Shown here: positions 1-64,000 of the stretch, one piece after another
Layout of the letters: each line of letters starts with the position of its first letter
How positions within the stretch are numbered: position 1 is the stretch's first letter
DNA from: a virus
Lineage: Duplodnaviria > Heunggongvirae > Uroviricota > Caudoviricetes
Reading direction: 5' to 3' (one strand)
IMG/VR virus record: IMGVR_UViG_3300031999_000001
Location: 136,058-200,057 of that record
DNA: 64,000 nucleotides
Notes under the pieces: generated by a model
The model's input: the letters and a program-made list of their open reading frames with translations, nothing else
Databases searched by the model: none
Told to the model about the DNA's origin: nothing
Made by a program: the position numbers and the translations under genes

Positions 1-1615
1 CTCCAGATTTTTCCAAATCTTGACCAATATCATGTTTAGCAACTTTTTTTGCTCCCCATCCTTTCGGAGCAGCAGGTAAATTTGCAATATCTTCATCTCC
101 ATATACTTCTTCTTCATTCATTGTTAGTTCATCTATTTTTGATAAATCATATTGCAAACCAATATAACCAATACTTGGATTCCATGACATTATATAACCA
201 TCTTTACGATATGTTTTATCAGCAGTTCCATGATTTTCTTCTTGTGAACCTTCATGTTCTCCGGGGTAATGCCATTGCTTCAAATATTCTAATGCAGCAT
301 CTTCACCTTCTCTATCAAGTCTTTCAAGTGCATCAAACGCTTCATCACCTTGTAAAAATACAACATTTTCATATTTATCATGATCTGTTGATTCATTAGC
401 ACTTATTTTAACTTTTTTTATTCTTATTTTCTTTTTCTTTGGATAATGTGTTTCTGGTTTAAATTCCTTACCAATAATATCTGGATAATCATTTGTTTTA
501 TTCGTATTTTCTAAAAACGGTTCAGCTTCTTTTGGAAATACTCTTCTTTTCTCAGGTGTTACGGGTTTTTCACCGATAAGTATATTAATTTCTCCCATCA
601 ACTCATTTATTGTTGGTGCATAATCAGGATTTCCTTTTCTTGTGATTATATTATCATATGCCTGCCAGATTATTTTTTTCTTTTTTTCATTTATTTTAGG
701 AACGGGTTCATCATCAACTTCTTTAGTATCATCAGTTGTTATTTGTGGAACTGTTATGGGTTGTTGCTGTGTTGCTTGTTTAAAACGTGCCAATTCCTGA
801 TTTATGATATCATCTTCTTCTTTATCCCATTCATTCAAATCAGCAATAACACTTTTGCCCGTAATTCTTTCAACCTCTGCTTTTAATTCTTGACTTGTCG
901 GTACATAATTAGAATTTGTATTTTTTGTAATTAAATTATCATATGCTGTATTAATAATCTGATAAGCCTTTGGTTTTGTAACACGTTGATTATCAAATTC
1001 ATCCATTTCATTAATATATTTTTCAAGTTCTTCTGCACTTACCCTTACATCTGGATTTGTTGGTTTTTCATCAGCATATGCTTTACCTGTTTGCATATTA
1101 TCCCTACCACCACCAAATGGATATGAATCAATTTTTTGTATTGCTTCTTCATAAAGACTATCAACAGGTTCTTCTTCTTCAATATCAATATATTCGTCAA
1201 TAATATCAAACAATTCATTATTATGCTGTGCATTAAATTGTTTTAATGCGTTTTCATCCATTTCAACACTATTTTCACTATTTGCATCATCAAATGTGAA
1301 ACTCATCATTATAACATTATCTATTTTATAAACACCTTCTTGATCTTGTTCGCTTGAAATTGTTTTAAACGTAAATGTTATATTATTTCCATTGTTGTCA
1401 ACACATAATAATTCAATAAAATTTTCATTATCTTTTGTTTGTGTATTACTGTGTTTTACTTTAAGATTACCACTTTTAAGTTCAGTAAATGCAACTTCAA
1501 GTACACTTTGGGGATTATAATTTTGTCCAAATGCTTCATTTAATTTAATTTTATTAACATTTTGAAACATTTCCAAAAATCTTTCCTTACTTCCTATTTG
1601 CTTATATATTTTCAT
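1..1615 (-). CDS. Large acidic protein (3'-truncated by window edge) with N-terminal KERFLEMF..KLNE leader; putative head-internal protein
   Basis: Absent from ORF track (no stop in window). Manual translation from ATG 1615: MKIYKQIGSKERFLEMFQNVNKIKLNEAFG..., apparently open to the edge; co-oriented with neighbours. Confidence 0.75.
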   Translation of the reverse strand, partial: MKIYKQIGSKERFLEMFQNVNKIKLNEAFGQNYNPQSVLEVAFTELKSGNLKVKHSNTQTKDNENFIELLCVDNNGNNITFTFKTISSEQDQEGVYKIDNVIMMSFTFDDANSENSVEMDENALKQFNAQHNNELFDIIDEYIDIEEEEPVDSLYEEAIQKIDSYPFGGGRDNMQTGKAYADEKPTNPDVRVSAEELEKYINEMDEFDNQRVTKPKAYQIINTAYDNLITKNTNSNYVPTSQELKAEVERITGKSVIADLNEWDKEEDDIINQELARFKQATQQQPITVPQITTDDTKEVDDEPVPKINEKKKKIIWQAYDNIITRKGNPDYAPTINELMGEINILIGEKPVTPEKRRVFPKEAEPFLENTNKTNDYPDIIGKEFKPETHYPKKKKIRIKKVKISANESTDHDKYENVVFLQGDEAFDALERLDREGEDAALEYLKQWHYPGEHEGSQEENHGTADKTYRKDGYIMSWNPSIGYIGLQYDLSKIDELTMNEEEVYGDEDIANLPAAPKGWGAKKVAKHDIGQDLEKSG

Positions 1616-1627
1616 ATCTATTTATTT

Positions 1628-2074
1628 TTATTCAAAAATTATTGGATTCGTCTTACCGAATTCTCTTAAAAAAACACCAGCAAGTGCATTTGCTTCATTT
1701 TCATGTTCACTGCCAGTATTGTTTGAATTCGATGTTAATTTACCCTCTTTATATTGCTTGTGATGTATTAATTCATGTGCTAATGTTCTTAATATGTCTG
1801 CTAAATTTCTATTTACTGCAACCACTCTTAATTCATTTGTTTCTGGTGTATATTTACCAAATGATTTCATATTTTCAGCTTCTTTATCATCATATGAAAT
1901 TTTTATATCTGGCATTTTATCACCTAAATTAAGCTGTTTATCGGCATATTCAACAAATTTGTTAATAACCTCATTTTTCTTTTCAACAGGAAGTACCTGT
2001 TCATTAAGATTATTAACTTTTTTCATCATTTCAAAAAGCCTTTCTTTTGAACCATATGAATAAAATATTTTCAT
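1628..2074 (-). CDS. HEXXH zinc metallopeptidase-like protein with N-terminal leader
   Basis: RTLAHELIHHKQ motif plus downstream ENEANALAG (third-ligand Glu); leader SKERLFEMMKKVNNLNE. Confidence 0.7.
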   Translation of the reverse strand: MKIFYSYGSKERLFEMMKKVNNLNEQVLPVEKKNEVINKFVEYADKQLNLGDKMPDIKISYDDKEAENMKSFGKYTPETNELRVVAVNRNLADILRTLAHELIHHKQYKEGKLTSNSNNTGSEHENEANALAGVFLREFGKTNPIIFE

Positions 2075-2076
2075 AA

Positions 2077-2616
2077 TTAACTTTCTGGTTCTCTACCCCT
2101 TAAATAAGGTGCTTCACTATCGTTTCCTGATTGATTTTTTGGTGTTTCTTGATTCCAAATTTCTTTTGCTTTATTATAAAAAGATTTTTCATCGCCAAAA
2201 TTTTCACCAATTACTGGAAATGCACCCATTTTTTCAACAAGATCAAAATCTTCAAGATGTTGAAGTTCTTCTGAACTCAACATTCCATCATAATCAGTTA
2301 AATCGCCATAATTATAAGCAATAGCATCTTTATAACCGGGTTTACCTGTCACTACATTATAATTAATCTGTAATCTTTCATATAATGCGTGCCAATCAAT
2401 TGAATTAAAATTACCAATACCTTGTTTATATTGTGGTCCGTCATCACGTTCTGGTTCATCTTGTGGGTCAAAAGCATCAGGTTGATACTCTGTTCCCATT
2501 GGTTCACCTGCATCGTTTTTTACGGTATTCCAACCTTCATTCAATTTTGGTTTAAATGTCGGGTCTATTTTTTGCATAACCTCAAAAAGTCTTTGTTTAT
2601 TGTCTTTTTTAACCAT
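2077..2616 (-). CDS. Hypothetical protein with KDNKQRLFEVM..KLNE leader
   Basis: Likely start ATG 2616 (MVKKDNKQRLFEVMQKIDPTF), directly after the upstream gene's stop at 2618. Confidence 0.7.
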   Translation of the reverse strand: MVKKDNKQRLFEVMQKIDPTFKPKLNEGWNTVKNDAGEPMGTEYQPDAFDPQDEPERDDGPQYKQGIGNFNSIDWHALYERLQINYNVVTGKPGYKDAIAYNYGDLTDYDGMLSSEELQHLEDFDLVEKMGAFPVIGENFGDEKSFYNKAKEIWNQETPKNQSGNDSEAPYLRGREPES

Positions 2617-2617
2617 T

Positions 2618-3343
2618 TTATACAATTTCATTAAAACTATCTTGGACATCTATTTTTGATTTTTGCGGTAAATCATCAAAATCAGCAACAAACGTACCAT
2701 CAGGTAATTTGTTTATGCCCTTTTCCATTTCTTTATTTCTTTTTTCATTAAACCAATTTCCTGACCAAAAATCATTTAAATTAAAATAATATGGATAAGA
2801 AACATTAGTTTTGCTCATAAGTTTTTCAGAATTGGTTGGTTCACGAACTTCTTCAACATCAGCATTTAATGTATCTAATTTTGCATTTAATCCCTGAACA
2901 GTACTATCCAAACTTTCTAATTTATCATGAATACTTTTCATGGCTTCGATATTATGTTTAATAATATCATTTTGAATATCATCAACTTGTTGTTCTGGCT
3001 CTGCTGATGGCATTGGTGCACCCATACCCATAGGGTCGGTTGCTGTCATATCTACAGGTGCTCCATTTGTTTTTGTATCACCAGTTTTATCAAATGCTGG
3101 TATAGGAGCATCCATACCAATAGGTTGATCATTCGAAGGTGCTGGGGGCACTTCACCGCCACCCGGTTTTTCAGCATCTTCTTGATCACCAGCTTCATTA
3201 GTTAACGGAGGAACATCATCATATTCCTCGCCATCATTTACTAATGGGCGATATTTGGGAGATTCGTTGATTATATAATCAACACGATGTTTAATCTTTC
3301 TTAAATGTTCTTTAGAAAGATTATTTTTCTTATCATTTTTCAT
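2618..3343 (-). CDS. Hypothetical acidic/Pro-rich protein with coiled coil, probably head-associated
   Basis: 241 aa ORF; INE|S-type site near the N-terminus; heptad segment IHDKLESLDSTVQGLNAKLDTL. Confidence 0.6.
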   Translation of the reverse strand: MKNDKKNNLSKEHLRKIKHRVDYIINESPKYRPLVNDGEEYDDVPPLTNEAGDQEDAEKPGGGEVPPAPSNDQPIGMDAPIPAFDKTGDTKTNGAPVDMTATDPMGMGAPMPSAEPEQQVDDIQNDIIKHNIEAMKSIHDKLESLDSTVQGLNAKLDTLNADVEEVREPTNSEKLMSKTNVSYPYYFNLNDFWSGNWFNEKRNKEMEKGINKLPDGTFVADFDDLPQKSKIDVQDSFNEIV

Positions 3344-3358
3344 TGTTAATGAATGTTA

Positions 3359-3550
3359 TTAATACCACTCTCTAAGTAATAGTTTTCCGTCCTTTGTTAT
3401 ATAAACTTTATCAACACGCTCGATAAGTCCTTCTCTTTCATCGAGAACAACTTTTTTTGCGTTTTCTTTTTTTGCTTTTTCTGCTAATTCTTCTTCAGTT
3501 TCAGGAGTTTCAACAAAATTTTCAAGTGCTTTTTCTACATTGTCTTCCAT
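3359..3550 (-). CDS. Small hypothetical protein
   Basis: 63 aa ORF preceded by a doubled GTATTTAT motif. Confidence 0.6.
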   Translation of the reverse strand: MEDNVEKALENFVETPETEEELAEKAKKENAKKVVLDEREGLIERVDKVYITKDGKLLLREWY

Positions 3551-3570
3551 AGCGTTATAATTTATTTAAT

Positions 3571-3589
3571 ATAAATACTCAATAAATAC
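3571..3589 (-). promoter_or_regulatory. Putative late promoter (GTATTTAT x2)
   Basis: ATAAATAC at 3571-3578 and 3582-3589 on + strand, 21 nt from the start codon at 3550. Confidence 0.6.
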
Positions 3590-3657
3590 ATAAATATTAT
3601 TTAGAAGCTGATAATCTTTTTCTATTTCCAATACCACCAATTTTTGTTTTTATTAAA

Positions 3658-4293
3658 TTATTTTGTCAGAATGACAACCATATATCTTTTAAGATACGAA
3701 AAATTTGGAAAGATTTTATATTGATTAAGATACATCTGCCCATCCATATCATTTATATAAACAGCAGAACGTATAGAAATTTCTTCTTTTATTTCATCAA
3801 TATTGAATTTAAAAAGGGAATACATATTTAAATTTACACCAATAATTTTATTTTCCGATAATACATAAATCATTTCATTTTTAAAATTATATGTAACATC
3901 AATTTGTTTGGGAATAACATCCATTAATCCTTGTATATCGGCAATTTGAAAAAAAACTGGGTCTAAATTAACATATAAATATTTTGGTTGAAAATAAAAT
4001 TGCGGTGCTAAATTTACAAAACTTTCAACACCTTTAACATGTGAAGATTTACTTTCTTCAAAATTAAATTCCCAATACAATTCATTAGTTACAATTTTCT
4101 TATGAAGAATATCTGCATGTTGTATTAATTCATTATTTGAATTACATGCTTTCATGAATGACCATCCAACATATAATGTTGGCAATGTTTTGTCGAGTTT
4201 TCGATATTCTGTTAATTCATTAATATAATTAACATACTCAACTTTTGTGTGATTTACCAGTTCCTTTTCATAAATAATGTTAGCAATTTTCAT
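3658..4293 (-). CDS. Hypothetical protein
   Basis: 211 aa ORF with normal composition. Confidence 0.65.
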   Translation of the reverse strand: MKIANIIYEKELVNHTKVEYVNYINELTEYRKLDKTLPTLYVGWSFMKACNSNNELIQHADILHKKIVTNELYWEFNFEESKSSHVKGVESFVNLAPQFYFQPKYLYVNLDPVFFQIADIQGLMDVIPKQIDVTYNFKNEMIYVLSENKIIGVNLNMYSLFKFNIDEIKEEISIRSAVYINDMDGQMYLNQYKIFPNFSYLKRYMVVILTK

Positions 4294-4549
4294 ATTGTGC
4301 TTTATAGTTATTCACATTTTCTCCAAATACTTTAATAATGGTTTTCAAGTCTTCAACTGAATCTGGACTAAAATAAAATGCTGCACCCATTAAAAAAATA
4401 TTATGGTCACTAAAATAATTCACCAAGCATGGAAATTTAAACCCATAAATATCCTTTTCTGTTATTTCAAGTACGTAATGCTCAATATCCACATTATATT
4501 TGAATCCTAATTCAGTTAATTCCTCTTTTGTTGGTTTATATTTTTTCAT
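4280..4549 (-). CDS. Hypothetical protein
   Basis: Probable start MKKYKPT at 4549; GTATTTAT at 4558-4565. Confidence 0.55.
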   Translation of the reverse strand: MKKYKPTKEELTELGFKYNVDIEHYVLEITEKDIYGFKFPCLVNYFSDHNIFLMGAAFYFSPDSVEDLKTIIKVFGENVNNYKAQYENC

Positions 4550-4596
4550 TATTAAACATAAATACTTCATCCACAACTTTTAACACCATATTCATA

Positions 4597-4884
4597 TTAA
4601 AGTTCCTCAATCCTTTTACTTTTATCGTCAATCAATAAATCATATGCTGGTTTTTGTCTCATAATTACATCATGAAACTTACAACCCCAATCAATTAATT
4701 GTTGTGCGGTTAACTCTGTCCAATTTATGCCAGTATTTTGTCCTCTGGCTGACCAATAAATTATTATATTACCCTCATCGTAAAGTTTATTAATTTTTGC
4801 AATATTCTTTGGAATTGGCTTTGCATTATCGTAACCCCCAACAGTCGTACATATTGTACCGTCTATGTCACAGTATATCAACAT
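4597..4884 (-). CDS. Minimal HAD-family phosphatase (capsule biosynthesis EcbF/BcbF-like)
   Basis: DIDGT motif I, SARG motif II, KP..D..IDDK motifs III/IV. Confidence 0.75.
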   Translation of the reverse strand: MLIYCDIDGTICTTVGGYDNAKPIPKNIAKINKLYDEGNIIIYWSARGQNTGINWTELTAQQLIDWGCKFHDVIMRQKPAYDLLIDDKSKRIEEL

Positions 4885-4896
4885 ATTCTAATTGTT

Positions 4897-5676
4897 TTAC
4901 TTAATTTTTTTTAAATCAACAATAACCACACCTCTTTGAGTTACCACCCAAGAAGCACATTTATTTGCAAATCGTATTGCTTCACAAATATCATTATTTT
5001 CCATGAATTTTGCAACAAGTGCTGCAAGAAAAGTATCACCAGCACCACTTAAATCCCTGACATTATGTTCATTTTCAATTGAAAATTTTTCAATTTTAAT
5101 TTCACCATCATCATTATAATTTAACATTGCACCATCTTTACCTAATGTTATAATAATATCATTTGGAAATTCATATGTTAAATATTCTTTATTTTCATTA
5201 TATTCTTTTTCATTAATTTTTATATATTTGATATTAAATGCCCATTTTCCAATTATTTTTTTTGTATCCATAAATATTAAAGGATGATTTTCTGCAATAT
5301 ATATAATATCATCATGACTTAAAAATCCTTTATTATAATCGGAAATTATAATTGCAACATATTGATTAAAATCAATTCCTTTCAATTCTTTTGCCCTTAA
5401 TGGTTTAATTTTATCATTTTCGTCAACCCTAAGTAACATTTGGTTTGAAACTTCATCAACATATCTCATTTTTACTGGTCTGATATCATTTGTAAAAATA
5501 TCACAATGAACACCTAATGCTTTGAGATTTTCATAAACATTTATTGCCATTCCACCATTACCAGTTGTTCTTAAGGGAAGAAAAATTGGTACGGGTGCTT
5601 CGGGACTTAATTTATCACATATTCCATATCTGAACACATCCTCACAACTATCGCCAATTACTAATACTTTTTTCAT
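4897..5676 (-). CDS. PfkB-family sugar kinase, HldE/RfaE kinase domain-like (heptose-7-phosphate kinase)
   Basis: VLVIGD, LSPEAPVP, ISDYNKG and DLSGAGDTF motifs. Confidence 0.85.
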   Translation of the reverse strand: MKKVLVIGDSCEDVFRYGICDKLSPEAPVPIFLPLRTTGNGGMAINVYENLKALGVHCDIFTNDIRPVKMRYVDEVSNQMLLRVDENDKIKPLRAKELKGIDFNQYVAIIISDYNKGFLSHDDIIYIAENHPLIFMDTKKIIGKWAFNIKYIKINEKEYNENKEYLTYEFPNDIIITLGKDGAMLNYNDDGEIKIEKFSIENEHNVRDLSGAGDTFLAALVAKFMENNDICEAIRFANKCASWVVTQRGVVIVDLKKIK

Positions 5677-7151
5677 TTCTTATTATATTTCTTTAATGCT
5701 ATTAATTGTTTTTTAATGTTTGATATTTCATAATCGGTTTCAAGCATTTTATTTAATGGTTTTTCCATACTAAATTCATTGATTTTTACTGATTTTTTAT
5801 ATACTTTTCTTATTGTTCTTAATAAATCACATTTATGTAAACCTTTAACACCAATTTGTGTAATAACATCAGAATTATCCCAATTTAACATTATTTTTTC
5901 GGCAATTTTACACCAAAACAATGTTGTAATACCATTCCAATAATAATTAACATAACCATTCACTTCTTCTTTTTCATCAACACTTAAAAACCAATCCAAT
6001 AAAGATTTATTTGAATTTAATTCATGCCCAATTATTGATGTTCTAATGATTTTGGTGTTCTTAAAATTATCAACAATTATTTTAGATATCTTAGCTTTAC
6101 TTTTACCATAATCATCATTAGCATCACGTTCATCGGTTTTTTTATATTTTTCTGGATATGGAATGTCTCCAGAAAATTCACAATCTGTTGAAGGATGAAG
6201 AACTTTTTTTCCGATAGATTCTAAAAATATTGGTAAATCAACATTAATTTTATCATAATCTTCTGATTTGTATTTTTTTTGCGGTATTGCACCAATACAA
6301 TTTATAATAAAATCAACATTACAATTAATTATAAAATCTTTAAATTCATTTGAATCCCATCTAAAATCACAGACATATACGATATATCTATTATTAAAAT
6401 ATTTATATACCATATTACCAAGCATTCCATTATGTCCCAATATCAGTAATTTTATACCTTCTTTTAATTTAAGTAATTCACGTTTTATTTTTGACATGTT
6501 TCTTATAATTCCATTCAGATTTTTACTTGTTACTGAATCATTATGTCTTCTTTTATAAGATAGAAATTCTGGTACGCCATCAAATGGTATGTTATAAATT
6601 GTTGATTTTATCATCCAATAATAATCTTCTGAAAATTTTAAATGTTCAGGAAATGGAAAATTTTTATAAACATATTTCGGAATGAAAATACCCGTAAATC
6701 CAATTCGTGATTTACACCAAATCGTTTCCTCAAATTTTTCAGAACTCATTTTTTTTGTTTCTCTCTTTTTTGTAATATTATTATCTTTATCAATTATCCA
6801 TGCATTATTATATAAAACAGATTTTGGAAATTTTTGCGCATATTCTATTTTTATTTTTAATAAATCTTTATCAAAATAATCATCTGCAGGACACCAACAC
6901 CAATAATCTCCATTACTTTCATCAAAACTTTTATTTATGATAACACCAACATTATCTTGTTTATCTAATTTAAAAATTTTAACCCTTTTATCATTTTCAT
7001 ATTCTTTAATTATATTTAATGAATCATCGGTGCTGCCATCATCATAAATGAGATATTCAAAATCCGTATAACTTTGATTTAAAACACTTTCTATTGCTTG
7101 CGCAATATATGAAGCATTGTTGTAATTAGATGTAAAAACCGATATTTTCAT
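5673..7151 (-). CDS. Fusion: GT2 glycosyltransferase + RmlD-like NDP-4-keto-6-deoxysugar reductase
   Basis: N-term YNNASYIAQAIESVLNQSY/DDGSTD/ADD/SEDY; C-term LILGHNGMLG, INCIG, HPSTDCEFSG, YGKSK. Confidence 0.85.
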   Translation of the reverse strand: MKISVFTSNYNNASYIAQAIESVLNQSYTDFEYLIYDDGSTDDSLNIIKEYENDKRVKIFKLDKQDNVGVIINKSFDESNGDYWCWCPADDYFDKDLLKIKIEYAQKFPKSVLYNNAWIIDKDNNITKKRETKKMSSEKFEETIWCKSRIGFTGIFIPKYVYKNFPFPEHLKFSEDYYWMIKSTIYNIPFDGVPEFLSYKRRHNDSVTSKNLNGIIRNMSKIKRELLKLKEGIKLLILGHNGMLGNMVYKYFNNRYIVYVCDFRWDSNEFKDFIINCNVDFIINCIGAIPQKKYKSEDYDKINVDLPIFLESIGKKVLHPSTDCEFSGDIPYPEKYKKTDERDANDDYGKSKAKISKIIVDNFKNTKIIRTSIIGHELNSNKSLLDWFLSVDEKEEVNGYVNYYWNGITTLFWCKIAEKIMLNWDNSDVITQIGVKGLHKCDLLRTIRKVYKKSVKINEFSMEKPLNKMLETDYEISNIKKQLIALKKYNKK

Positions 7152-7153
7152 AT

Positions 7154-7822
7154 TTATTTATTTATTAATTTTAAATTATATTTACTTACATTAAAATCAG
7201 ACCTACTACCTAATAATTTGGTCATATGAATATTATCACCATGTATTGTCAAAAGCACATTTAAATTATCTATTTTTATTCCTTTAATGAAAATTCCAAT
7301 ACTACCATGTGATTTTGAATATGGTATACATTTATATTCATCTTTTTTTTCCATAACTGAAATAAAACCACTTGTACCTGTTGCATTCCATGTTTTTTTT
7401 CCTTTTGTTATTATATTAATCATATCCATTTTTTTTATATCATAATAAAATGGAAATTCTGTTTCAATTATAGATTTATGAAGATTTTCAACAAAATCAT
7501 TACCCAAACAATTATCACTATCAATTCTTGTTGTTAAAACATATTCTTCATCAATAAGTTCCAGTAATTTCGGTAATATTTCTTTAAGAATTTTATTTGC
7601 TCCTGATGATTCAAGCAATAATTGATATTCATTACTAATTTTACCCACAGGTTCATATCCCCATAAAGTAACGAACTTAAAATTTTTATTAGTTTGCACT
7701 TCAATTGATGACCTTAATGTATTATTTAAAATATTAATTCTATTATTAAGCCAGACTTCATCTTTTGATTGTGGAAGCCATTTAATATTAACTCTACTAA
7801 CAATTAAATGTGTAAATTTCAT
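7154..7822 (-). CDS. Putative glycosyltransferase (putative rhamnosyltransferase-like, GT-A)
   Basis: WLNNR..SIEVQTNKNF and TTRIDSDN pattern. Confidence 0.6.
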   Translation of the reverse strand: MKFTHLIVSRVNIKWLPQSKDEVWLNNRINILNNTLRSSIEVQTNKNFKFVTLWGYEPVGKISNEYQLLLESSGANKILKEILPKLLELIDEEYVLTTRIDSDNCLGNDFVENLHKSIIETEFPFYYDIKKMDMINIITKGKKTWNATGTSGFISVMEKKDEYKCIPYSKSHGSIGIFIKGIKIDNLNVLLTIHGDNIHMTKLLGSRSDFNVSKYNLKLINK

Positions 7823-7825
7823 ATT

Positions 7826-8827
7826 TTACTTTATTAAAAAACCACCCTCAAATAATAATTCACGTAAATAATTTTTATCCTTTATATTATCTGCCGATGA
7901 AAATGTTTTAAAATTTACTTTTTTATGATTATTTAAGTACGTATATTCTTTATTTATTTTTATTGATGGTAATATAATATAATAATTTTCATAAAATTTA
8001 TATGAATTCACTGATTCGTGTTCAGATATTAATATTTCATGTACTTTCTCACCCTCTCTAATGCCAATCTCTTCAATTTTTGTATCTGAATTTCCATAAT
8101 ATTCAATCAACACCTTTGCTAAATCACTAATATAAAATGATGGCATATTCATTACAAAAGTTTCACCACCAATGCTATGTTCAGCAGCTTCAAATAATAA
8201 AAAAATTGCTTGAGATAATGTAAGAAAAAATCTGGTCATTGTCTTATCAGTAATTGTTACTTTATTTTGTGTTTTAATTTGATTAATAAAATGTGGAACA
8301 ACACTACCATTTGAACCCAAAACATTACCACCCCTAATACAAACAAAATCAGTATTATTTGTTAAATTATTTGCCTGAATTGTAAGTTTTTCACCAACCG
8401 ATTTTGTCATTCCATATAAATTCGTTGGTGAAACCGCTTTATCTGTTGAAATATCAACAAACTTTTTAACTCCATACTTAATAGCAGAATTAATTAAATT
8501 TATTGTTCCAATAATATTAGTTTTTATTGCTTCTTGTGGTTGATTTTCACAAACAGGAACATGTTTTAATGCTGCGAGATGAAAAACATAATTAATATTT
8601 TTATGATTAAATAATCTATCAACAGCATCCGCATCACGAACATCACCAATAATATATTCAATTTTATTATTATTAAATTTTCTCAGCATGTTTACTTGTG
8701 CAAGTTCACCACGAGAATATATAATTATTTTTTTTGGGTCTTTCTCCAAAAGTTGTAATGTTAATTCATTTCCCCATGAACCCGAACCACCATCAATTAA
8801 AATTATTTTGTTTTCAAACATAATCAT
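7826..8827 (-). CDS. UDP-GlcNAc 4,6-dehydratase/5-epimerase (FnlA/CapE/PseB family)
   Basis: GGSGSWG, GDVRD, FHLAALKHVP, STDKAV.P.NLYGMTK, GNVLGSNGSV, MTRF, GIREGEK. Confidence 0.9.
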   Translation of the reverse strand: MIMFENKIILIDGGSGSWGNELTLQLLEKDPKKIIIYSRGELAQVNMLRKFNNNKIEYIIGDVRDADAVDRLFNHKNINYVFHLAALKHVPVCENQPQEAIKTNIIGTINLINSAIKYGVKKFVDISTDKAVSPTNLYGMTKSVGEKLTIQANNLTNNTDFVCIRGGNVLGSNGSVVPHFINQIKTQNKVTITDKTMTRFFLTLSQAIFLLFEAAEHSIGGETFVMNMPSFYISDLAKVLIEYYGNSDTKIEEIGIREGEKVHEILISEHESVNSYKFYENYYIILPSIKINKEYTYLNNHKKVNFKTFSSADNIKDKNYLRELLFEGGFLIK

Positions 8828-9462
8828 TTATTAATTTTTATCATTCTTATTATTTTAAATGACTCAGCATATTCCAAATTAGATGAAAAACCACGAATAT
8901 TTGAATAACTCATTAATAGTTCTTTTGGTCTAAATTTTCTTACTTGTGATTTATGTAATTTATATGCATTTATTTTATTTTCAATATCAATTTCTTCAAA
9001 ATAATTTGGTTGAAATTCATTTTCACCCCAAAGTAAATATTGTTCAACCTCATAAACAAACACATTTGGTACAAAATAATTTAAATCATGTGGTCTTAAT
9101 GCAACAATACAAGCATCATAAACTTCTTTATGATCTTGATTGTATGAAAAATTTGGAATAAAAATTTCATTTGGTTTTAATTCATTAATAATATCAGTAA
9201 TTTCATTAATTATCATTTCTTTTTTATAATTATTTACTTGATTAGTACCTATTCGATATTCAAAATTTAAAAATTTCGATACTGCATCAACTTCTTTAAT
9301 TCTTTCATCTCTTCTCACAACATGAAATAAATCAATACCTAAATAATAAACAAAAGAACAATTATTATTTTTTCTATTATTTAAAATTCCAGCACAACCC
9401 AATACTTCATCATCACAATGTGGTGATATTATTAATGTTTTATATGTCTTTTTCATATTCAA
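8824..9462 (-). CDS. PIG-L/LmbE-family N-acetyl sugar deacetylase
   Basis: SPHCDDEVLG, NQDH, HKSQ, AESF motifs. Confidence 0.85.
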   Translation of the reverse strand: MNMKKTYKTLIISPHCDDEVLGCAGILNNRKNNNCSFVYYLGIDLFHVVRRDERIKEVDAVSKFLNFEYRIGTNQVNNYKKEMIINEITDIINELKPNEIFIPNFSYNQDHKEVYDACIVALRPHDLNYFVPNVFVYEVEQYLLWGENEFQPNYFEEIDIENKINAYKLHKSQVRKFRPKELLMSYSNIRGFSSNLEYAESFKIIRMIKINK

Positions 9463-10105
9463 TAATTTTTAATATAATTTTTCCAGTTTTACAATTAATA
9501 TAACATTCTGGATATGGTTTTTGTAACGAACGTACTTTATTATAAAAATATTCAGCATCGTTATTTAAAAAATCTTCTGGTTTTATTTCAGAATTATTTG
9601 GCTTTAAACGTTTGTATGTTGTAGCTTCTTCCTTATTTTGTTTTATCCATAATATTGAATCATTCTTATAATTTTCAATAAAATCTTTTGTTCCTATAAT
9701 ACCAAAATTTTCTATTTTTTTTAATATTATATCTAAATATCCGTTTAATTCAAAATCAACCTGATAATATATATCACCATCATCTAATCCCTTTTCCATT
9801 TTAAATATTGTAACTGCTGAAAATTTTTCCCCTGCAATTATTTGATTTTGTATTGGTGTTCCGCCTCTATATTTGGGTAATTTTGATGGATGTAAACATA
9901 AACAAATATAAGAATCAACAATTTTCTGAGACACCATCCAACTCCAACCATAAAAAAATATAACATCTGGATTTATTATATTAATAAAATCAATTGTACA
10001 TAATTTTTTATTTGTAATAAGTATATATTCATCTTCCAATGAAGATATTTCCTTAAAAATATTAATTGCCCAATCTCTATATGCAAAAAATAAAAATCTT
10101 TTCAT
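9440..10105 (-). CDS. Formyltransferase (Fmt-like, probably sugar N-formyltransferase)
   Basis: LHPSKLPKYRGGTP, LDDGDI, VRSLQKPYP. Confidence 0.85.
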   Translation of the reverse strand: MKRFLFFAYRDWAINIFKEISSLEDEYILITNKKLCTIDFINIINPDVIFFYGWSWMVSQKIVDSYICLCLHPSKLPKYRGGTPIQNQIIAGEKFSAVTIFKMEKGLDDGDIYYQVDFELNGYLDIILKKIENFGIIGTKDFIENYKNDSILWIKQNKEEATTYKRLKPNNSEIKPEDFLNNDAEYFYNKVRSLQKPYPECYINCKTGKIILKIIEYEKDI

Positions 10106-10863
10106 ATTTTTTTATGTTTTTCACCTTCCTGAAAATGATACACAATAGAATCATTTGAATTTATATGTTTTACACCAATTGAATTTAGTCTAACAAAAAA
10201 TTCAGTATCACCAGTTCTTGATATTATATTATATTTTCCATTATGTAAATTTCCTTCTGGATAATATCCAACCTTTTCAATAATATCTTTATATAGCATT
10301 ATTGGCATAAAAAGATTTCCAATTGAAATACTATCATTTTTTATTTCATTTACTTTTTTTAGAAACGCTTCTTCGTTAAAATTTTTTATTGTTTGTCCAA
10401 AATCATAATGTTCACAAACAGATAAATTAATTGGATTGGTAAATCTATGATGAGGCTGTATTATTTTTGAGGAAACCACAACTTCACGTGTTAATCTCTT
10501 TTTTAAATTAACTAACCAATCTGGTGAAAATGCATTATCGCTATTAATCAACATTATTATTGGATTATTAGACATTCTAATACCATAATTATATCCAGCA
10601 TATACTCTACTTATATATTCTGGATATGCAAATCCCATATTAAATAATTCTTGTTCTGTACGCTTAATATTATTATTTATAAAATGTGGATAATTTTTTT
10701 CTTTTAGAAGTTTTAATACATCATCAGTTGCATCATTAGCAACAAAATAAAATTCTGCTTCATCGCAATTAAGTTCAGGTGTGTGTTTTATGAGATTATT
10801 ATATACAAACTCGGCATATTCAACAGATTGATATATTAATGATATGATTGATATTTTTTCCAT
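10102..10863 (-). CDS. GT2-like glycosyltransferase
   Basis: INSDN DxD-like motif, VGYY, GD..F, VYHFQEGE. Confidence 0.7.
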   Translation of the reverse strand: MEKISIISLIYQSVEYAEFVYNNLIKHTPELNCDEAEFYFVANDATDDVLKLLKEKNYPHFINNNIKRTEQELFNMGFAYPEYISRVYAGYNYGIRMSNNPIIMLINSDNAFSPDWLVNLKKRLTREVVVSSKIIQPHHRFTNPINLSVCEHYDFGQTIKNFNEEAFLKKVNEIKNDSISIGNLFMPIMLYKDIIEKVGYYPEGNLHNGKYNIISRTGDTEFFVRLNSIGVKHINSNDSIVYHFQEGEKHKKI

Positions 10864-10867
10864 AATT

Positions 10868-11551
10868 TTATTTCTTTGGTATTAACATTATTGAACATCT
10901 TGGCACATAATGAACTTTAGTATTATATAAAATTTTATTATTAATTTTATCATTTTTTTTCATTAATTGACATATATACATATCTGGTAGATCAGTCATA
11001 TATTCAACATCATATTTATCAAGAATATTATTATAATAATATAATTGTTCCGAATATGTTTTTTTATTAAAATCAAACCAGTCATGAATAAAAATACATT
11101 TACTATGATTAATTAAATTTAAAAAATTTTCATTTATGAATTTTGCCATTTTGGTAGAATGTTCACAATCAATCAAGAACATATCAAATTCGTTATTTTT
11201 AATAAACTTTTGAATTACATCATATTGTTCATAAAGATTAATTTTTTCATATTTTATATCATAAAATATTGGTTGTAATGCAAAACTTGTGCGTTTAATT
11301 CCTAAACTATCAATAAATTTACTTGAACTTCCAGCACCGAATTCAACAACATTTGTTATATTATTTTCAAATATAAACCTTTTTAATATAAATAAATCAA
11401 ATGGATTTATGCCGAAATTTTGTCCGATTAATTTTACAATATCATCTAATCTATATTCATCAATAAAATTAAAAATCTTATTGAAAATATTCTGATAATT
11501 ATATTTATAATTATTTGAATTTGATATTATTATTCCCCATTCATCTCCCAT
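10868..11551 (-). CDS. Class I SAM-dependent methyltransferase
   Basis: VVEFGAGSSS, FLIDCEH, IFIHD. Confidence 0.7.
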   Translation of the reverse strand: MGDEWGIIISNSNNYKYNYQNIFNKIFNFIDEYRLDDIVKLIGQNFGINPFDLFILKRFIFENNITNVVEFGAGSSSKFIDSLGIKRTSFALQPIFYDIKYEKINLYEQYDVIQKFIKNNEFDMFLIDCEHSTKMAKFINENFLNLINHSKCIFIHDWFDFNKKTYSEQLYYYNNILDKYDVEYMTDLPDMYICQLMKKNDKINNKILYNTKVHYVPRCSIMLIPKK

Positions 11552-11552
11552 T

Positions 11553-12386
11553 TTACATATTATTTATATAATTTTCCCATAAAATTTTGCCCGTATATCT
11601 GTCCCATTGTTTTTCGAAAATAACATCTCTTGGATTATCACCCGCTTCAAAATCTTTTTCAATATTTAAAATTTTTCTTTGTTTAAGATTACATGCCATT
11701 CCTTCATATTCAATAATATAATAGGGTCTTAAAAGACTGACAGATAATTGAAAATCAGCACAATTCATCAATTCTACCATTTTTTGTTGATTTATTAATA
11801 CGTGTTGTTGACCATATCCATTAAAATCACCCTTATTTGGATACCAAACAATAATCCAATAAATGCTCGGATTCTCATTTGCATATTTTTGAACATGTTG
11901 AAATCCTTTCATTGGATGTGTTGTTCCACACCAAAAACCAATTTCTTTATTTAATGGAACACCATATTTTAATTTTAAATTATATTTTTCTTCATCTGAA
12001 TACGATTTAAATAAATCAGTATTAACACAAATAGGTAATATATCAACTTTACCATACGGTTCATAAAATGGTACTGCAAATTTTGATGATACAACTCTTC
12101 TGTTGGCTGCTTTTGCAGTTTGATATGTTACATTAATAACACCATCCCAATGATTAACATTAAAAACTTCTTTCATTTCAGGATATAATTCCCAACATAA
12201 AGCAATTACATTTGCTGGCATTGCATTTAACGGTCCTGCAGTTGAATATCTTAAAACAGTATCATTTTCATTATATTGTAAAGGAAGTTTAAATGATGTG
12301 TTTTCAAAAACTTTTTCAAACCACACCCAAAATGTTTCTTCTCCATATGCACATTTTAATCCATGTATTGGTGATAAATATATCAT
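11553..12386 (-). CDS. GT-B (GT4-like) glycosyltransferase
   Basis: VNTDLFK, HPMKG, LMNCAD, EGMACN. Confidence 0.7.
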   Translation of the reverse strand: MIYLSPIHGLKCAYGEETFWVWFEKVFENTSFKLPLQYNENDTVLRYSTAGPLNAMPANVIALCWELYPEMKEVFNVNHWDGVINVTYQTAKAANRRVVSSKFAVPFYEPYGKVDILPICVNTDLFKSYSDEEKYNLKLKYGVPLNKEIGFWCGTTHPMKGFQHVQKYANENPSIYWIIVWYPNKGDFNGYGQQHVLINQQKMVELMNCADFQLSVSLLRPYYIIEYEGMACNLKQRKILNIEKDFEAGDNPRDVIFEKQWDRYTGKILWENYINNM

Positions 12387-12922
12387 TTTTTTAAAAATTT
12401 TAATGTTCTTCTATCATTATCCCTACAAACAATTGTAATTCCAGCAACTCCAATTGGAAGTGTGATTAAATTTAATTCTGGATGATTTTCTTTAATCCAA
12501 TCATGCATTTTATATGAATCACTACAATACATTTGTTCTAAATACTTTTCTTCAAATGGGTCTGTATCATGAAGAAGAATAATACCATGAATATTTAAAC
12601 ATTTTAACGAATTTTCAAAATCTCTTTTCACTTGTTCAAAACGATGATCAGCATCAATAAAAATAATATCAGCATATCCAATAAAATCTTTAAAAAACTC
12701 ATCAGTTGTTTTTAAATGAAACTCAAAATTTCTAAAAAGTAATTTATCATCAATATCAACACCAATACACCTTTTAGAATATTTAGTAATTTCCTTAATG
12801 TTTAATCCTTGTAACACACCCAATTCCAAATAAGTTTCACATCCGGTTAATTCAACAATTTTAGATATTAACGTTGGATGTAATTCAAATTTACTATAAT
12901 TATATGCAAATCTGTTTATCAT
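12383..12922 (-). CDS. Class I SAM methyltransferase (Methyltransf_24-like)
   Basis: YLELGV, IFIDADH, GIILLHD. Confidence 0.85.
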   Translation of the reverse strand: MINRFAYNYSKFELHPTLISKIVELTGCETYLELGVLQGLNIKEITKYSKRCIGVDIDDKLLFRNFEFHLKTTDEFFKDFIGYADIIFIDADHRFEQVKRDFENSLKCLNIHGIILLHDTDPFEEKYLEQMYCSDSYKMHDWIKENHPELNLITLPIGVAGITIVCRDNDRRTLKFLKK

Positions 12923-12961
12923 ATTTTTCCAATTAATATATTAATTAAACAATAATTTTTA

Positions 12962-13822
12962 TTAAGGATTAATATTTTTATTTTTTAATAAATTTCCTAA
13001 CACATTGTTTGGTAAATTCGTTAAACCACCATTAGTTTCTTGTAAAAATTTTCCAGATAATGCACAACCACCATACCAATGAATGCCAATTGTATTTGTG
13101 GTAATTTTTGGTTTTGCTCCATTGTATATCTCCGTTTTATTTGCTGCACCCATTGAATAAACAGCATCATCACCAATATCTGCCACAGAAGAAATTTTAT
13201 TAATTAATTGTAATGTTCGATAATTTTTATTCCACAACAATGAACCAATTGTCTGATACATTTTTTTATTATATACTCTTTTTGCTTCTTCAATTAATAT
13301 TTTATAAAAATCATTATTTCCTGCACTCATAAGAAATCCAATAGAATGTCCATGCGGTGAAATACAAACAAATGTTTCAATATTTTTATTATTTTCTATG
13401 TTCACCGTTAAGCAATTAATTGGTCTAAAATAAAGAATATCCATATCAGACCATACTCCACCAATCGTTGATAAAATTTCAAGTCTTATAAAATCCGATT
13501 TATGTACTTCAGATACATCATTACTAAATCCATAATTATTAAAGTCAGTTGGAATCATTTCTATTGGCAAGTTTTTTAGTTCTTCTATGTAATCATCACA
13601 CGAAAATTCTTGTTCTTGTTCTTTGGTATTCCAAGTAACAATAGTTTTTGATGGATATTTAGGATACCAAAACATAACTTTCCATTCTGGATTTTTTAAC
13701 ATAAATGAACGTATGGTCATAAATCTGAGATACGAAAATATTCCAGTACCCCAATAAATATGAAAAATTTTTGGAACTTTTAAATGCCATACATTATTTA
13801 ATGAGTTAATATATTGTTCCAT
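12962..13822 (-). CDS. GT32-like (DXD sugar-binding) glycosyltransferase
   Basis: VPKIFHIYW, KSDFIRL, GGVWSDMD, IHWYGG. Confidence 0.8.
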   Translation of the reverse strand: MEQYINSLNNVWHLKVPKIFHIYWGTGIFSYLRFMTIRSFMLKNPEWKVMFWYPKYPSKTIVTWNTKEQEQEFSCDDYIEELKNLPIEMIPTDFNNYGFSNDVSEVHKSDFIRLEILSTIGGVWSDMDILYFRPINCLTVNIENNKNIETFVCISPHGHSIGFLMSAGNNDFYKILIEEAKRVYNKKMYQTIGSLLWNKNYRTLQLINKISSVADIGDDAVYSMGAANKTEIYNGAKPKITTNTIGIHWYGGCALSGKFLQETNGGLTNLPNNVLGNLLKNKNINP

Positions 13823-13823
13823 T

Positions 13824-14477
13824 TTAATATATATATGTTAATTCCATATAATTAATTAAATTTTTATTTTTATACTCTATAATATATGGTAGTATTGCCA
13901 TATTTAATGCGGTATATCCTTTATCAATTTTTGTTCGTACCATTAAACCCGTCCATGATGATGGAGATTTAAGAAAATATTTAATAAATCCATTAACATT
14001 AATTAAATTATAATCATAAAATGGAATCCCCGCATATTGACAATCATGATATAAAATCAAATCAAATTTATCATAAAGAGCATTAATTGATAGTGTTCTA
14101 CATGCTGTAAATTGATCAACAAACAATAGATTTGGTTTTAATTCTGGAATAACTAAATTATGATAATAATTAAAAATTTCAAATTTTTTATCATCGGATA
14201 ATTCTTTAAGATGTGTAAATATTTTAACTTCATTTAAGTCATGATAAATTACATCAATATTTTTATATTTATTTCTAATGTGGTCAATCCATTCCTTATC
14301 ACTTTCAACACCTAATAATTTGGTTTTATAATTAAGAAAAACGGGTGTTGAATTATCTCCGATTCCTAATTCAAGTACAAATGCTGGTGTATACAATTCC
14401 ATTACCGCTTTTATTATTGGTTGATGTGTTGACCATTCATAACCATTATTGATATTCATATTACTTTTATTTTCCAA
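13824..14477 (-). CDS. Putative SAM-dependent methyltransferase
   Basis: STHQP, VLELGIGDNST, LLFVD, ILYHD. Confidence 0.6.
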   Translation of the reverse strand: MENKSNMNINNGYEWSTHQPIIKAVMELYTPAFVLELGIGDNSTPVFLNYKTKLLGVESDKEWIDHIRNKYKNIDVIYHDLNEVKIFTHLKELSDDKKFEIFNYYHNLVIPELKPNLLFVDQFTACRTLSINALYDKFDLILYHDCQYAGIPFYDYNLINVNGFIKYFLKSPSSWTGLMVRTKIDKGYTALNMAILPYIIEYKNKNLINYMELTYIY

Positions 14478-15534
14478 TTAATATATTAATTACTGTATCT
14501 GAAACATTTTCAACCAAATAATCATTAGGTACATACCATTTATTTCCTCTATTAATTGCCGAATAAAATGCTTCAACAATATTTTCCGTCTTAATACCAC
14601 ACAATATATTTGAACCACACTCGATTGTTTCTTGTCTTTCAGTACTTTCTCTTATTGTTAATGTTGGTACACCAAAAATACAACATTCTTCCTGTACAGT
14701 TCCACTATCAGAAATAACACACATTGCATTTTTTTCTAATTTAATAAAATCAAAAAACCCTAATGGATGTGAAACAAGTATATTTTTATTTAAAATAATA
14801 TTAAATTTTTCAAGTTTATTTTTTGTTCTTGGATGTAATGAAAAAACAACACAATAATTTTCCGAAATTTCATTAATTGCATTAATTATGCTTTTTAAGG
14901 ATTCTTTATTATCAACATTTTCTGTTCTATGTGCTGTTACCAACACAAATTTACCATCTTCTAAATTCCACTCATGCATTATAACGCTTTTATTAATATC
15001 ATTCTCAAACTTATTTAATACTTCAAATATTGGATTACCAATTTTAAACACATAATTTTTATGATGTCCTTCATTTAAAAGATTTTGTTTGCTGTTTTCA
15101 GTATATGGTAAATTATATTTGGAAATACTATCAATAATTCTTCTATTTGCTTCTTCTGGTAATCTTTCATCATAACACCTATTTCCAGCTTCCATATGAT
15201 ATACTGGAATTTTATATTTTTCGGCAACAATTGATAATAATCCCGAATTTGTATCTCCCAATGTTAATATCTTATCTGGTTTTTCGACTTTCAATACTTT
15301 TTCAAATTCTAATATTGCATTTCCTAAAAAATCACCAAATGACTGACTTTCTTTTTCAAAATAATAATTAGGTTTTCTTATTTTCATTTCATCAAAAAAT
15401 CTACCACTTAAATTATAATCATAATTTTGATTTGTATATATTAAGACATGATTAACCAACATATTTAATTTTTCAATTATTATGCTTAACCTAATTAATT
15501 CAGGTCTTGTTCCAGTTATTGTTAATATTTTCAT
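14467..15534 (-). CDS. wecB: Non-hydrolysing UDP-N-acetylhexosamine 2-epimerase (WecB/FnlC/WbjD family)
   Basis: GTRPE, LGDTNS, HMEAGNR, PEE.NR, TAHR.EN, SDSGTVQEE, TERQE. Confidence 0.9.
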   Translation of the reverse strand: MKILTITGTRPELIRLSIIIEKLNMLVNHVLIYTNQNYDYNLSGRFFDEMKIRKPNYYFEKESQSFGDFLGNAILEFEKVLKVEKPDKILTLGDTNSGLLSIVAEKYKIPVYHMEAGNRCYDERLPEEANRRIIDSISKYNLPYTENSKQNLLNEGHHKNYVFKIGNPIFEVLNKFENDINKSVIMHEWNLEDGKFVLVTAHRTENVDNKESLKSIINAINEISENYCVVFSLHPRTKNKLEKFNIILNKNILVSHPLGFFDFIKLEKNAMCVISDSGTVQEECCIFGVPTLTIRESTERQETIECGSNILCGIKTENIVEAFYSAINRGNKWYVPNDYLVENVSDTVINILIGK

Positions 15535-16322
15535 TAAATAATAATTTTATTTGGATTTGCTTTAATTATATTTTCTTTTGCTGTTGTTTCTGCATATAAA
15601 TTATGATTAATATTTCTCAGTTTATTAGAATTTTTATTATTATATGAAAATTGTTCGTGTGTTTGATGAATTACCACAACACTATCAACAAACACAACAT
15701 TCATTTTTTTTCTTCTTACTCTTTCTAAAAATTCAACATCATCCCTTTCAATACCATATGCATATCTTTCATCAAAACCATTTAATTCAATTAAATCTTC
15801 TTTTGTAATTGCGGTACAAAAATTTATTGCTGCAGGTCTAAATATTCTATGAGCATACCATTGACCATCATTATTATCATTAATATTAATTTTAATTAAT
15901 TTATTGATTTCAAAAGAATAATTATTATTCCAATTAATTTTTTTTAGGACATTTACAACATTTTTATTTATTACTGAATACACCAAATATTTATTTTTTT
16001 CAATATTGTTAATAACGTGTTGAAAAACATCATCATAATGAAAACATTCAGGATTTTGTAATATAAAAATATCACCAGAACAATAACCAAAAGCAATATT
16101 AAATGGAATACATGGATTTGTATGTTTTTTATTTTCTTTATCAATTCGAATTGTTTTTAAAAACTTAAATTGTTTTTCCAAATCATCAATTCTATGTTCA
16201 TCATCACTCCCATCATCAACAATAATTACCTCAAAATCTTTATATACACTCTTATTTATACTATGAAGCGTATTAATTAAATGTTGTTTTCGATTATAAT
16301 ATGCCATTGCTACTGATATCAT
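15534..16322 (-). CDS. GT2 glycosyltransferase
   Basis: VIIVDDGSD, NGFDERY..DD. Confidence 0.85.
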   Translation of the reverse strand: MISVAMAYYNRKQHLINTLHSINKSVYKDFEVIIVDDGSDDEHRIDDLEKQFKFLKTIRIDKENKKHTNPCIPFNIAFGYCSGDIFILQNPECFHYDDVFQHVINNIEKNKYLVYSVINKNVVNVLKKINWNNNYSFEINKLIKININDNNDGQWYAHRIFRPAAINFCTAITKEDLIELNGFDERYAYGIERDDVEFLERVRRKKMNVVFVDSVVVIHQTHEQFSYNNKNSNKLRNINHNLYAETTAKENIIKANPNKIII

Positions 16323-16333
16323 TAAATATTTTT

Positions 16334-17209
16334 TTAGTTAAAATAATTTTTACATAATTTACAAAAAAGATAATTATAATTTAAATAATTATTATGATTT
16401 AATAAATTATTAAATTTTTGCGCCACACCGCCACCAGCATACCAATGATATCCAATTGCATTTTCAGGAAAATCAGTAATATTTATTGCACAATTCTGAT
16501 GAAAACAATCACCAATATTTTTATTATTATAATGATATACTACATCCATTGGTAAATTAAAAAATTTTAAATGTGGATATTTTTCAATTGCAAACGGTAA
16601 AATTTTTTGCCCATAACAACCATATGATTTATATAAATCATATACATTTAAAACACCATATGCTTGATATGCATAATGTTTTTCAAATTTAAATGTATTA
16701 TAAAAAATATCTTTAAAAAAATCGTTTTCGGATGTAGATGCCATTAAGCCAATTGATATATATTTGGTTTGACAAATAACAACATTAATATTTTCTTTAT
16801 TCCATTGATTATATAATTCATCTATTGGTTTAAAAAATAAAATATCCATATCTGAATATATTCCCCCATTTTTATACAACTGATACCATTTAAATAAATT
16901 ACTTTTTCCAGATGGTGTAATGTTTTTAAATCTATTAAGTTCAACTTCTTCAGTATTCCATTTTATTATATTAATATTTAATTCTTTTATTTTTGAAAAA
17001 TAATCTAAACCTTCATAAAACCAAAAATCCTGTCTACGTCCTGCTTTAATAAAATCAGGAGTTAATTCAGGAGTTAAAACAGTTTTTTCATTACAATATA
17101 AATCCATTTGCCAATCTGGATTCATTTTTCTAAATGAAAATAAGGTCATATATCTCATCCAAGACAATTTATCATTTTCCCAATAAAAAAATATTCGTTT
17201 GGGTATCAT
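16334..17209 (-). CDS. GT32-like glycosyltransferase (paralog of 12962..13822)
   Basis: IPKRIFFYW, GGIYSDMD, YHWYAG. Confidence 0.8.
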   Translation of the reverse strand: MIPKRIFFYWENDKLSWMRYMTLFSFRKMNPDWQMDLYCNEKTVLTPELTPDFIKAGRRQDFWFYEGLDYFSKIKELNINIIKWNTEEVELNRFKNITPSGKSNLFKWYQLYKNGGIYSDMDILFFKPIDELYNQWNKENINVVICQTKYISIGLMASTSENDFFKDIFYNTFKFEKHYAYQAYGVLNVYDLYKSYGCYGQKILPFAIEKYPHLKFFNLPMDVVYHYNNKNIGDCFHQNCAINITDFPENAIGYHWYAGGGVAQKFNNLLNHNNYLNYNYLFCKLCKNYFN

Positions 17210-17784
17210 AGTTTATTTATTTTTCTTGCTAAATACCAATTCCATTTTTTATTTATTTTCATAATTTCAAAACCAACATTTTCTAAAAGCAATAATGATG
17301 TTTTTGTTAATTCAATCCAATCAGGATTTTTTCTATCATGAAAACTAATTGTTATTTGATCAATATTTTTAAAATCTTTTATATCCAAACTATGTAATAA
17401 CGGATATTCAGCACCCTCAATATTAATTTTTAATATTGAAATCTGATTAATATTATATAATTTACAAAAATTTTTCCAAGAAAGTACAGGAAATTCGATA
17501 CCGTCTTTATTATTAAGAAAAACCGATGAAGAAAATCCAATATCTTTTATAAGTGTTTTACCATCAAATGCACCAATCAATCCCTTAAATAATTCAACAC
17601 CAATAATTTCATTTTCAAATGGGTCAACACCAATAATTCTTTTTTTTCCAATAAAAAAAGAAGACCAATCCCAATTTAAGCATCCAATATCAATAACACA
17701 TCCATTGTGTTCAAAAACTCTTGAATCAATTGTTGAATAATCACGTCCCTTTATGGTTTGAATTAAAGTGTTTTTATTTTCCAT
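17206..17784 (-). CDS. FkbM-like methyltransferase
   Basis: VIDIGC, LKINIEGAEY, QITISFH. Confidence 0.75.
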   Translation of the reverse strand: MENKNTLIQTIKGRDYSTIDSRVFEHNGCVIDIGCLNWDWSSFFIGKKRIIGVDPFENEIIGVELFKGLIGAFDGKTLIKDIGFSSSVFLNNKDGIEFPVLSWKNFCKLYNINQISILKINIEGAEYPLLHSLDIKDFKNIDQITISFHDRKNPDWIELTKTSLLLLENVGFEIMKINKKWNWYLARKINKL

Positions 17785-17802
17785 TATTTATAAAATAATT
17801 TT

Positions 17803-18387
17803 TTATATAGTTTTTATTTTTTTTAGAATTAACAAAACGCCCTTCCATCCATTATCTATATTAAATTCTTTATTAATTAAGAAATATTTTAAAATAGCTT
17901 CTTTTATTGGAATAATATTTTCGGTATCAAACACTTCATATTTTCCTGCACGCTGTATTGCTAATTCCAGAAAAAAAACACCATTGGGTTTTAATATTCG
18001 ATTAGTCTCTTTTAAAAAAACATCTAAGTACAATACATGATCAATGGCATTGCAAAAAGCAAAATCAAATATATAATCAGGAAATTTTAATTGATGGAAA
18101 TCACCATATAAAACATGTTCATTTTTTTCCCCCGGTTCAATATCAATACCAATGGCAAGTGCATTTAATTTTTTAAATGCACGAACCTCCCCACCCAATC
18201 TGGCAGCAAGACAAATTATACTTTTTTCTTTAAAATCAAACAAATTTTTATATCTATCTAACACAATTTGTTCATAACGTTTATCATTTCTTATAATTTC
18301 CTTCAAATGAGTATGTAATTTATCTGATTGATGTTCTATATAACTCTCATAATTTAAATATTCTCTCTTTTTTATATTGTCTGTCAT
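17803..18387 (-). CDS. SAM methyltransferase (Methyltransf_11-like)
   Basis: CLAARLGGE, GIDI, GDFH..F.D..FD, RILKPNG. Confidence 0.8.
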   Translation of the reverse strand: MTDNIKKREYLNYESYIEHQSDKLHTHLKEIIRNDKRYEQIVLDRYKNLFDFKEKSIICLAARLGGEVRAFKKLNALAIGIDIEPGEKNEHVLYGDFHQLKFPDYIFDFAFCNAIDHVLYLDVFLKETNRILKPNGVFFLELAIQRAGKYEVFDTENIIPIKEAILKYFLINKEFNIDNGWKGVLLILKKIKTI

Positions 18388-18426
18388 TAATATTATTTTA
18401 AAACACCTTTTATTTTATAATTTTAA

Positions 18427-18981
18427 CTAAAATTTAAAAACATATATTATTCGTCTGCGATTTGTATGATTAACTAAAAGAATTTTTTTTGGCATTATAT
18501 TGTTAGTCCACTTTCTTATTATTTCATCATCAATATTATGATGATTCAAATCATTTGGTGAATTCCATTTATATGGAAACGATAAAATTGCATTTTTACT
18601 TATTCTCATAATTTCATTAAAGACTTTACTTTGTTTTTTATTTTCAAAATGTTCAAATACCTGCAATGCCACAAAAACATCATAATATTTATCAGATATG
18701 TTCCAAGGTAAAGATGTAGCATCTTGAATATAATTTTTATTTTTTAAATTTTTGGTGTCAATATATTCTAATTGTAAATCCATATTATCACTAATATTTG
18801 TTAAATTAATTTTATATGCTCCAAGTTCAAGAATTGTTTGGGGATTAAGTTTTCTAATTTCGTTAATTACAGGATACATATATTTCCATCGACCCGACCA
18901 TGAATTATTCCAATAATCATCATTTAATAGATTCATTTTATTTATTAACGATGTTCTACATAAATATTTAATATTCAACAT
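18427..18981 (-). CDS. SAM methyltransferase-like protein
   Basis: ILELGA, DAT.LPW, VALQVFEH. Confidence 0.7.
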   Translation of the reverse strand: MLNIKYLCRTSLINKMNLLNDDYWNNSWSGRWKYMYPVINEIRKLNPQTILELGAYKINLTNISDNMDLQLEYIDTKNLKNKNYIQDATSLPWNISDKYYDVFVALQVFEHFENKKQSKVFNEIMRISKNAILSFPYKWNSPNDLNHHNIDDEIIRKWTNNIMPKKILLVNHTNRRRIIYVFKF

Positions 18982-19895
18982 ATGTATTTACTATTTTATT
19001 TATTTTAATGCTTTGATTATTACCAATTAATTTCTTATATTCTTTTCTTATTTCAGAATTTGCCCCAAATAAAATATTTTGAGTTAAACTATCTTGATGC
19101 ATTCGTCTGTAAAATAATGGTTTGTTTATTAATTTTTCCTTTATTATAGATAAACCCCTTTTTAATAATTCGGTGTCTGCAGCACACATCCAAGATTCAT
19201 ATCCACCCAATTTATTATATAATGATAATTTAAATAATCCAACACCATGTGGATATCTGATAAAATTTATGTTTTTTTGAATAACATTTTTAATTAGTAT
19301 TAAATATTTAAATCTAATAATATTATAATTATCAACAAAATACATTATTTCATTAATCATTTCTGGTTTCATAATATCATCACCATCAAAACGAATAATA
19401 TTCTCATTTTTTATAATATCCAATAACGTGTTTGATGTAATATATGTGCCCATGTTATTATCCATCATAAATATCCTAAGATTTCTATATTTATGTTTGA
19501 TTTCAAGCAATTTATTTAATGTGTCCTGACAAGCATCGACACCCACCAATACCTCAAAATTATTATTATTAATAAAATATGTCTGATTTTCAATTGAATT
19601 TAAAGTTTCTTCAATATACTTTTGTGTTTGATATGCTGATATTATTATTGATATTGGTTTTTTATTTTCTAAAATTGGAAGACATCCGTTGTCCATAATA
19701 CCTAATCTTCGTTCATTACGACCAAACAAATTAAGATTAATTTGTTTTTTATTCTCATCACCATGAATTCTTAACTTATCTCTTTCATTCATTAATTTAA
19801 TTATTTTATTTTTTTTTTTCAATAAAAACAAGTTGCCGATGTCTTAATTCGATTCTTTTTTTTACTTCATTAATGCTTATTTTTTGTTTTTTCAT
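18968..19895 (-). CDS. GT2 glycosyltransferase, 5' end interrupted by an A11 tract
   Basis: GT2 motifs (ISIIISAY, RFDGDD, LGGY..AD). An ATG-initiated 29-codon ORF (19806..19895) would fuse in frame if the tract were A10. Confidence 0.7.
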
Positions 19896-19903
19896 TCTAA
19901 AAA

Positions 19904-20611
19904 TCAATATTTCATAACATTATAATTAATGTTTTGTCGTGAACTAAAATATTTGGGGTATTTTTTTAATTGTAAATTCAAATTTAATTCAGGAAATGCA
20001 TCAATATGCACAACACGATAATTTTCAATTTTTTTTAATAAATATCCATTTTCTCTTATTCTTTTATTTAATTCAAAATCCCAAAAAATTTTTGTATTGG
20101 GTTCGGTAATCCAGAAATTAATTTTATCAACAATGCTTCTTCTATGCATATTTACACAAGTTGCTTTATCAACATCACCAAAAACAATTCCATTATATTC
20201 TTGTTTATTACGAATTTCCAATACATTCCAAACACCATTCCTTTTTAACATTAATTGACCAATTTGTGGAAAATTATCCATTATTTCAACCATTTTTTTT
20301 AAAAAATGCGGTGTTATTGGTGGACAATCATTATCCCATTGCATTGTATATTCACAATCTTCATCGAGATTTTCATAACCGAGCTTAGTACCACCAAAAT
20401 CACCAAGATTTTCATTAGAATATATTGGTTTGATTTTATAATAGCTTTCTTTTACTAAAGATTTTATCCATTGTCCAGTACCATCTGTTGATGCTTGATC
20501 AATTACCATCATTTTATAATTATCATATCCAGCCAAACGATCAATTTCACGAATTGTTAATGTTGTATATTCAAGACGATTAAATGCCCTAATTATTATA
20601 TTAACTTTCAT
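19904..20611 (-). CDS. GT2 glycosyltransferase
   Basis: IIIRAFNR, IDQASTDGT, WDND. Confidence 0.8.
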   Translation of the reverse strand: MKVNIIIRAFNRLEYTTLTIREIDRLAGYDNYKMMVIDQASTDGTGQWIKSLVKESYYKIKPIYSNENLGDFGGTKLGYENLDEDCEYTMQWDNDCPPITPHFLKKMVEIMDNFPQIGQLMLKRNGVWNVLEIRNKQEYNGIVFGDVDKATCVNMHRRSIVDKINFWITEPNTKIFWDFELNKRIRENGYLLKKIENYRVVHIDAFPELNLNLQLKKYPKYFSSRQNINYNVMKY

Positions 20612-20623
20612 TTTCTTTTTATA

Positions 20624-21310
20624 TTAAAAATTATTCACCAAACCTTGATTATAATCAACATATCCACCACCAACATCACTATATCCTGCTTTTGGTTTCA
20701 CTAATGTTGGTAAAAAAACATATGCTTTATATATATTATGACTTTGTAATAATGGCTGTAATATATCTGCTGGCTCTTTCCATATTTTTAATCTTTCTAA
20801 AAAATCAACAAAAATATTACTATTATAACCCAAAGCATATGCACATTGTGTCCATTTGGTTTTAATTAATTCATAATCAAAAGTATTGTAATTTTGTTTT
20901 GTTATTTTAATTGTTTTGTCTCCCGTTATCATTTCAAAACTACCCCAATCAAATTGGTTATTTCCACCCAAATACAATAAATTCCAATTATCGGGTAAAT
21001 ATTCAATTTTTTTCCAAAATCTTTCATTTATATTATCATTTAAATGAACATCATCCTCAAAAATCAATATACTTTTATATTTTTTTAATATTGCATCTTC
21101 GAAAATTTTAATATTTGTTAATAAATTACCATATGCACCAGCATGTCGATTTAAACCGGGTTGAAAAATATCTTTTCCGTTAATTGCTTCAAATCTTTCA
21201 ACCGTTAAAAAATGTTTTAGAAATTCTTTGCTCATTTCTTCCCATCTATCAGTTCTGTGTGTTAGATTCAAACAATAAATATGATCAAAAAAATTATTAA
21301 GTGTTTTCAT
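20624..21310 (-). CDS. GT25 (LPS-biosynthesis type) glycosyltransferase
   Basis: YCLNL..RTDRW, ERFEAING, ILIFEDD, LLYLGG. Confidence 0.85.
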   Translation of the reverse strand: MKTLNNFFDHIYCLNLTHRTDRWEEMSKEFLKHFLTVERFEAINGKDIFQPGLNRHAGAYGNLLTNIKIFEDAILKKYKSILIFEDDVHLNDNINERFWKKIEYLPDNWNLLYLGGNNQFDWGSFEMITGDKTIKITKQNYNTFDYELIKTKWTQCAYALGYNSNIFVDFLERLKIWKEPADILQPLLQSHNIYKAYVFLPTLVKPKAGYSDVGGGYVDYNQGLVNNF

Positions 21311-21322
21311 ATTTATATATAG

Positions 21323-21961
21323 CTACAAATTATGTTTTTTTCTAATTGCCATTATTGCATCTATTTCACTGTTTGTATTAGAAGTGATGCCTTCGTCTAT
21401 ATAATATGCAAAAAACTCATTATTTTGCACCGCAACTCCCTTATCACCATTTTTTAGCATAGTTAGCCAAAGGTCATAATCTTGAAGCCGTTTTAAATTT
21501 TCATCAAATCTTGGAAATTTTTCTCTGCGAATTAATGACATTGTTGAAATATAATTTGTTACTTTTAGTCTTTCGACATTAAATGGTATTGTTGGTATTA
21601 TAAAATTTTGTTTCAGTGGATGATTAACACTATCAACAACAATTCCAATATACCCGCTATAAGCATATGCTGCATTTAAATTTTTATTTAATGCATCCAA
21701 TAATTTTTCAAGATAATTTTTTGGTAAAAGTATATCATTATCACAAAAAAATACAAATTGTTGTGTTGATCTATCAAAACCATTATTTCTTTTTTTTGGT
21801 GCACCACCTAAATCATCATTAATAATTATTTCAATTGGCTGATTTGCCTCAATTAAAGGAAATACATAATTTTCAAAAAAATCTTTTCTCAACTTATCTC
21901 TTGTTGTTGGAATTATTACAGATATTGGTAATCCATCATTATATTTTATAATATCAATCAT
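21323..21961 (-). CDS. GT2 glycosyltransferase
   Basis: ISVIIP, KRNNG, FCDND, FDENLKRLQDYDLWL. Confidence 0.85.
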   Translation of the reverse strand: MIDIIKYNDGLPISVIIPTTRDKLRKDFFENYVFPLIEANQPIEIIINDDLGGAPKKRNNGFDRSTQQFVFFCDNDILLPKNYLEKLLDALNKNLNAAYAYSGYIGIVVDSVNHPLKQNFIIPTIPFNVERLKVTNYISTMSLIRREKFPRFDENLKRLQDYDLWLTMLKNGDKGVAVQNNEFFAYYIDEGITSNTNSEIDAIMAIRKKHNL

Positions 21962-22502
21962 TTTTCCACATTTTATTTCTAATTATTCTTGAAATGCTTA
22001 TTTCAGACACACCATATTTTCTCGCAAGAAATTGATAACCATCTTTTTTCAATATGTTGTTAAATTTAAACATACGAATTTCTTGTACTTGAATATTATT
22101 TAATTTAGCATTTATATTATTTTCACCACACATATTTAGACCATTTAAATGCCCCTCGACTTTTCTGGCAAGATTATAAATTTTATTGCTGAAATATTTA
22201 AAATAATAATCCAAATATTGTTGTTCAACATCATGTAATTGATTTTTATCAAAAATTTGAACAATTATTGAAAACATAAAATTCTGCGAACCATATTTAT
22301 TCCAAGCATGCTGTAAATAAATATTATAATGCTTATTATTATTTAATAAATGTATATGATGACTCCAACGATTTTTATAATCATAAGCACTGCCAATATA
22401 AAACTTACCATCTACCAAATTTAATATTTGATATATTGAACGTGGACTTGCTTCAAAATAATCAGGAAAATCATTTTTTATTCTAATTGCATTAGATTTC
22501 AT
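21954..22502 (-). mobile_element. Free-standing GIY-YIG homing endonuclease with C-terminal HTH
   Basis: SIYQI.N...FYIGSA...RW..H, EQ..LD, YN; C-term GENNINAKL...LARKYGVS..SISRI. Confidence 0.85.
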
Positions 22503-23197
22503 TCTTCATACGTAATTGGCAATTCATCTTTATATTTTTCAACAAATTGTTGTCTGTTTTTTTCCCATTCTTCATTTGTTGCACCCACAGATTCATGTAG
22601 TATTCTTATATCTGTTATAACACCAATATTACAACCCTCAAGGTAATTATTAAAAACCATCGGAATTTCATAAAAATGAAACCCTTTAAATTCTTCATCA
22701 AACTTATGCTCAATATTATTACAATCAACAGCCATAAATAATCCATCAATTAATATTACTGGTTTAATATATCCTTTTCTTGGTGGTGCATATTCACTTA
22801 CCCATGTTGAAATGCCATTGGTGTGCTCTACGACTCCATACATTTTAGTTCTGTCAGTCCACCAGCAACCATTATCGGCAAGATATGTTGTACCAGCTAC
22901 GCCAATTATTGAAAAATTCGAATAATTGAATTTATTAAGCAATATTTTACCCCAATTAGATGTTTTTATGGTTATGTCTGGATGAGAAAACACCATAATT
23001 ACATTATCTCCGTTATGTTCAGCAATTGCTCTATTATAAACTTCAGAAAGTGAATATTGGTTATAATTAACATAACACACAACATCATAATTTACGCCAA
23101 TTGTTTTATGAATATGATTAATAAATTCATTATTTTTTTCATCACCTAAATGTGAAGAAAATACAACAACTATTTTATTTTTTAAATTTTTTTTCAT
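22499..23197 (-). CDS. GT2-like glycosyltransferase (Glyco_tranf_2_5-like)
   Basis: LSEVYN, FSHPD, IIGVAG, IDGLFMA, FDEEFKGFHFY, ILHES.G. Confidence 0.8.
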   Translation of the reverse strand: MKKNLKNKIVVVFSSHLGDEKNNEFINHIHKTIGVNYDVVCYVNYNQYSLSEVYNRAIAEHNGDNVIMVFSHPDITIKTSNWGKILLNKFNYSNFSIIGVAGTTYLADNGCWWTDRTKMYGVVEHTNGISTWVSEYAPPRKGYIKPVILIDGLFMAVDCNNIEHKFDEEFKGFHFYEIPMVFNNYLEGCNIGVITDIRILHESVGATNEEWEKNRQQFVEKYKDELPITYEE

Positions 23198-23202
23198 AAT
23201 TA

Positions 23203-23367
23203 TTATTTACATCTGCAAAAATTTTGAAAACCAGCATAATTTAAATCATAAGGACTTACGTTTTTTGGCATTATTTTTAATCCACAACAAGGACATTCAT
23301 TTGTAAATCCACCAACTTCATTCAAATCATAAGGATTTATGTGTTTTGGTTTTTTTCTATATTTCAT
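23203..23367 (-). CDS. 54-aa Cys-containing protein with internal duplication
   Basis: Manual translation: MKYRKKPKHINPYDLNEVGGFTNECPCCGLKIMPKNVSPYDLNYAGFQNFCRCK. Confidence 0.55.
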   Translation of the reverse strand: MKYRKKPKHINPYDLNEVGGFTNECPCCGLKIMPKNVSPYDLNYAGFQNFCRCK

Positions 23368-23372
23368 TTTAA

Positions 23373-23531
23373 TTAAATGTCAAATGGAATATTCATTTTA
23401 TTAGGGTCGATTTCCATATTTTGAAGGAAATGTTCTTTTTCTCTTTCAAGTTTTTCCATTTCTTCTTTAAACTTTTTACTTTTAAGAAAATTTTTAATTT
23501 TCCCTTTTGTTCGCAATGTTAATTTTTTCAT
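23373..23531 (-). CDS. 52-aa hypothetical protein
   Basis: Manual translation MKKLTLRTKG...NIPFDI; TAATG coupling to upstream ORF. Confidence 0.45.
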   Translation of the reverse strand: MKKLTLRTKGKIKNFLKSKKFKEEMEKLEREKEHFLQNMEIDPNKMNIPFDI

Positions 23532-23626
23532 TATTTTGTAATTACTTCAACAACAATAATAAAAACAACAATAATAACAATTGTTAAACCAATAACAAAC
23601 CAATCCCAAAAATCATCCTTTTTCAT
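23531..23626 (-). CDS. 31-aa single-TM peptide
   Basis: MKKDDFWDWFVIGLTIVIIVVFIIVVEVITK. Confidence 0.45.
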   Translation of the reverse strand: MKKDDFWDWFVIGLTIVIIVVFIIVVEVITK

Positions 23627-23768
23627 TTTTTTCCTGAATTATATATTTTTTACCTTTAAATACTTTTTCAAATTCTTCACGCTCATGATTTTTTCTACGT
23701 TCTTCATCTTGTTTTATTCTCATAGCTTCTTTTTCCCAATAACTATAATATTCTTCAAAAGTTGGCAT
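23613..23768 (-). CDS. 51-aa hypothetical protein
   Basis: MPTFEEYYSYWEKEAMR...; lies downstream of a Bacteroidota-type promoter. Confidence 0.45.
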   Translation of the reverse strand: MPTFEEYYSYWEKEAMRIKQDEERRKNHEREEFEKVFKGKKYIIQEKNEKG

Positions 23769-23810
23769 ATTTATTTTTTTATTAATTTAATAAAATAATT
23801 TTTACAATCG

Positions 23811-23841
23811 CAAACCTAATAAAATTAAATTAAAATGTCAA
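23811..23841 (-). promoter_or_regulatory. Bacteroidota sigma-A type promoter
   Basis: TAGGTTTG (-7, 23811-23818) with TTG 20 nt upstream. Confidence 0.6.
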
Positions 23842-23844
23842 GGA

Positions 23845-24159
23845 TTATTGTTTTTTGTATGCAATTAATAATGCTTCATAATCCGCTTTGACTTTTGTGA
23901 GTGGAAATGGTATTCTTATTAATGCACCATCAGGTATATCAAATTCTGATACATAATTACCATTTGCATATAAAATAAGAAAATCATAAAATGGATTTCC
24001 ATAATACTTTTGTGATAATTTATCCATTCTGCTAAATTCAGAATTCCAATACTCATATTTATCACTTGAATTTACAGGTAATTTAACAAACGGCATTGAA
24101 TCTGTTGTTCCATCACCATTTTTTAATATTGAATATCTATTATAATCTATATATGGCAT
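23845..24159 (-). CDS. Baseplate wedge/LysM-like (gp53/tail X-like) protein
   Basis: RMDKLSQKYYGNP....ILYAN...IPDG..IRIP pattern; position after hub gene. Confidence 0.7.
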   Translation of the reverse strand: MPYIDYNRYSILKNGDGTTDSMPFVKLPVNSSDKYEYWNSEFSRMDKLSQKYYGNPFYDFLILYANGNYVSEFDIPDGALIRIPFPLTKVKADYEALLIAYKKQ

Positions 24160-24173
24160 AATTATTATTTTAT

Positions 24174-27100
24174 TTATTCGAATGATTCTACTTTACCCAA
24201 ACCCACCTTGGTTTCATATGCTGCAAGCAAATTCTTTTGTTCTGTTGTTAATATACCATCAATATAACTTTTTTGATCATCAGCAACTTTTGAAGGTAAT
24301 TTATACATACCACTATTACTAAATGTAGAATTTGCATAATAATTAAATGATACTGCATTCTGCAGAGCATCGATAGGTCCTTTCAACGACTGACCACCAA
24401 TTATTTTTATTTGTAACGTAACTTTAGCAATCATTGGCTGCATACCAAAACCCTCTGGGTTCATATCCCATGTGGTTTCATTATAATCAATTGTAACATT
24501 TTCAATAATTATTTTTGTATAGAAAAAATCCCCAATTCTTAAAATACAAATAGGTTGACGACCAAAAACAGAATTTTTTGCCCTTAATATACCATTATTA
24601 TCAACAGTTGTAGTATTTCTTATAGCTGAACCCTGTCTTGTACATTGCTGTAAAAAAGTTAATCTTTTATGAAAATCTTCTGGTGTTTGTGAATGAAATA
24701 CAGGATAATAATAATTACCACCAACTGATTGAAATCCATGAAGAATTCCAGTATCACCAGCACCATTTTCATCAACACTTCCTCTTTCCTGATATATGCA
24801 AGAATTATTTTGTTTTTTTAATTCTCTAATTTTTGTTCTAATTGCATTAAGTTCTATTGTTATATTTTCAATTGTTGTTATGTCATCAGATGATAATTCT
24901 GGTTTTTTTGATTCTGATTTTCTTTCATTTTTTCTAATTTCAATCAGAGAATATCTTTCATTTTTAGTATCTTCTTCAGGAATTGCTGCTGCAGTTGCAT
25001 TACTATCGCTTGCTTTTTCATCACCAGTACTTGCCGTTACGTCATAAGTAACTTCAATTCCCAATTCATTAATATTTTTACTAAACATTGCTTCCAGTCT
25101 TTTTTCAACTAAAATTTTTGTAGCATCTGCTCTTCTTTTACCCAACGCCAAATTATATTCACTACCTTCTATCTTATCTTTTGCATTTGCTTCAGTATAT
25201 AATTTAGATGCACCACCAACAATATAAACACTATATAATGGTCTATTTTTTTCATCATTAAAAAATCTAAAAAGTTCGTTATTTAATTTAGAATTACCAA
25301 ATTCATCATTTAATCCAACTTGATTATATTGTGAAAAATTTGCTGGTAATAATGAGGGATTAAGTATCCAAATAGTTTTACCTAAAATTGTTCCATTATC
25401 TGTAAGACCAGTTATAAAAAATATGTCTCTATTTAAATGATAACACGTAAAATCACCACCAGATGCACATCCATCATATATTTCATAATGATATTTTATA
25501 TATAAATCATCAATAATGGTATTAAGATTATCTCCTATTCTTGGAATATCATTTGGAAATGCTATTCTTATTGAAGATGGAGCAATATTTTCAGGTTCAA
25601 CAATTTCCATACTTCCTTTAATATCTTCAATTTGTTTTAAAAGTGCAGTTTCTCTTGCTTCATAATTTTCAACCGAAACAAATTTATCAACATAATTATC
25701 ACCACCAAATGCAAAAAATTCAGCAATTTCTCTTTGTTTATCAATACCTTTATAATTTTTTAAATGTTGTGGATAATCAACAAGCAATGTAAAGGTAATT
25801 GTTGCACTTCTTTCTGAATTTATATAATTATACATTGGTTCATTTCTACCAACCATAACAGTTGGTTCAAATTTAGCTGTTGCTGTTTCATTTAACTCTA
25901 AATTATATGGAGGAAACCACATAATTCGTCCATTGAACGGTCCGACTTCACACGCTGAAATTGGTGAACCATATTCATCATCAATAATACCATAAGCACC
26001 TTTACTTATAACTCTAACAGCAAGATTTTCAATTGAAAACATTAAATTTTTATTATCAATATTTCCAGTTTTTTTATTTATTGTGGGATGAATACGTGGC
26101 AATACTGTATTATAAATTACCGAATTTTCATTTCCACCATAAACTTTATTACCATTAAATCTAATTGCTTTTGCAAATCTATCATATTGATCTAATACCG
26201 AATGTTGACGAATACCCCTTTTACCTGAAATTTGAGCATCCTGCGCATATTTACTATTATTTGCTTTCCATAAACCAGCACCATTAAAACCAACTAAATT
26301 ATTATTGCGTGTAAATGCTTTTCTTGTAATATCAACAACAGCACCTTCGGTTGCATTTAATAAATTTCTGGTATATTCCAATAAACCACTTCTTAAATTA
26401 AACGGATTAAAATATGATAAATCACCAGAAATATTATTATTACCAACATTAATATCATCACCACGAAATTGTTTTATTTTTTCAGTTGCTTCTGGTGAAA
26501 TACCATCACGACCCCAAATAAGTTTATTTTCAATATTATTATTAGTAAATTCAAGAGTACTACTAATCCAATCATTTTCCAATTCACTATTAAATGCTGA
26601 AATAAATGTTTTATTTGTTGTTCCCAAATAAAATTTAATAAAATCATTATCTGGTGCATATTCTGAAGAATATGTTTCATCAATAATTAATGAATTAATC
26701 ATATTTTTATTTGCATCAATAATTGAATTTGATTTTAATAAACTAATATTAAATATTGTATAGGGATTAAAAATTTTATTATTAAAATCAAAAAACTTTT
26801 TATCATCCTTACCACTACCAATTTTTTTATCTTTACCACCTAATATAACACTTCTACTAAAAATTTCTGTATCAGCCTTTTCAGCATAATCATAAAAAGT
26901 TTTATCGGTATTATTTTTTCCTTGTTTAAATATATTTTTATTAATTGCTGAATATAAAAAACCTAATTGTCCCGTACCAGTATTTTTAATAAAATCACTA
27001 TTACTTGGGTCTTTACTAAATGGATAATCTTTTATTGGATATGTATAAAATATTTTATCAAGAAAATTTTCAAATATTATATCATCAGCTTTCTTCGTAA

Positions 27101-27497
27101 TTCTCATATCGTTATATAAAGTAAAAAGTTTAGTATTTTTATTTTTATCAAATAAATTACTAACTTTAATAACTGGAAATGTTTGCTGTGCAAGATGCGA
27201 CATTGAATTTAATGCAAACTGTTTACCTAACATAATAAGACCAACTTCTGTTAATGGTGTTGGTGTTGTTATAAGTCTACCATAAACAGTATTTTTAAGA
27301 TTATATGATTTAAATGGTGTAATTCCAGCAATAATACTATTAATAGCACCAACAACTTTATCTACACTTCTTGCATTCTGAAGAGGATATTCAACATCGG
27401 GAGTATATAAATTACGTGAATATAAAACATTTCTAATATTATTTGAATTTGTTAATAACCTTGAAGTAGTAATACCATTAATATTATCCGATGCCAT
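24174..27497 (-). CDS. Large baseplate hub/tube-initiator-like protein with internal OmpA-like motif
   Basis: Follows tape measure; WFPPY...GRNEP.Y.Y..SER and PICILRIGDF..TKIII repeats; YNLALGKRRA motif. Confidence 0.6.
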   Translation of the reverse strand: MASDNINGITTSRLLTNSNNIRNVLYSRNLYTPDVEYPLQNARSVDKVVGAINSIIAGITPFKSYNLKNTVYGRLITTPTPLTEVGLIMLGKQFALNSMSHLAQQTFPVIKVSNLFDKNKNTKLFTLYNDMRITKKADDIIFENFLDKIFYTYPIKDYPFSKDPSNSDFIKNTGTGQLGFLYSAINKNIFKQGKNNTDKTFYDYAEKADTEIFSRSVILGGKDKKIGSGKDDKKFFDFNNKIFNPYTIFNISLLKSNSIIDANKNMINSLIIDETYSSEYAPDNDFIKFYLGTTNKTFISAFNSELENDWISSTLEFTNNNIENKLIWGRDGISPEATEKIKQFRGDDINVGNNNISGDLSYFNPFNLRSGLLEYTRNLLNATEGAVVDITRKAFTRNNNLVGFNGAGLWKANNSKYAQDAQISGKRGIRQHSVLDQYDRFAKAIRFNGNKVYGGNENSVIYNTVLPRIHPTINKKTGNIDNKNLMFSIENLAVRVISKGAYGIIDDEYGSPISACEVGPFNGRIMWFPPYNLELNETATAKFEPTVMVGRNEPMYNYINSERSATITFTLLVDYPQHLKNYKGIDKQREIAEFFAFGGDNYVDKFVSVENYEARETALLKQIEDIKGSMEIVEPENIAPSSIRIAFPNDIPRIGDNLNTIIDDLYIKYHYEIYDGCASGGDFTCYHLNRDIFFITGLTDNGTILGKTIWILNPSLLPANFSQYNQVGLNDEFGNSKLNNELFRFFNDEKNRPLYSVYIVGGASKLYTEANAKDKIEGSEYNLALGKRRADATKILVEKRLEAMFSKNINELGIEVTYDVTASTGDEKASDSNATAAAIPEEDTKNERYSLIEIRKNERKSESKKPELSSDDITTIENITIELNAIRTKIRELKKQNNSCIYQERGSVDENGAGDTGILHGFQSVGGNYYYPVFHSQTPEDFHKRLTFLQQCTRQGSAIRNTTTVDNNGILRAKNSVFGRQPICILRIGDFFYTKIIIENVTIDYNETTWDMNPEGFGMQPMIAKVTLQIKIIGGQSLKGPIDALQNAVSFNYYANSTFSNSGMYKLPSKVADDQKSYIDGILTTEQKNLLAAYETKVGLGKVESFE

Positions 27498-27512
27498 TAA
27501 TATTTATTTTTT

Positions 27513-27520
27513 ATAAATAC
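27513..27520 (-). promoter_or_regulatory. Putative late promoter GTATTTAT
   Basis: 16 nt from the start codon at 27497. Confidence 0.65.
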
Positions 27521-27713
27521 TTGCAAATTAAATTTATTAATTCTAATTTTACCTTGGGAAAATATACCCTTTTCAATATAAAATTTTATATTATTATATA
27601 AAATAATTATTGGGTGATAAGTTAAATGAAAAAAAATAAATAAAAAAATAAATAAAAAATTTAATAATTTCTTTTAAATTAAGTAATTAAAATATATCTT
27701 TGAATAAATAATG

Positions 27714-27826
27714 AAATTTCGGAGAAATTTAAATATAGTTATCCTATAAAACAAGTTTTGATTAAATTCGAAGAAATTAATCACAAATCATTGTAAATTT
27801 GTTTTTTGTTTCGAAGAAACGAAGAA
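27714..27826. repeat. Three TTC-GRA-GAAA mini-hairpins in a 420-bp AT-rich intergenic region
   Basis: aaatttc-gga-gaaattt (27714-30); gattaaattc-gaa-gaaattaatc (27760-82); gtttc-gaa-gaaac (27808-20). Confidence 0.6.
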
Positions 27827-27849
27827 AGAGTTTTTGGAAAAAAACTTGT

Positions 27850-27880
27850 CAAAGTTACAATATTTTAAATTAGAAAACAA
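27850..27880 (-). promoter_or_regulatory. Bacteroidota-type promoter
   Basis: TAACTTTG (27850-57) with TTG 20 nt upstream. Confidence 0.5.
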
Positions 27881-27919
27881 GTGTTTTTAATTTATGTTGA
27901 AAAATAAATATTAATTTTA

Positions 27920-30412
27920 TTATACTGCTTGACCTGTTCTTGCACGTTCTGTTTTTTGAATTGCAGCATTAACATTATAAGTTTTTTGCATAAATTTTTG
28001 ACCATCAATATTTAATGTAATATCATTTACAACAGCTAAACGTTTATCAGCAAATTCTACTTTTAATGGAGTTTTCATAAGATTAGCTAAATCACTTAAC
28101 ATACTACCGCCTTTAATATTCATATTTGATATAGATGCAATTGCATTTTCTACAGCAATAAAATCATTTTTACTTCCAGATAGAACAGTTTTAATATTAT
28201 TAAATGCTAAACCTATTTTTTCAATACCTTCTGAATGTTTTGTCATTCTTGCCAGTGAATTATTAAAAGCAAACATAGATACAATACCACCAGCACCCAT
28301 TGCTAATGTAATTGCACCAACACCAGCAGCAACACCAAGTAATTGTTTTCCAGCACCAGTACCAGATTCATTCATTTTTCCAATGCCTTCAGCCATTTTA
28401 CCAATACCAACTGTTGCTAATCTAATACCAAAACCAATACCAACTATGGCAGCACCTACTGCTAATATTGGTATTGCTGCTCCAGCAGATGCTGTTCCAA
28501 CTGCAGCTAATCCAATTGCTGCAAGTGGAAAAGTAATTGCAAGTGTTTTTGCAATACTTGCTAATGATTTTGCTTGTTCAGGTGTTAATTTAGCCATTGA
28601 ATCAGCAAGTTTACTAATTCCTTGTGCTGCAAACATAATACCAGCACCAGTACCAGCCATTGCTGCACCAATACCAGCACCAGTACCAAGTGCTTTCATT
28701 CCTTTACCTTTTGCAAGTGCACCAGCACCAATACCTTTACGTTGTTCAAATAAACCACTTCCGCTTTCAGCAGTTTTTTTAAGAGTAGTAATACCTTTAC
28801 CACGACCTAAAATACTTGGTAATGAACCAATTAAACCACCTACTACTTTTTGAAGTCCCAAAGTAATAGTTTTCCACATTACACCAGCACCAATAAATAA
28901 TGCAATTACTTTTATCCAACCAGCAGGTCCTTTGGTAATTGCTTCAGTGAATTTAATTATATATGGTCGTGCCCAAACTAATACACTATTTACTGATTTA
29001 AGTATAGGTAATAATGCGGTTTTTAATTCCGCAATTGTTGCTTTAAATGCTTCATCAAATGTTTGTGCAGATTTTGCACGTTCTTCTAACAATATATGTT
29101 CTTTAGTAAAAGCATTTGCTTGTGTTTTTGTTAAACTGGTAATATCTTTCATTTGACCAGCAAGTTGAACTTCAAATCTACCAGTTTCTTTATTAAATAT
29201 AGCTGCACCTTCAATTAATTCTTTTTCTTTATCACTTAAACCCATACCACCCATTTGTTGACGCATTCTTTGTATTTCTGCTTGTCTTTCAGCCATTTCA
29301 GTTAATGCACCTGTTTCCATTCCAAGAGATTTAGCTACTGCAGCAATTCTATCTCGATCAGCAGGACTTATGAATTTTTCAAATACTGTTTTTCCAGCAC
29401 TATCAGTTACTTTTCTAAATGAAACAACACCTTTAGTCATATCAGCAATTTTTTCAGTAAATTTAGCTGGATCATTACGAGATAAGAATAACATTTGAAA
29501 TGGGTCAGTTTTTGCAAATTCACCACCCATAATTTGTAGATTTGCAGCTAAATCAATAGCACCTTCAAGAGTTTTTGCAATATCAGCAGCATTAAGTGCC
29601 TGACTTATATCAATTCTAAACTTTTCAGCATACATTGCCATTTGTGCAAAACCTTTAACACCTTGTTGAAAAGTATAAGTATTTAATCTTTTAAAATTAT
29701 CATTAACGTTTTTAAGAACTTTTGTTGTATTAACACCCATTCTTTCTGATGTATCAACAACACCTTGAACATAATTCATTGTAGCTTTTGCATCAAAACC
29801 CATTAATTCAAATTGTGCACCAAGTTTTGTTGCCTGTTCAATGCCAAGTCCAGTACCTTTACCAATTGCAGTAATATCTTTAACCATATCCGCAGATAAA
29901 ACACGTGCCCTGCCAGTTTCATCAGCATAGCCACCCATAATTGTTCCAATATCTTCAAGGCTACCACCCAATCTTGCCACAAATCCAGCAGATTGTTCGA
30001 ATGATGTTCGCATTAATTCAGCTTTAGTACCTGACATTCCAAGACTAAGAATTGTACTTTTTATTATTTTATCGGATTGCATTAAATATTGCCATCCAAT
30101 TTTTAATTGATTATTAAAATAACCTAAAACACCAAGTAATGCACGTCTTGTTTTTTGTTCTTTAGTTAACTCAACATTAATGTTTTGTTGTGTTTTTTCA
30201 AGTTCTTTTAATATTTTTTCTTCTTCATCAGATAAATCATTACCTTTAGTTTTTAATTCATTAATTAATTTCTGATTATTAGTATTAATTTCTGATTGTC
30301 TTGCTCTGGCAGTATCATAATCTGTAACAGCAATAGAAAGTTGTTTTTCTTGCTCAAGCAATCTATTTAATTCTCTAAGTTGTTCTATTATTTTTTTATT
30401 ATCATCAGCCAT
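27920..30412 (-). CDS. Tape measure protein
   Basis: 830 aa, helical, Ala/Gly-rich with hydrophobic C-terminal half; lies between chaperone and baseplate hub. Confidence 0.85.
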   Translation of the reverse strand: MADDNKKIIEQLRELNRLLEQEKQLSIAVTDYDTARARQSEINTNNQKLINELKTKGNDLSDEEEKILKELEKTQQNINVELTKEQKTRRALLGVLGYFNNQLKIGWQYLMQSDKIIKSTILSLGMSGTKAELMRTSFEQSAGFVARLGGSLEDIGTIMGGYADETGRARVLSADMVKDITAIGKGTGLGIEQATKLGAQFELMGFDAKATMNYVQGVVDTSERMGVNTTKVLKNVNDNFKRLNTYTFQQGVKGFAQMAMYAEKFRIDISQALNAADIAKTLEGAIDLAANLQIMGGEFAKTDPFQMLFLSRNDPAKFTEKIADMTKGVVSFRKVTDSAGKTVFEKFISPADRDRIAAVAKSLGMETGALTEMAERQAEIQRMRQQMGGMGLSDKEKELIEGAAIFNKETGRFEVQLAGQMKDITSLTKTQANAFTKEHILLEERAKSAQTFDEAFKATIAELKTALLPILKSVNSVLVWARPYIIKFTEAITKGPAGWIKVIALFIGAGVMWKTITLGLQKVVGGLIGSLPSILGRGKGITTLKKTAESGSGLFEQRKGIGAGALAKGKGMKALGTGAGIGAAMAGTGAGIMFAAQGISKLADSMAKLTPEQAKSLASIAKTLAITFPLAAIGLAAVGTASAGAAIPILAVGAAIVGIGFGIRLATVGIGKMAEGIGKMNESGTGAGKQLLGVAAGVGAITLAMGAGGIVSMFAFNNSLARMTKHSEGIEKIGLAFNNIKTVLSGSKNDFIAVENAIASISNMNIKGGSMLSDLANLMKTPLKVEFADKRLAVVNDITLNIDGQKFMQKTYNVNAAIQKTERARTGQAV

Positions 30413-30432
30413 AATAAAATATTATATTTAAT

Positions 30433-30440
30433 ATAAATAC
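30433..30440 (-). promoter_or_regulatory. Putative late promoter GTATTTAT
   Basis: 21 nt from the tape measure start. Confidence 0.65.
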
Positions 30441-30455
30441 AAAAGACAGTGTTTT

Positions 30456-30674
30456 TTATTTTCTTGATTTAAAATTAAATTTACTTTGTGCTTGTTCTTG
30501 TAACTTTTTAATTTCATCATTTTCTCTTTCAAGTAAAAATAAAAAATGTCGTCTGCGATATATTGGTAGATTTTCTATATAATCTGCTTGAAACTTAGCA
30601 TGTTTGGTCAATATATATATTTCTTCATTGACCATTTTTTTATACTCACCTGCTAAGTGCTTGGGAAAAAAAAA
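30456..30674 (-). CDS. Tail assembly chaperone 'T' segment reached by -1 frameshift (also has own ATG at 30635)
   Basis: -1 frame from the T9 slippery run reads FPKHLAGEYKKMVNEEIYILTKHAKFQADYIENLPIYRRRHFLFLL...SRK*. Confidence 0.7.
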   Translation of the reverse strand, partial: FFFPKHLAGEYKKMVNEEIYILTKHAKFQADYIENLPIYRRRHFLFLLERENDEIKKLQEQAQSKFNFKSRK

Positions 30675-31570
30675 TCTAAGCCGAGTGTTAAATAAGCATC
30701 AAATTTATAACCATCTTTAGTAGTAAATTCATATTTCATATCAACATCAGGACTAACATCCATTATTTTTCTGCGAATAGTAAGTGCATCCAGAGCTGGC
30801 ATTGCATCAACAAATTTATCAATATATAATCTGTCGGTTTTTTCATTAATTGCAATAATATGTGCTTTTAATTTCATTGTACTATATTGACTAAAATCCT
30901 CACCATATGCTTCTTTAATTGATTCGGCTTTTTTAAATAAAAGATTATCATCACCAGAACTAATTAATTTAAAAGTAATTATTTTTTTACGCATTGGTAA
31001 TTCAACTTTAAAAAAACCTAATTCATCGGGTAATTCTTTAACTTCTTTATATTTAAGTTTTAATAAATCAACTTTAGTTGGAAAAGCAACACCAGTCCTT
31101 GGATCACTTACTTGTACACTATATTCCGGACCATAACTTGAAGTACGAAGAAATAAAATAATAGCATTTCTATCACCAGCTAATAAATCTTCAACAACAA
31201 CGCCTTGTGTTTTAATTTTTCTTTTTAATAAAATATCTAAAATAATACCACTATCAAGTAATGATGGTGTAGTAAGCATGTCTTCATCTCTCGATGTCAT
31301 ATATTCAACATTAACTTCAGATAATCCATTTAGATAAAATAAACCTTTTGATGGTAATTTAATAATTTCATATGATGTCATTAAATCAGGGTCTGTTTCT
31401 CTTAACATTGTTTTTTCAAATTCCTGCGGATTAAAATGAGTTGGTTTTGGTATTGCATTAGCACTTATAATTGGATTATTTTTTCCAGTAATATTACCAG
31501 TTCCTTCTTTATATTTTTTTAATATATCAGAAATTTTTTCTTTTGGTGGTAATTGTTCTTCTTGTCCCAT
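30653..31570 (-). CDS. Tail assembly chaperone / T4 gp26-like baseplate hub assembly protein
   Basis: IKLPSKGLFY, MTSRDED.LT, LLAGDRNAI..FLR..YG.EY; C-term DFFFP. Confidence 0.75.
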   Translation of the reverse strand: MGQEEQLPPKEKISDILKKYKEGTGNITGKNNPIISANAIPKPTHFNPQEFEKTMLRETDPDLMTSYEIIKLPSKGLFYLNGLSEVNVEYMTSRDEDMLTTPSLLDSGIILDILLKRKIKTQGVVVEDLLAGDRNAIILFLRTSSYGPEYSVQVSDPRTGVAFPTKVDLLKLKYKEVKELPDELGFFKVELPMRKKIITFKLISSGDDNLLFKKAESIKEAYGEDFSQYSTMKLKAHIIAINEKTDRLYIDKFVDAMPALDALTIRRKIMDVSPDVDMKYEFTTKDGYKFDAYLTLGLDFFFPST

Positions 31571-31607
31571 TTTTTATAAATTTTTATATTTTATTATTGT
31601 TTTTTTA

Positions 31608-31615
31608 ATAAATAC
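31608..31615 (-). promoter_or_regulatory. Putative late promoter GTATTTAT
   Basis: 38 nt from the start codon at 31570. Confidence 0.6.
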
Positions 31616-31726
31616 TATAAAAAAAATTTTATTTAATTCAAGATTTTTATTTTAAACTCGTATTAATATATATGGTTGATAATATTTTATATACTTACTC
31701 TTTTTTAATGTAAAAATTTAAATAAA

Positions 31727-32014
31727 ATGATGGAAAAAAATTTAATAATTGTAATTTATGTTGGTGTTGCTGGTGTTAGAAGTGAAGATATTCCTCATTT
31801 TGTAGAAAAAATAACAAAAAAAATTGCACCATCAACATTTGAAGGTGAATTAATTATTATTCCAACACAATCACTTGATACTAAAATTGAATGTATTAAT
31901 CCTAAATATATTACAAACGAAGAATTAATTAAGGAACACACAGAAATGGTGAAAAATTTAAAAGAACAACTTCAATTTAGATTAGATATTTTAAAAGATA
32001 AAAATAATGAATAA
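31727..32014 (+). CDS. Hypothetical protein
   Basis: 95 aa ORF at the head of the + strand operon. Confidence 0.6.
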   Translation: MMEKNLIIVIYVGVAGVRSEDIPHFVEKITKKIAPSTFEGELIIIPTQSLDTKIECINPKYITNEELIKEHTEMVKNLKEQLQFRLDILKDKNNE

Positions 32015-32756
32015 ATTAAAAATAGGAATTGATATTAATGAAGTATTAAGAGCCAAGTGGCTTCAGTTTGATAAATTTTATGTACAGGAATTCGGAGAAG
32101 AAGGTGTTCCTAAAGAACAACCATATGTTTATGATTTTTTTAATACTTATAAGTGGAATGACAGGGTGGAAATCATTAAAGAATTAAAAGAACCAGAAGA
32201 TATGCCAGATGATATTAATCCAATTCATTATAAAATTGATGAAAATACTGGCGAAGCAAATGCAGATATTTTTTTATTTAAAAAAAATGAAGAAATTAAA
32301 TTAAGTGCAAAGGAAGTATATAATCGTTTTATGTATGAAGACTTTACATTCGAAATTTTCGGTAGTGCATCAATGATGTATAAAAACATGGACCTTCATG
32401 TTAATAAGTTCATTGAAAAATATAAAAATACTGTAGATTTTATTATTTTTTCAAAGGAAAATCAATTCAGTGTGCCATCAACACTATTTTTCTTAAGTAA
32501 AATAAGAAGTAGATTCAATAACTATCGTTTTGTTGAAAACAATGGGGAAATCTGGGATAATGTTGATGTATTCATAACAACAGACCCGGAATTTCTACAA
32601 TTAATTCCTGAAGGAAAATGGGTAATTAAATTAAAAAGACCATATAATGAAAATTTAGGTAATGATTCAATCATTTCTGTACTTCAATTACATGATTTAT
32701 TTGAAAATGAAGAATTTGAAAAATTAATAAATTATATAAAACCAATAATAAAATGA
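32007..32756 (+). CDS. HAD/5'(3')-deoxyribonucleotidase-like protein
   Basis: IGIDINEVLR motif I variant, DVFIT, K..RPYN. Confidence 0.6.
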   Translation: MNKLKIGIDINEVLRAKWLQFDKFYVQEFGEEGVPKEQPYVYDFFNTYKWNDRVEIIKELKEPEDMPDDINPIHYKIDENTGEANADIFLFKKNEEIKLSAKEVYNRFMYEDFTFEIFGSASMMYKNMDLHVNKFIEKYKNTVDFIIFSKENQFSVPSTLFFLSKIRSRFNNYRFVENNGEIWDNVDVFITTDPEFLQLIPEGKWVIKLKRPYNENLGNDSIISVLQLHDLFENEEFEKLINYIKPIIK

Positions 32757-33961
32757 GTGAAGAACTATTAAATAATGAAGCACAAAAAGCTGAATTAGAA
32801 AAAATTGAAAAGATTAAAATATCTTTAGATAAACTTGTAAATAAGAAATCAAAATTCTTATTCTGTATGCCAGAATCTCAAAGTCCTGTTGCAAGTATAT
32901 ATGAAATTTATTTTCATGCAACAATTGTAAAAAATATGGGTTATGATGTTTTTATTTTAGTTGAAAAGGGCGACTATGTTGTACCAACTTGGATTGAAAA
33001 AGAACTTACAAATCATAAATTTATTTCAATGAGTGATCCAAAATTAACGGTAGGTCCTGAAGACATTATGATTATTCCTGAAATATATTCAAATGTAATG
33101 GAACAAACAAAAAATTTACCTTGTGTTAGAATTGGCTTACTTCAATCTGTTGATTACATGATAAATGCTTTAATTCCGGGAACTGATTGGAAATCTTTTG
33201 GTATTAATGATATAATTACAACATCATTAACACTTAAAGAATGGATTGAAACATTTTATGGTAAAAATAAATTTAATATTAAAACATATAATGTGGGCAT
33301 TCCCGAATATTTTGAAAAATCAAAAATACCACAAAAACCAATAGTGTCTATTATTGGTAGAAATGCTAACGAAATTTCAAAACTCGTAAAATTATTTTTT
33401 AACAGATTTCCACAATATAGTTGGATAACATTTGACCCTATGCTTACTAAAAGTAAACCACCACAAGCAATGAGAAGGGTTGATTTTGCAAAAAGATTAC
33501 AAGGTAATTTTGCTGCAGTTTGGATTGACAGAATAGCATCATTTGGCACTTTTCCTCTTGAGTGTATGAAATCAGGTGTTGTTCCAATTTCTTTAAAACC
33601 CGATATTATACCAGAATATATACTTGAAAGAGATGAAAACGGCACTGTTATTAAAATTATTGAAAATGCTGGTGTTTGGGCAAATAATTTTTATGATCTA
33701 CCAATACTCATTGGTGAAATAATAATTAAATTTTTAGACGATAATATTATTCCTGAATTATATGAATCAATGGAAAAAATTGCATCTAAATATACACAGG
33801 AAATATCTGAAAATAAATTAACTGAAATTTATCAGGAATTTATTACTGAAAGAATTAATTTATTTCAAAGTGTGCTTCAATCTACACAATTATCTCTAAG
33901 CACACCAATACCAACTGAACCCCAACAACAAATTAATTTTACAGAACCACCAGTTGCATAA
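32753..33961 (+). CDS. GT-B (GT4-like) glycosyltransferase
   Basis: IIPEIY, SFGTFPLECMKSG (E-x7-E-like region). Confidence 0.7.
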   Translation: MSEELLNNEAQKAELEKIEKIKISLDKLVNKKSKFLFCMPESQSPVASIYEIYFHATIVKNMGYDVFILVEKGDYVVPTWIEKELTNHKFISMSDPKLTVGPEDIMIIPEIYSNVMEQTKNLPCVRIGLLQSVDYMINALIPGTDWKSFGINDIITTSLTLKEWIETFYGKNKFNIKTYNVGIPEYFEKSKIPQKPIVSIIGRNANEISKLVKLFFNRFPQYSWITFDPMLTKSKPPQAMRRVDFAKRLQGNFAAVWIDRIASFGTFPLECMKSGVVPISLKPDIIPEYILERDENGTVIKIIENAGVWANNFYDLPILIGEIIIKFLDDNIIPELYESMEKIASKYTQEISENKLTEIYQEFITERINLFQSVLQSTQLSLSTPIPTEPQQQINFTEPPVA

Positions 33962-33993
33962 TAAAAATAAGTTTAAAATAAAAAAATATAAAA

Positions 33994-34806
33994 ATGAATA
34001 TTTCAATAATAATTCCAATAATTGAGTGTGACGATAAAGTTACGCCTTTATTAACAAAAGCAGTAGAATCAATAGTAAAACAAGAAAATGTCGATTCGTT
34101 ACCAACAATTTATATTGTATTTCCAAATGTAATTGAAGCCAGTGTTGTTGGATTTAGAGATTCAATGATACGTCTATATCAAGATAAATTAAGTTTTGTT
34201 TTAATTAAAAATGATAACAAAACAGATTATCAATCACAAGTTAATTTGGGTGTTGATACAATAACTACCGATTATTTCTCAGTACTTGAATTTGATGATG
34301 AATATAGTACAACATATTTTAGAAATGCTCTTAAATATGTTGAAACATATCCAGAAATTGATGTATTTCTGATAATGATGATTGAGGTTAATGATAAAAA
34401 TGAAGGAATTAAACTAACAAACGAAATCATTTGGTCACAACAATTTGTTGGCGAAAATGGTGAAATGGGTTATTTAAATACATCAGCATTAAAACAATAC
34501 ACAGATTTTAAATTGTCAGGTGCAATTATTAAAAAATCAGAATTCATAAATCTTGGTAGATATAAATCAAATATTAAATTGACTTTTATGTATGAGTTTT
34601 TGCTTAGAGCATTAAATAATGCATGTAAGGTATTTTCAATTCCAAAAATTGGTTATAAACATCTTGTAACCAGAGAAGGAAGTTTATTTGATATATATCA
34701 AAAAACAATGCCAATTGATGAAAGGAAATTTTGGTTTGAAATTGCAACAAAAGAAGCAAATTTTCCAACCGACAGAGTAATTGATATATCAATATTACAA
34801 AAATAA
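33994..34806 (+). CDS. GT2-like glycosyltransferase
   Basis: ISIIIP, QVNLG, LEFDDEY, EFLLR, IGYKH. Confidence 0.75.
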   Translation: MNISIIIPIIECDDKVTPLLTKAVESIVKQENVDSLPTIYIVFPNVIEASVVGFRDSMIRLYQDKLSFVLIKNDNKTDYQSQVNLGVDTITTDYFSVLEFDDEYSTTYFRNALKYVETYPEIDVFLIMMIEVNDKNEGIKLTNEIIWSQQFVGENGEMGYLNTSALKQYTDFKLSGAIIKKSEFINLGRYKSNIKLTFMYEFLLRALNNACKVFSIPKIGYKHLVTREGSLFDIYQKTMPIDERKFWFEIATKEANFPTDRVIDISILQK

Positions 34807-34829
34807 TTAATATTTTTTGATTATGAAAA

Positions 34830-35699
34830 ATGAAAGAAAATGAAGAAAACGAACCCTATTTTGCGGAAAGGGAAGAACAAGCAGTTATAAATTACATTAA
34901 TTCAAATTCTTTAGAAGAAAAAAATAGAATTTATAATGAAATTTTAATTGAACCTTTTCGAAAAATGATACAATCAATATTAAGACGATATCCAATACAT
35001 ATTGGAAATTATAATATTCAAGAAGTAGAATCTAATGCTCTTACTCATTTAATTGAACATATGGTTAAATATAGACCATTTATTATTGAATATAATAAAA
35101 ATGATACTCCAAAATGGATTAAATCAAATATTTATAAGTATTTTCATATTGAAGAAGCTAATGAAAAATTAAAATCTTTAATTGAAGAAGGTAATAATAA
35201 TTATAATTATAGAATATTTAATTCCAAATCATTCAGTTATTGTCAAACAATAATTCGAAATCATTATAAAGATCATAGTAAAAAAAGTTATACTGAAAAA
35301 AAAATTAATTTATCTTTTGATGATTATGTTGATGAAATTAATGAAAATATTGAATATTCATATGAAATTGAAATGGAAACCCAACATCAATTTGAACAAT
35401 TAATTAATACTGTTGTTGAAAAAATTGAAGATAAAATTGATAATGACCTCATAATGAAGAAAAATGAGATTATTGTTGGTGATGCAATTGTAAATGTTTT
35501 AAAAAATTGGCATGTATTATTTATGGAAGAGAGTCCTAAAGGCAAATATAATAAAAGAGTGACTAATAAATTTGCAAAAAATAAAATTTTACTTTTTTTG
35601 AAAGAACAAACAGGATTATCAACAAAAGAAATACGAATTGCAATAAAACCATTTAAAGAAATATATTTTATTGAAAAAATTGATTATCTTGATGAATAA
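34830..35699 (+). CDS. Putative phage late sigma factor (gp55-like, sigma70 region 2)
   Basis: YF...E.AV..Y, RIYN, KSFSYCQTIIRNHY resembles the region 2 helix; inference only. Confidence 0.5.
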   Translation: MKENEENEPYFAEREEQAVINYINSNSLEEKNRIYNEILIEPFRKMIQSILRRYPIHIGNYNIQEVESNALTHLIEHMVKYRPFIIEYNKNDTPKWIKSNIYKYFHIEEANEKLKSLIEEGNNNYNYRIFNSKSFSYCQTIIRNHYKDHSKKSYTEKKINLSFDDYVDEINENIEYSYEIEMETQHQFEQLINTVVEKIEDKIDNDLIMKKNEIIVGDAIVNVLKNWHVLFMEESPKGKYNKRVTNKFAKNKILLFLKEQTGLSTKEIRIAIKPFKEIYFIEKIDYLDE

Positions 35700-36186
35700 A
35701 GTATATCAAACTATTGTAGATAGAAGACATGGCAATTGCACACAAGCTGCAATTGCAAGTTTATTTGAATTACCACTTGAAGCCGTACCTAATTTTAATT
35801 CATTTGGACAGAAATGGTTTGAAGTATTCTATAAATTTATTCGTGAGCAAGGATATGAATATGATGGTTGCCTTTATAATTATAATCAATGGCGTATAAT
35901 TAACAAAAGAGAGGGCAAACCAATGGCTAAACTAAGAAATAGATTACATAAAATAAAGAATATGTATGGTGTTAAAGATTATTTTTATGCCAGTGTTTAT
36001 TCTCCAAAATATTATGACTCAAATGATAAACCACCAGTAACACATGCAGTTATTATTGATAAAAATTTTAATATTGTACATGATGTTAATCCCGAAAATA
36101 TTAATATTATTAATTATCCAGAAGCAAAAGGGTTAAAATATAATGGAATTCTGGATATTTATATGATAAATCCTATTTCCAAATAA
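35692..36186 (+). CDS. Hypothetical protein, papain/C39-like Cys-His motif
   Basis: GNCTQAAIASL ... THAVII ... HDVNP. Confidence 0.5.
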   Translation: MNKVYQTIVDRRHGNCTQAAIASLFELPLEAVPNFNSFGQKWFEVFYKFIREQGYEYDGCLYNYNQWRIINKREGKPMAKLRNRLHKIKNMYGVKDYFYASVYSPKYYDSNDKPPVTHAVIIDKNFNIVHDVNPENINIINYPEAKGLKYNGILDIYMINPISK

Positions 36187-36189
36187 CAC

Positions 36190-36197
36190 GTATTTAT
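36190..36197 (+). promoter_or_regulatory. Putative late promoter GTATTTAT
   Basis: Lies upstream of the 36279-39667 structural operon. Confidence 0.55.
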
Positions 36198-36278
36198 ATG
36201 TACTAAAACTATAAAATGAAATTAAGTCGTGTATTAGTAAAATTATAAATAATAGAAAAAGAATTAAAATTTATTAAG

Positions 36279-36659
36279 ATGTGCCCCCGTCCAACCAGAA
36301 AAAAACTAAAATTTGATGAAGATAGTGTAAATAAATTACTTCAGGAAATTTATGATGAATCATGTAATGTTAAAGCAAAAATCATTCGCCTATTTACAAA
36401 ATGGGAATTAAAAGTAAAAGAAGGCGGTGAAATTGCTGCAATTGGTGATCAGATTGTTAAACTTATTGCTGCAGAAGCAAAAAATCAAGATCAAAAAATT
36501 ATGCTTCTTAAATATTTAAAGGAAGTTGTATTTGAAAAGAAAACAAATCCTGATGATACCCCAGAAGAAAGCGGTAATGTAACAACCGAAAGAAGAAATC
36601 AATTATTACATATGGTTCAAGAAGAAATTGATAAAAAAGAAAGGAATAAAAAAGAATAA
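36279..36659 (+). CDS. Hypothetical helical protein
   Basis: 126 aa ORF. Confidence 0.6.
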   Translation: MCPRPTRKKLKFDEDSVNKLLQEIYDESCNVKAKIIRLFTKWELKVKEGGEIAAIGDQIVKLIAAEAKNQDQKIMLLKYLKEVVFEKKTNPDDTPEESGNVTTERRNQLLHMVQEEIDKKERNKKE

Positions 36660-37960
36660 TGAGTTTAAGTGATGATAAAAAAAATATATTTACTACTATT
36701 GGTGCATATACTTCTTTAAAACAAGAAAGGAATTTGCCCGATACGACCAATTTATTTTCATCAATTAATAATAAAAAAGATGTTGTACCCTTTTTACTTG
36801 ATATTCTTAAAACTGTTGTTGGTACTGATGCCTTAAAACAACTTACTGGTCAATTATTTACTGATTTTATTGATAATGTTGAACCAAAAATAAAAGCAGC
36901 ATTAAACAAACAAATGATTCAATATAACGCAGGTGATGAACTTCCAACATGCTTTATAACAGGAATTTTAGTACCAGTAAAAGATATTGATATATTTGGT
37001 AAATTAAAAACAAATCCAAATTCGGCAGAAGGTAGTTTATTATATGGTTCAACAATTAATTTTGATAAGATTGCTTATCAGGCAATTTTAAATGCTGGAA
37101 CAGATACTTCATATTATAATTTATATATTAATTATAATGAAGCAACAGATAGTTTCATTTTTAAACCAAAACTTGATATTGTACCAAATCCAACAATTGG
37201 AGAATGGCTTGGAAATTTCATTAACGATACTGTTATTATTAATAAAAAAGAATTTTTAAGCAACGTAATGAATGCTATTTATGGTAGTATTACAACAAAT
37301 CAAAATAAAACTGTTGAACAAATATATAATGAATTACAAATAAGCAAATTAATTGAACAATTAATTGATGATAATGATAGTTTTGAAATAACACAAAATG
37401 AATTTGATGCATTACTACAACAAGCACAAGCATTGATTAATGGTGTTATTTACTATGATATGGGGTGTGGTGTTATTGGAGCTACGTTACCATTAAGTGG
37501 TATGACTAAATTAATTTCAGAAATATCTGGTTCAACAGATTCTTTTGTTGTTGGAAATGCTATTGAAGCAACAATTAATGAAAGTACTGCTGATGTGCAA
37601 GAAACTGCAGCAGAAAATAAACAAACAATAAAAGACGGATTTTTTCAGAGACTAATAAAAATAATTCAACAAATGTTGGCACAACTAATGACAACATCAC
37701 CACAAATTCGAGCACTTCTTGCAATAATAAGTGCTTTTGAAAATAATGGCATTGTTCAAATTGGAAATCCAAAAGATGATCTGAAAAAATTTAAAATATT
37801 TTTAAAATGTATAATAAAAGAAGCAACAAAAATGATAAATGAATTTATTTTTAATCTTGTGATTACATTTTTGGTTGCATTGCTTGCACCAATAATAAAA
37901 AAAATAATCAGAGAAAAAATTAATCAATACACAGATATTATTAAGAGTTTAATTATTTAA
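36659..37960 (+). CDS. Hypothetical (probable baseplate/virion) protein
   Basis: 433 aa, in operon with the gp5-like gene. Confidence 0.6.
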   Translation: MSLSDDKKNIFTTIGAYTSLKQERNLPDTTNLFSSINNKKDVVPFLLDILKTVVGTDALKQLTGQLFTDFIDNVEPKIKAALNKQMIQYNAGDELPTCFITGILVPVKDIDIFGKLKTNPNSAEGSLLYGSTINFDKIAYQAILNAGTDTSYYNLYINYNEATDSFIFKPKLDIVPNPTIGEWLGNFINDTVIINKKEFLSNVMNAIYGSITTNQNKTVEQIYNELQISKLIEQLIDDNDSFEITQNEFDALLQQAQALINGVIYYDMGCGVIGATLPLSGMTKLISEISGSTDSFVVGNAIEATINESTADVQETAAENKQTIKDGFFQRLIKIIQQMLAQLMTTSPQIRALLAIISAFENNGIVQIGNPKDDLKKFKIFLKCIIKEATKMINEFIFNLVITFLVALLAPIIKKIIREKINQYTDIIKSLII

Positions 37961-37964
37961 AATC

Positions 37965-38162
37965 ATGATAGTAGATCAAAAATTAAATAAACAATTTGTG
38001 GGTATTTATCTTATTGATGGGGATATTGATGGTACACAACTTGCAACAACAATTAAACCAAATTGGTTCAGAATATTGATAACCAAATGGTTTTTGGGTT
38101 GGAAATGGATAAGTATAAAAAAATTAAAAATTGAACAAGAAACACAAAAATTAAAAAAATAA
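37965..38162 (+). CDS. Small hypothetical protein
   Basis: 65 aa; KPNWFR..LGWKW. Confidence 0.55.
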   Translation: MIVDQKLNKQFVGIYLIDGDIDGTQLATTIKPNWFRILITKWFLGWKWISIKKLKIEQETQKLKK

Positions 38163-38163
38163 A

Positions 38164-38571
38164 ATGGCTATTGATTTTAATAATATTGATGCTATTGTTG
38201 CTGGATTTAATAAAATATTAAAACTCTCTACAATTGGTGGTCCACCACCAGTTCCAGTACCACTCATATTAGTTGGTGTAATGAAACGACCCGGATTATC
38301 ACCAATAAAGATTGCTTCACGTATTATTGCCAGAAAAAGTGAAGCAGGATTACCCGTTGGTACATTACCATCAGGTGGTGTTTCCCCTGATGAAATTATG
38401 GAAAGAATTAGAATTGAAGAAATTGTAAAAGCACTTCAACAAGATGCTGTAATTACAGTTGCAATTCCACCCGGAATTACAATAACTGCAGCAGGTATTT
38501 CACCAACAGGACCTGTTTCGGTGTTTGGTTCAACAATATATTATGCTAAAGGATATGGAGTTATACAATAA
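38164..38571 (+). CDS. Hypothetical baseplate/spike-associated protein
   Basis: 135 aa, Pro/Gly-rich; GP V-type beta C-terminus. Confidence 0.55.
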   Translation: MAIDFNNIDAIVAGFNKILKLSTIGGPPPVPVPLILVGVMKRPGLSPIKIASRIIARKSEAGLPVGTLPSGGVSPDEIMERIRIEEIVKALQQDAVITVAIPPGITITAAGISPTGPVSVFGSTIYYAKGYGVIQ

Positions 38572-38777
38572 TGGAAGATTTATCAAAATATACACCAACA
38601 GAATTGTTAAAATTAATTAATGATGTTAAAATAAAACATGAGATATTAAGACAAGAAATTATTAATCATACTCTTGAAGTCGATGAACTTGAAAGAATAA
38701 TTAATGAAAAATTAGAAATTTTAACCGAATTCGAAAAAAATTATGTTGTATTAATTGAAGAAATGAATAAGAAATAA
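38571..38777 (+). CDS. Small coiled-coil protein
   Basis: 68 aa, translationally coupled on both sides. Confidence 0.55.
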   Translation: MEDLSKYTPTELLKLINDVKIKHEILRQEIINHTLEVDELERIINEKLEILTEFEKNYVVLIEEMNKK

Positions 38778-39667
38778 TGTCATTTGATAAACCCATATTA
38801 CATAAAAGTAATCCATATAAACCTGTTGGACAAACAGATATTGTAACCAGAACAATATATTATGGTGAAGTAACTTCTATTGAAGACCCAACTGATGGTG
38901 GAAGAATAAAAACAAGAATTGCTGGATTAGATAATAGAACAGCAAATATTGACTTACCTTGGTGTTATCCATTAATGCCAAAATTTTTTCATGTTTATCC
39001 ACAAGTTGGTGAAATGGTTAGAATTTTTATTGAAGATATTAAATATCCAGAAAGAAGCAGATTTTGGCTTGGTAGTATTATATCACAACCACATAAAATC
39101 GGATTTGATTCAACATATACCGCATTATCAACAACAAATATGACACTCATAGTACCAGAACCTGCACCAACAACATTTCCCGATGCAGATGGTATATATC
39201 CCTTAAAAACAGATGTGGCAATTATTGGTAAGGTAAATACTGATATTATTTTACGTATAAATGAAGTGCATATTAGAGCTGGTAAACATGAAAATGATAA
39301 TGTTTTAAAATTAAATGTTAAAAATCCTGCAGAAATAAGTCTTATTTATGAACAAAAAAAAGAAAGTGATACATATTATACTAATACTATTATAACAAGT
39401 GATAAAATTGCTTTAATTTCACATTCGGGAATCCCACAATTTAAAGCAGTAAGATTAGAATCAAAAGACAGGGAAAGAATATTTAAAGAAGGTCATCCAG
39501 TTGCAAGGGGAGATGTTTTGGTTGAAGCATTAAATATTATTCGTAATGCATTAATTAATCATATTCATGGATATTTAAATCTTCCTGCAGATAAAAATGC
39601 AATTATTAATAATTTAGAAAAAATTAATTTTGAGTCAATTTTACAAAAAAACATTGTAACAAATTAA
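38777..39667 (+). CDS. Baseplate central spike (gp5/VgrG-like N-terminal OB fold)
   Basis: GEV.SIEDP.DGGRIK.RI..LD, LPWCYP, P.VGE.V; C-terminal NHIHGY metal-binding tip. Confidence 0.8.
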   Translation: MSFDKPILHKSNPYKPVGQTDIVTRTIYYGEVTSIEDPTDGGRIKTRIAGLDNRTANIDLPWCYPLMPKFFHVYPQVGEMVRIFIEDIKYPERSRFWLGSIISQPHKIGFDSTYTALSTTNMTLIVPEPAPTTFPDADGIYPLKTDVAIIGKVNTDIILRINEVHIRAGKHENDNVLKLNVKNPAEISLIYEQKKESDTYYTNTIITSDKIALISHSGIPQFKAVRLESKDRERIFKEGHPVARGDVLVEALNIIRNALINHIHGYLNLPADKNAIINNLEKINFESILQKNIVTN

Positions 39668-39683
39668 TATTTATATATCTTTG
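39654..39683 (+). promoter_or_regulatory. Bacteroidota-type promoter
   Basis: TTG-19nt-TATCTTTG upstream of ATG 39690. Confidence 0.55.
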
Positions 39684-39689
39684 TTATTA

Positions 39690-40481
39690 ATGGATTCAAA
39701 ATTATCAATACCCAGCGAATTATTTACAACATTTAATGATATTACGTTTTATGATGAACCACATAAATATTTTCTTAATAATAAAGAACTGATTTCAGTA
39801 ACAACTTTAATACATAAATATCAAGAAGAATTTCAAGAAGATTATTGGTCAAACTATAAAAGTGAGCAATTTCATATTAGTCAGAAAGAGATTTTAAGGG
39901 CATGGAATTTCATTAACAAGAAAGGGATTATAAAAGGGTCAGCTATTCACGATTATGCCCAGAATCTCTTTGAAAATAAGAAATTTGAGTATCCGAGTGA
40001 CATAATAGTTAAAGAATTTGGTTTTGACCCTGTAATTAATGAATATAATATTACAAAAAAACATGTTGATAAGTTTTATAATGATGTTCACGGTAAATTA
40101 ATACCAATTCGAACAGAAATGATTGTTTATGATAAAGAATCATTAATTGGTGGAATGCTTGATATATTATTTTATAACATAAAAGCAAAGGAATTTCAGA
40201 TTTGGGATAATAAAACCAACAAAGATTTTACATTTGAAATGAAAAGCAGACATTTACTTAATGAATTATATGTGTTAGAAGATTGTGATTTGGAATTATA
40301 TTCATTACAACTTGGTTTATATAAATATATTATTGAAAAAAATATTTCAATAAAACTTGGTAAATCATATATTATTTGGTTTTCACATAATAATTCAACA
40401 TATCAAATTATCGAAGCAAAAAATAGATCATATTATGTTGATATTATTGTAAAAAACAGAATTAATGAATTACAAACATAA
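39690..40481 (+). CDS. PD-(D/E)XK exonuclease-like protein
   Basis: H.Y...SVTT, G..IH, E..V, GMLD, WDNKT, YSLQL..Y. Confidence 0.8.
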   Translation: MDSKLSIPSELFTTFNDITFYDEPHKYFLNNKELISVTTLIHKYQEEFQEDYWSNYKSEQFHISQKEILRAWNFINKKGIIKGSAIHDYAQNLFENKKFEYPSDIIVKEFGFDPVINEYNITKKHVDKFYNDVHGKLIPIRTEMIVYDKESLIGGMLDILFYNIKAKEFQIWDNKTNKDFTFEMKSRHLLNELYVLEDCDLELYSLQLGLYKYIIEKNISIKLGKSYIIWFSHNNSTYQIIEAKNRSYYVDIIVKNRINELQT

Positions 40482-40527
40482 TATATTTGTCCAAAACAAT
40501 TTATTTTGACTCCTTTTTTTAATTTGA

Positions 40528-41019
40528 TTACAGGTTCAAAATACATCTCCACGGTTGAATTTCTAAAACTATGTTTGTTAATTCATCATTCGTATAATCA
40601 TTGTCTTGAAAATCAATTGATGTAATCATACATTGTTCCAAAAACCATTTTTCAACTTCAATGCCAACCGGGTCTAATGCTTTTAATAAAATGTTTTTAG
40701 CATATCCTGCTTTATAACCCATACGACCAGTAAGTGATTCAGCATGTAAACGAACCCATTCCATAAGTTGTTGTGATGTTGATGGACCTATCGGGTCAAG
40801 AAATGTAATTTGCATTGTATCCCAAACATATCTTCCAGCAACATAATTTTGTTCGTTCATAAACATAATCGGAACTGAATTTATTTTTAATGATGGTCTT
40901 TTAAATTTTTGAACTTTCCAAACTTCAATGCCTAATTCATCAGCAAATTCAGCAAAGAATCTATTAACTCTTTTTGGTTCATATTCGAACGGAATCCCAC
41001 GAATCATTTCCCCTGCCAT
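40528..41019 (-). CDS. Tail tube protein (gp19-like)
   Basis: EPKR.NRF, YVAGR..W, F.DPIGPS, EW, G.EVEKW.L; directly downstream of sheath. Confidence 0.85.
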   Translation of the reverse strand: MAGEMIRGIPFEYEPKRVNRFFAEFADELGIEVWKVQKFKRPSLKINSVPIMFMNEQNYVAGRYVWDTMQITFLDPIGPSTSQQLMEWVRLHAESLTGRMGYKAGYAKNILLKALDPVGIEVEKWFLEQCMITSIDFQDNDYTNDELTNIVLEIQPWRCILNL

Positions 41020-41080
41020 AATATTTATTATTAAATAATGTTATTCTTTGTAATATATTATCTTTGTAATATATTTTTAT

Positions 41081-41088
41081 ATAAATAC
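41081..41088 (-). promoter_or_regulatory. Putative late promoter GTATTTAT
   Basis: Upstream of tail tube gene. Confidence 0.6.
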
Positions 41089-41167
41089 TGTGTATTATAA
41101 AAAATATTAATAAAAAGAAACTAATTGATTATTTTACCATAAATAATAAATCTGGATATAAAACAAA

Positions 41168-41202
41168 AAAAAGCCACTAAAAATAAATTTAATGGCTTTT
41201 TT
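41168..41202 (-). terminator. Intrinsic terminator after sheath gene
   Basis: aaaaagcca-N-tggcttttt inverted repeat. Confidence 0.55.
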
Positions 41203-41213
41203 AAAAATTTTAA

Positions 41214-43940
41214 TTATGCACCAACATCGGCAAATGATGCACCAGTGGGTGTAATTGTAAATGTAATACCAATAAATTCAAGAGCACGTGTTGGTTTTAA
41301 GAATAATTCACCATACAATTCGTTTCTATCCATTGATTCTGTACTATTATTACTATCGTCCATTTTTATTCTGAACTCATATAAACCTCTTTCTCTTTTA
41401 ATACTATCAAGTATTGGAGTTGCTTTTTGTAAGAATTGGTCAATAGTTGTTTGATCGTTCTGGTCAAATACAAGTCTGATTGCAATATTTGCAATAAGTA
41501 CTTTAATCTGAAGTAATAATCTTCGAACATTGATTCTGTCAAGAGCACTTTCTTTAACCTGAAGTGTTTTTTGTCCGAATATTGCTGTTCCCGCATCTGC
41601 AAAATCAGCCATTGGGTTAATTCTTCCAGCATATAACACATCACGAGCATCTTGTGATAATTTATATTTTGATTTTCTTGCATCAGTTACACCACGTTGT
41701 AAACCAGCAGGTGCAAACCAAGGAAATTTTGTATTATCAGTAAATGCCATTGCTTTTACAACTTCACCAGTTGGTGGAAGATAAACATTTACATTATTCT
41801 GTGTATCTCTTATTTGAATCCAAGGAAAATATGTGCAAGAATAGCTGCTATCAATATCTGCTGTGTCAAGTAAATCAACAACATCCTCTGCATTAATAAC
41901 ATCAGTTTTTGCTTCACCAACAACCTGTGGCATTCCGATATCTGGAGAATCAATAATATATAATGTATCGGTTCTTTCTGTTTCAATCATTTCAATAGTA
42001 TCTTGAATTAAAATATTTTGGTCGCTCCAATTAATACCCGGAGTTGCAAAAAGATTAATTGTTATTTCTTCAGGATTTGCAAATGTATTAATTGCAGTTT
42101 CCCATGCTTGGAAATCATTTAATGGTGTAACATTAGGGGCAACACCGTCATAAATTCCGCCTTGACGATATGAATCACCATATGAACGTACAATTCTATG
42201 AACATCCCATCCATCAAAACCACCTGCAGGAACTAATGTGAACTTTCTTGAATTTAATTCATAATATGAATTTGTTGGGTCAGCAATATCACTAACTGTT
42301 TGGAATCGACTCTCACCAACTTCAAATTGAAATCCATTATATGTTCCAGTTGCACCAGAATCCATATGAAATCCTTTTGTATTAACAAAACCACCATACC
42401 CAATAAAATTAAAGAAGTTTTGATTAACGCCACTTCCAAGTAAGGTACTGTCAGCACTATTATATCCCTTTTCAGAAATACCCAAATATACTTTTCTAAT
42501 TTTTTCTGTTGATGTATAACTTGTTTTATAGAAAATTTTTGGTGCAACACCAGTAAATCCACTATACTGATTAAATAAATATCCTTCAAAACCTGCAGGA
42601 AATACATCTGGTGCAAGTTCGGGCGCAAGTTCAATCATTATATATTTGCTTTGAAGATCATATTCACCATTAGTTGTGCCAATACGTTGTGCAATATAAC
42701 CAGTTGTGCCTTTTATCATATTACATCTTGAGAAAGTTTCTAATACTTTTACATTGTTATCAGTATCATTAAAATCACGAACCACAACATCAAATTCTAA
42801 TGATTCTGGATTAATATTAGCAATACTGATTTTAATTTCTTGATTTGCAGCATCACCATCAGAAATACTGATAAATTTAAACAATTTATCTACAGTACTA
42901 CCTTTTATTTGTGATACAACCCAAGGTGTTTCGGGTGTTCTAAATGCAACACCACCTGCTGCTGGTCTATAATCGGTGAATACATTGGTATTACAATTAA
43001 GCAATGTTGAATTAATACCATAACCAATACCATCAGCATCTAATTTTTTAATTAAATCTGGATAAACTGCCTGAACCCATATTTTATTGCTCTTATCTTT
43101 TGGTTCAAAACCAATTACATTTGGTAAGAAATTACTTGAATTTGGATTTAATGATGCGGTATATGTTTCTACTGATGTACCAGATAATGCAACCAATTTA
43201 AATTGTCCAAATAAATCACCACTACCAATAACCGTTGTATTTGCTGAAACAGGTAATGTGAGATTAGTTGTCCAGAATTCTGTATCAGGTGCTGCATTTA
43301 CAATATCAGATACAGTTGCTCTGCTTCTAACAACAGCAAGCACCATATTTTCATATTCAGTAAGTGAAGTACCCGTTAATACAGTTACAAGATCAGTAAC
43401 AGTACCGCCAGTAAGAGTTATTGTTGTTGCAGTAAATTCATGTAAATAACCTTCAAAATCAGTAGTATTTATTTTAGTATATCCACTAAATGCACTACCA
43501 GTATCACCAGTAATATATAGTGCAACACCTAAATACATACCATTAGTAAATGACACACCAGTATATATACTTGATGTTGATCTACCAGTTGTTGCTGGGT
43601 CAACACCAGCACTTAATGTAAGTGCCCATGCTGTTCCTGCTTCATATCCCGATAAACCCAATACTCTGGTCACCCATAATTGATTTGTTTCGTCTAAATA
43701 TGCATTTCCAACATAAGGTAATTGATATTGAAGTAAACCACTTGAAAATCTTTTTGCACTTTGTGCACCAAATCTTTGTGCAAATTGTGTTTTATCCTGA
43801 ACAAAAACAGGTTCAAATGCAGGACCTTTTAATGTTTCACCAACCAATCCTAAAGTTGTTATACCCACATTACGTGTTACAAAAGTTAAATCACGTTCTT
43901 TAAATTTCGCCCCCGGAGAGGTAAATACAAATTCTGCCAT
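41214..43940 (-). CDS. Contractile tail sheath protein (gp18-like)
   Basis: FTSPG...E.D, GET.KGPAFEP, WFAPAG..RG, LYAGRINP, GQKT, LDRINVRRLL, KPTRALEFI. Confidence 0.95.
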   Translation of the reverse strand: MAEFVFTSPGAKFKERDLTFVTRNVGITTLGLVGETLKGPAFEPVFVQDKTQFAQRFGAQSAKRFSSGLLQYQLPYVGNAYLDETNQLWVTRVLGLSGYEAGTAWALTLSAGVDPATTGRSTSSIYTGVSFTNGMYLGVALYITGDTGSAFSGYTKINTTDFEGYLHEFTATTITLTGGTVTDLVTVLTGTSLTEYENMVLAVVRSRATVSDIVNAAPDTEFWTTNLTLPVSANTTVIGSGDLFGQFKLVALSGTSVETYTASLNPNSSNFLPNVIGFEPKDKSNKIWVQAVYPDLIKKLDADGIGYGINSTLLNCNTNVFTDYRPAAGGVAFRTPETPWVVSQIKGSTVDKLFKFISISDGDAANQEIKISIANINPESLEFDVVVRDFNDTDNNVKVLETFSRCNMIKGTTGYIAQRIGTTNGEYDLQSKYIMIELAPELAPDVFPAGFEGYLFNQYSGFTGVAPKIFYKTSYTSTEKIRKVYLGISEKGYNSADSTLLGSGVNQNFFNFIGYGGFVNTKGFHMDSGATGTYNGFQFEVGESRFQTVSDIADPTNSYYELNSRKFTLVPAGGFDGWDVHRIVRSYGDSYRQGGIYDGVAPNVTPLNDFQAWETAINTFANPEEITINLFATPGINWSDQNILIQDTIEMIETERTDTLYIIDSPDIGMPQVVGEAKTDVINAEDVVDLLDTADIDSSYSCTYFPWIQIRDTQNNVNVYLPPTGEVVKAMAFTDNTKFPWFAPAGLQRGVTDARKSKYKLSQDARDVLYAGRINPMADFADAGTAIFGQKTLQVKESALDRINVRRLLLQIKVLIANIAIRLVFDQNDQTTIDQFLQKATPILDSIKRERGLYEFRIKMDDSNNSTESMDRNELYGELFLKPTRALEFIGITFTITPTGASFADVGA

Positions 43941-44004
43941 TTTAATTAATTATTAATGTTTTTATTTATTATTTTCTGCTATTAGCTTTCGCCACATTTT
44001 TTTA

Positions 44005-44012
44005 ATAAATAC
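44005..44012 (-). promoter_or_regulatory. Putative late promoter GTATTTAT
   Basis: Upstream of the sheath gene; divergent partner at 44221. Confidence 0.6.
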
Positions 44013-44220
44013 TAAAAAATAATGCAAAAGGTATTTCTTTTTAATTATTATCATACTGTATTTCTTGTTCATAAATTCAAATTTTTATCTTTTTTATTTT
44101 TTTTATCTCAGATTTTTAAGATTTTTTAATTTTTTACTTTAAATTCTCTCAAATTTTTATAAAAAAATATTTTACTTTTTTTGAAAATATTTTTTTATTG
44201 ATAAGGAATTCTTAATATTA

Positions 44221-44228
44221 GTATTTAT
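44221..44228 (+). promoter_or_regulatory. Putative late promoter GTATTTAT
   Basis: 17 nt before ATG 44245. Confidence 0.6.
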
Positions 44229-44244
44229 GAAAAAGATATTTTTT

Positions 44245-46371
44245 ATGAACAAATCACAACGAATTCGATTAGATGTTAATGCATTAAATGAAGATAAACA
44301 TATAAAAGTTCAACTTGAACAAAATGTTAATACTCTTGAATTTTTATCAATGAGTATTGATATAAAAGATGTGTATCAGGATTTTAATGCAGATTATGGT
44401 GTTTTGGTTGGAAGAGTTATTGCTAATGGTGGTATTGGTATTCCAAATGCCAAAATAAGCATATTTATACCACTTACAGACGAAGATACTGAAAACAGTG
44501 AAATATATAGCATTTATCCATATAAAACGCTAAGAGACAAGAATAATGAGGGAAAAAGATATAATTTATTACCACGAGTCGGAAAAAAAGACTTAATGAC
44601 AGGAATTATTTCACCAAAACAACCATTTGGTTCATTTCCAATTAAAGAAGAAATTGTAACAAATGAACCATTTTTAAATGTCTATAAAAAATATTATAAA
44701 TATACGGCATTAACCAATAATGCAGGTGATTATATGATTTTTGGTGTGCCAATTGGAACACAAACAGTTCATTTAAGTGTTGATATTACCGATATTGGTA
44801 AATATAGTATGACACCAGCAGCAATGGTTACAAATCTTGGATATTCTCCAAATTTATTTACCGATAATAACACAAAAATAAAGCCAAGTAATGATTTGAA
44901 TGATTTACCACATATTGAAACACAAGAAATTAGTGTTGATATTATGCCATTCTGGGGAGATACCGAAAATTTCACAATTGGTATAACACGTCAGGATTTT
45001 AGAATTAGGTCTGTTCTCACCAACACATTTGTGCTTTTTGGAAGCGTGTTTACTGATGGTAACAATACCATGTGGAGTGCTGAGTATACAACTGAAGAGA
45101 GAATCAGCGAGTATTTCAGAGCCAGCCATCCATCACAGACATTGCATGGGGTCTACAATAAACGGATTGGAATAGTTACAGAAAAAATTTATTATTATCC
45201 AGCAAATATTAGTGATACTGAAATCGATACGGGTCAGGCTAAAAATGATGGTAGTGATATGAAACTTCTGGATAAAAGCGAGTATTCTGTATATAAACGT
45301 GATGGTGATTTCGTGGTTATTGTTAGTTGTAATAGAAATAAAATCATTACCAATGAATTGGGAAACCCCGTACCTGTGGATAATAATAGTGTTGAGGGAA
45401 TATTTACAAAATTCAGGGGATTTATAACATTAGAACTCAGTAAAGAAATTGTTTCATTAGATTTTAGCACAAATGTAGGTCAGAATGTTGATATTGTACC
45501 ACTAAGATATAAACTAAAATTTCCACAATACGCCAATCAAAATCAGGGATTTGAGCCACCTGATGAATCAAGTGGTGTTGACTCCACCAGAACCAATAAT
45601 TGGAGAAAACAACATAAGGTTTTTGAAGGTGGAAAATATTATAGTGTTGCTAAGTTTCACGGAATTACTTTCAATAATTGGGGAGGTAATGATAACCAGC
45701 AAACTGATAGTAATGGATTTTTTATAAAGGACACACATAATAATCTCACTTGTGATGATCGTAATAATAATGTTGGTATTTTAGTAACAGAAACTGATGG
45801 GATTTATCCCAATGGCAATTATCAGTTTCCAAGTAATGGTGTAACAACAGGTTCGTTAAATGCGTTTGGTGCTGCATGGTTAAATCTAACAGTTCATCTT
45901 CCACAAGTGGGAAAGTCAATAGATGGTTGGGAAAAAATGGATTATGTAAGAACGAATGACAACTTCAGTCATCAAAAAAGAGAAAATGATAACAGATATA
46001 ATTATTTAAACGGTTATTATGTGGGGGATAATCAACAAATAATTGCTGCACAGCAATTTAATACAAAATGGTTTGCTCGTTCTGATGTACATTGGACTGA
46101 TATTATTGAAGTTCCAGTCACAGATATAATTGCAATGAAAGCTCTTGATACAAAAGGATTCACAAACTCAAATATACCAACAGTAACAGGTATTGAATAT
46201 CGTAATGGTGACTATAAACCTTCAAATTGGACAGTAACTGTAGCAGCACCATTAAATGGTCAGAAGAAGAATGGTATTCCTACTGCTAATAGTGATGCAA
46301 CTAAATATTTTTACAAGGGATGGGGTCCGTCCGATTGTATTAAATATTTGGAAGAACTCGGAATAATATAA
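44245..46371 (+). CDS. Probable virion structural protein (N-terminal carboxypeptidase-regulatory/Ig-like domain)
   Basis: YGVLVGRVIAN.G.GIPNAKISIF, TNNAGDYMIFGVP.G; late promoter; likely start MNKSQR. Confidence 0.6.
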   Translation: MNKSQRIRLDVNALNEDKHIKVQLEQNVNTLEFLSMSIDIKDVYQDFNADYGVLVGRVIANGGIGIPNAKISIFIPLTDEDTENSEIYSIYPYKTLRDKNNEGKRYNLLPRVGKKDLMTGIISPKQPFGSFPIKEEIVTNEPFLNVYKKYYKYTALTNNAGDYMIFGVPIGTQTVHLSVDITDIGKYSMTPAAMVTNLGYSPNLFTDNNTKIKPSNDLNDLPHIETQEISVDIMPFWGDTENFTIGITRQDFRIRSVLTNTFVLFGSVFTDGNNTMWSAEYTTEERISEYFRASHPSQTLHGVYNKRIGIVTEKIYYYPANISDTEIDTGQAKNDGSDMKLLDKSEYSVYKRDGDFVVIVSCNRNKIITNELGNPVPVDNNSVEGIFTKFRGFITLELSKEIVSLDFSTNVGQNVDIVPLRYKLKFPQYANQNQGFEPPDESSGVDSTRTNNWRKQHKVFEGGKYYSVAKFHGITFNNWGGNDNQQTDSNGFFIKDTHNNLTCDDRNNNVGILVTETDGIYPNGNYQFPSNGVTTGSLNAFGAAWLNLTVHLPQVGKSIDGWEKMDYVRTNDNFSHQKRENDNRYNYLNGYYVGDNQQIIAAQQFNTKWFARSDVHWTDIIEVPVTDIIAMKALDTKGFTNSNIPTVTGIEYRNGDYKPSNWTVTVAAPLNGQKKNGIPTANSDATKYFYKGWGPSDCIKYLEELGII

Positions 46372-46376
46372 AAAAA

Positions 46377-46399
46377 AACCCTCTCGATTTGAGAGGGTT
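46377..46399. terminator. Bidirectional intrinsic terminator
   Basis: aaccctctc-gattt-gagagggtt between convergent genes, with A/T-rich flanks. Confidence 0.75.
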
Positions 46400-46403
46400 A
46401 GTT

Positions 46404-46877
46404 TTATTTTTGTAGAGTATAAACCCCATTATCAGGCAGGTAAACACCCCCCATGTTTGCATCAGTTAATTTCAATACGAGTATTTTATTTGCCCTGTCA
46501 AAACTCTCCACATCAAACTTACACACAAAAATTCCACCATTCTTCAATACAAGTTTCCCAGCATTCCTATCATAATCCACCGTATTACCATATGTTTCTA
46601 ATGATGTACACTCACTATCCAATGTCCATTCAGAACCAATATTGAGTGATATGAGCATTAAATCACCAGCCAAGACATCACCATTGGTGGAAACTGAAAG
46701 TTCGGAACACTCATAATACGTTTTATCGTAATCATATTGTGTGGAAATCCATATACCCTGTAGTTCATCAAGAGTAATTGCTCCATCAGTAACAATAGGG
46801 TCATCATCTTTTTCACAATTGGTGCTTATAAGAACCATTGCAAACATTAGTGCGAATAAATAAATTACTTTTTTCAT
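46404..46877 (-). CDS. Bacteroidota-type surface lipoprotein (lipocalin-like)
   Basis: MKK + hydrophobic core + STNC lipobox, then EKDDD; L.G.W lipocalin-like motif. Confidence 0.75.
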   Translation of the reverse strand: MKKVIYLFALMFAMVLISTNCEKDDDPIVTDGAITLDELQGIWISTQYDYDKTYYECSELSVSTNGDVLAGDLMLISLNIGSEWTLDSECTSLETYGNTVDYDRNAGKLVLKNGGIFVCKFDVESFDRANKILVLKLTDANMGGVYLPDNGVYTLQK

Positions 46878-46958
46878 TTTTTCTATTTTTTAGTTAAACA
46901 TATCTTATTATACGAATTAAATTTAAAAATGTTACAAAAAACATAAAATATTTTTAAG

Positions 46959-46966
46959 GTATTTAT
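46959..46966 (+). promoter_or_regulatory. Putative late promoter GTATTTAT
   Basis: 16 nt before GTG 46982. Confidence 0.6.
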
Positions 46967-46981
46967 AGTAAACAACAAAAA

Positions 46982-48145
46982 GTGGAAATATTACTCAATA
47001 GTCTTAAAAATATTAATTCTGTTAATACTGATATGTTTGAAAAAGTTGAATTACTTAATGAACCAGCATTAATTAATGAGTATGATATTCGTAATGTGCT
47101 TAGTGTCACCGAAATATTTGATGCAGAAAGAGAAGCAAATGAAATTTATAGAATTTATGGTAAAATTGAATATATATCATTATTAAATGGATTAAAATCA
47201 CAATATATTCAATTTGAAGACTTTTTTTCACCACAAACAACAGGAAATTATAAAAACATATTAAATTCTTTTGATTTTTATTTAGTTAAGGCAGGAACAG
47301 GATATACACAAATTATTAGTGGTGGTAGTACCATATTATGGACAAGATATTTTGAAGTAATTGCAACTCCAAGTGAATTTGATATCTATCCTATTGGATT
47401 TTCAAACAATGTTTATGGAGAACAAGCATATGGATTTAATTTTAATATTGATATTAATGTTGCAAATTTTCTTGATAATTTTAGATTTCCAGCAACTGAA
47501 TTATTTTTATATGCACAATATAAACCAACAACAATTCCAAATCCGATTGAAATACTTTCTGGCACAATATGGTCACCAACAGGAAATGATACCCAATTTC
47601 CATTTGAACCAATATATTTAAATATAGGTGATTATGTTAAATCATTTTTTGATGTAAAAATTGGTGATTTAATTGAATATTCTAAATCAAATTTTTTACA
47701 AATACAACACACACCACAAACATTTCGCATACAAACACCATATAATGAAGGTCGTTTGATATGGAAATATAATCCATTTATTCCATTTAGACTTAGATAT
47801 TTCGCAAATGAATTAAATAAAGAAAATATTAGTGGTACATCATACGAACAAACATCTTCAATACCATATTATGCAACAGAATATCCCCTTGGTACTGGAA
47901 ACTATGTTTGGAGAAACATTTTATCACAGGGATATATTGACCCATTAACTGGTATTGGTGTTGATTATCCGTTTATTAATAAAAGAAGATATTTATTTTC
48001 AAATATAGTTTTTGATGTAATTCCAGATTTAAATGATAATCAAACACTTGAAGCATTTAAAGAAATATGGTTTAGTCGATATTCAACAAAAATAAATGTT
48101 ACGCCAATGGGTGATATTAATAACATAGGAAAACCATGTCAATAA
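46982..48145 (+). CDS. Probable virion structural protein
   Basis: Late promoter; FD.ER..YR.YGKI, YVWRNIL..G.ID...GVDYPF. Confidence 0.6.
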   Translation: MEILLNSLKNINSVNTDMFEKVELLNEPALINEYDIRNVLSVTEIFDAEREANEIYRIYGKIEYISLLNGLKSQYIQFEDFFSPQTTGNYKNILNSFDFYLVKAGTGYTQIISGGSTILWTRYFEVIATPSEFDIYPIGFSNNVYGEQAYGFNFNIDINVANFLDNFRFPATELFLYAQYKPTTIPNPIEILSGTIWSPTGNDTQFPFEPIYLNIGDYVKSFFDVKIGDLIEYSKSNFLQIQHTPQTFRIQTPYNEGRLIWKYNPFIPFRLRYFANELNKENISGTSYEQTSSIPYYATEYPLGTGNYVWRNILSQGYIDPLTGIGVDYPFINKRRYLFSNIVFDVIPDLNDNQTLEAFKEIWFSRYSTKINVTPMGDINNIGKPCQ

Positions 48146-48972
48146 TTAAAGAAAGGGTAAGATTTAATAGCAATTTAATTGGAATTAGTGGTAATACAAA
48201 TATTATTACTGGTAATACAATAAATTTCAAATTTTCTTTGGGATTAAAAGATAATTTTATTGGATATCAGCAAGAAATTGATAGTTTAACATCATTTACT
48301 ACAATTGATTTGGTAAATCCTGTTGTTGATGAAGAAAAAAGAAAATTTAAATTAAATCCATTACCTGATTCAACAATAACACTTCAATTTAAATTTTATA
48401 GCGGAACATCATCTCCCCCATATCAAACTTCATTTAAAAATGCGGGTTTTACTGATAATGAAATTAATCAAAATAATTTTAATTTACTTAATAGTTTTTT
48501 TATTTTGGATTTTTATAATACATATGATATTAATACACAAATAAAAATATTTACAACATATTTAACGAAAAAAGGAGCAACACCCATATATTCAATTAAT
48601 GCAAATATTAATAATCAATTATATTATTGGTATGTTCCAATATCATATATGACAGGTACAACTGCTATTGGTTATGTTAAATTTAGTTTTTTTAATGCAA
48701 AAACTGGAAAATTAACATTATTTTATAATGAAAACAATATTACACCAGAAACCGCAGAAAAATTATTTTTCAAAGTTGAATTAAATCAGGTTAATAAAAC
48801 TTGGAAGTTTTTAACTTCACAATATCCAATAATAAATGCAAAAGAATTTATTAATAGTACTCAATACATTAATAGAATTAATAATACTTATGATAAATTT
48901 GATAATTTAAGTCAAACATATCCAACGGGAAATACATTTAATTATTTAGAAGGTAATTATTTTACAACATAA
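48136..48972 (+). CDS. Probable virion structural protein
   Basis: NSFFILDFY, YVKFSFFNAKTG; coupled to the previous gene. Confidence 0.6.
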   Translation: MSIIKERVRFNSNLIGISGNTNIITGNTINFKFSLGLKDNFIGYQQEIDSLTSFTTIDLVNPVVDEEKRKFKLNPLPDSTITLQFKFYSGTSSPPYQTSFKNAGFTDNEINQNNFNLLNSFFILDFYNTYDINTQIKIFTTYLTKKGATPIYSINANINNQLYYWYVPISYMTGTTAIGYVKFSFFNAKTGKLTLFYNENNITPETAEKLFFKVELNQVNKTWKFLTSQYPIINAKEFINSTQYINRINNTYDKFDNLSQTYPTGNTFNYLEGNYFTT

Positions 48973-49721
48973 CCAATTCTTGGTCTTCTTGTGGTTTTAA
49001 CAATTTCAAATTCTTTTTCATCTTGAATAAAACCAAGAATTTTTAAAGCATATTTTGATACAAAAAATCTATCACCATCAATATTTTCAATTGGATTTGC
49101 TTCAGCAAATCCTTCAAAAAGTAATGGAAGTGGATTTCCTTTAATAACAATATATTCCTGACGTGATGCAAAATTTTTAAGCACTTGCTCATCATAAAGA
49201 TTAACATCAACTCTATATTTGGTAAATAAAGCAACTTCATATATCAAATCAACATTTGTTGGTTCTGGCATTCTAAATTGAAGATATATTACTTCACCAT
49301 TATCCAATATCGGAACATTCATATATCTGAACTTACGTGGTTGTGGAATACGATATTTAGTACCAAGTCTTGTACCAATCCGTTTATCAATACGTCTGAC
49401 TGTAATATATGGTGTTGGAACGTTTTTATCATTATCCATAAATTTCCAAGTCTTACTGAATTCACCCCATCTGTCATTGTCCAAATAGAATGTTGGAACA
49501 ATTTTATTATCAATTATAGCTTTCATGCCATCACGATTTACATAATTAAAAACTGCTTGGTCTAAATCCTCAAGTAAGATTGTTCTTGGAAGATATTTGG
49601 TTTTTGAATCAGTTAAACGCATTAATTCTTCAATCCTATCCAAACCATATTTAAGATATTCAGTACCAATTTTAGGTGGATTAGTATCAAGTGTTAGTTT
49701 TGTTTTCTTTGGAAATGACAT
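48957..49721 (-). CDS. Tail completion/terminator-like protein (gp15-like)
   Basis: LP....EDLD, DRW, PYITVRR, P..VDL.YEV; late promoter at 49736-43. Confidence 0.55.
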   Translation of the reverse strand: MSFPKKTKLTLDTNPPKIGTEYLKYGLDRIEELMRLTDSKTKYLPRTILLEDLDQAVFNYVNRDGMKAIIDNKIVPTFYLDNDRWGEFSKTWKFMDNDKNVPTPYITVRRIDKRIGTRLGTKYRIPQPRKFRYMNVPILDNGEVIYLQFRMPEPTNVDLIYEVALFTKYRVDVNLYDEQVLKNFASRQEYIVIKGNPLPLLFEGFAEANPIENIDGDRFFVSKYALKILGFIQDEKEFEIVKTTRRPRIGYVVK

Positions 49722-49735
49722 TTGAACTTTTTTAT

Positions 49736-49784
49736 ATAAATACTTATGTGTTATTTATATTTACTATAAATGATGTGTATTTAT
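49736..49784. promoter_or_regulatory. Divergent pair of GTATTTAT motifs
   Basis: - strand 49736-43 and + strand 49777-84. Confidence 0.55.
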
Positions 49785-49831
49785 TTGGTAAAGATTGTTT
49801 AATACCTCTAAGAATATTGTTATATTATTAA

Positions 49832-50170
49832 ATGATAATAGTAAGACCCAAAATATTAAAATTTTTATCTGATGATAATGTAATTAGAGCAATAGCTATA
49901 TTTCCCTTTATAATATTAGCTACGGAAAGTGATCGTAATTGCTTATGGTTGATTAACCATGAATCAATACATCTCAGACAACAAATTGAATTATTAATAA
50001 TACCGTTTTATATTTGGTATTTTTTGGAAAATATTATCCGACAAATTATTTATAAAGATAAGGTAAAAGCATATAGAAATATAAGTTTTGAAAAAGAAGC
50101 TAACTATAATGAGCATAATTTATCTTATTTAAAAAAAAGAAAACTATTTTCATTCATAAAATATTATTAA
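49832..50170 (+). CDS. Small membrane-associated HEXXH protein
   Basis: INHESIHLRQQ, AYRNISFEKEA. Confidence 0.7.
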   Translation: MIIVRPKILKFLSDDNVIRAIAIFPFIILATESDRNCLWLINHESIHLRQQIELLIIPFYIWYFLENIIRQIIYKDKVKAYRNISFEKEANYNEHNLSYLKKRKLFSFIKYY

Positions 50171-50186
50171 TAAAATTTAAAATTTC

Positions 50187-50217
50187 TTTGAATTTAATAT
50201 TAAATTTATTAGATTTG
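50187..50217 (+). promoter_or_regulatory. Bacteroidota-type promoter
   Basis: TTTG-19nt-TAGATTTG upstream of 50235. Confidence 0.65.
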
Positions 50218-50234
50218 TCAATCAAATCATTAAA

Positions 50235-50600
50235 ATGTTAATTGAACGCAAAGAAATTTTAAATGAAGATAGTAGTATTGGGTATATAGAATCAGTATTT
50301 GAATCAGATAATGTTCTTAAATCCACATATTTTCCCAACAATCAAAGACTTTACATAGCATTTAGTCGTGGTGATACATATTCATATGGTAATGTTGATT
50401 TAGAAACATATGAAGAATTTGAAAATGCCGAATCACAAGGTAAATTTTTTTATAAACATTTCAATAAAAATAAAAAATACCCGTATCGTAAAGAATTCAC
50501 TTTATATCCTAATGAAGTAATAGAATTAAAAGAAATTGTAGAAACAAAAAAATTATCTCAATTTGAGAAAGATCAAATAACAAAAGAGGAATATGAATAA
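50235..50600 (+). CDS. KTSC domain protein
   Basis: SDNV....Y.....LYIAF..G.TYSY.NV....Y..F..AESQGKFF. Confidence 0.8.
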   Translation: MLIERKEILNEDSSIGYIESVFESDNVLKSTYFPNNQRLYIAFSRGDTYSYGNVDLETYEEFENAESQGKFFYKHFNKNKKYPYRKEFTLYPNEVIELKEIVETKKLSQFEKDQITKEEYE

Positions 50601-51132
50601 CGAAGAAAATAAAAATTTGGAATTGGAATCATCTGTATATGACCCAAACACAATTACATTTTCATTTAACAATCCACCAGAAGAAATATTAAGAATTAAC
50701 AAAGAAGGTTTTTTTTGGAAGGGTAAATTAATTGAAGAAGATAAAGAAATTTATTTAAGATTTAAAGAATGGCTTGATAAAGCACATGCTTTAGAAGTAA
50801 AATCTGAACCAGAAAATTTAAATAATATTAAGGAAGATAAAAATGTAATTGAATTACTTAAAGAAGCATTAAAATTTTATGCAGATGAAAATAATTATGT
50901 TGATAATCATAGTGTACATTATGAATTATTTTCACTTATTGAAATGGATAAAGGTTCACAAGCCAGATTTGCACTTAAAATAACAAAGGAATTATCTGAA
51001 AGAAATCAAAAAATAGAAGAAGATTTTGTAAAAAATCTAAAAACCTCAATTGTAAATTATGAAACTCCTGAATATATGTTAAAAATAATTGAAGAATTTA
51101 GAAAAATAAACATTAATGATAAAAACATTTAA
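50593..51132 (+). CDS. Hypothetical protein
   Basis: 179 aa; LKEALKFYAD. Confidence 0.6.
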   Translation: MNNEENKNLELESSVYDPNTITFSFNNPPEEILRINKEGFFWKGKLIEEDKEIYLRFKEWLDKAHALEVKSEPENLNNIKEDKNVIELLKEALKFYADENNYVDNHSVHYELFSLIEMDKGSQARFALKITKELSERNQKIEEDFVKNLKTSIVNYETPEYMLKIIEEFRKININDKNI

Positions 51133-51490
51133 TGAATATCAAAAAGAAGCAAATTTTTTGAAAATATCTATGGATAAATTCATGGAATTACATCCCCATA
51201 CACCTGATGATGTGAAATTATTACTTGCACTTACTTATGATGGTTTGGGTATGGGTGAAGCTGGTGAAGTACAGGGTAAAATAAAAAAAGTAATTAGGGA
51301 TAATGGTGGTATTATTACCAAAGAACATATTGAAGCGATAAAAGGTGAATTATCAGATATTTTGTGGTATATTGCATCAATGTGTGATACACTCGGTATT
51401 AAAATGGAAGATATTGCAACATATAATATTAATAAATTAAAATCTCGTAAAAACAGAGGTGTGTTAAGTGGAAATGGAGACAATAGATAA
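51116..51490 (+). CDS. MazG-like nucleotide pyrophosphohydrolase
   Basis: FNEYQ, GEAGEV..KIKK, ELSDILWY, N..KL.SR..RG.L.G.GDNR. Confidence 0.9.
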   Translation: MIKTFNEYQKEANFLKISMDKFMELHPHTPDDVKLLLALTYDGLGMGEAGEVQGKIKKVIRDNGGIITKEHIEAIKGELSDILWYIASMCDTLGIKMEDIATYNINKLKSRKNRGVLSGNGDNR

Positions 51491-51585
51491 TTGGAGATTT
51501 TTTGGGGCACTTTCAAATCTTCAACCATTAGAAGCAAAAGAAAATTTATATAAAAATAATAGATATAAAAATTAAAATCAAAATT

Positions 51586-51789
51586 ATGAAAGGTGGAACT
51601 GGAATCAAGAGCAGAAGAGATCGTGCTAAAAAAATGCTTGAAGCACAACTTCAAAGAGGCACTAAACCTGAAAAAATTAATGGTAAAACAACAGCTAATA
51701 TAATACCATTGACAGAATTTGACAGGAAACGTATCAATAAAGAAATTGACATATTAAATAATCCCAAAAAGAAAACATCAACAACATAA
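51586..51789 (+). CDS. Small basic hypothetical protein
   Basis: 67 aa ORF. Confidence 0.55.
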   Translation: MKGGTGIKSRRDRAKKMLEAQLQRGTKPEKINGKTTANIIPLTEFDRKRINKEIDILNNPKKKTSTT

Positions 51790-51961
51790 TGGAAAAAATA
51801 ATTACAATAAGAAATTTATTTGTGTGTTATAAAAACATTGATAATTATTTACCACAAGAAATTCTGGATTTAGTATGTGGTAACAGATTTTATGATAAAA
51901 AATACATGAAAATCAAGGAATTTTTCAAAAATTATATAATTCAGAAAATGATTATAACAAC

Positions 51962-52624
51962 ATGAAACTAATTAAACCATATTATAAAATTTTAACATCA
52001 ATTAACGGTGAAGAAATATTAAAAACAATTGAAATGGTAGCAAGAACTTGTTATAAATCTGAAGACAAAATAACTGAAGATTCTGCAAAAAAAATAGTTC
52101 AATCTCTTATATCAAAAGGTCATGAAGCAATGATTGAATTTTTTGATATAACAGTTAAATTTGTTTGTGATAGGGGGGTTTCACACGAGATTGTAAGACA
52201 TAGAATTGCAAGTTATGCACAGGAAAGTACACGCTACAATAATTACTCGAAAGATAAATTTGACAATCAACTTACCTTTATTATACCTTGTTGGATTAAG
52301 GATATTGAAGAAGGAGAATATAAATCTATGGAAAGTTATTTAATAATGAAAGGAGCAGATCAATGGTTTCAATCAATGTTTTCTGCTGAAGCAACATATA
52401 ACTATTTAATAGAAAATGGATGGCAGCCACAACAAGCACGTTCAGTACTTCCAAATTCTCTAAAAACCGAAATTAATGTAAAAATGAATTTAAGAGAATG
52501 GAAACATTTTTTTAAATTAAGAACGTCATCAGCAGCACATCCTCAAATGAGAGAAATTGCAATACCATTATTAGATGAATTCAAAAATAAAATACCAATT
52601 ATTTTTGATGATATTAATTGTTAA
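51962..52624 (+). CDS. thyX: Flavin-dependent thymidylate synthase
   Basis: ARTCYKS, GHEAMIE, SHEIVRHRIASYAQESTRY, ARSVLPN, AHPQMRE. Confidence 0.95.
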   Translation: MKLIKPYYKILTSINGEEILKTIEMVARTCYKSEDKITEDSAKKIVQSLISKGHEAMIEFFDITVKFVCDRGVSHEIVRHRIASYAQESTRYNNYSKDKFDNQLTFIIPCWIKDIEEGEYKSMESYLIMKGADQWFQSMFSAEATYNYLIENGWQPQQARSVLPNSLKTEINVKMNLREWKHFFKLRTSSAAHPQMREIAIPLLDEFKNKIPIIFDDINC

Positions 52625-52632
52625 TTAATTGA

Positions 52633-52869
52633 ATGGTAATATTATATATATTGATAATATTATTAATTGTAATAATTCTGTTTCTTGCTCTGACATTATA
52701 TTATTTTACAAAAAAAAGTATATATATTTCAGATAAAGAAAAAGAATTTATTGTATTTGTTATTGATATATTTGTACAATATGGTGATGAATTAGGAATT
52801 CAATCAAAAGACCAACATGAAAAAATTGTTAAAGAGCTTGAAAAAATAAAAAAGAAACATTTTAGTTAA
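52633..52869 (+). CDS. Small membrane-anchored protein
   Basis: N-terminal hydrophobic helix. Confidence 0.6.
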   Translation: MVILYILIILLIVIILFLALTLYYFTKKSIYISDKEKEFIVFVIDIFVQYGDELGIQSKDQHEKIVKELEKIKKKHFS

Positions 52870-52907
52870 TAAAATGTTTTATAATTAAACATACGAATTC
52901 CAACAAT

Positions 52908-52930
52908 AAAAGGGGGTTTAACCCCCTTTT
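52908..52930. terminator. Bidirectional intrinsic terminator
   Basis: aaaagggggt-tta-accccctttt, perfect 10-bp stem between convergent genes. Confidence 0.8.
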
Positions 52931-52970
52931 ATATTGTGGATAAACATAAATTTATTTATTGCCCAAAATC

Positions 52971-53111
52971 TTAGAATACTAAGTTTTGTACCGCTAAATT
53001 ACGTACTAATATTGCTGCAAGAGCTGCTGTGATTGCTGCACCATTTGCATATCCAGTTTCGTTAATACCTGTTCTAAGCCAGAGTTTATAAGTTTTCTTT
53101 GTTAACAACAT
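52971..53111 (-). CDS. 46-aa late protein (missed by ORF track)
   Basis: MLLTKKTYKLWLRTGINETGYANGAAITAALAAILVRNLAVQNLVF; own GTATTTAT (53148-55) and terminator. Confidence 0.6.
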   Translation of the reverse strand: MLLTKKTYKLWLRTGINETGYANGAAITAALAAILVRNLAVQNLVF

Positions 53112-53195
53112 GGTTTCTTTTTTTTATGTAATTAATGTTATTTTAATATAAATACTAAGAATAATAAGAATGTTCTTAATTAAAATAATTTTTAT

Positions 53196-53747
53196 TTAAT
53201 TTCCTTTTGTTTCGTTTAAAAATGGAACAACATCCTCTTTTACTGGCACACCAGTTACTCGTTTCCAATATGATTTAAATCCACCAATCGTTTTATTTGT
53301 AGTATCTGTTACATTATTAGCACTTTCAACTTCATAATATCTGTTTTTTTGACCACTAATATTATATTCAATAACATCACCACGGTCAATTTCTATTTGT
53401 TTTTCTTCCAGTTCTTTAAGATAAACACCAAATATAATATTTCCACTATCATCACGTGCAATACCACCCTGATATCCACCATAATTTTCCTGTTTACCAT
53501 CTTCAACTGTAATCATTACACTAATTCTAATTGGTAACATGTATTTTTTGTCTTTTGTTTTTGCCTGACCATATAAATTATGTGATTTTGTTTCAATTAA
53601 ATTGATTTTATGCAAAATAATTTCTTGAGCATTATCTGTTTGTAAAAAATTTCTACCGTACATCACATCTAATTCAAAAGAATTTTCTGTCATAAATAAA
53701 CCCATTCTGTTATTTTCAAGGTCAATTATTTGTTTTTTCTTTTTCAT
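53196..53747 (-). CDS. Head completion/neck protein (gp14-like)
   Basis: NLYGQA..K.Y..P, FGVY..ELEE....I.RGD, YYEV; follows the neck gene. Confidence 0.55.
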   Translation of the reverse strand: MKKKKQIIDLENNRMGLFMTENSFELDVMYGRNFLQTDNAQEIILHKINLIETKSHNLYGQAKTKDKKYMLPIRISVMITVEDGKQENYGGYQGGIARDDSGNIIFGVYLKELEEKQIEIDRGDVIEYNISGQKNRYYEVESANNVTDTTNKTIGGFKSYWKRVTGVPVKEDVVPFLNETKGN

Positions 53748-54595
53748 TAATCAATTATTTTAAAGCCATCTGGTTCAAGTAAATTTACATCATTGGTAAA
53801 TATTTGATATTGTTTGTCAATTACCCAATCTGGAACATTTGATCTATCAATACCATTTTCAATATCTTTTTTTATTCTTTCTTTTGCAATTTCAGGACTA
53901 ACACTAAATATTTTAGCAAAACCTTCAAATGGCATATCAACATGAACTTTCATATAATCCATAAGCGATTTTCTATTTTTTGATTTAATATTTGTAGCAT
54001 CAAAAATCACATCTTTACCAATATTTAGTACATCTGCAGTTTTTTTCATTGCCAATGCAAATACTTCATTATTTTTTGTTTGATCTGATATGTTTCCTGT
54101 TAATTCTTTTCTTATTTTATCTGGCGAAACAATAATAGTATTTGAATTTTGCATTGATTTAATCCACATAGATTTACCACTTCCTGAAATACCAACTGGA
54201 ATAATTAATTTTGGTTTTTTTGTTTTTATTTCTTCTGCTATTTCAGTACCAATTTCATGTCCATTATCATCAAATTTATTTGGAAATTTTATTTTCCAAT
54301 CAAAAAGTTTTTGCACGCCTTTATTATTTACAACCCCAATTTTTTCATCAATATTAATGTTTTTTCTAATTAATTTTTTCGCATCTTCTAATGTGAATTT
54401 TATAACACTTGGGTCACCATATTTTACACGATAATCGCATGTGTTGATACCATGTTGGTCTATTGATGTTACAAAACATTTACCATATCCACGTGATATT
54501 CGAAATATTGCCCATGTATTATCAATTGAATTTGAAAATTCTGGATTAAGTCTTTCCATCATTTCAAAAAGTCGTTGTTTGTTGTCTTTTTTCAT
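53747..54595 (-). CDS. Leader-tagged P-loop kinase (AAA_33 / polynucleotide-kinase-like C-terminal domain)
   Basis: MKKDNKQRLFEMMERLN leader; GISGSGKS Walker A, SPD.IR, VIFDATN, R..VP..VI. Confidence 0.8.
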   Translation of the reverse strand: MKKDNKQRLFEMMERLNPEFSNSIDNTWAIFRISRGYGKCFVTSIDQHGINTCDYRVKYGDPSVIKFTLEDAKKLIRKNINIDEKIGVVNNKGVQKLFDWKIKFPNKFDDNGHEIGTEIAEEIKTKKPKLIIPVGISGSGKSMWIKSMQNSNTIIVSPDKIRKELTGNISDQTKNNEVFALAMKKTADVLNIGKDVIFDATNIKSKNRKSLMDYMKVHVDMPFEGFAKIFSVSPEIAKERIKKDIENGIDRSNVPDWVIDKQYQIFTNDVNLLEPDGFKIID

Positions 54596-54596
54596 A

Positions 54597-55715
54597 TTAA
54601 ATTGCTATTATTGGGAACATTGGTGGTTGATAACCACGTTCTTTATTAACATTTTCAGCAATTTTAGCACGTTCTTCAGTAAAAGTAACCTGACTTAATT
54701 TATCTAATTGTTCTAATAATAATTTTTCAGTATCTTCTTTCAATTTAGTGCCTTCTTCAAGCAAATGACGATAATCCATTGTTAATTGTTTTTCAGTAAC
54801 ACCAAGTTCACCACTATAGAAACCTCTAATACCACCAATTACAATTTTTACTTGTGCAATAAGTAAATTACGAATTTGCTGATGTGCAACATCATTTATT
54901 TTGCTCCATTCTAATACTTTTGCTGGTGGGTCTGATGGTAATTTAATAACATCTGAATTTTCTTCTAAACATTTATCTCTACCTGTTTGATTAGTATCAT
55001 AATACCAATACCAAACTTTTCTACCAGCATAATGTTTACCCCACACACCTTGAATTTCATCACGAGAACCGGGTATTGGATACAAATGTAATAATTTTTC
55101 ACCACTTGCCAAACCAGTAACACGATATGTTAATATTGATTGTAATACTCTTTGTTTCATTCTTCTATCCTGTGCAGATAATAGTGTTGAAAATGTTGGT
55201 TGTACATACATTGCGGGACGACCAAGATATGCCCATCCAACCATACCGGGTGACCATGCATTCAATGCAAAGGGGTCAACCAAACCACCATCAATTTGTG
55301 GTGGTGTTTCCCACAATACTTCATTTATTTCACGACCCGCAGGAATTAAGTAATGTTGTGTACTTGCCTGAGTTACAATAAAATCACGTTTAAGTTCCCA
55401 TCCAGTAGCAGCAGGTGCATTTGTTCCCAATCCTACTTGTCTTGAATATGCATATGTATAGGATTCCATATAAGTGTTTGATTTTGTAGTAAACGCCGAT
55501 AAGAAATCGCTATTTTCTTTACTTAAACCTTCTAACCCAATCCATTGCTGATGAATAAACCAATTATTTACTATTGATGAATAATCCTCAACAACCATTT
55601 CAAGATATGAATCCATCATTTCATCCTTTATTTCAAAAGGTCTTAATGGAAATCCCAATACATGTTTAACATGAAGGAATAATTTATTTTTATCAACTGT
55701 TGTTATTAGTGCCAT
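54597..55715 (-). CDS. Neck/head-tail adaptor protein (gp13-like)
   Basis: LGFPLRPFE, LHLYPIP, IR....A..K...G.IRG..SG, MDY..L..EG. Confidence 0.65.
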   Translation of the reverse strand: MALITTVDKNKLFLHVKHVLGFPLRPFEIKDEMMDSYLEMVVEDYSSIVNNWFIHQQWIGLEGLSKENSDFLSAFTTKSNTYMESYTYAYSRQVGLGTNAPAATGWELKRDFIVTQASTQHYLIPAGREINEVLWETPPQIDGGLVDPFALNAWSPGMVGWAYLGRPAMYVQPTFSTLLSAQDRRMKQRVLQSILTYRVTGLASGEKLLHLYPIPGSRDEIQGVWGKHYAGRKVWYWYYDTNQTGRDKCLEENSDVIKLPSDPPAKVLEWSKINDVAHQQIRNLLIAQVKIVIGGIRGFYSGELGVTEKQLTMDYRHLLEEGTKLKEDTEKLLLEQLDKLSQVTFTEERAKIAENVNKERGYQPPMFPIIAI

Positions 55716-55720
55716 ATATA

Positions 55721-56425
55721 TTAACTTCTACTTTGTGCTTTTTCACCAAAATAAACATATTTAAATTCAACGGGTTTTAGTAAATGATTACCTGCTGCAA
55801 GTTCATACACTCTACTAACAAACAATTTTCTTGTTGGAAATGGTGATGAATCTGTTCTTTGAGGTGGAAAAAATGGTTTAATTTCTTCAAAATCTGTTAC
55901 AATTCTATAATTAGGAGGGTTTTTTAATCCTTCAATACCAGCATTTATATCATAAATAGCATATGTTGATTTACCAAAACCTTGTGGTAAAATTGTGAAA
56001 TAATCACCATCAGGACCCGATTCAACATATTTCATATCAGGATGTTTCACTAATGAAGTTTGTCTGTTTAGGTCTGGTGTCCAATTCGGGTCGAATTTTT
56101 TCATTTTGTTTGAATATAATTCACCAAAACTAAATGAATACCAACTACTTTTAAATATGATAGCATGGTCAAATATTTCACTATACATTGGATTTTTTAT
56201 TGCGTTTTTGCCTCTTCCCTCTAAATTTTTATTAATTTTTACGGGTGCACAATAATAAACAAATGCTACACTTCCTAATTTAGGATTTATTGCAAGAAAA
56301 TCAAAAAAATCTTCAACTGTCGTTATTTGTTTGGCTTCACTGATATAATTTTCAATGAGCCTATACTCATTATCAATAATTGACATCACTTCCTGAAGTC
56401 TTTGTTTGTTAATCTCTGTTTTCAT
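55721..56425 (-). CDS. Hypothetical protein with NKQRLQEVM..LIE leader
   Basis: MKTEINKQRLQEVMSIIDNEYRLIENYISE; late promoter at 56442-49. Confidence 0.7.
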   Translation of the reverse strand: MKTEINKQRLQEVMSIIDNEYRLIENYISEAKQITTVEDFFDFLAINPKLGSVAFVYYCAPVKINKNLEGRGKNAIKNPMYSEIFDHAIIFKSSWYSFSFGELYSNKMKKFDPNWTPDLNRQTSLVKHPDMKYVESGPDGDYFTILPQGFGKSTYAIYDINAGIEGLKNPPNYRIVTDFEEIKPFFPPQRTDSSPFPTRKLFVSRVYELAAGNHLLKPVEFKYVYFGEKAQSRS

Positions 56426-56494
56426 GATGTAATGTTTTCTAATAAATACTAAAAAGTTTTTTTAAAAATATGTTTCAATCTGAAAAAATTGTTA

Positions 56495-56502
56495 TATATT
56501 TG
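56495..56502 (+). promoter_or_regulatory. Bacteroidota-type -7 element
   Basis: TATATTTG upstream of the helicase operon; -33 imperfect. Confidence 0.45.
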
Positions 56503-56527
56503 TGATTGTCAATATAAAATATGGTTT

Positions 56528-56989
56528 ATGAATAAAATTGAATATGAAATTAAATTAAATGAATCTGGAAGACCCTGTATTGAATTATCAAAAGATTATG
56601 AAGATAAACCAGAAGATAAATTTTTTTCAATTGAATTGGCAAGATATGTATTACAACAAGTATATGCTCGAAGAAGTGCAGAATTTGACCAAGAAGCCTC
56701 TAAATCAATTGAGAATGGTATTGCATTACTTGGACAAATTGGTGATGAAATTGCGAATCTTTTATGGGAAAATATGAAAAATGTGGGCGATATGTCTTTT
56801 CATATTAATAAAAATTATCATATTATAGTAAATACCATAGAAGAAAGAGATAATTTAAATCCTGAAGGCATTCTTCAAGGTAATAGACTTTATTTACGAC
56901 AAGAAGGTTTAAAAGTTTTTGTTACCTCTGAAAATAAAATATATGAATTAAAAAATGGAATTACTAATGAAAATTGGAAGGAGATATAA
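56528..56989 (+). CDS. Hypothetical protein
   Basis: Likely start MNKIEYEIKLN. Confidence 0.6.
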   Translation: MNKIEYEIKLNESGRPCIELSKDYEDKPEDKFFSIELARYVLQQVYARRSAEFDQEASKSIENGIALLGQIGDEIANLLWENMKNVGDMSFHINKNYHIIVNTIEERDNLNPEGILQGNRLYLRQEGLKVFVTSENKIYELKNGITNENWKEI

Positions 56990-57225
56990 TTATGATACAC
57001 AAAATTGAACTCAATATTAATTTAGATGTTATAGGACTTTCCCTTGAAAAATTGCTTCAAATAACAGATAATCTTGTTAGTTGTGATGGTAAAATAAGTT
57101 TTGATGAACTGAATAAGATATTTATTATATCAGATAGACCTTATCATGTATCATCAATTGATTTTCCAAAACTTGATAGTGATGATTTTTCAATAAAAAC
57201 AACTAAAATTGAAATTGTAGGATAA
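56974..57225 (+). CDS. Hypothetical protein
   Basis: 83 aa ORF coupled to the helicase. Confidence 0.5.
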   Translation: MEGDIIMIHKIELNINLDVIGLSLEKLLQITDNLVSCDGKISFDELNKIFIISDRPYHVSSIDFPKLDSDDFSIKTTKIEIVG

Positions 57226-58712
57226 TGAATCACAAACCAACAAGCGAACAGGAAAGAATTTTTTTATTTGTGAAGAAAAGACCCGAAAATATTCTTATTA
57301 AAGCATACGCCGGGACAGGAAAAACAAGTACAATTGTTGAAGCTGTTAAATTATTACCAAAAGACAAAAATATTATGTTTTTGGCATTTAATAAACATAT
57401 TCAAGAAGAATTAAAAATTAAATTACCAGAATATGTTCGATGCTATACAACATATGGTCTTGGTACTGCTGCAATTAAAAGAAAATATGGTGATAAAATT
57501 GAGTTTGATGAATTTAAAGCAGATAAAATTATATTGAAAAAATCCAAATCTTGGAATTTACATGAAGAATTAAAAAACGATGAAGAAATTGATTTTTATT
57601 TAAATTCAATAAAAAAATTAGTAAATTTATGTAGATTAACATTAACATTAAAGCCAGAATATATACCATATGTTGCAGAAAAATATGATGTAAATACCAA
57701 TAAACCAAAGGATATTAAAAGGGTACTTAAAGTATTAGATGAAATGACTACAGATAGAAAAACATTTGATTATACCGATATGGTTTACTTACCTGCAGTT
57801 GATAATGGTATCTGGATGTTTCCACAAGATTATGTGTTTGTCGATGAAGTGCAGGATACTAATAGATGTCAAATTAAAATAATTGAAAAAATATTAAAAA
57901 GAGATAAAATTAGTGGAAAAATTACAGGTAGATTAATTACAGTAGGGGATTTTTTTCAGGGAGTTTATGGTTTCAACGGAGCTGATGATAAGTCTTTCGA
58001 ATGGTTTGAAAAATTTCCGAAAACAAAAATACTACCCCTTTCAGTATCATTCAGATGTTCAAAAAATGTTATAAAAAAAGCACAGGAAATTGTGCCAGAC
58101 ATAAAAGCACTTGATGATGCACCTGATGGTATTGTGAGAGATGGTGATGTTCTTACAGAAGCACAAAGCGGTGATTTTATTCTTTGCAGAACAACAATGC
58201 CATTAGTAAAATTATTTTTTGAATTTCTTACACAAGGAAAAAAAGCAATTATTAAGGGAAGTGATATTGGTATACATCTAATTGAATTAATTGGTAAAAT
58301 AAATAATATACCAAAACTTATATCGTTTTGGGAATCCGAATTAGCAACCTTTAGAAAAGATTTAAAATTAGATGGTGTTTTAAATCCACATGAACACAGT
58401 GGATATGTTACACTTGAAGATAAAGTAATGACATTATTATTTTTAGCTAAACTTTCAGACAGTATTCCTGATTTAAAAAATAAAATTAAAACAATTTTTA
58501 CCGATGAAATTCAAGGTATTTGTTTAAGTACAGTACATAAAATTAAAGGATTAGAAGCAAATCGTGTATTTATCATACGACCAGATTTATTACCAATGAA
58601 AAATGTAAAAAATTGGCAATATATTCAGGAGAAGAATTTGGAATATGTTGCTATCACAAGAAGTCGTTTAGAATTAATATATGATCGCAATTGGACTAAT
58701 GAAGAAGAATAA
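57225..58712 (+). CDS. SF1 UvrD/Rep-like DNA helicase
   Basis: AYAGTGKT, LAFN, VDEVQD, VGD.FQ.VYGF.GA, SFRC, STVHKIKGLEA, YVAITR. Confidence 0.9.
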   Translation: MNHKPTSEQERIFLFVKKRPENILIKAYAGTGKTSTIVEAVKLLPKDKNIMFLAFNKHIQEELKIKLPEYVRCYTTYGLGTAAIKRKYGDKIEFDEFKADKIILKKSKSWNLHEELKNDEEIDFYLNSIKKLVNLCRLTLTLKPEYIPYVAEKYDVNTNKPKDIKRVLKVLDEMTTDRKTFDYTDMVYLPAVDNGIWMFPQDYVFVDEVQDTNRCQIKIIEKILKRDKISGKITGRLITVGDFFQGVYGFNGADDKSFEWFEKFPKTKILPLSVSFRCSKNVIKKAQEIVPDIKALDDAPDGIVRDGDVLTEAQSGDFILCRTTMPLVKLFFEFLTQGKKAIIKGSDIGIHLIELIGKINNIPKLISFWESELATFRKDLKLDGVLNPHEHSGYVTLEDKVMTLLFLAKLSDSIPDLKNKIKTIFTDEIQGICLSTVHKIKGLEANRVFIIRPDLLPMKNVKNWQYIQEKNLEYVAITRSRLELIYDRNWTNEEE

Positions 58713-58731
58713 TAATTAATATAAGTAAAAT

Positions 58732-58965
58732 ATGAAAAAAATAATAAAAAAACATGAAAAAACAATAGAAGAACTCGAACAAGAATTAGATAAATTGAAA
58801 GAATCAAATAGAGCATCTTGGGAGAGATATGGTAGTGAACTTTGTGCTGGCGAAATGATTGCCAAAGAAGAAGCGTTGGAAAATCAGATATTAAAACTAA
58901 AAATTAAAGAAGATTTTGAAAAAAATAAATTTGTTGAAAACCCATCACAAATTATCGATAATTAA
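58732..58965 (+). CDS. Hypothetical coiled-coil protein
   Basis: 77 aa; W..YGSELCAG. Confidence 0.55.
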   Translation: MKKIIKKHEKTIEELEQELDKLKESNRASWERYGSELCAGEMIAKEEALENQILKLKIKEDFEKNKFVENPSQIIDN

Positions 58966-58977
58966 TAAATTATATAT

Positions 58978-59262
58978 ATGGAATGGATAGTTAAAATTGA
59001 AAATCAACCAAATCAGAGAATTTTGGTTAAATTCGACCCAAAAAATGAAGTATTATTATTCATTGGACAATATAAACCACATAATAAAGAATGGGTAAAT
59101 TTTAGTGAAGAATCACATTCAATGAAAATTGATTTGGAAACAATTCAGGATTCGCTTTATAAGACATATAAAAAAATGAAAGAAAGACTTGATACATATG
59201 AAAATATTGCAGAAGGTTTTTCGGTAATTAAATTAATTGAAATAAAGGAAGAATTGTATTAA
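58978..59262 (+). CDS. Hypothetical protein
   Basis: 94 aa ORF. Confidence 0.55.
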   Translation: MEWIVKIENQPNQRILVKFDPKNEVLLFIGQYKPHNKEWVNFSEESHSMKIDLETIQDSLYKTYKKMKERLDTYENIAEGFSVIKLIEIKEELY

Positions 59263-60986
59263 ATTTCTTCAAAAATAAAATATTCTACATACCAAGGTTT
59301 ACCAGTTTTTATTTCAATTTGTTTTCTTTTAAATTTACTTTCTAAAATAATATCGGGATAAGTATTCTGAATGTGTATTGTCAATATACCTGATTTATTA
59401 ACATAATCCGAAAAACGTTTATTCGTTTTTTTACAAATTGCAAAATATTTAATTGATTTATTAAAAAAAGAAAGATTTTTATTTGAATTATTTTTTATTA
59501 TTTTATTTAATGTCGAATAATTTATGGAATATTTATTAGATAATTCACGTATTGATATATGATTTTTATTAAAGTCAATAACCATTTTATTAATTTCTTC
59601 TGCATCAAAATTATTAATTGTTATTATGTTTTTCTTTATGTGTTTAGGGATTGTATTTGAAATATAATCAGTCTCATAGCACCAAATTATATTTGTTAAT
59701 TGTTTATTGCGACCAGAACACATTCTTAATATTGATTGCATTGATAAATTATCACGATTCATTCTACCAGCGTTTGCTAATGATTCATATCTCTCCAAAA
59801 TTATTTTTTTGTCATTATCTACTTTAATAACAGGTTTACTGATTTTTAATATTCTTTTTTTAATCCACAAATCATTTTGTTTAACATTTTTTCTAATGTT
59901 TGATAATTTTATTATTGTTTCAGAATTGGCTATTGAGTTTTTACCCCCAAATTCAATATTATATCCCAAGTTTCTATTAGTAGTATTATGTTCAAAAATA
60001 TATCTAATTTCCTTATAATTTAATTCATCTATTGTTTGTGCAGTATCGATAATAGTAAATTCAAAATTATCAAATCCATATTTATCAAATGCTTTTAAAA
60101 TATATGGATTACAACATTTGGCTCTATTTTTATATTCATTATATCTATCGTTTAAACTTCTTGTGGTTTGTCCAACATATTTTTTATTATTAATTTTATT
60201 ATCTATTAAATAAATTACTCCAACAATTTCATTATTTTTTTTAGGATATTGTAATATTAAATGACCAATACTTTTTAAAAACATTTTATTTTCATTTTTA
60301 TTTCCAATAAAATAAAAGTATCTTCTTTTTCTATATTGCTGTAAAAATATTGCATTTGGATATTTTTGTAATATAACATCTCTTTTTATTGTTCCGAATT
60401 CTTTTCTAATTGAACGTGAGTGTTTTAGTTTGCCATTAATAAAAACAGAAAATCTTTTAGTTTCTTTACCATTTTTTCCATAATTACCACTCATTAAACC
60501 AACATAATACCAATTTAATGATTGATATATTATTCCAATTTCACCTGCTGCGGGGTCTACAGTTGCAGTAATTATTTTATAATTAGTATTTTTTTTCAAC
60601 CAATCAATTGTTTTGCCAATAAAATAAGAAGCAGTATTTTTTGGTGTCCACCATAAACAAACACCTCTACTTAACAATATTATTTTATTTGTAAATCCAA
60701 ATTTATCCCATGTAGTTGCTTTATTTGCTGAATATTCTTCAGAATAAATAACAACACCACCCAAATAATCATTACCTTCAATACTAAAATATATTCCAAA
60801 ATAAAATTTATTAAATAGTGGCATTGATTTAAGCCATTCATATTTTAATATTATTTCTTTTGCAATATTTGAATCAATTAATTTTATTGTCGTGTTTTTT
60901 AATAATATATTATTTTTATTAAAAGGAATTGTATTTCTTTCAAGAATTTCTTGTTCTTTTCTTATTTTATATTGATATGCTTCCAC
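59259..60986 (-). CDS. Fusion: Mom-like (GNAT-fold) DNA-modification domain + GIY-YIG endonuclease + HTH/NUMOD-like tail
   Basis: IILKYEWL, LSRGVCLWWTPKNTASYFI, TATVDPAAGEIGIIYQSLNWYYVG, KRRYFYF; then GVIYLI.N.INNKKYVGQT..R, E..YI, GYN. Likely GTG start at 60986. Confidence 0.75.
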   Translation of the reverse strand: MEAYQYKIRKEQEILERNTIPFNKNNILLKNTTIKLIDSNIAKEIILKYEWLKSMPLFNKFYFGIYFSIEGNDYLGGVVIYSEEYSANKATTWDKFGFTNKIILLSRGVCLWWTPKNTASYFIGKTIDWLKKNTNYKIITATVDPAAGEIGIIYQSLNWYYVGLMSGNYGKNGKETKRFSVFINGKLKHSRSIRKEFGTIKRDVILQKYPNAIFLQQYRKRRYFYFIGNKNENKMFLKSIGHLILQYPKKNNEIVGVIYLIDNKINNKKYVGQTTRSLNDRYNEYKNRAKCCNPYILKAFDKYGFDNFEFTIIDTAQTIDELNYKEIRYIFEHNTTNRNLGYNIEFGGKNSIANSETIIKLSNIRKNVKQNDLWIKKRILKISKPVIKVDNDKKIILERYESLANAGRMNRDNLSMQSILRMCSGRNKQLTNIIWCYETDYISNTIPKHIKKNIITINNFDAEEINKMVIDFNKNHISIRELSNKYSINYSTLNKIIKNNSNKNLSFFNKSIKYFAICKKTNKRFSDYVNKSGILTIHIQNTYPDIILESKFKRKQIEIKTGKPWYVEYFIFEEI

Positions 60987-61027
60987 AATTATAAATGTTT
61001 TGATTTTACGCCAAAATGTAAAGATAA

Positions 61028-61057
61028 AAAAAGAGTTGGAATATTCCAACTCTTTTT
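61028..61057 (-). terminator. Terminator after the major capsid gene
   Basis: Perfect 30-bp palindrome aaaaagagttggaat|attccaactcttttt. Confidence 0.8.
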
Positions 61058-61078
61058 AATTATTTATTCAATCATTGA

Positions 61079-62752
61079 TTATTGTAAATCACCAATTCCA
61101 AAAGTCTGAAGACCATCGCAGAAAATTCTACCATAGTAACGATTAAGAACCATTTTCTTTGCATATCTGGTCATAATTCCACGAATAGGTGTAAAGTCAA
61201 ATGGATTGTACATTACCGGAGTTAATTGCATTGGTACGTAAGGAGCGTAAATGTAGCCAGTCTCCAAAATACTTGTTCCTTTATGACCAACCAATACTGT
61301 ATTAGCTGGTGCATATGGGTCACGATATACAATATAACGACCACTTAATGTACCTATTTTTTCAATACCCATGTTATACTTATCCTGTTCGGGAGCAGCA
61401 TTACTTACATGGAAATATTCAAGGTCATCGAATACTGCACTTACTTCAGGAGATACAACAACCCAAGAAGCACCACCACGAAGGGTAGACTTATGAATTT
61501 GTGCTGAAATCTGGTTGATTTTTGTAACCAATGTCTGATTCCAGTCTTTTTGTACACCATAATAAGTGTTAGTTCCTTTACGAAGTCCGTTCCAATCCCA
61601 ACGAGCTGTCCAAGCAGCACCACGTCTAAGATCACGAAGAATTTCACGGTCAATTTCAGCAGCCATTTGTTCTGACAATAAAGCAGTTAATTCAGCTTCA
61701 GCGTCAATGTTATGAAATGCTGATACGTCTTGTGCAAGTTCAGGTGTCCACATAGCACGCATTTTACGTGTTTCTACGGATACTGTTACTTGGTCAAGTA
61801 CAAAAGTAACTTCTGCCATTTGTGAATCTTCTTCAAGGTCACTGTATGCTCTATACGTTGCTGTAAAAGTAACTGCAGATGTTGCAGCACTTAATGCCTG
61901 ATAACCATTAGCACCCGGATATTGCAAGTCAGCAATAAGAATAATTTGTCCAGCACTATTAACAATTGCTTGTCCATATTTCTGAACTTTTACGTTGAAA
62001 GGAAGTGAATTACCAGCAGTAATGCTTTCGCTTGCATAAGGAGCAGGAGCATCCAAATCAGTATCGCAAACTATTCTTAAACCAGCAAGAAATGATTCTG
62101 TGTCCATTGGAACACCAGCAGGACCAATTAATTTACCTTGGTCGGTAAATGAAAAACCACCTACTGTTAAAGTAGCGAATTTATCAGTACCAACTGTAAA
62201 AGGTAATGCAGCAGTTAAACCAGTTACTGATATAACTGTTATTTCACCTTTTGAACGATCAAACAATGATGTACCTTCTTCAGAATAACTATTTGCATAG
62301 AATGCATCATATAATGAACGGCTTTCAAATTGTGTTCTTGCTGATAATGCAAGGTTGGCAGCATTTTGATATGCACCATTTGGTGATGTATGTTCAAAAC
62401 CAGCAGGAGCAACCCTAATACTGGCTTTTGGATTGATGTAGTACAATTTACCAATCGGTAAGTTAAGTGCCTGTACAGACACTATGTCGTTTGCTAAAAG
62501 TTTAGCAAATACTCTACGGATTACGGGAAATGCAACGGTTTCGAATTGTCCACTTGCTGTTGAATCTGAAGATTCATTAATCATATGTGACAATTGGTTT
62601 TCGAATAACTGCGCACAGTTTTCTTTTACATTGCCTTCCAAACCCTCTAACAAACCGATTTTTTCCCAACGGTTTGTTGTTATTTCTCTTTGTTCACGAA
62701 GTTGTTTTAAACCAATATTTCCAACTTCGGCACTTTCCATTAAAAATCCCAT
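61079..62752 (-). CDS. gp23: Major capsid protein (T4 gp23-like)
   Basis: FPVIRRVF..L.ANDIVSVQ, TRKMRA.WTPELAQD...H.IDAEAEL, EIDREI, YAPYVP, P.RGIMTRY. Confidence 0.95.
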   Translation of the reverse strand: MGFLMESAEVGNIGLKQLREQREITTNRWEKIGLLEGLEGNVKENCAQLFENQLSHMINESSDSTASGQFETVAFPVIRRVFAKLLANDIVSVQALNLPIGKLYYINPKASIRVAPAGFEHTSPNGAYQNAANLALSARTQFESRSLYDAFYANSYSEEGTSLFDRSKGEITVISVTGLTAALPFTVGTDKFATLTVGGFSFTDQGKLIGPAGVPMDTESFLAGLRIVCDTDLDAPAPYASESITAGNSLPFNVKVQKYGQAIVNSAGQIILIADLQYPGANGYQALSAATSAVTFTATYRAYSDLEEDSQMAEVTFVLDQVTVSVETRKMRAMWTPELAQDVSAFHNIDAEAELTALLSEQMAAEIDREILRDLRRGAAWTARWDWNGLRKGTNTYYGVQKDWNQTLVTKINQISAQIHKSTLRGGASWVVVSPEVSAVFDDLEYFHVSNAAPEQDKYNMGIEKIGTLSGRYIVYRDPYAPANTVLVGHKGTSILETGYIYAPYVPMQLTPVMYNPFDFTPIRGIMTRYAKKMVLNRYYGRIFCDGLQTFGIGDLQ

Positions 62753-62773
62753 TTTATTATTTTTTTAGTTTTT

Positions 62774-64000
62774 TTAAAGATTATTTTTTTTACCTCTATG
62801 CTCAATGGTTTCGATAATTTTCCTCATTCTCTGAAGATGTTTATCGTTTGCATAAGCTGTTTTTTCCACTACTTCATCAAGTTTTTGCTTTGAAGATGAT
62901 TGTATTGAGGTTGTTACTTTTTCTTCAACACTTTCAGTCAAAGTTTTCTTACTTTCTTTCATTTCACTTAAGACAGTTTTATACTTTGTCTGTGATGCAG
63001 CAATGCTATCAATTTTTTTAAAATCATTGATAATTTTAATTTTATCTTCTTGAGTTAACGCCAATTCTTCATTTACCAATAAGTTATTAACATGTGCCAA
63101 ATTGGTATTAAAAACTGCCATTTCTTTCAATTGGTTTCTATACTTTTCCAAAGCGGATTTGTATCCTTCAACCAACGTACTCACAGATTCTTTATGTTTT
63201 TTAGTTTCGTTTAATTTTTTGGTTAACTTTTTGTTTTCCCCAATTAAACTACTAATCTTTTTCTTTGATTCCTGTACCCATTCAGGTGATTGATCTTTTT
63301 CACCCTGACTTAGATAATCAGGTGCGGGTAGATGTCTGCCAGTAACATTTCTTCTCTTAGCATAATCAACACCATGTGATTCTCCAACAGGTTGTTCAGT
63401 CTTACCACCTAATACTGCTTCAATATCAGCATCAGTAATTGGATTTTCTTCATCAATTAATTTATCGGTAGGACCTTGACTGTGTAATGCATTAACTTGA
63501 CTTGTATCGCCAAATGTTGTAGCACCATCAGTAGCACCTGCATTATGCATTTCATCAACTGATTTTTCATCAATTAATTTTTCATCATAAGTACCTTGAT
63601 GCATTTTATTAAGATCAAACTGACCTTGATGCATTTCATCAACACCAGCACCTTTAATCATTTCATCAAGTTGATTTCTCATTTGAACAAGTTGGTCAAA
63701 CGCAATACCCTTATTACCTTTATTCATATATGATGGTGATGATGTTGCAGCAACATCAGTAAGTCTTTCATCCAAACCTTTCATGTTAGATATTTCTTTT
63801 TCAATATTTTCCATAGTAAGTATTTCATCATCTTCACCAGCACTTTCAATGGCAGACCCAACGTTACCAGAATCAAGTCCTGTTACGTCAAATTCTTCTG
63901 TTTGAAGTGGTTTTTTTGCTTTTTTATCGAATGGTTTACCTTCACCAGCAGCTTCTTCAACTTTCTGACCTTTTTTTGCTTCTTTATCAAATGGGTCGCC
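62774..64000 (-). CDS. Prohead scaffold/core protein (5'-truncated by window edge)
   Basis: Frame open beyond 63814 to the edge (GDPFDKEAKK...); acidic, C-terminal coiled coil, many [LIV]xE sites; directly upstream of MCP. Confidence 0.75.
   Translation of the reverse strand, partial: GDPFDKEAKKGQKVEEAAGEGKPFDKKAKKPLQTEEFDVTGLDSGNVGSAIESAGEDDEILTMENIEKEISNMKGLDERLTDVAATSSPSYMNKGNKGIAFDQLVQMRNQLDEMIKGAGVDEMHQGQFDLNKMHQGTYDEKLIDEKSVDEMHNAGATDGATTFGDTSQVNALHSQGPTDKLIDEENPITDADIEAVLGGKTEQPVGESHGVDYAKRRNVTGRHLPAPDYLSQGEKDQSPEWVQESKKKISSLIGENKKLTKKLNETKKHKESVSTLVEGYKSALEKYRNQLKEMAVFNTNLAHVNNLLVNEELALTQEDKIKIINDFKKIDSIAASQTKYKTVLSEMKESKKTLTESVEEKVTTSIQSSSKQKLDEVVEKTAYANDKHLQRMRKIIETIEHRGKKNNL

Follow-up and report, generated by a model that had tools for sequence, protein, structure and literature searches.

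Why would a phage carry, in one polypeptide and directly behind its major capsid gene, both a Mom-type DNA-modification domain and a GIY-YIG nuclease, and what might the first do for the second? This question is raised by a locus of a T4-like sediment phage, uncultured and with a genome of ~330 kb, of which a 64-kb stretch (the window) was analysed as a whole, following up an earlier note made from its sequence. Three sediment-metagenome DNA runs found in a sequencing-run search contain most of this stretch, two of them being possible sources of it, with no RNA run among those listed, and the phage collection searched included no near-identical record. The features of the locus are collected in Table 1.

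Table 1. Features of the fusion gene, its protein domains and its surroundings, in window coordinates or, for parts of the tail, residue numbers
Feature	Position	Strand	Description
Whole gene, Mom-GIY-YIG-DNA-binding fusion	59259..60986	-	575 aa, GTG start, stop codon 59259-59261
Mom-type GNAT domain	60240..60986	-	Residues 1-249; C-terminal end is the family's YPK motif
GIY-YIG nuclease domain	59952..60221	-	Residues 256-345; PF01541 and PF19835 above cut-offs
Linker and DNA-binding tail	59262..59951	-	Residues 346-575
Linker	residues 346-380	-	Low confidence, pLDDT 66-72 over residues 341-380
Helical/HTH region	residues about 462-503	-	Weak HTH_psq match
BED-finger-like module	residues 518-574	-	Matches the BED module of Hef-type P0124 at 44% identity (E 7e-11)
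gp23-like major capsid gene	61079..62752	-	PF07068, E 6e-74; conserved left flank
Convergent 94-aa gene, unknown function	58978..59262	+	Borders the slot on the right
Bidirectional intrinsic terminator of gp23 (predicted)	61028..61057	.	13-bp stem of the type GAGTTGGAA...; between gp23 and the fusion gene
Upstream element of the 575-aa-type cassette	61011..61026	-	Conserved TATCTTTACATTTTGG

A real and widespread fusion gene

The minus-strand open reading frame that the earlier note had delimited encodes a protein of 575 aa. A longer alternative from a TTG at 61049 would read across the gp23 terminator, and the start at 60986 is supported by the homologues, whose N-termini read MEAYQYKIRK. The gene has a GC content of 19-27%, compared with 34-40% in gp23. 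From N- to C-terminus, the protein consists of a Mom-type GNAT, the GIY-YIG nuclease, a flexible linker, an HTH region and a BED-finger-like DNA-binding tail. Six residues separate the Mom domain from the start of the nuclease, and the junction lies where the note had placed it, near position 60240.

The note had also asked whether this junction might be an assembly artefact. We rule this out, because the same junction recurs in at least 110 separate 90%-identity clusters from many samples, and relatives are encoded at 42 loci on IMG/VR viral contigs. The protein database yielded 195 matches at E <= 0.001; PF25680 is present in nearly all of the 120 matches listed, and PF01541 as well in most of them. 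The fusion is real, old and widespread. No record of the phage collection searched held both a Mom and a GIY-YIG domain in one place. Free-standing Moms of 243-278 aa and 41-49% identity exist on contigs of 16-32 kb.

A full-length Mom-type domain

The N-terminal half is a genuine Mom-family GNAT by both sequence and fold, as the note had suspected from the hallmarks LLSRGVCLWWTPKNTASYFI, TATVDPAAGEIGIIYQSLNWYYVG and RKRRYFYF, all of which are found in this domain. PF25680 (Mom) matches residues 32-249 with 81.6 bits (cut-off 27.1; E 8e-23), the match running from position 2 to the last of the 202 profile positions, and the PHROGs family 'Mom-like DNA modification protein' (phrog_1384) matches at E 3.5e-25. 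The best PDB match of the AF2 model (pLDDT 87) is Mu Mom, which came out ahead of generic GNATs (Foldseek, 8bv8_A and 8bv8_B, E 5e-10, TM 0.65-0.70). Besides the GNAT core, the inserted region aligned to Mu residues 175-209 is present and basic.

Mu Mom is a Gly-tRNA(Gly)-dependent N6-adenine hypermodifying GNAT and a proven anti-restriction enzyme, with tRNA as well as dsDNA among its ligands (Silva et al. 2026, PMC13219725; the chemistry, with Gly-tRNA as donor, appeared as a bioRxiv preprint in 2023 and in final form in 2026). Its R111, S124, D149 and R151 are essential for activity, and H58, Y59, Y159, W48 and W181 are needed for full activity, which is strongly reduced otherwise (PMC13219725). 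In our alignment, Mu R111, S124, D149 and Y159 have their counterparts in R107, S120, D144 and Y154; each of these is either invariant or conserved to at least 90% across at least 110 fusion clusters, and they represent the four residues that are invariant in all Mom homologues aligned. The C-terminal YPK motif is likewise shared. Other positions differ: R151 is replaced by A146 and the H58/Y59 pair by E50/W51, and neither the dimer residue W48 nor W181 is kept. These positions vary in other annotated phage Moms too. Mu Mom is moreover a free-standing, dimeric enzyme of 241 aa under Com control, whereas its counterpart here, with an identity of ~17%, forms the N-terminus of a nuclease. Judged from these alignments, the Mom half could differ from Mu Mom in its donor, in its chemistry or even in whether it is active.

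The replacement of Mu's essential R151 and of the H58/Y59 pair lends some weight to the idea that the Mom-like domain is non-enzymatic and has been repurposed, be it for DNA recognition and base flipping, for dimerisation or as a charged-tRNA sensor that regulates the nuclease, and the binding of both dsDNA and tRNA by Mu Mom points the same way. We regard such repurposing as improbable, since a purely structural role would not require the R, S, D and Y residues to be invariant or nearly so in 110 clusters. Among orthologues, the Mom domain is the best conserved part of the protein (78-82% identity, compared with 75-82% for the GIY-YIG domain and 51-56% for the tail). The homologues for which DNA is available are 63-72% identical, a distance at which synonymous sites would be saturated.

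A nuclease of the homing type

The second half contains the complete GIY-YIG module that the note had described. PF01541 matches residues 256-337 with 27.2 bits against a cut-off of 22.6, SegE_GIY-YIG is also matched in Pfam, and three homing-endonuclease families are matched in PHROGs. The best fold match is the catalytic domain of I-TevI (1mk0/1ln0, Foldseek TM 0.76-0.79), to whose Y6, Y17, R27, E75 and N90 the residues Y259, Y270, R281, E326 and N343 align. Across at least 110 clusters the two tyrosines, the glutamate and the asparagine are invariant, and R281 is conserved in at least 90%. As to the degenerate catalytic residues that the note had named as a possible objection, those tested across the clusters are kept in both domains, and the positions of Mu R151 and H58/Y59 are replaced in the Mom half.

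The catalytic domain is tethered through a low-pLDDT linker (residues 341-380) to separate helical/HTH and BED-like modules, although the AF2 geometry between the domains is uncertain (pTM 0.53). Only part of the 'HTH-like repeats' read from the sequence held up: HTH_psq gave a single weak match, at residues 473-498 (E 0.0025, which does not reach the Pfam cut-off), and the second module is BED zinc-finger-like. The group I intron endonuclease family TIGR01453 matches residues 257-503 (E 2e-12, below its cut-off). With I-TevI and the Seg proteins, the protein shares a GIY-YIG core in which every key residue is present, followed by a linker and by DNA-binding modules tethered through it, as well as a sporadic, AT-rich gene in an intergenic position beside a conserved essential gene; it differs from them at the end of its tail, where it has a BED-finger-like module that Hef-type enzymes also possess. 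We know of no described Seg or I-TevI protein with an N-terminal GNAT/Mom domain, and none turned up in our searches.

Mobility behind gp23

The fusion gene stands behind gp23 in nearly all of the 42 loci, and here too the upstream neighbour encodes the Gp23 major capsid protein, in agreement with the position directly after a capsid gene given in the note. Its distribution among relatives is sporadic. Of 80 gp23 relatives, 10 have nothing in the slot and most of the remainder have other cassettes there, and on the gp23 tree the Mom-GIY label requires 13 changes for 14 rows, which is the same as for shuffled labels. Even the nearest relative (L044), whose gp23 is 90% identical, has an empty site. 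One locus (L051) carries two Mom-GIY genes in tandem. The gene is a free-standing GIY-YIG homing endonuclease gene in a hypervariable slot that reaches from the gp23 terminator to the next gene, and it behaves as the note had proposed for a homing endonuclease beside a conserved T4-like gene. That the gene is mobile and encodes a homing endonuclease whose Mom domain is intact is a conclusion in which we are highly confident.

The wider genomes agree with this accessory character. Three of the five CheckV-complete relatives have no PF25680 match, while one has a single match and one (G002) has four. A PF25680-type Mom is thus dispensable in most of these genomes, which rules out a core anti-restriction gene of the clade and identifies the gene as an accessory mobile homing-endonuclease gene. 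In two further relatives (L091 and L099), the same slot is occupied by a GIY-YIG endonuclease with the same DNA-binding tail and without a GNAT, so that a GNAT is not needed for such an endonuclease to live there. That these two belong to the lineage of the fusion and lost their Mom recently is not supported, as their GIY cores form a separate clade; the shared tail therefore reflects domain shuffling.

The flanks of the slot also carry traces of its occupant. Occupied and empty loci hardly differ in the last 75 nt of gp23 and begin to diverge ~6 nt past the stop codon; the homing target probably lies in the gp23 region. On the other side, the 94-aa gene adjoins the slot in most relatives and overlaps the 3' end of the endonuclease gene by 4 nt. 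Of the 36 endonuclease-bearing loci, 20 have the motif [GC]TTG[GC]A in the stem of the predicted terminator, as do 3 of the 28 endonuclease-free loci (Fisher p 2e-4, a test that ignores phylogeny), and as far as the predicted stems tell, this stem type travels with the endonuclease cassettes. The TATCTTTACATTTTGG element resembles a TAnnTTTG box that follows the terminator in sister cassettes and stands right after the T-run in 18 of 36 endonuclease-bearing and 1 of 28 endonuclease-free loci; it may represent a cassette promoter. Stem type and box are common to endonuclease-bearing loci regardless of gp23 kinship, as would be expected for co-converted flanks. Sigma-70-type promoters were no more frequent than chance, and no tRNA genes were found in the 64-kb window.

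Related fusions with other nucleases

Mom-like GNATs are joined in this clade to three unrelated nuclease folds, namely GIY-YIG, HNH and the Vsr-like fold of Hef-type enzymes. In one relative (L025), an HNH-Mom gene and a Hef-type gene (P0124) are neighbours, and Hef-type genes occupy the same slot there and in further sister phages (L078, L088 and L106). The Hef-type nuclease-GNAT protein finds as many as 12 matching places within single genomes of Campylobacter phages. Its GNAT is far more diverged from Mom, lies below PF25680 detection, gave an hhalign E of 0.085 against Mom and had no sequence match in the PDB; we accept its link to Mom because the fold search placed 8bv8 on top and phrog_1384 matched at E 8e-7. 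This divergence, and a link to Mom that rests on a fold search, would also suit a repurposed, non-enzymatic GNAT.

Hef was reportedly described by Sandegren et al. in 2005. It is the homing endonuclease of phage U5, and 'Hef-like' homing endonucleases are referred to in the literature (PMC2988022, PMC3296691). Our fusion protein resembles these enzymes in combining a nuclease, a Mom-like GNAT and zinc-finger or HTH modules in one chain, in being mobile and sharing a slot with them in sister phages, and in its 44% identical BED-like module. It differs in its GIY-YIG nuclease, where Hef-like enzymes have a Vsr-like PD-(D/E)xK nuclease, and in the reversed domain order, with a PF25680-type GNAT at the N-terminus and not a diverged one at the C-terminus. 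Neither a Vsr-like PD-(D/E)xK domain nor a C-terminal Hef-type GNAT was found in it, and only the BED-like module is held in common. The fusion protein thus works like a member of the Hef-like family but is not one.

The idea of modifying and cutting with one protein is not new, as it was proposed by Iyer et al. 2021 for Mom-REase fusions of T4-like jumbo phages (PMC7824862), whose 'Mom fused to REase-fold endoDNase' appears to equal the Hef-like enzymes. A description of the GIY-YIG form was not found in the literature searched. Applied to our gene, the idea would describe a single-chain weapon akin to restriction-modification, in which Mom would label the whole of the phage DNA as self, leaving the nuclease to degrade unmodified DNA of the host or of superinfecting phages broadly and not at one homing site. 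Its precedent in print and the three nuclease folds joined to Mom-like domains in the clade speak for it. We nevertheless consider this combination very doubtful for the present protein, as an I-TevI/Seg-type module with a long tethered DNA-binding tail is typical of homing enzymes with long sites, and a sporadic gene strictly behind gp23 in nearly all 42 loci bears the signature of homing and not of general defence.

A possible role of the Mom half

The explanation that we favour, at slightly less than an even chance for the whole, is a homing endonuclease gene whose Mom half protects its own site locally. Such a gene may have arisen when a homing endonuclease gene landed right behind a free-standing phage mom and the intervening stop codon was lost. 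Free-standing Moms do exist, and the Mom domain ends at its terminal YPK motif, with the GIY domain starting six residues on. In the least certain step, the Mom half would still place an acyl or aminoacyl group on the N6 of adenine. It would do so locally, at or near the recognition and cleavage site of the endonuclease, because it is tied to the nuclease by ~6-12 residues and shares the same linker and DNA-binding tail. The most likely effect would be that the copy of the site in the carrier genome becomes resistant to cutting, or that over-cutting is limited. During co-infection, unmodified genomes that lack the endonuclease would be cut and converted.

Alternatively, the nuclease may be an ordinary selfish homing endonuclease and the Mom half its cargo, a genome-wide anti-restriction momylase for the phage, with the fusion kept by selection on the host phage and spread by homing. 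The conserved Mom catalytic residues and HTH-like insertion region, the free-standing Moms of the same lineage, the single Mom in the 200-kb record and the proven anti-restriction function of Mu Mom (PMC13219725) would all agree with this. The absence of a PF25680-type Mom from three of five complete close relatives, together with several nuclease-Mom genes elsewhere, argues against it: two to four Mom-nuclease genes, or 12 Hef-type places, per genome would be redundant for a global modifier. A global modifier would furthermore not be expected on a tail predicted to bind DNA site-specifically, and arbitrary cargo should come in many kinds and not as Mom-like GNATs over and over. We therefore judge the cargo role unlikely.

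The pattern of absence and multiplicity fits better with a role of Mom that is tied to each individual endonuclease. The tandem Mom-GIY genes, the HNH-Mom gene beside a Hef-type gene, the 12 places in Campylobacter phages and the three nuclease folds all lie in this direction. Local self-protection as the mechanism is a more tentative proposal, deduced from domain architecture. The replaced R151 and H58/Y59 of Mu speak against it, as do the sister endonucleases that live in the slot without a GNAT, and the distinct terminator sequence of endonuclease-bearing genomes could alone provide sequence-based immunity.

Implications

Homing endonucleases are thought to spare their own genome through differences in the target sequence. 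If the enzyme itself contains a DNA-modifying domain, self-immunity would be reached in another way, an epigenetic one. If the Mom half is plain cargo or inactive, what we describe is an ordinary mobile gene. As the chemistry of Mom has been published (2026; preprint 2023), the question is directly testable in vitro, and a site-directed adenine hypermodifier on a programmable DNA-binding tail could serve as a tool. A speculative and, in our estimate, somewhat unlikely generalization is that phage homing endonucleases quite generally employ Mom-like GNATs as an accessory, which confers site-directed adenine hypermodification and thereby protects the target of the carrier. If true, each such gene would be a site-specific, restriction-modification-like gene drive in one polypeptide, whose hypermodification is possibly tRNA-dependent, and phages would have arrived at the same solution three times on unrelated folds of nuclease, the GIY-YIG fold of the present gene, HNH and the Vsr-like fold of Hef. 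This would explain why a Mom-like domain is found in the large Hef-like family as well as in GIY-YIG and HNH enzymes.

Architecture and integrity of the fusion protein

The earlier note had placed a Mom-like domain and a GIY-YIG nuclease in one open reading frame directly after the capsid gene, and both this arrangement and its coordinates proved correct by Pfam, PHROGs and comparison of an AlphaFold2 model with the PDB. The Mom family PF25680 spans residues 32-249 of the protein (profile positions 2-202 of 202, E 8e-23, 81.6 bits against a cut-off of 27.1), while the GIY-YIG family PF01541 scores above its cut-off at residues 256-337 and SegE_GIY-YIG is also matched; in PHROGs, the protein matches phrog_1384 'Mom-like DNA modification protein' and three homing-endonuclease families. 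The model, built from 110 homologues, has a mean pLDDT of 87. Its Mom half has the Mu Mom crystal structure as top PDB match (8bv8, E 5e-10, TM 0.65-0.70), which settles the fold check that the note had proposed, and its nuclease half the catalytic domain of I-TevI (1mk0/1ln0, TM 0.76-0.79). A linker of lower model confidence (residues 341-380) leads from the nuclease to a DNA-binding tail, the last 57 residues of which are 44% identical (E 7e-11) to a BED zinc-finger module in a Hef-type endonuclease that occupies the same slot behind the capsid gene (gp23) of a related phage; an NCBIfam 'group I intron endonuclease' match at residues 257-503 stays below its cut-off.

Degenerate catalytic residues would have spoken against the fusion's function; the positions compared are kept in the nuclease and in part in the Mom half. 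Mu Mom was taken from NC_000929, where the numbering agrees with the residue list of Silva et al. 2026 (PMC13219725), and compared in one alignment with 17 fusion-family proteins and five further phage Moms. R107, S120, D144 and Y154 correspond to Mu R111, S124, D149 and Y159; R107 and Y154 never vary across 110 fusion clusters, in which S120 and D144 are conserved at 90% or more. Mu H58/Y59 are replaced by E50/W51, as in homologues from Staphylococcus phage f2b1 and Vibrio phage 501E54-1, and the essential Mu R151 by Ala, at a position that varies in other phage Moms, too. In the nuclease, Y259, Y270, R281, E326 and N343, the counterparts of I-TevI Y6, Y17, R27, E75 and N90, are invariant or nearly so in the same 110 clusters. 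Among orthologues of the 575-aa type, the Mom domain is the best conserved part (78-82% identity), followed by GIY-YIG (75-82%) and the tail (51-56%). Judged from these sequences, neither half looks like a decaying passenger.

Distribution and source phage

A search of 5.8 billion proteins returned 195 matches to the fusion, and 42 related loci were found in IMG/VR, in nearly all of which the gene lies directly behind gp23. This recurrence rules out an assembly artefact, so that the fusion is genuine. Among the 120 matches listed, nearly all contain PF25680 and most also PF01541; about 20 of those listed are of the 575-aa type, and most are 485-500 aa long, sharing residues 1-380 at about 55-62% identity and carrying a NUMOD-type tail instead.

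The window is the final 64 kb of a 200-kb record. Its clade consists of uncultured, T4-like phages 320-365 kb in size; the closest cultured gp23 relatives, which include Flavobacterium phages, are only about 30-43% identical. Sequencing runs containing the window sequence are sediment metagenomes. Two more GIY-YIG matches in the record, in open frames 183 and 269 aa long, have no Mom domain.

Coordinates of features in the window, in its own record (C1) and in related viral loci (L-numbers)
Feature	Sequence	Coordinates	Strand	Size
UvrD-like helicase beside slot, intact	window	57225-58712	+	495 aa
Coiled-coil-like ORF	window	58732-58965	+	77 aa
Right flank of slot	window	58978..59262	+	94 aa
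Mom-GIY-YIG fusion	window	59259..60986	-	575 aa
TAnnTTTG box	window	61011-61026	-	
Bidirectional terminator between gp23 and fusion gene	window	61028..61057		13 bp
gp23-type major capsid protein gene, upstream of fusion	window	61079..62752		
Mom-less GIY-YIG match	window	~22203-22439	-	
Mom-less GIY-YIG match	C1	112357-112626		
Tandem Mom-GIY-YIG genes	L051 (= L002)	8770-9888, 10242-11960		
Two small slot ORFs	L047	8777-9632		
Two small slot ORFs	L045	8766-9663		
HTH-HNH-Mom	L025	7332-8744	+	470 aa
Hef-type HTH-3xBED-Vsr-GNAT (P0124)	L025	8775-10400	-	541 aa
77-aa gene homologue joined to Mom	L092	10739-11680	-	314 aa
Helicase with in-frame insert	L066	10841-13237	-	798 aa
YspA/SLOG (PF10686, E 2e-19)	L045	9982-10323	-	
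YspA/SLOG, by sequence similarity only	L044	9016-9378	-	
YspA/SLOG, by sequence similarity only	L092	10047-10433	-	

A mobile gene at the gp23 slot

The presence/absence comparison proposed in the note was made on 80 loci fetched via gp23 alone, classifying the interval from gp23 to the 94-aa gene or the helicase and entering multi-cassette loci under more than one heading. Ten are empty (56-128 bp, terminator only), including L044, the nearest relative of the window (gp23 90% identical). About 16 hold Mom-GIY-YIG genes, about 18 another N-terminal domain of about 250 aa ('X') on the same GIY-YIG/NUMOD module, about 16 two small secreted/membrane-type ORFs, and several a GIY-YIG enzyme without N-terminal domain or Hef-type genes. 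When the Mom-GIY label, carried by 14 rows, is mapped onto a quick gp23 tree (64 distinct loci), it requires 13 changes, which is indistinguishable from shuffled labels. PF25680 is absent from three of five CheckV-complete relatives, matched once in another and four times (ORFs of 289-638 aa) in the fifth, which makes a Mom of the PF25680 type an accessory gene of this clade. The fusion gene is thus very probably a mobile homing-endonuclease gene whose Mom-type domain is intact.

The flanks may carry traces of this mobility. The last 75 nt of gp23 are near-identical between occupied and empty loci, which diverge from about 6 nt past the stop codon; the fusion gene's 3' end overlaps the convergent 94-aa gene by 4 nt, and its GC content is 19-27% vs 34-40% in gp23. 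The terminator stem type [GC]TTG[GC]A occurs in 20 of 36 endonuclease-bearing and 3 of 28 other loci (p 2e-4, kinship ignored), and a TAnnTTTG box directly past the T-run in 18 of 36 and 1 of 28 (kinship likewise ignored); both track the endonuclease irrespective of gp23 kinship. Co-conversion of the flanks with the cassette would give this pattern, and the distinct terminator could equally be a sequence-based immune allele.

The box opens endonuclease cassettes in the window and at the equivalent place in L051, L061, L066, L068, L074, L082, L087 and L096, and no Shine-Dalgarno sequence precedes the start codon of these cassettes. We take the box to resemble the Bacteroidota -7 promoter element, and Bacteroidota are not known to use Shine-Dalgarno sequences; together, these features may hint at the host phylum.

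In L051, two fusion genes stand in tandem, first a NUMOD type of about 490 aa and then a 575-aa BED-tail type, which always adjoins the 94-aa gene; this suggests that the two types target different sites. Of the two proteins encoded by the small slot ORFs (L047, L045, L098, L092 and about 12 other loci), one has 147-183 aa and a signal-like segment at its N-terminus, the other 140-174 aa; neither has a family match. Upstream lies a conserved AGTATTTAT motif, possibly the clade's late promoter. Beyond the slot, the helicase is broken by inserts of about 0.9-1 kb in L066, L058, L068, L071-73, L086, L095, L105-108 and L113, at three positions (near residues 24-37, 204-209 and 245); the L066 insert is in frame and shows Cys...THN|S, and is therefore an intein. 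YspA/SLOG-family genes lie between the 94-aa gene and the helicase in some relatives, and the corresponding interval of the window contains no such ORF of at least 50 aa.

Mom-like domains on other nucleases

Hef-like enzymes are well known. In the literature searched, we found no description of a Mom-GIY-YIG fusion, and a 2025 cyanophage paper names a 'mom' ORF and mentions no fusion (PMC12801897); the concept of joining Mom to a nuclease is already published (PMC7824862).

Domain X has no Pfam match and a weak profile match to Mom. In PHROGs, it aligns with the C-terminal portion of the 'homing endonuclease' families 3339 and 559, and the top PDB match of its AF2 model (pLDDT 84) is Mu Mom 8bv8 (E 1.6e-7). 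Domain X recurs at the C-terminal end of P0124, the Hef-type protein of L025, whose other parts are an HTH, three BED fingers and, spotted by eye, a motif of Vsr-like nucleases (AIEYNG..WH). P0124 matches 416 phage records, many of which bear the label 'Hef-like homing endonuclease'; single Campylobacter phage genomes contain 12 matching places. Two papers describe Hef of phage U5 as a homing-endonuclease-like enzyme that cleaves nrdB (PMC2988022; PMC3296691), and the P0124 architecture appears to be that of the Mom-REase fusions of Iyer et al. (PMC7824862). In a subclade further away, with about 53% gp23 identity, gp23 is followed by a gene for a 470-aa protein that combines an HTH, an HNH motif seen by eye (WHIDHIIP...N; phrog_1035 'endonuclease VII', E 1.3e-14) and, at its C-terminus, a PF25680 Mom 53% identical to that of the window. 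Mom-like GNATs thus occur on three nuclease folds, GIY-YIG, Vsr-like and HNH. In L025, two distinct fusions of this kind are adjacent, tail to tail behind gp23.

Nuclease-free forms also exist: an L092 protein joins a homologue of the window's 77-aa gene to a full Mom (PF25680, E 2.5e-25), and free-standing Moms of 243-278 aa (41-49% identity) lie on contigs of 16-32 kb. In a tree of GIY-YIG cores, the window falls into a well-supported clade of four 575-aa genes, Mom- and X-bearing cores are mostly apart with at least one swap, and GNAT-less enzymes with the same tail form their own clade, which indicates frequent domain shuffling among slot cassettes. The fusion itself probably arose when a homing endonuclease gene landed immediately downstream of a mom gene and read-through joined the two, since the Mom domain extends all the way to its terminal YPK motif, with the GIY strand beginning 6 residues on.

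Possible role of the Mom half

What the Mom half does is the least certain part of our account. A homing enzyme carrying Mom as genome-wide anti-restriction cargo is a live model, yet three findings speak more for a role bound to the single endonuclease: close complete relatives lack a PF25680-type Mom, other genomes hold several nuclease-GNAT genes at once, and GNAT and nuclease, fixed side by side, share one tether and one DNA-binding tail, which brings the two active sites to a common stretch of DNA. Also live is a restriction-modification-like weapon, in which Mom marks self and the nuclease degrades broadly; Iyer et al. predicted for their proteins that modification shields the phage while the nuclease hits host or superinfecting DNA (PMC7824862). 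Local self-protection by the Mom half is a tentative proposal, and several observations weigh against it: GNAT-less sisters occupy the same slot, the carriers' distinct terminator could confer immunity conventionally, and the equivalent of Mu R151 is missing. A repurposed GNAT that no longer modifies DNA is likewise a live explanation. If the role is indeed tied to the endonuclease, as we favour, its simplest form would be that the enzyme modifies an adenine within its own site or close to it, which would shield the carrier genome or limit over-cutting.
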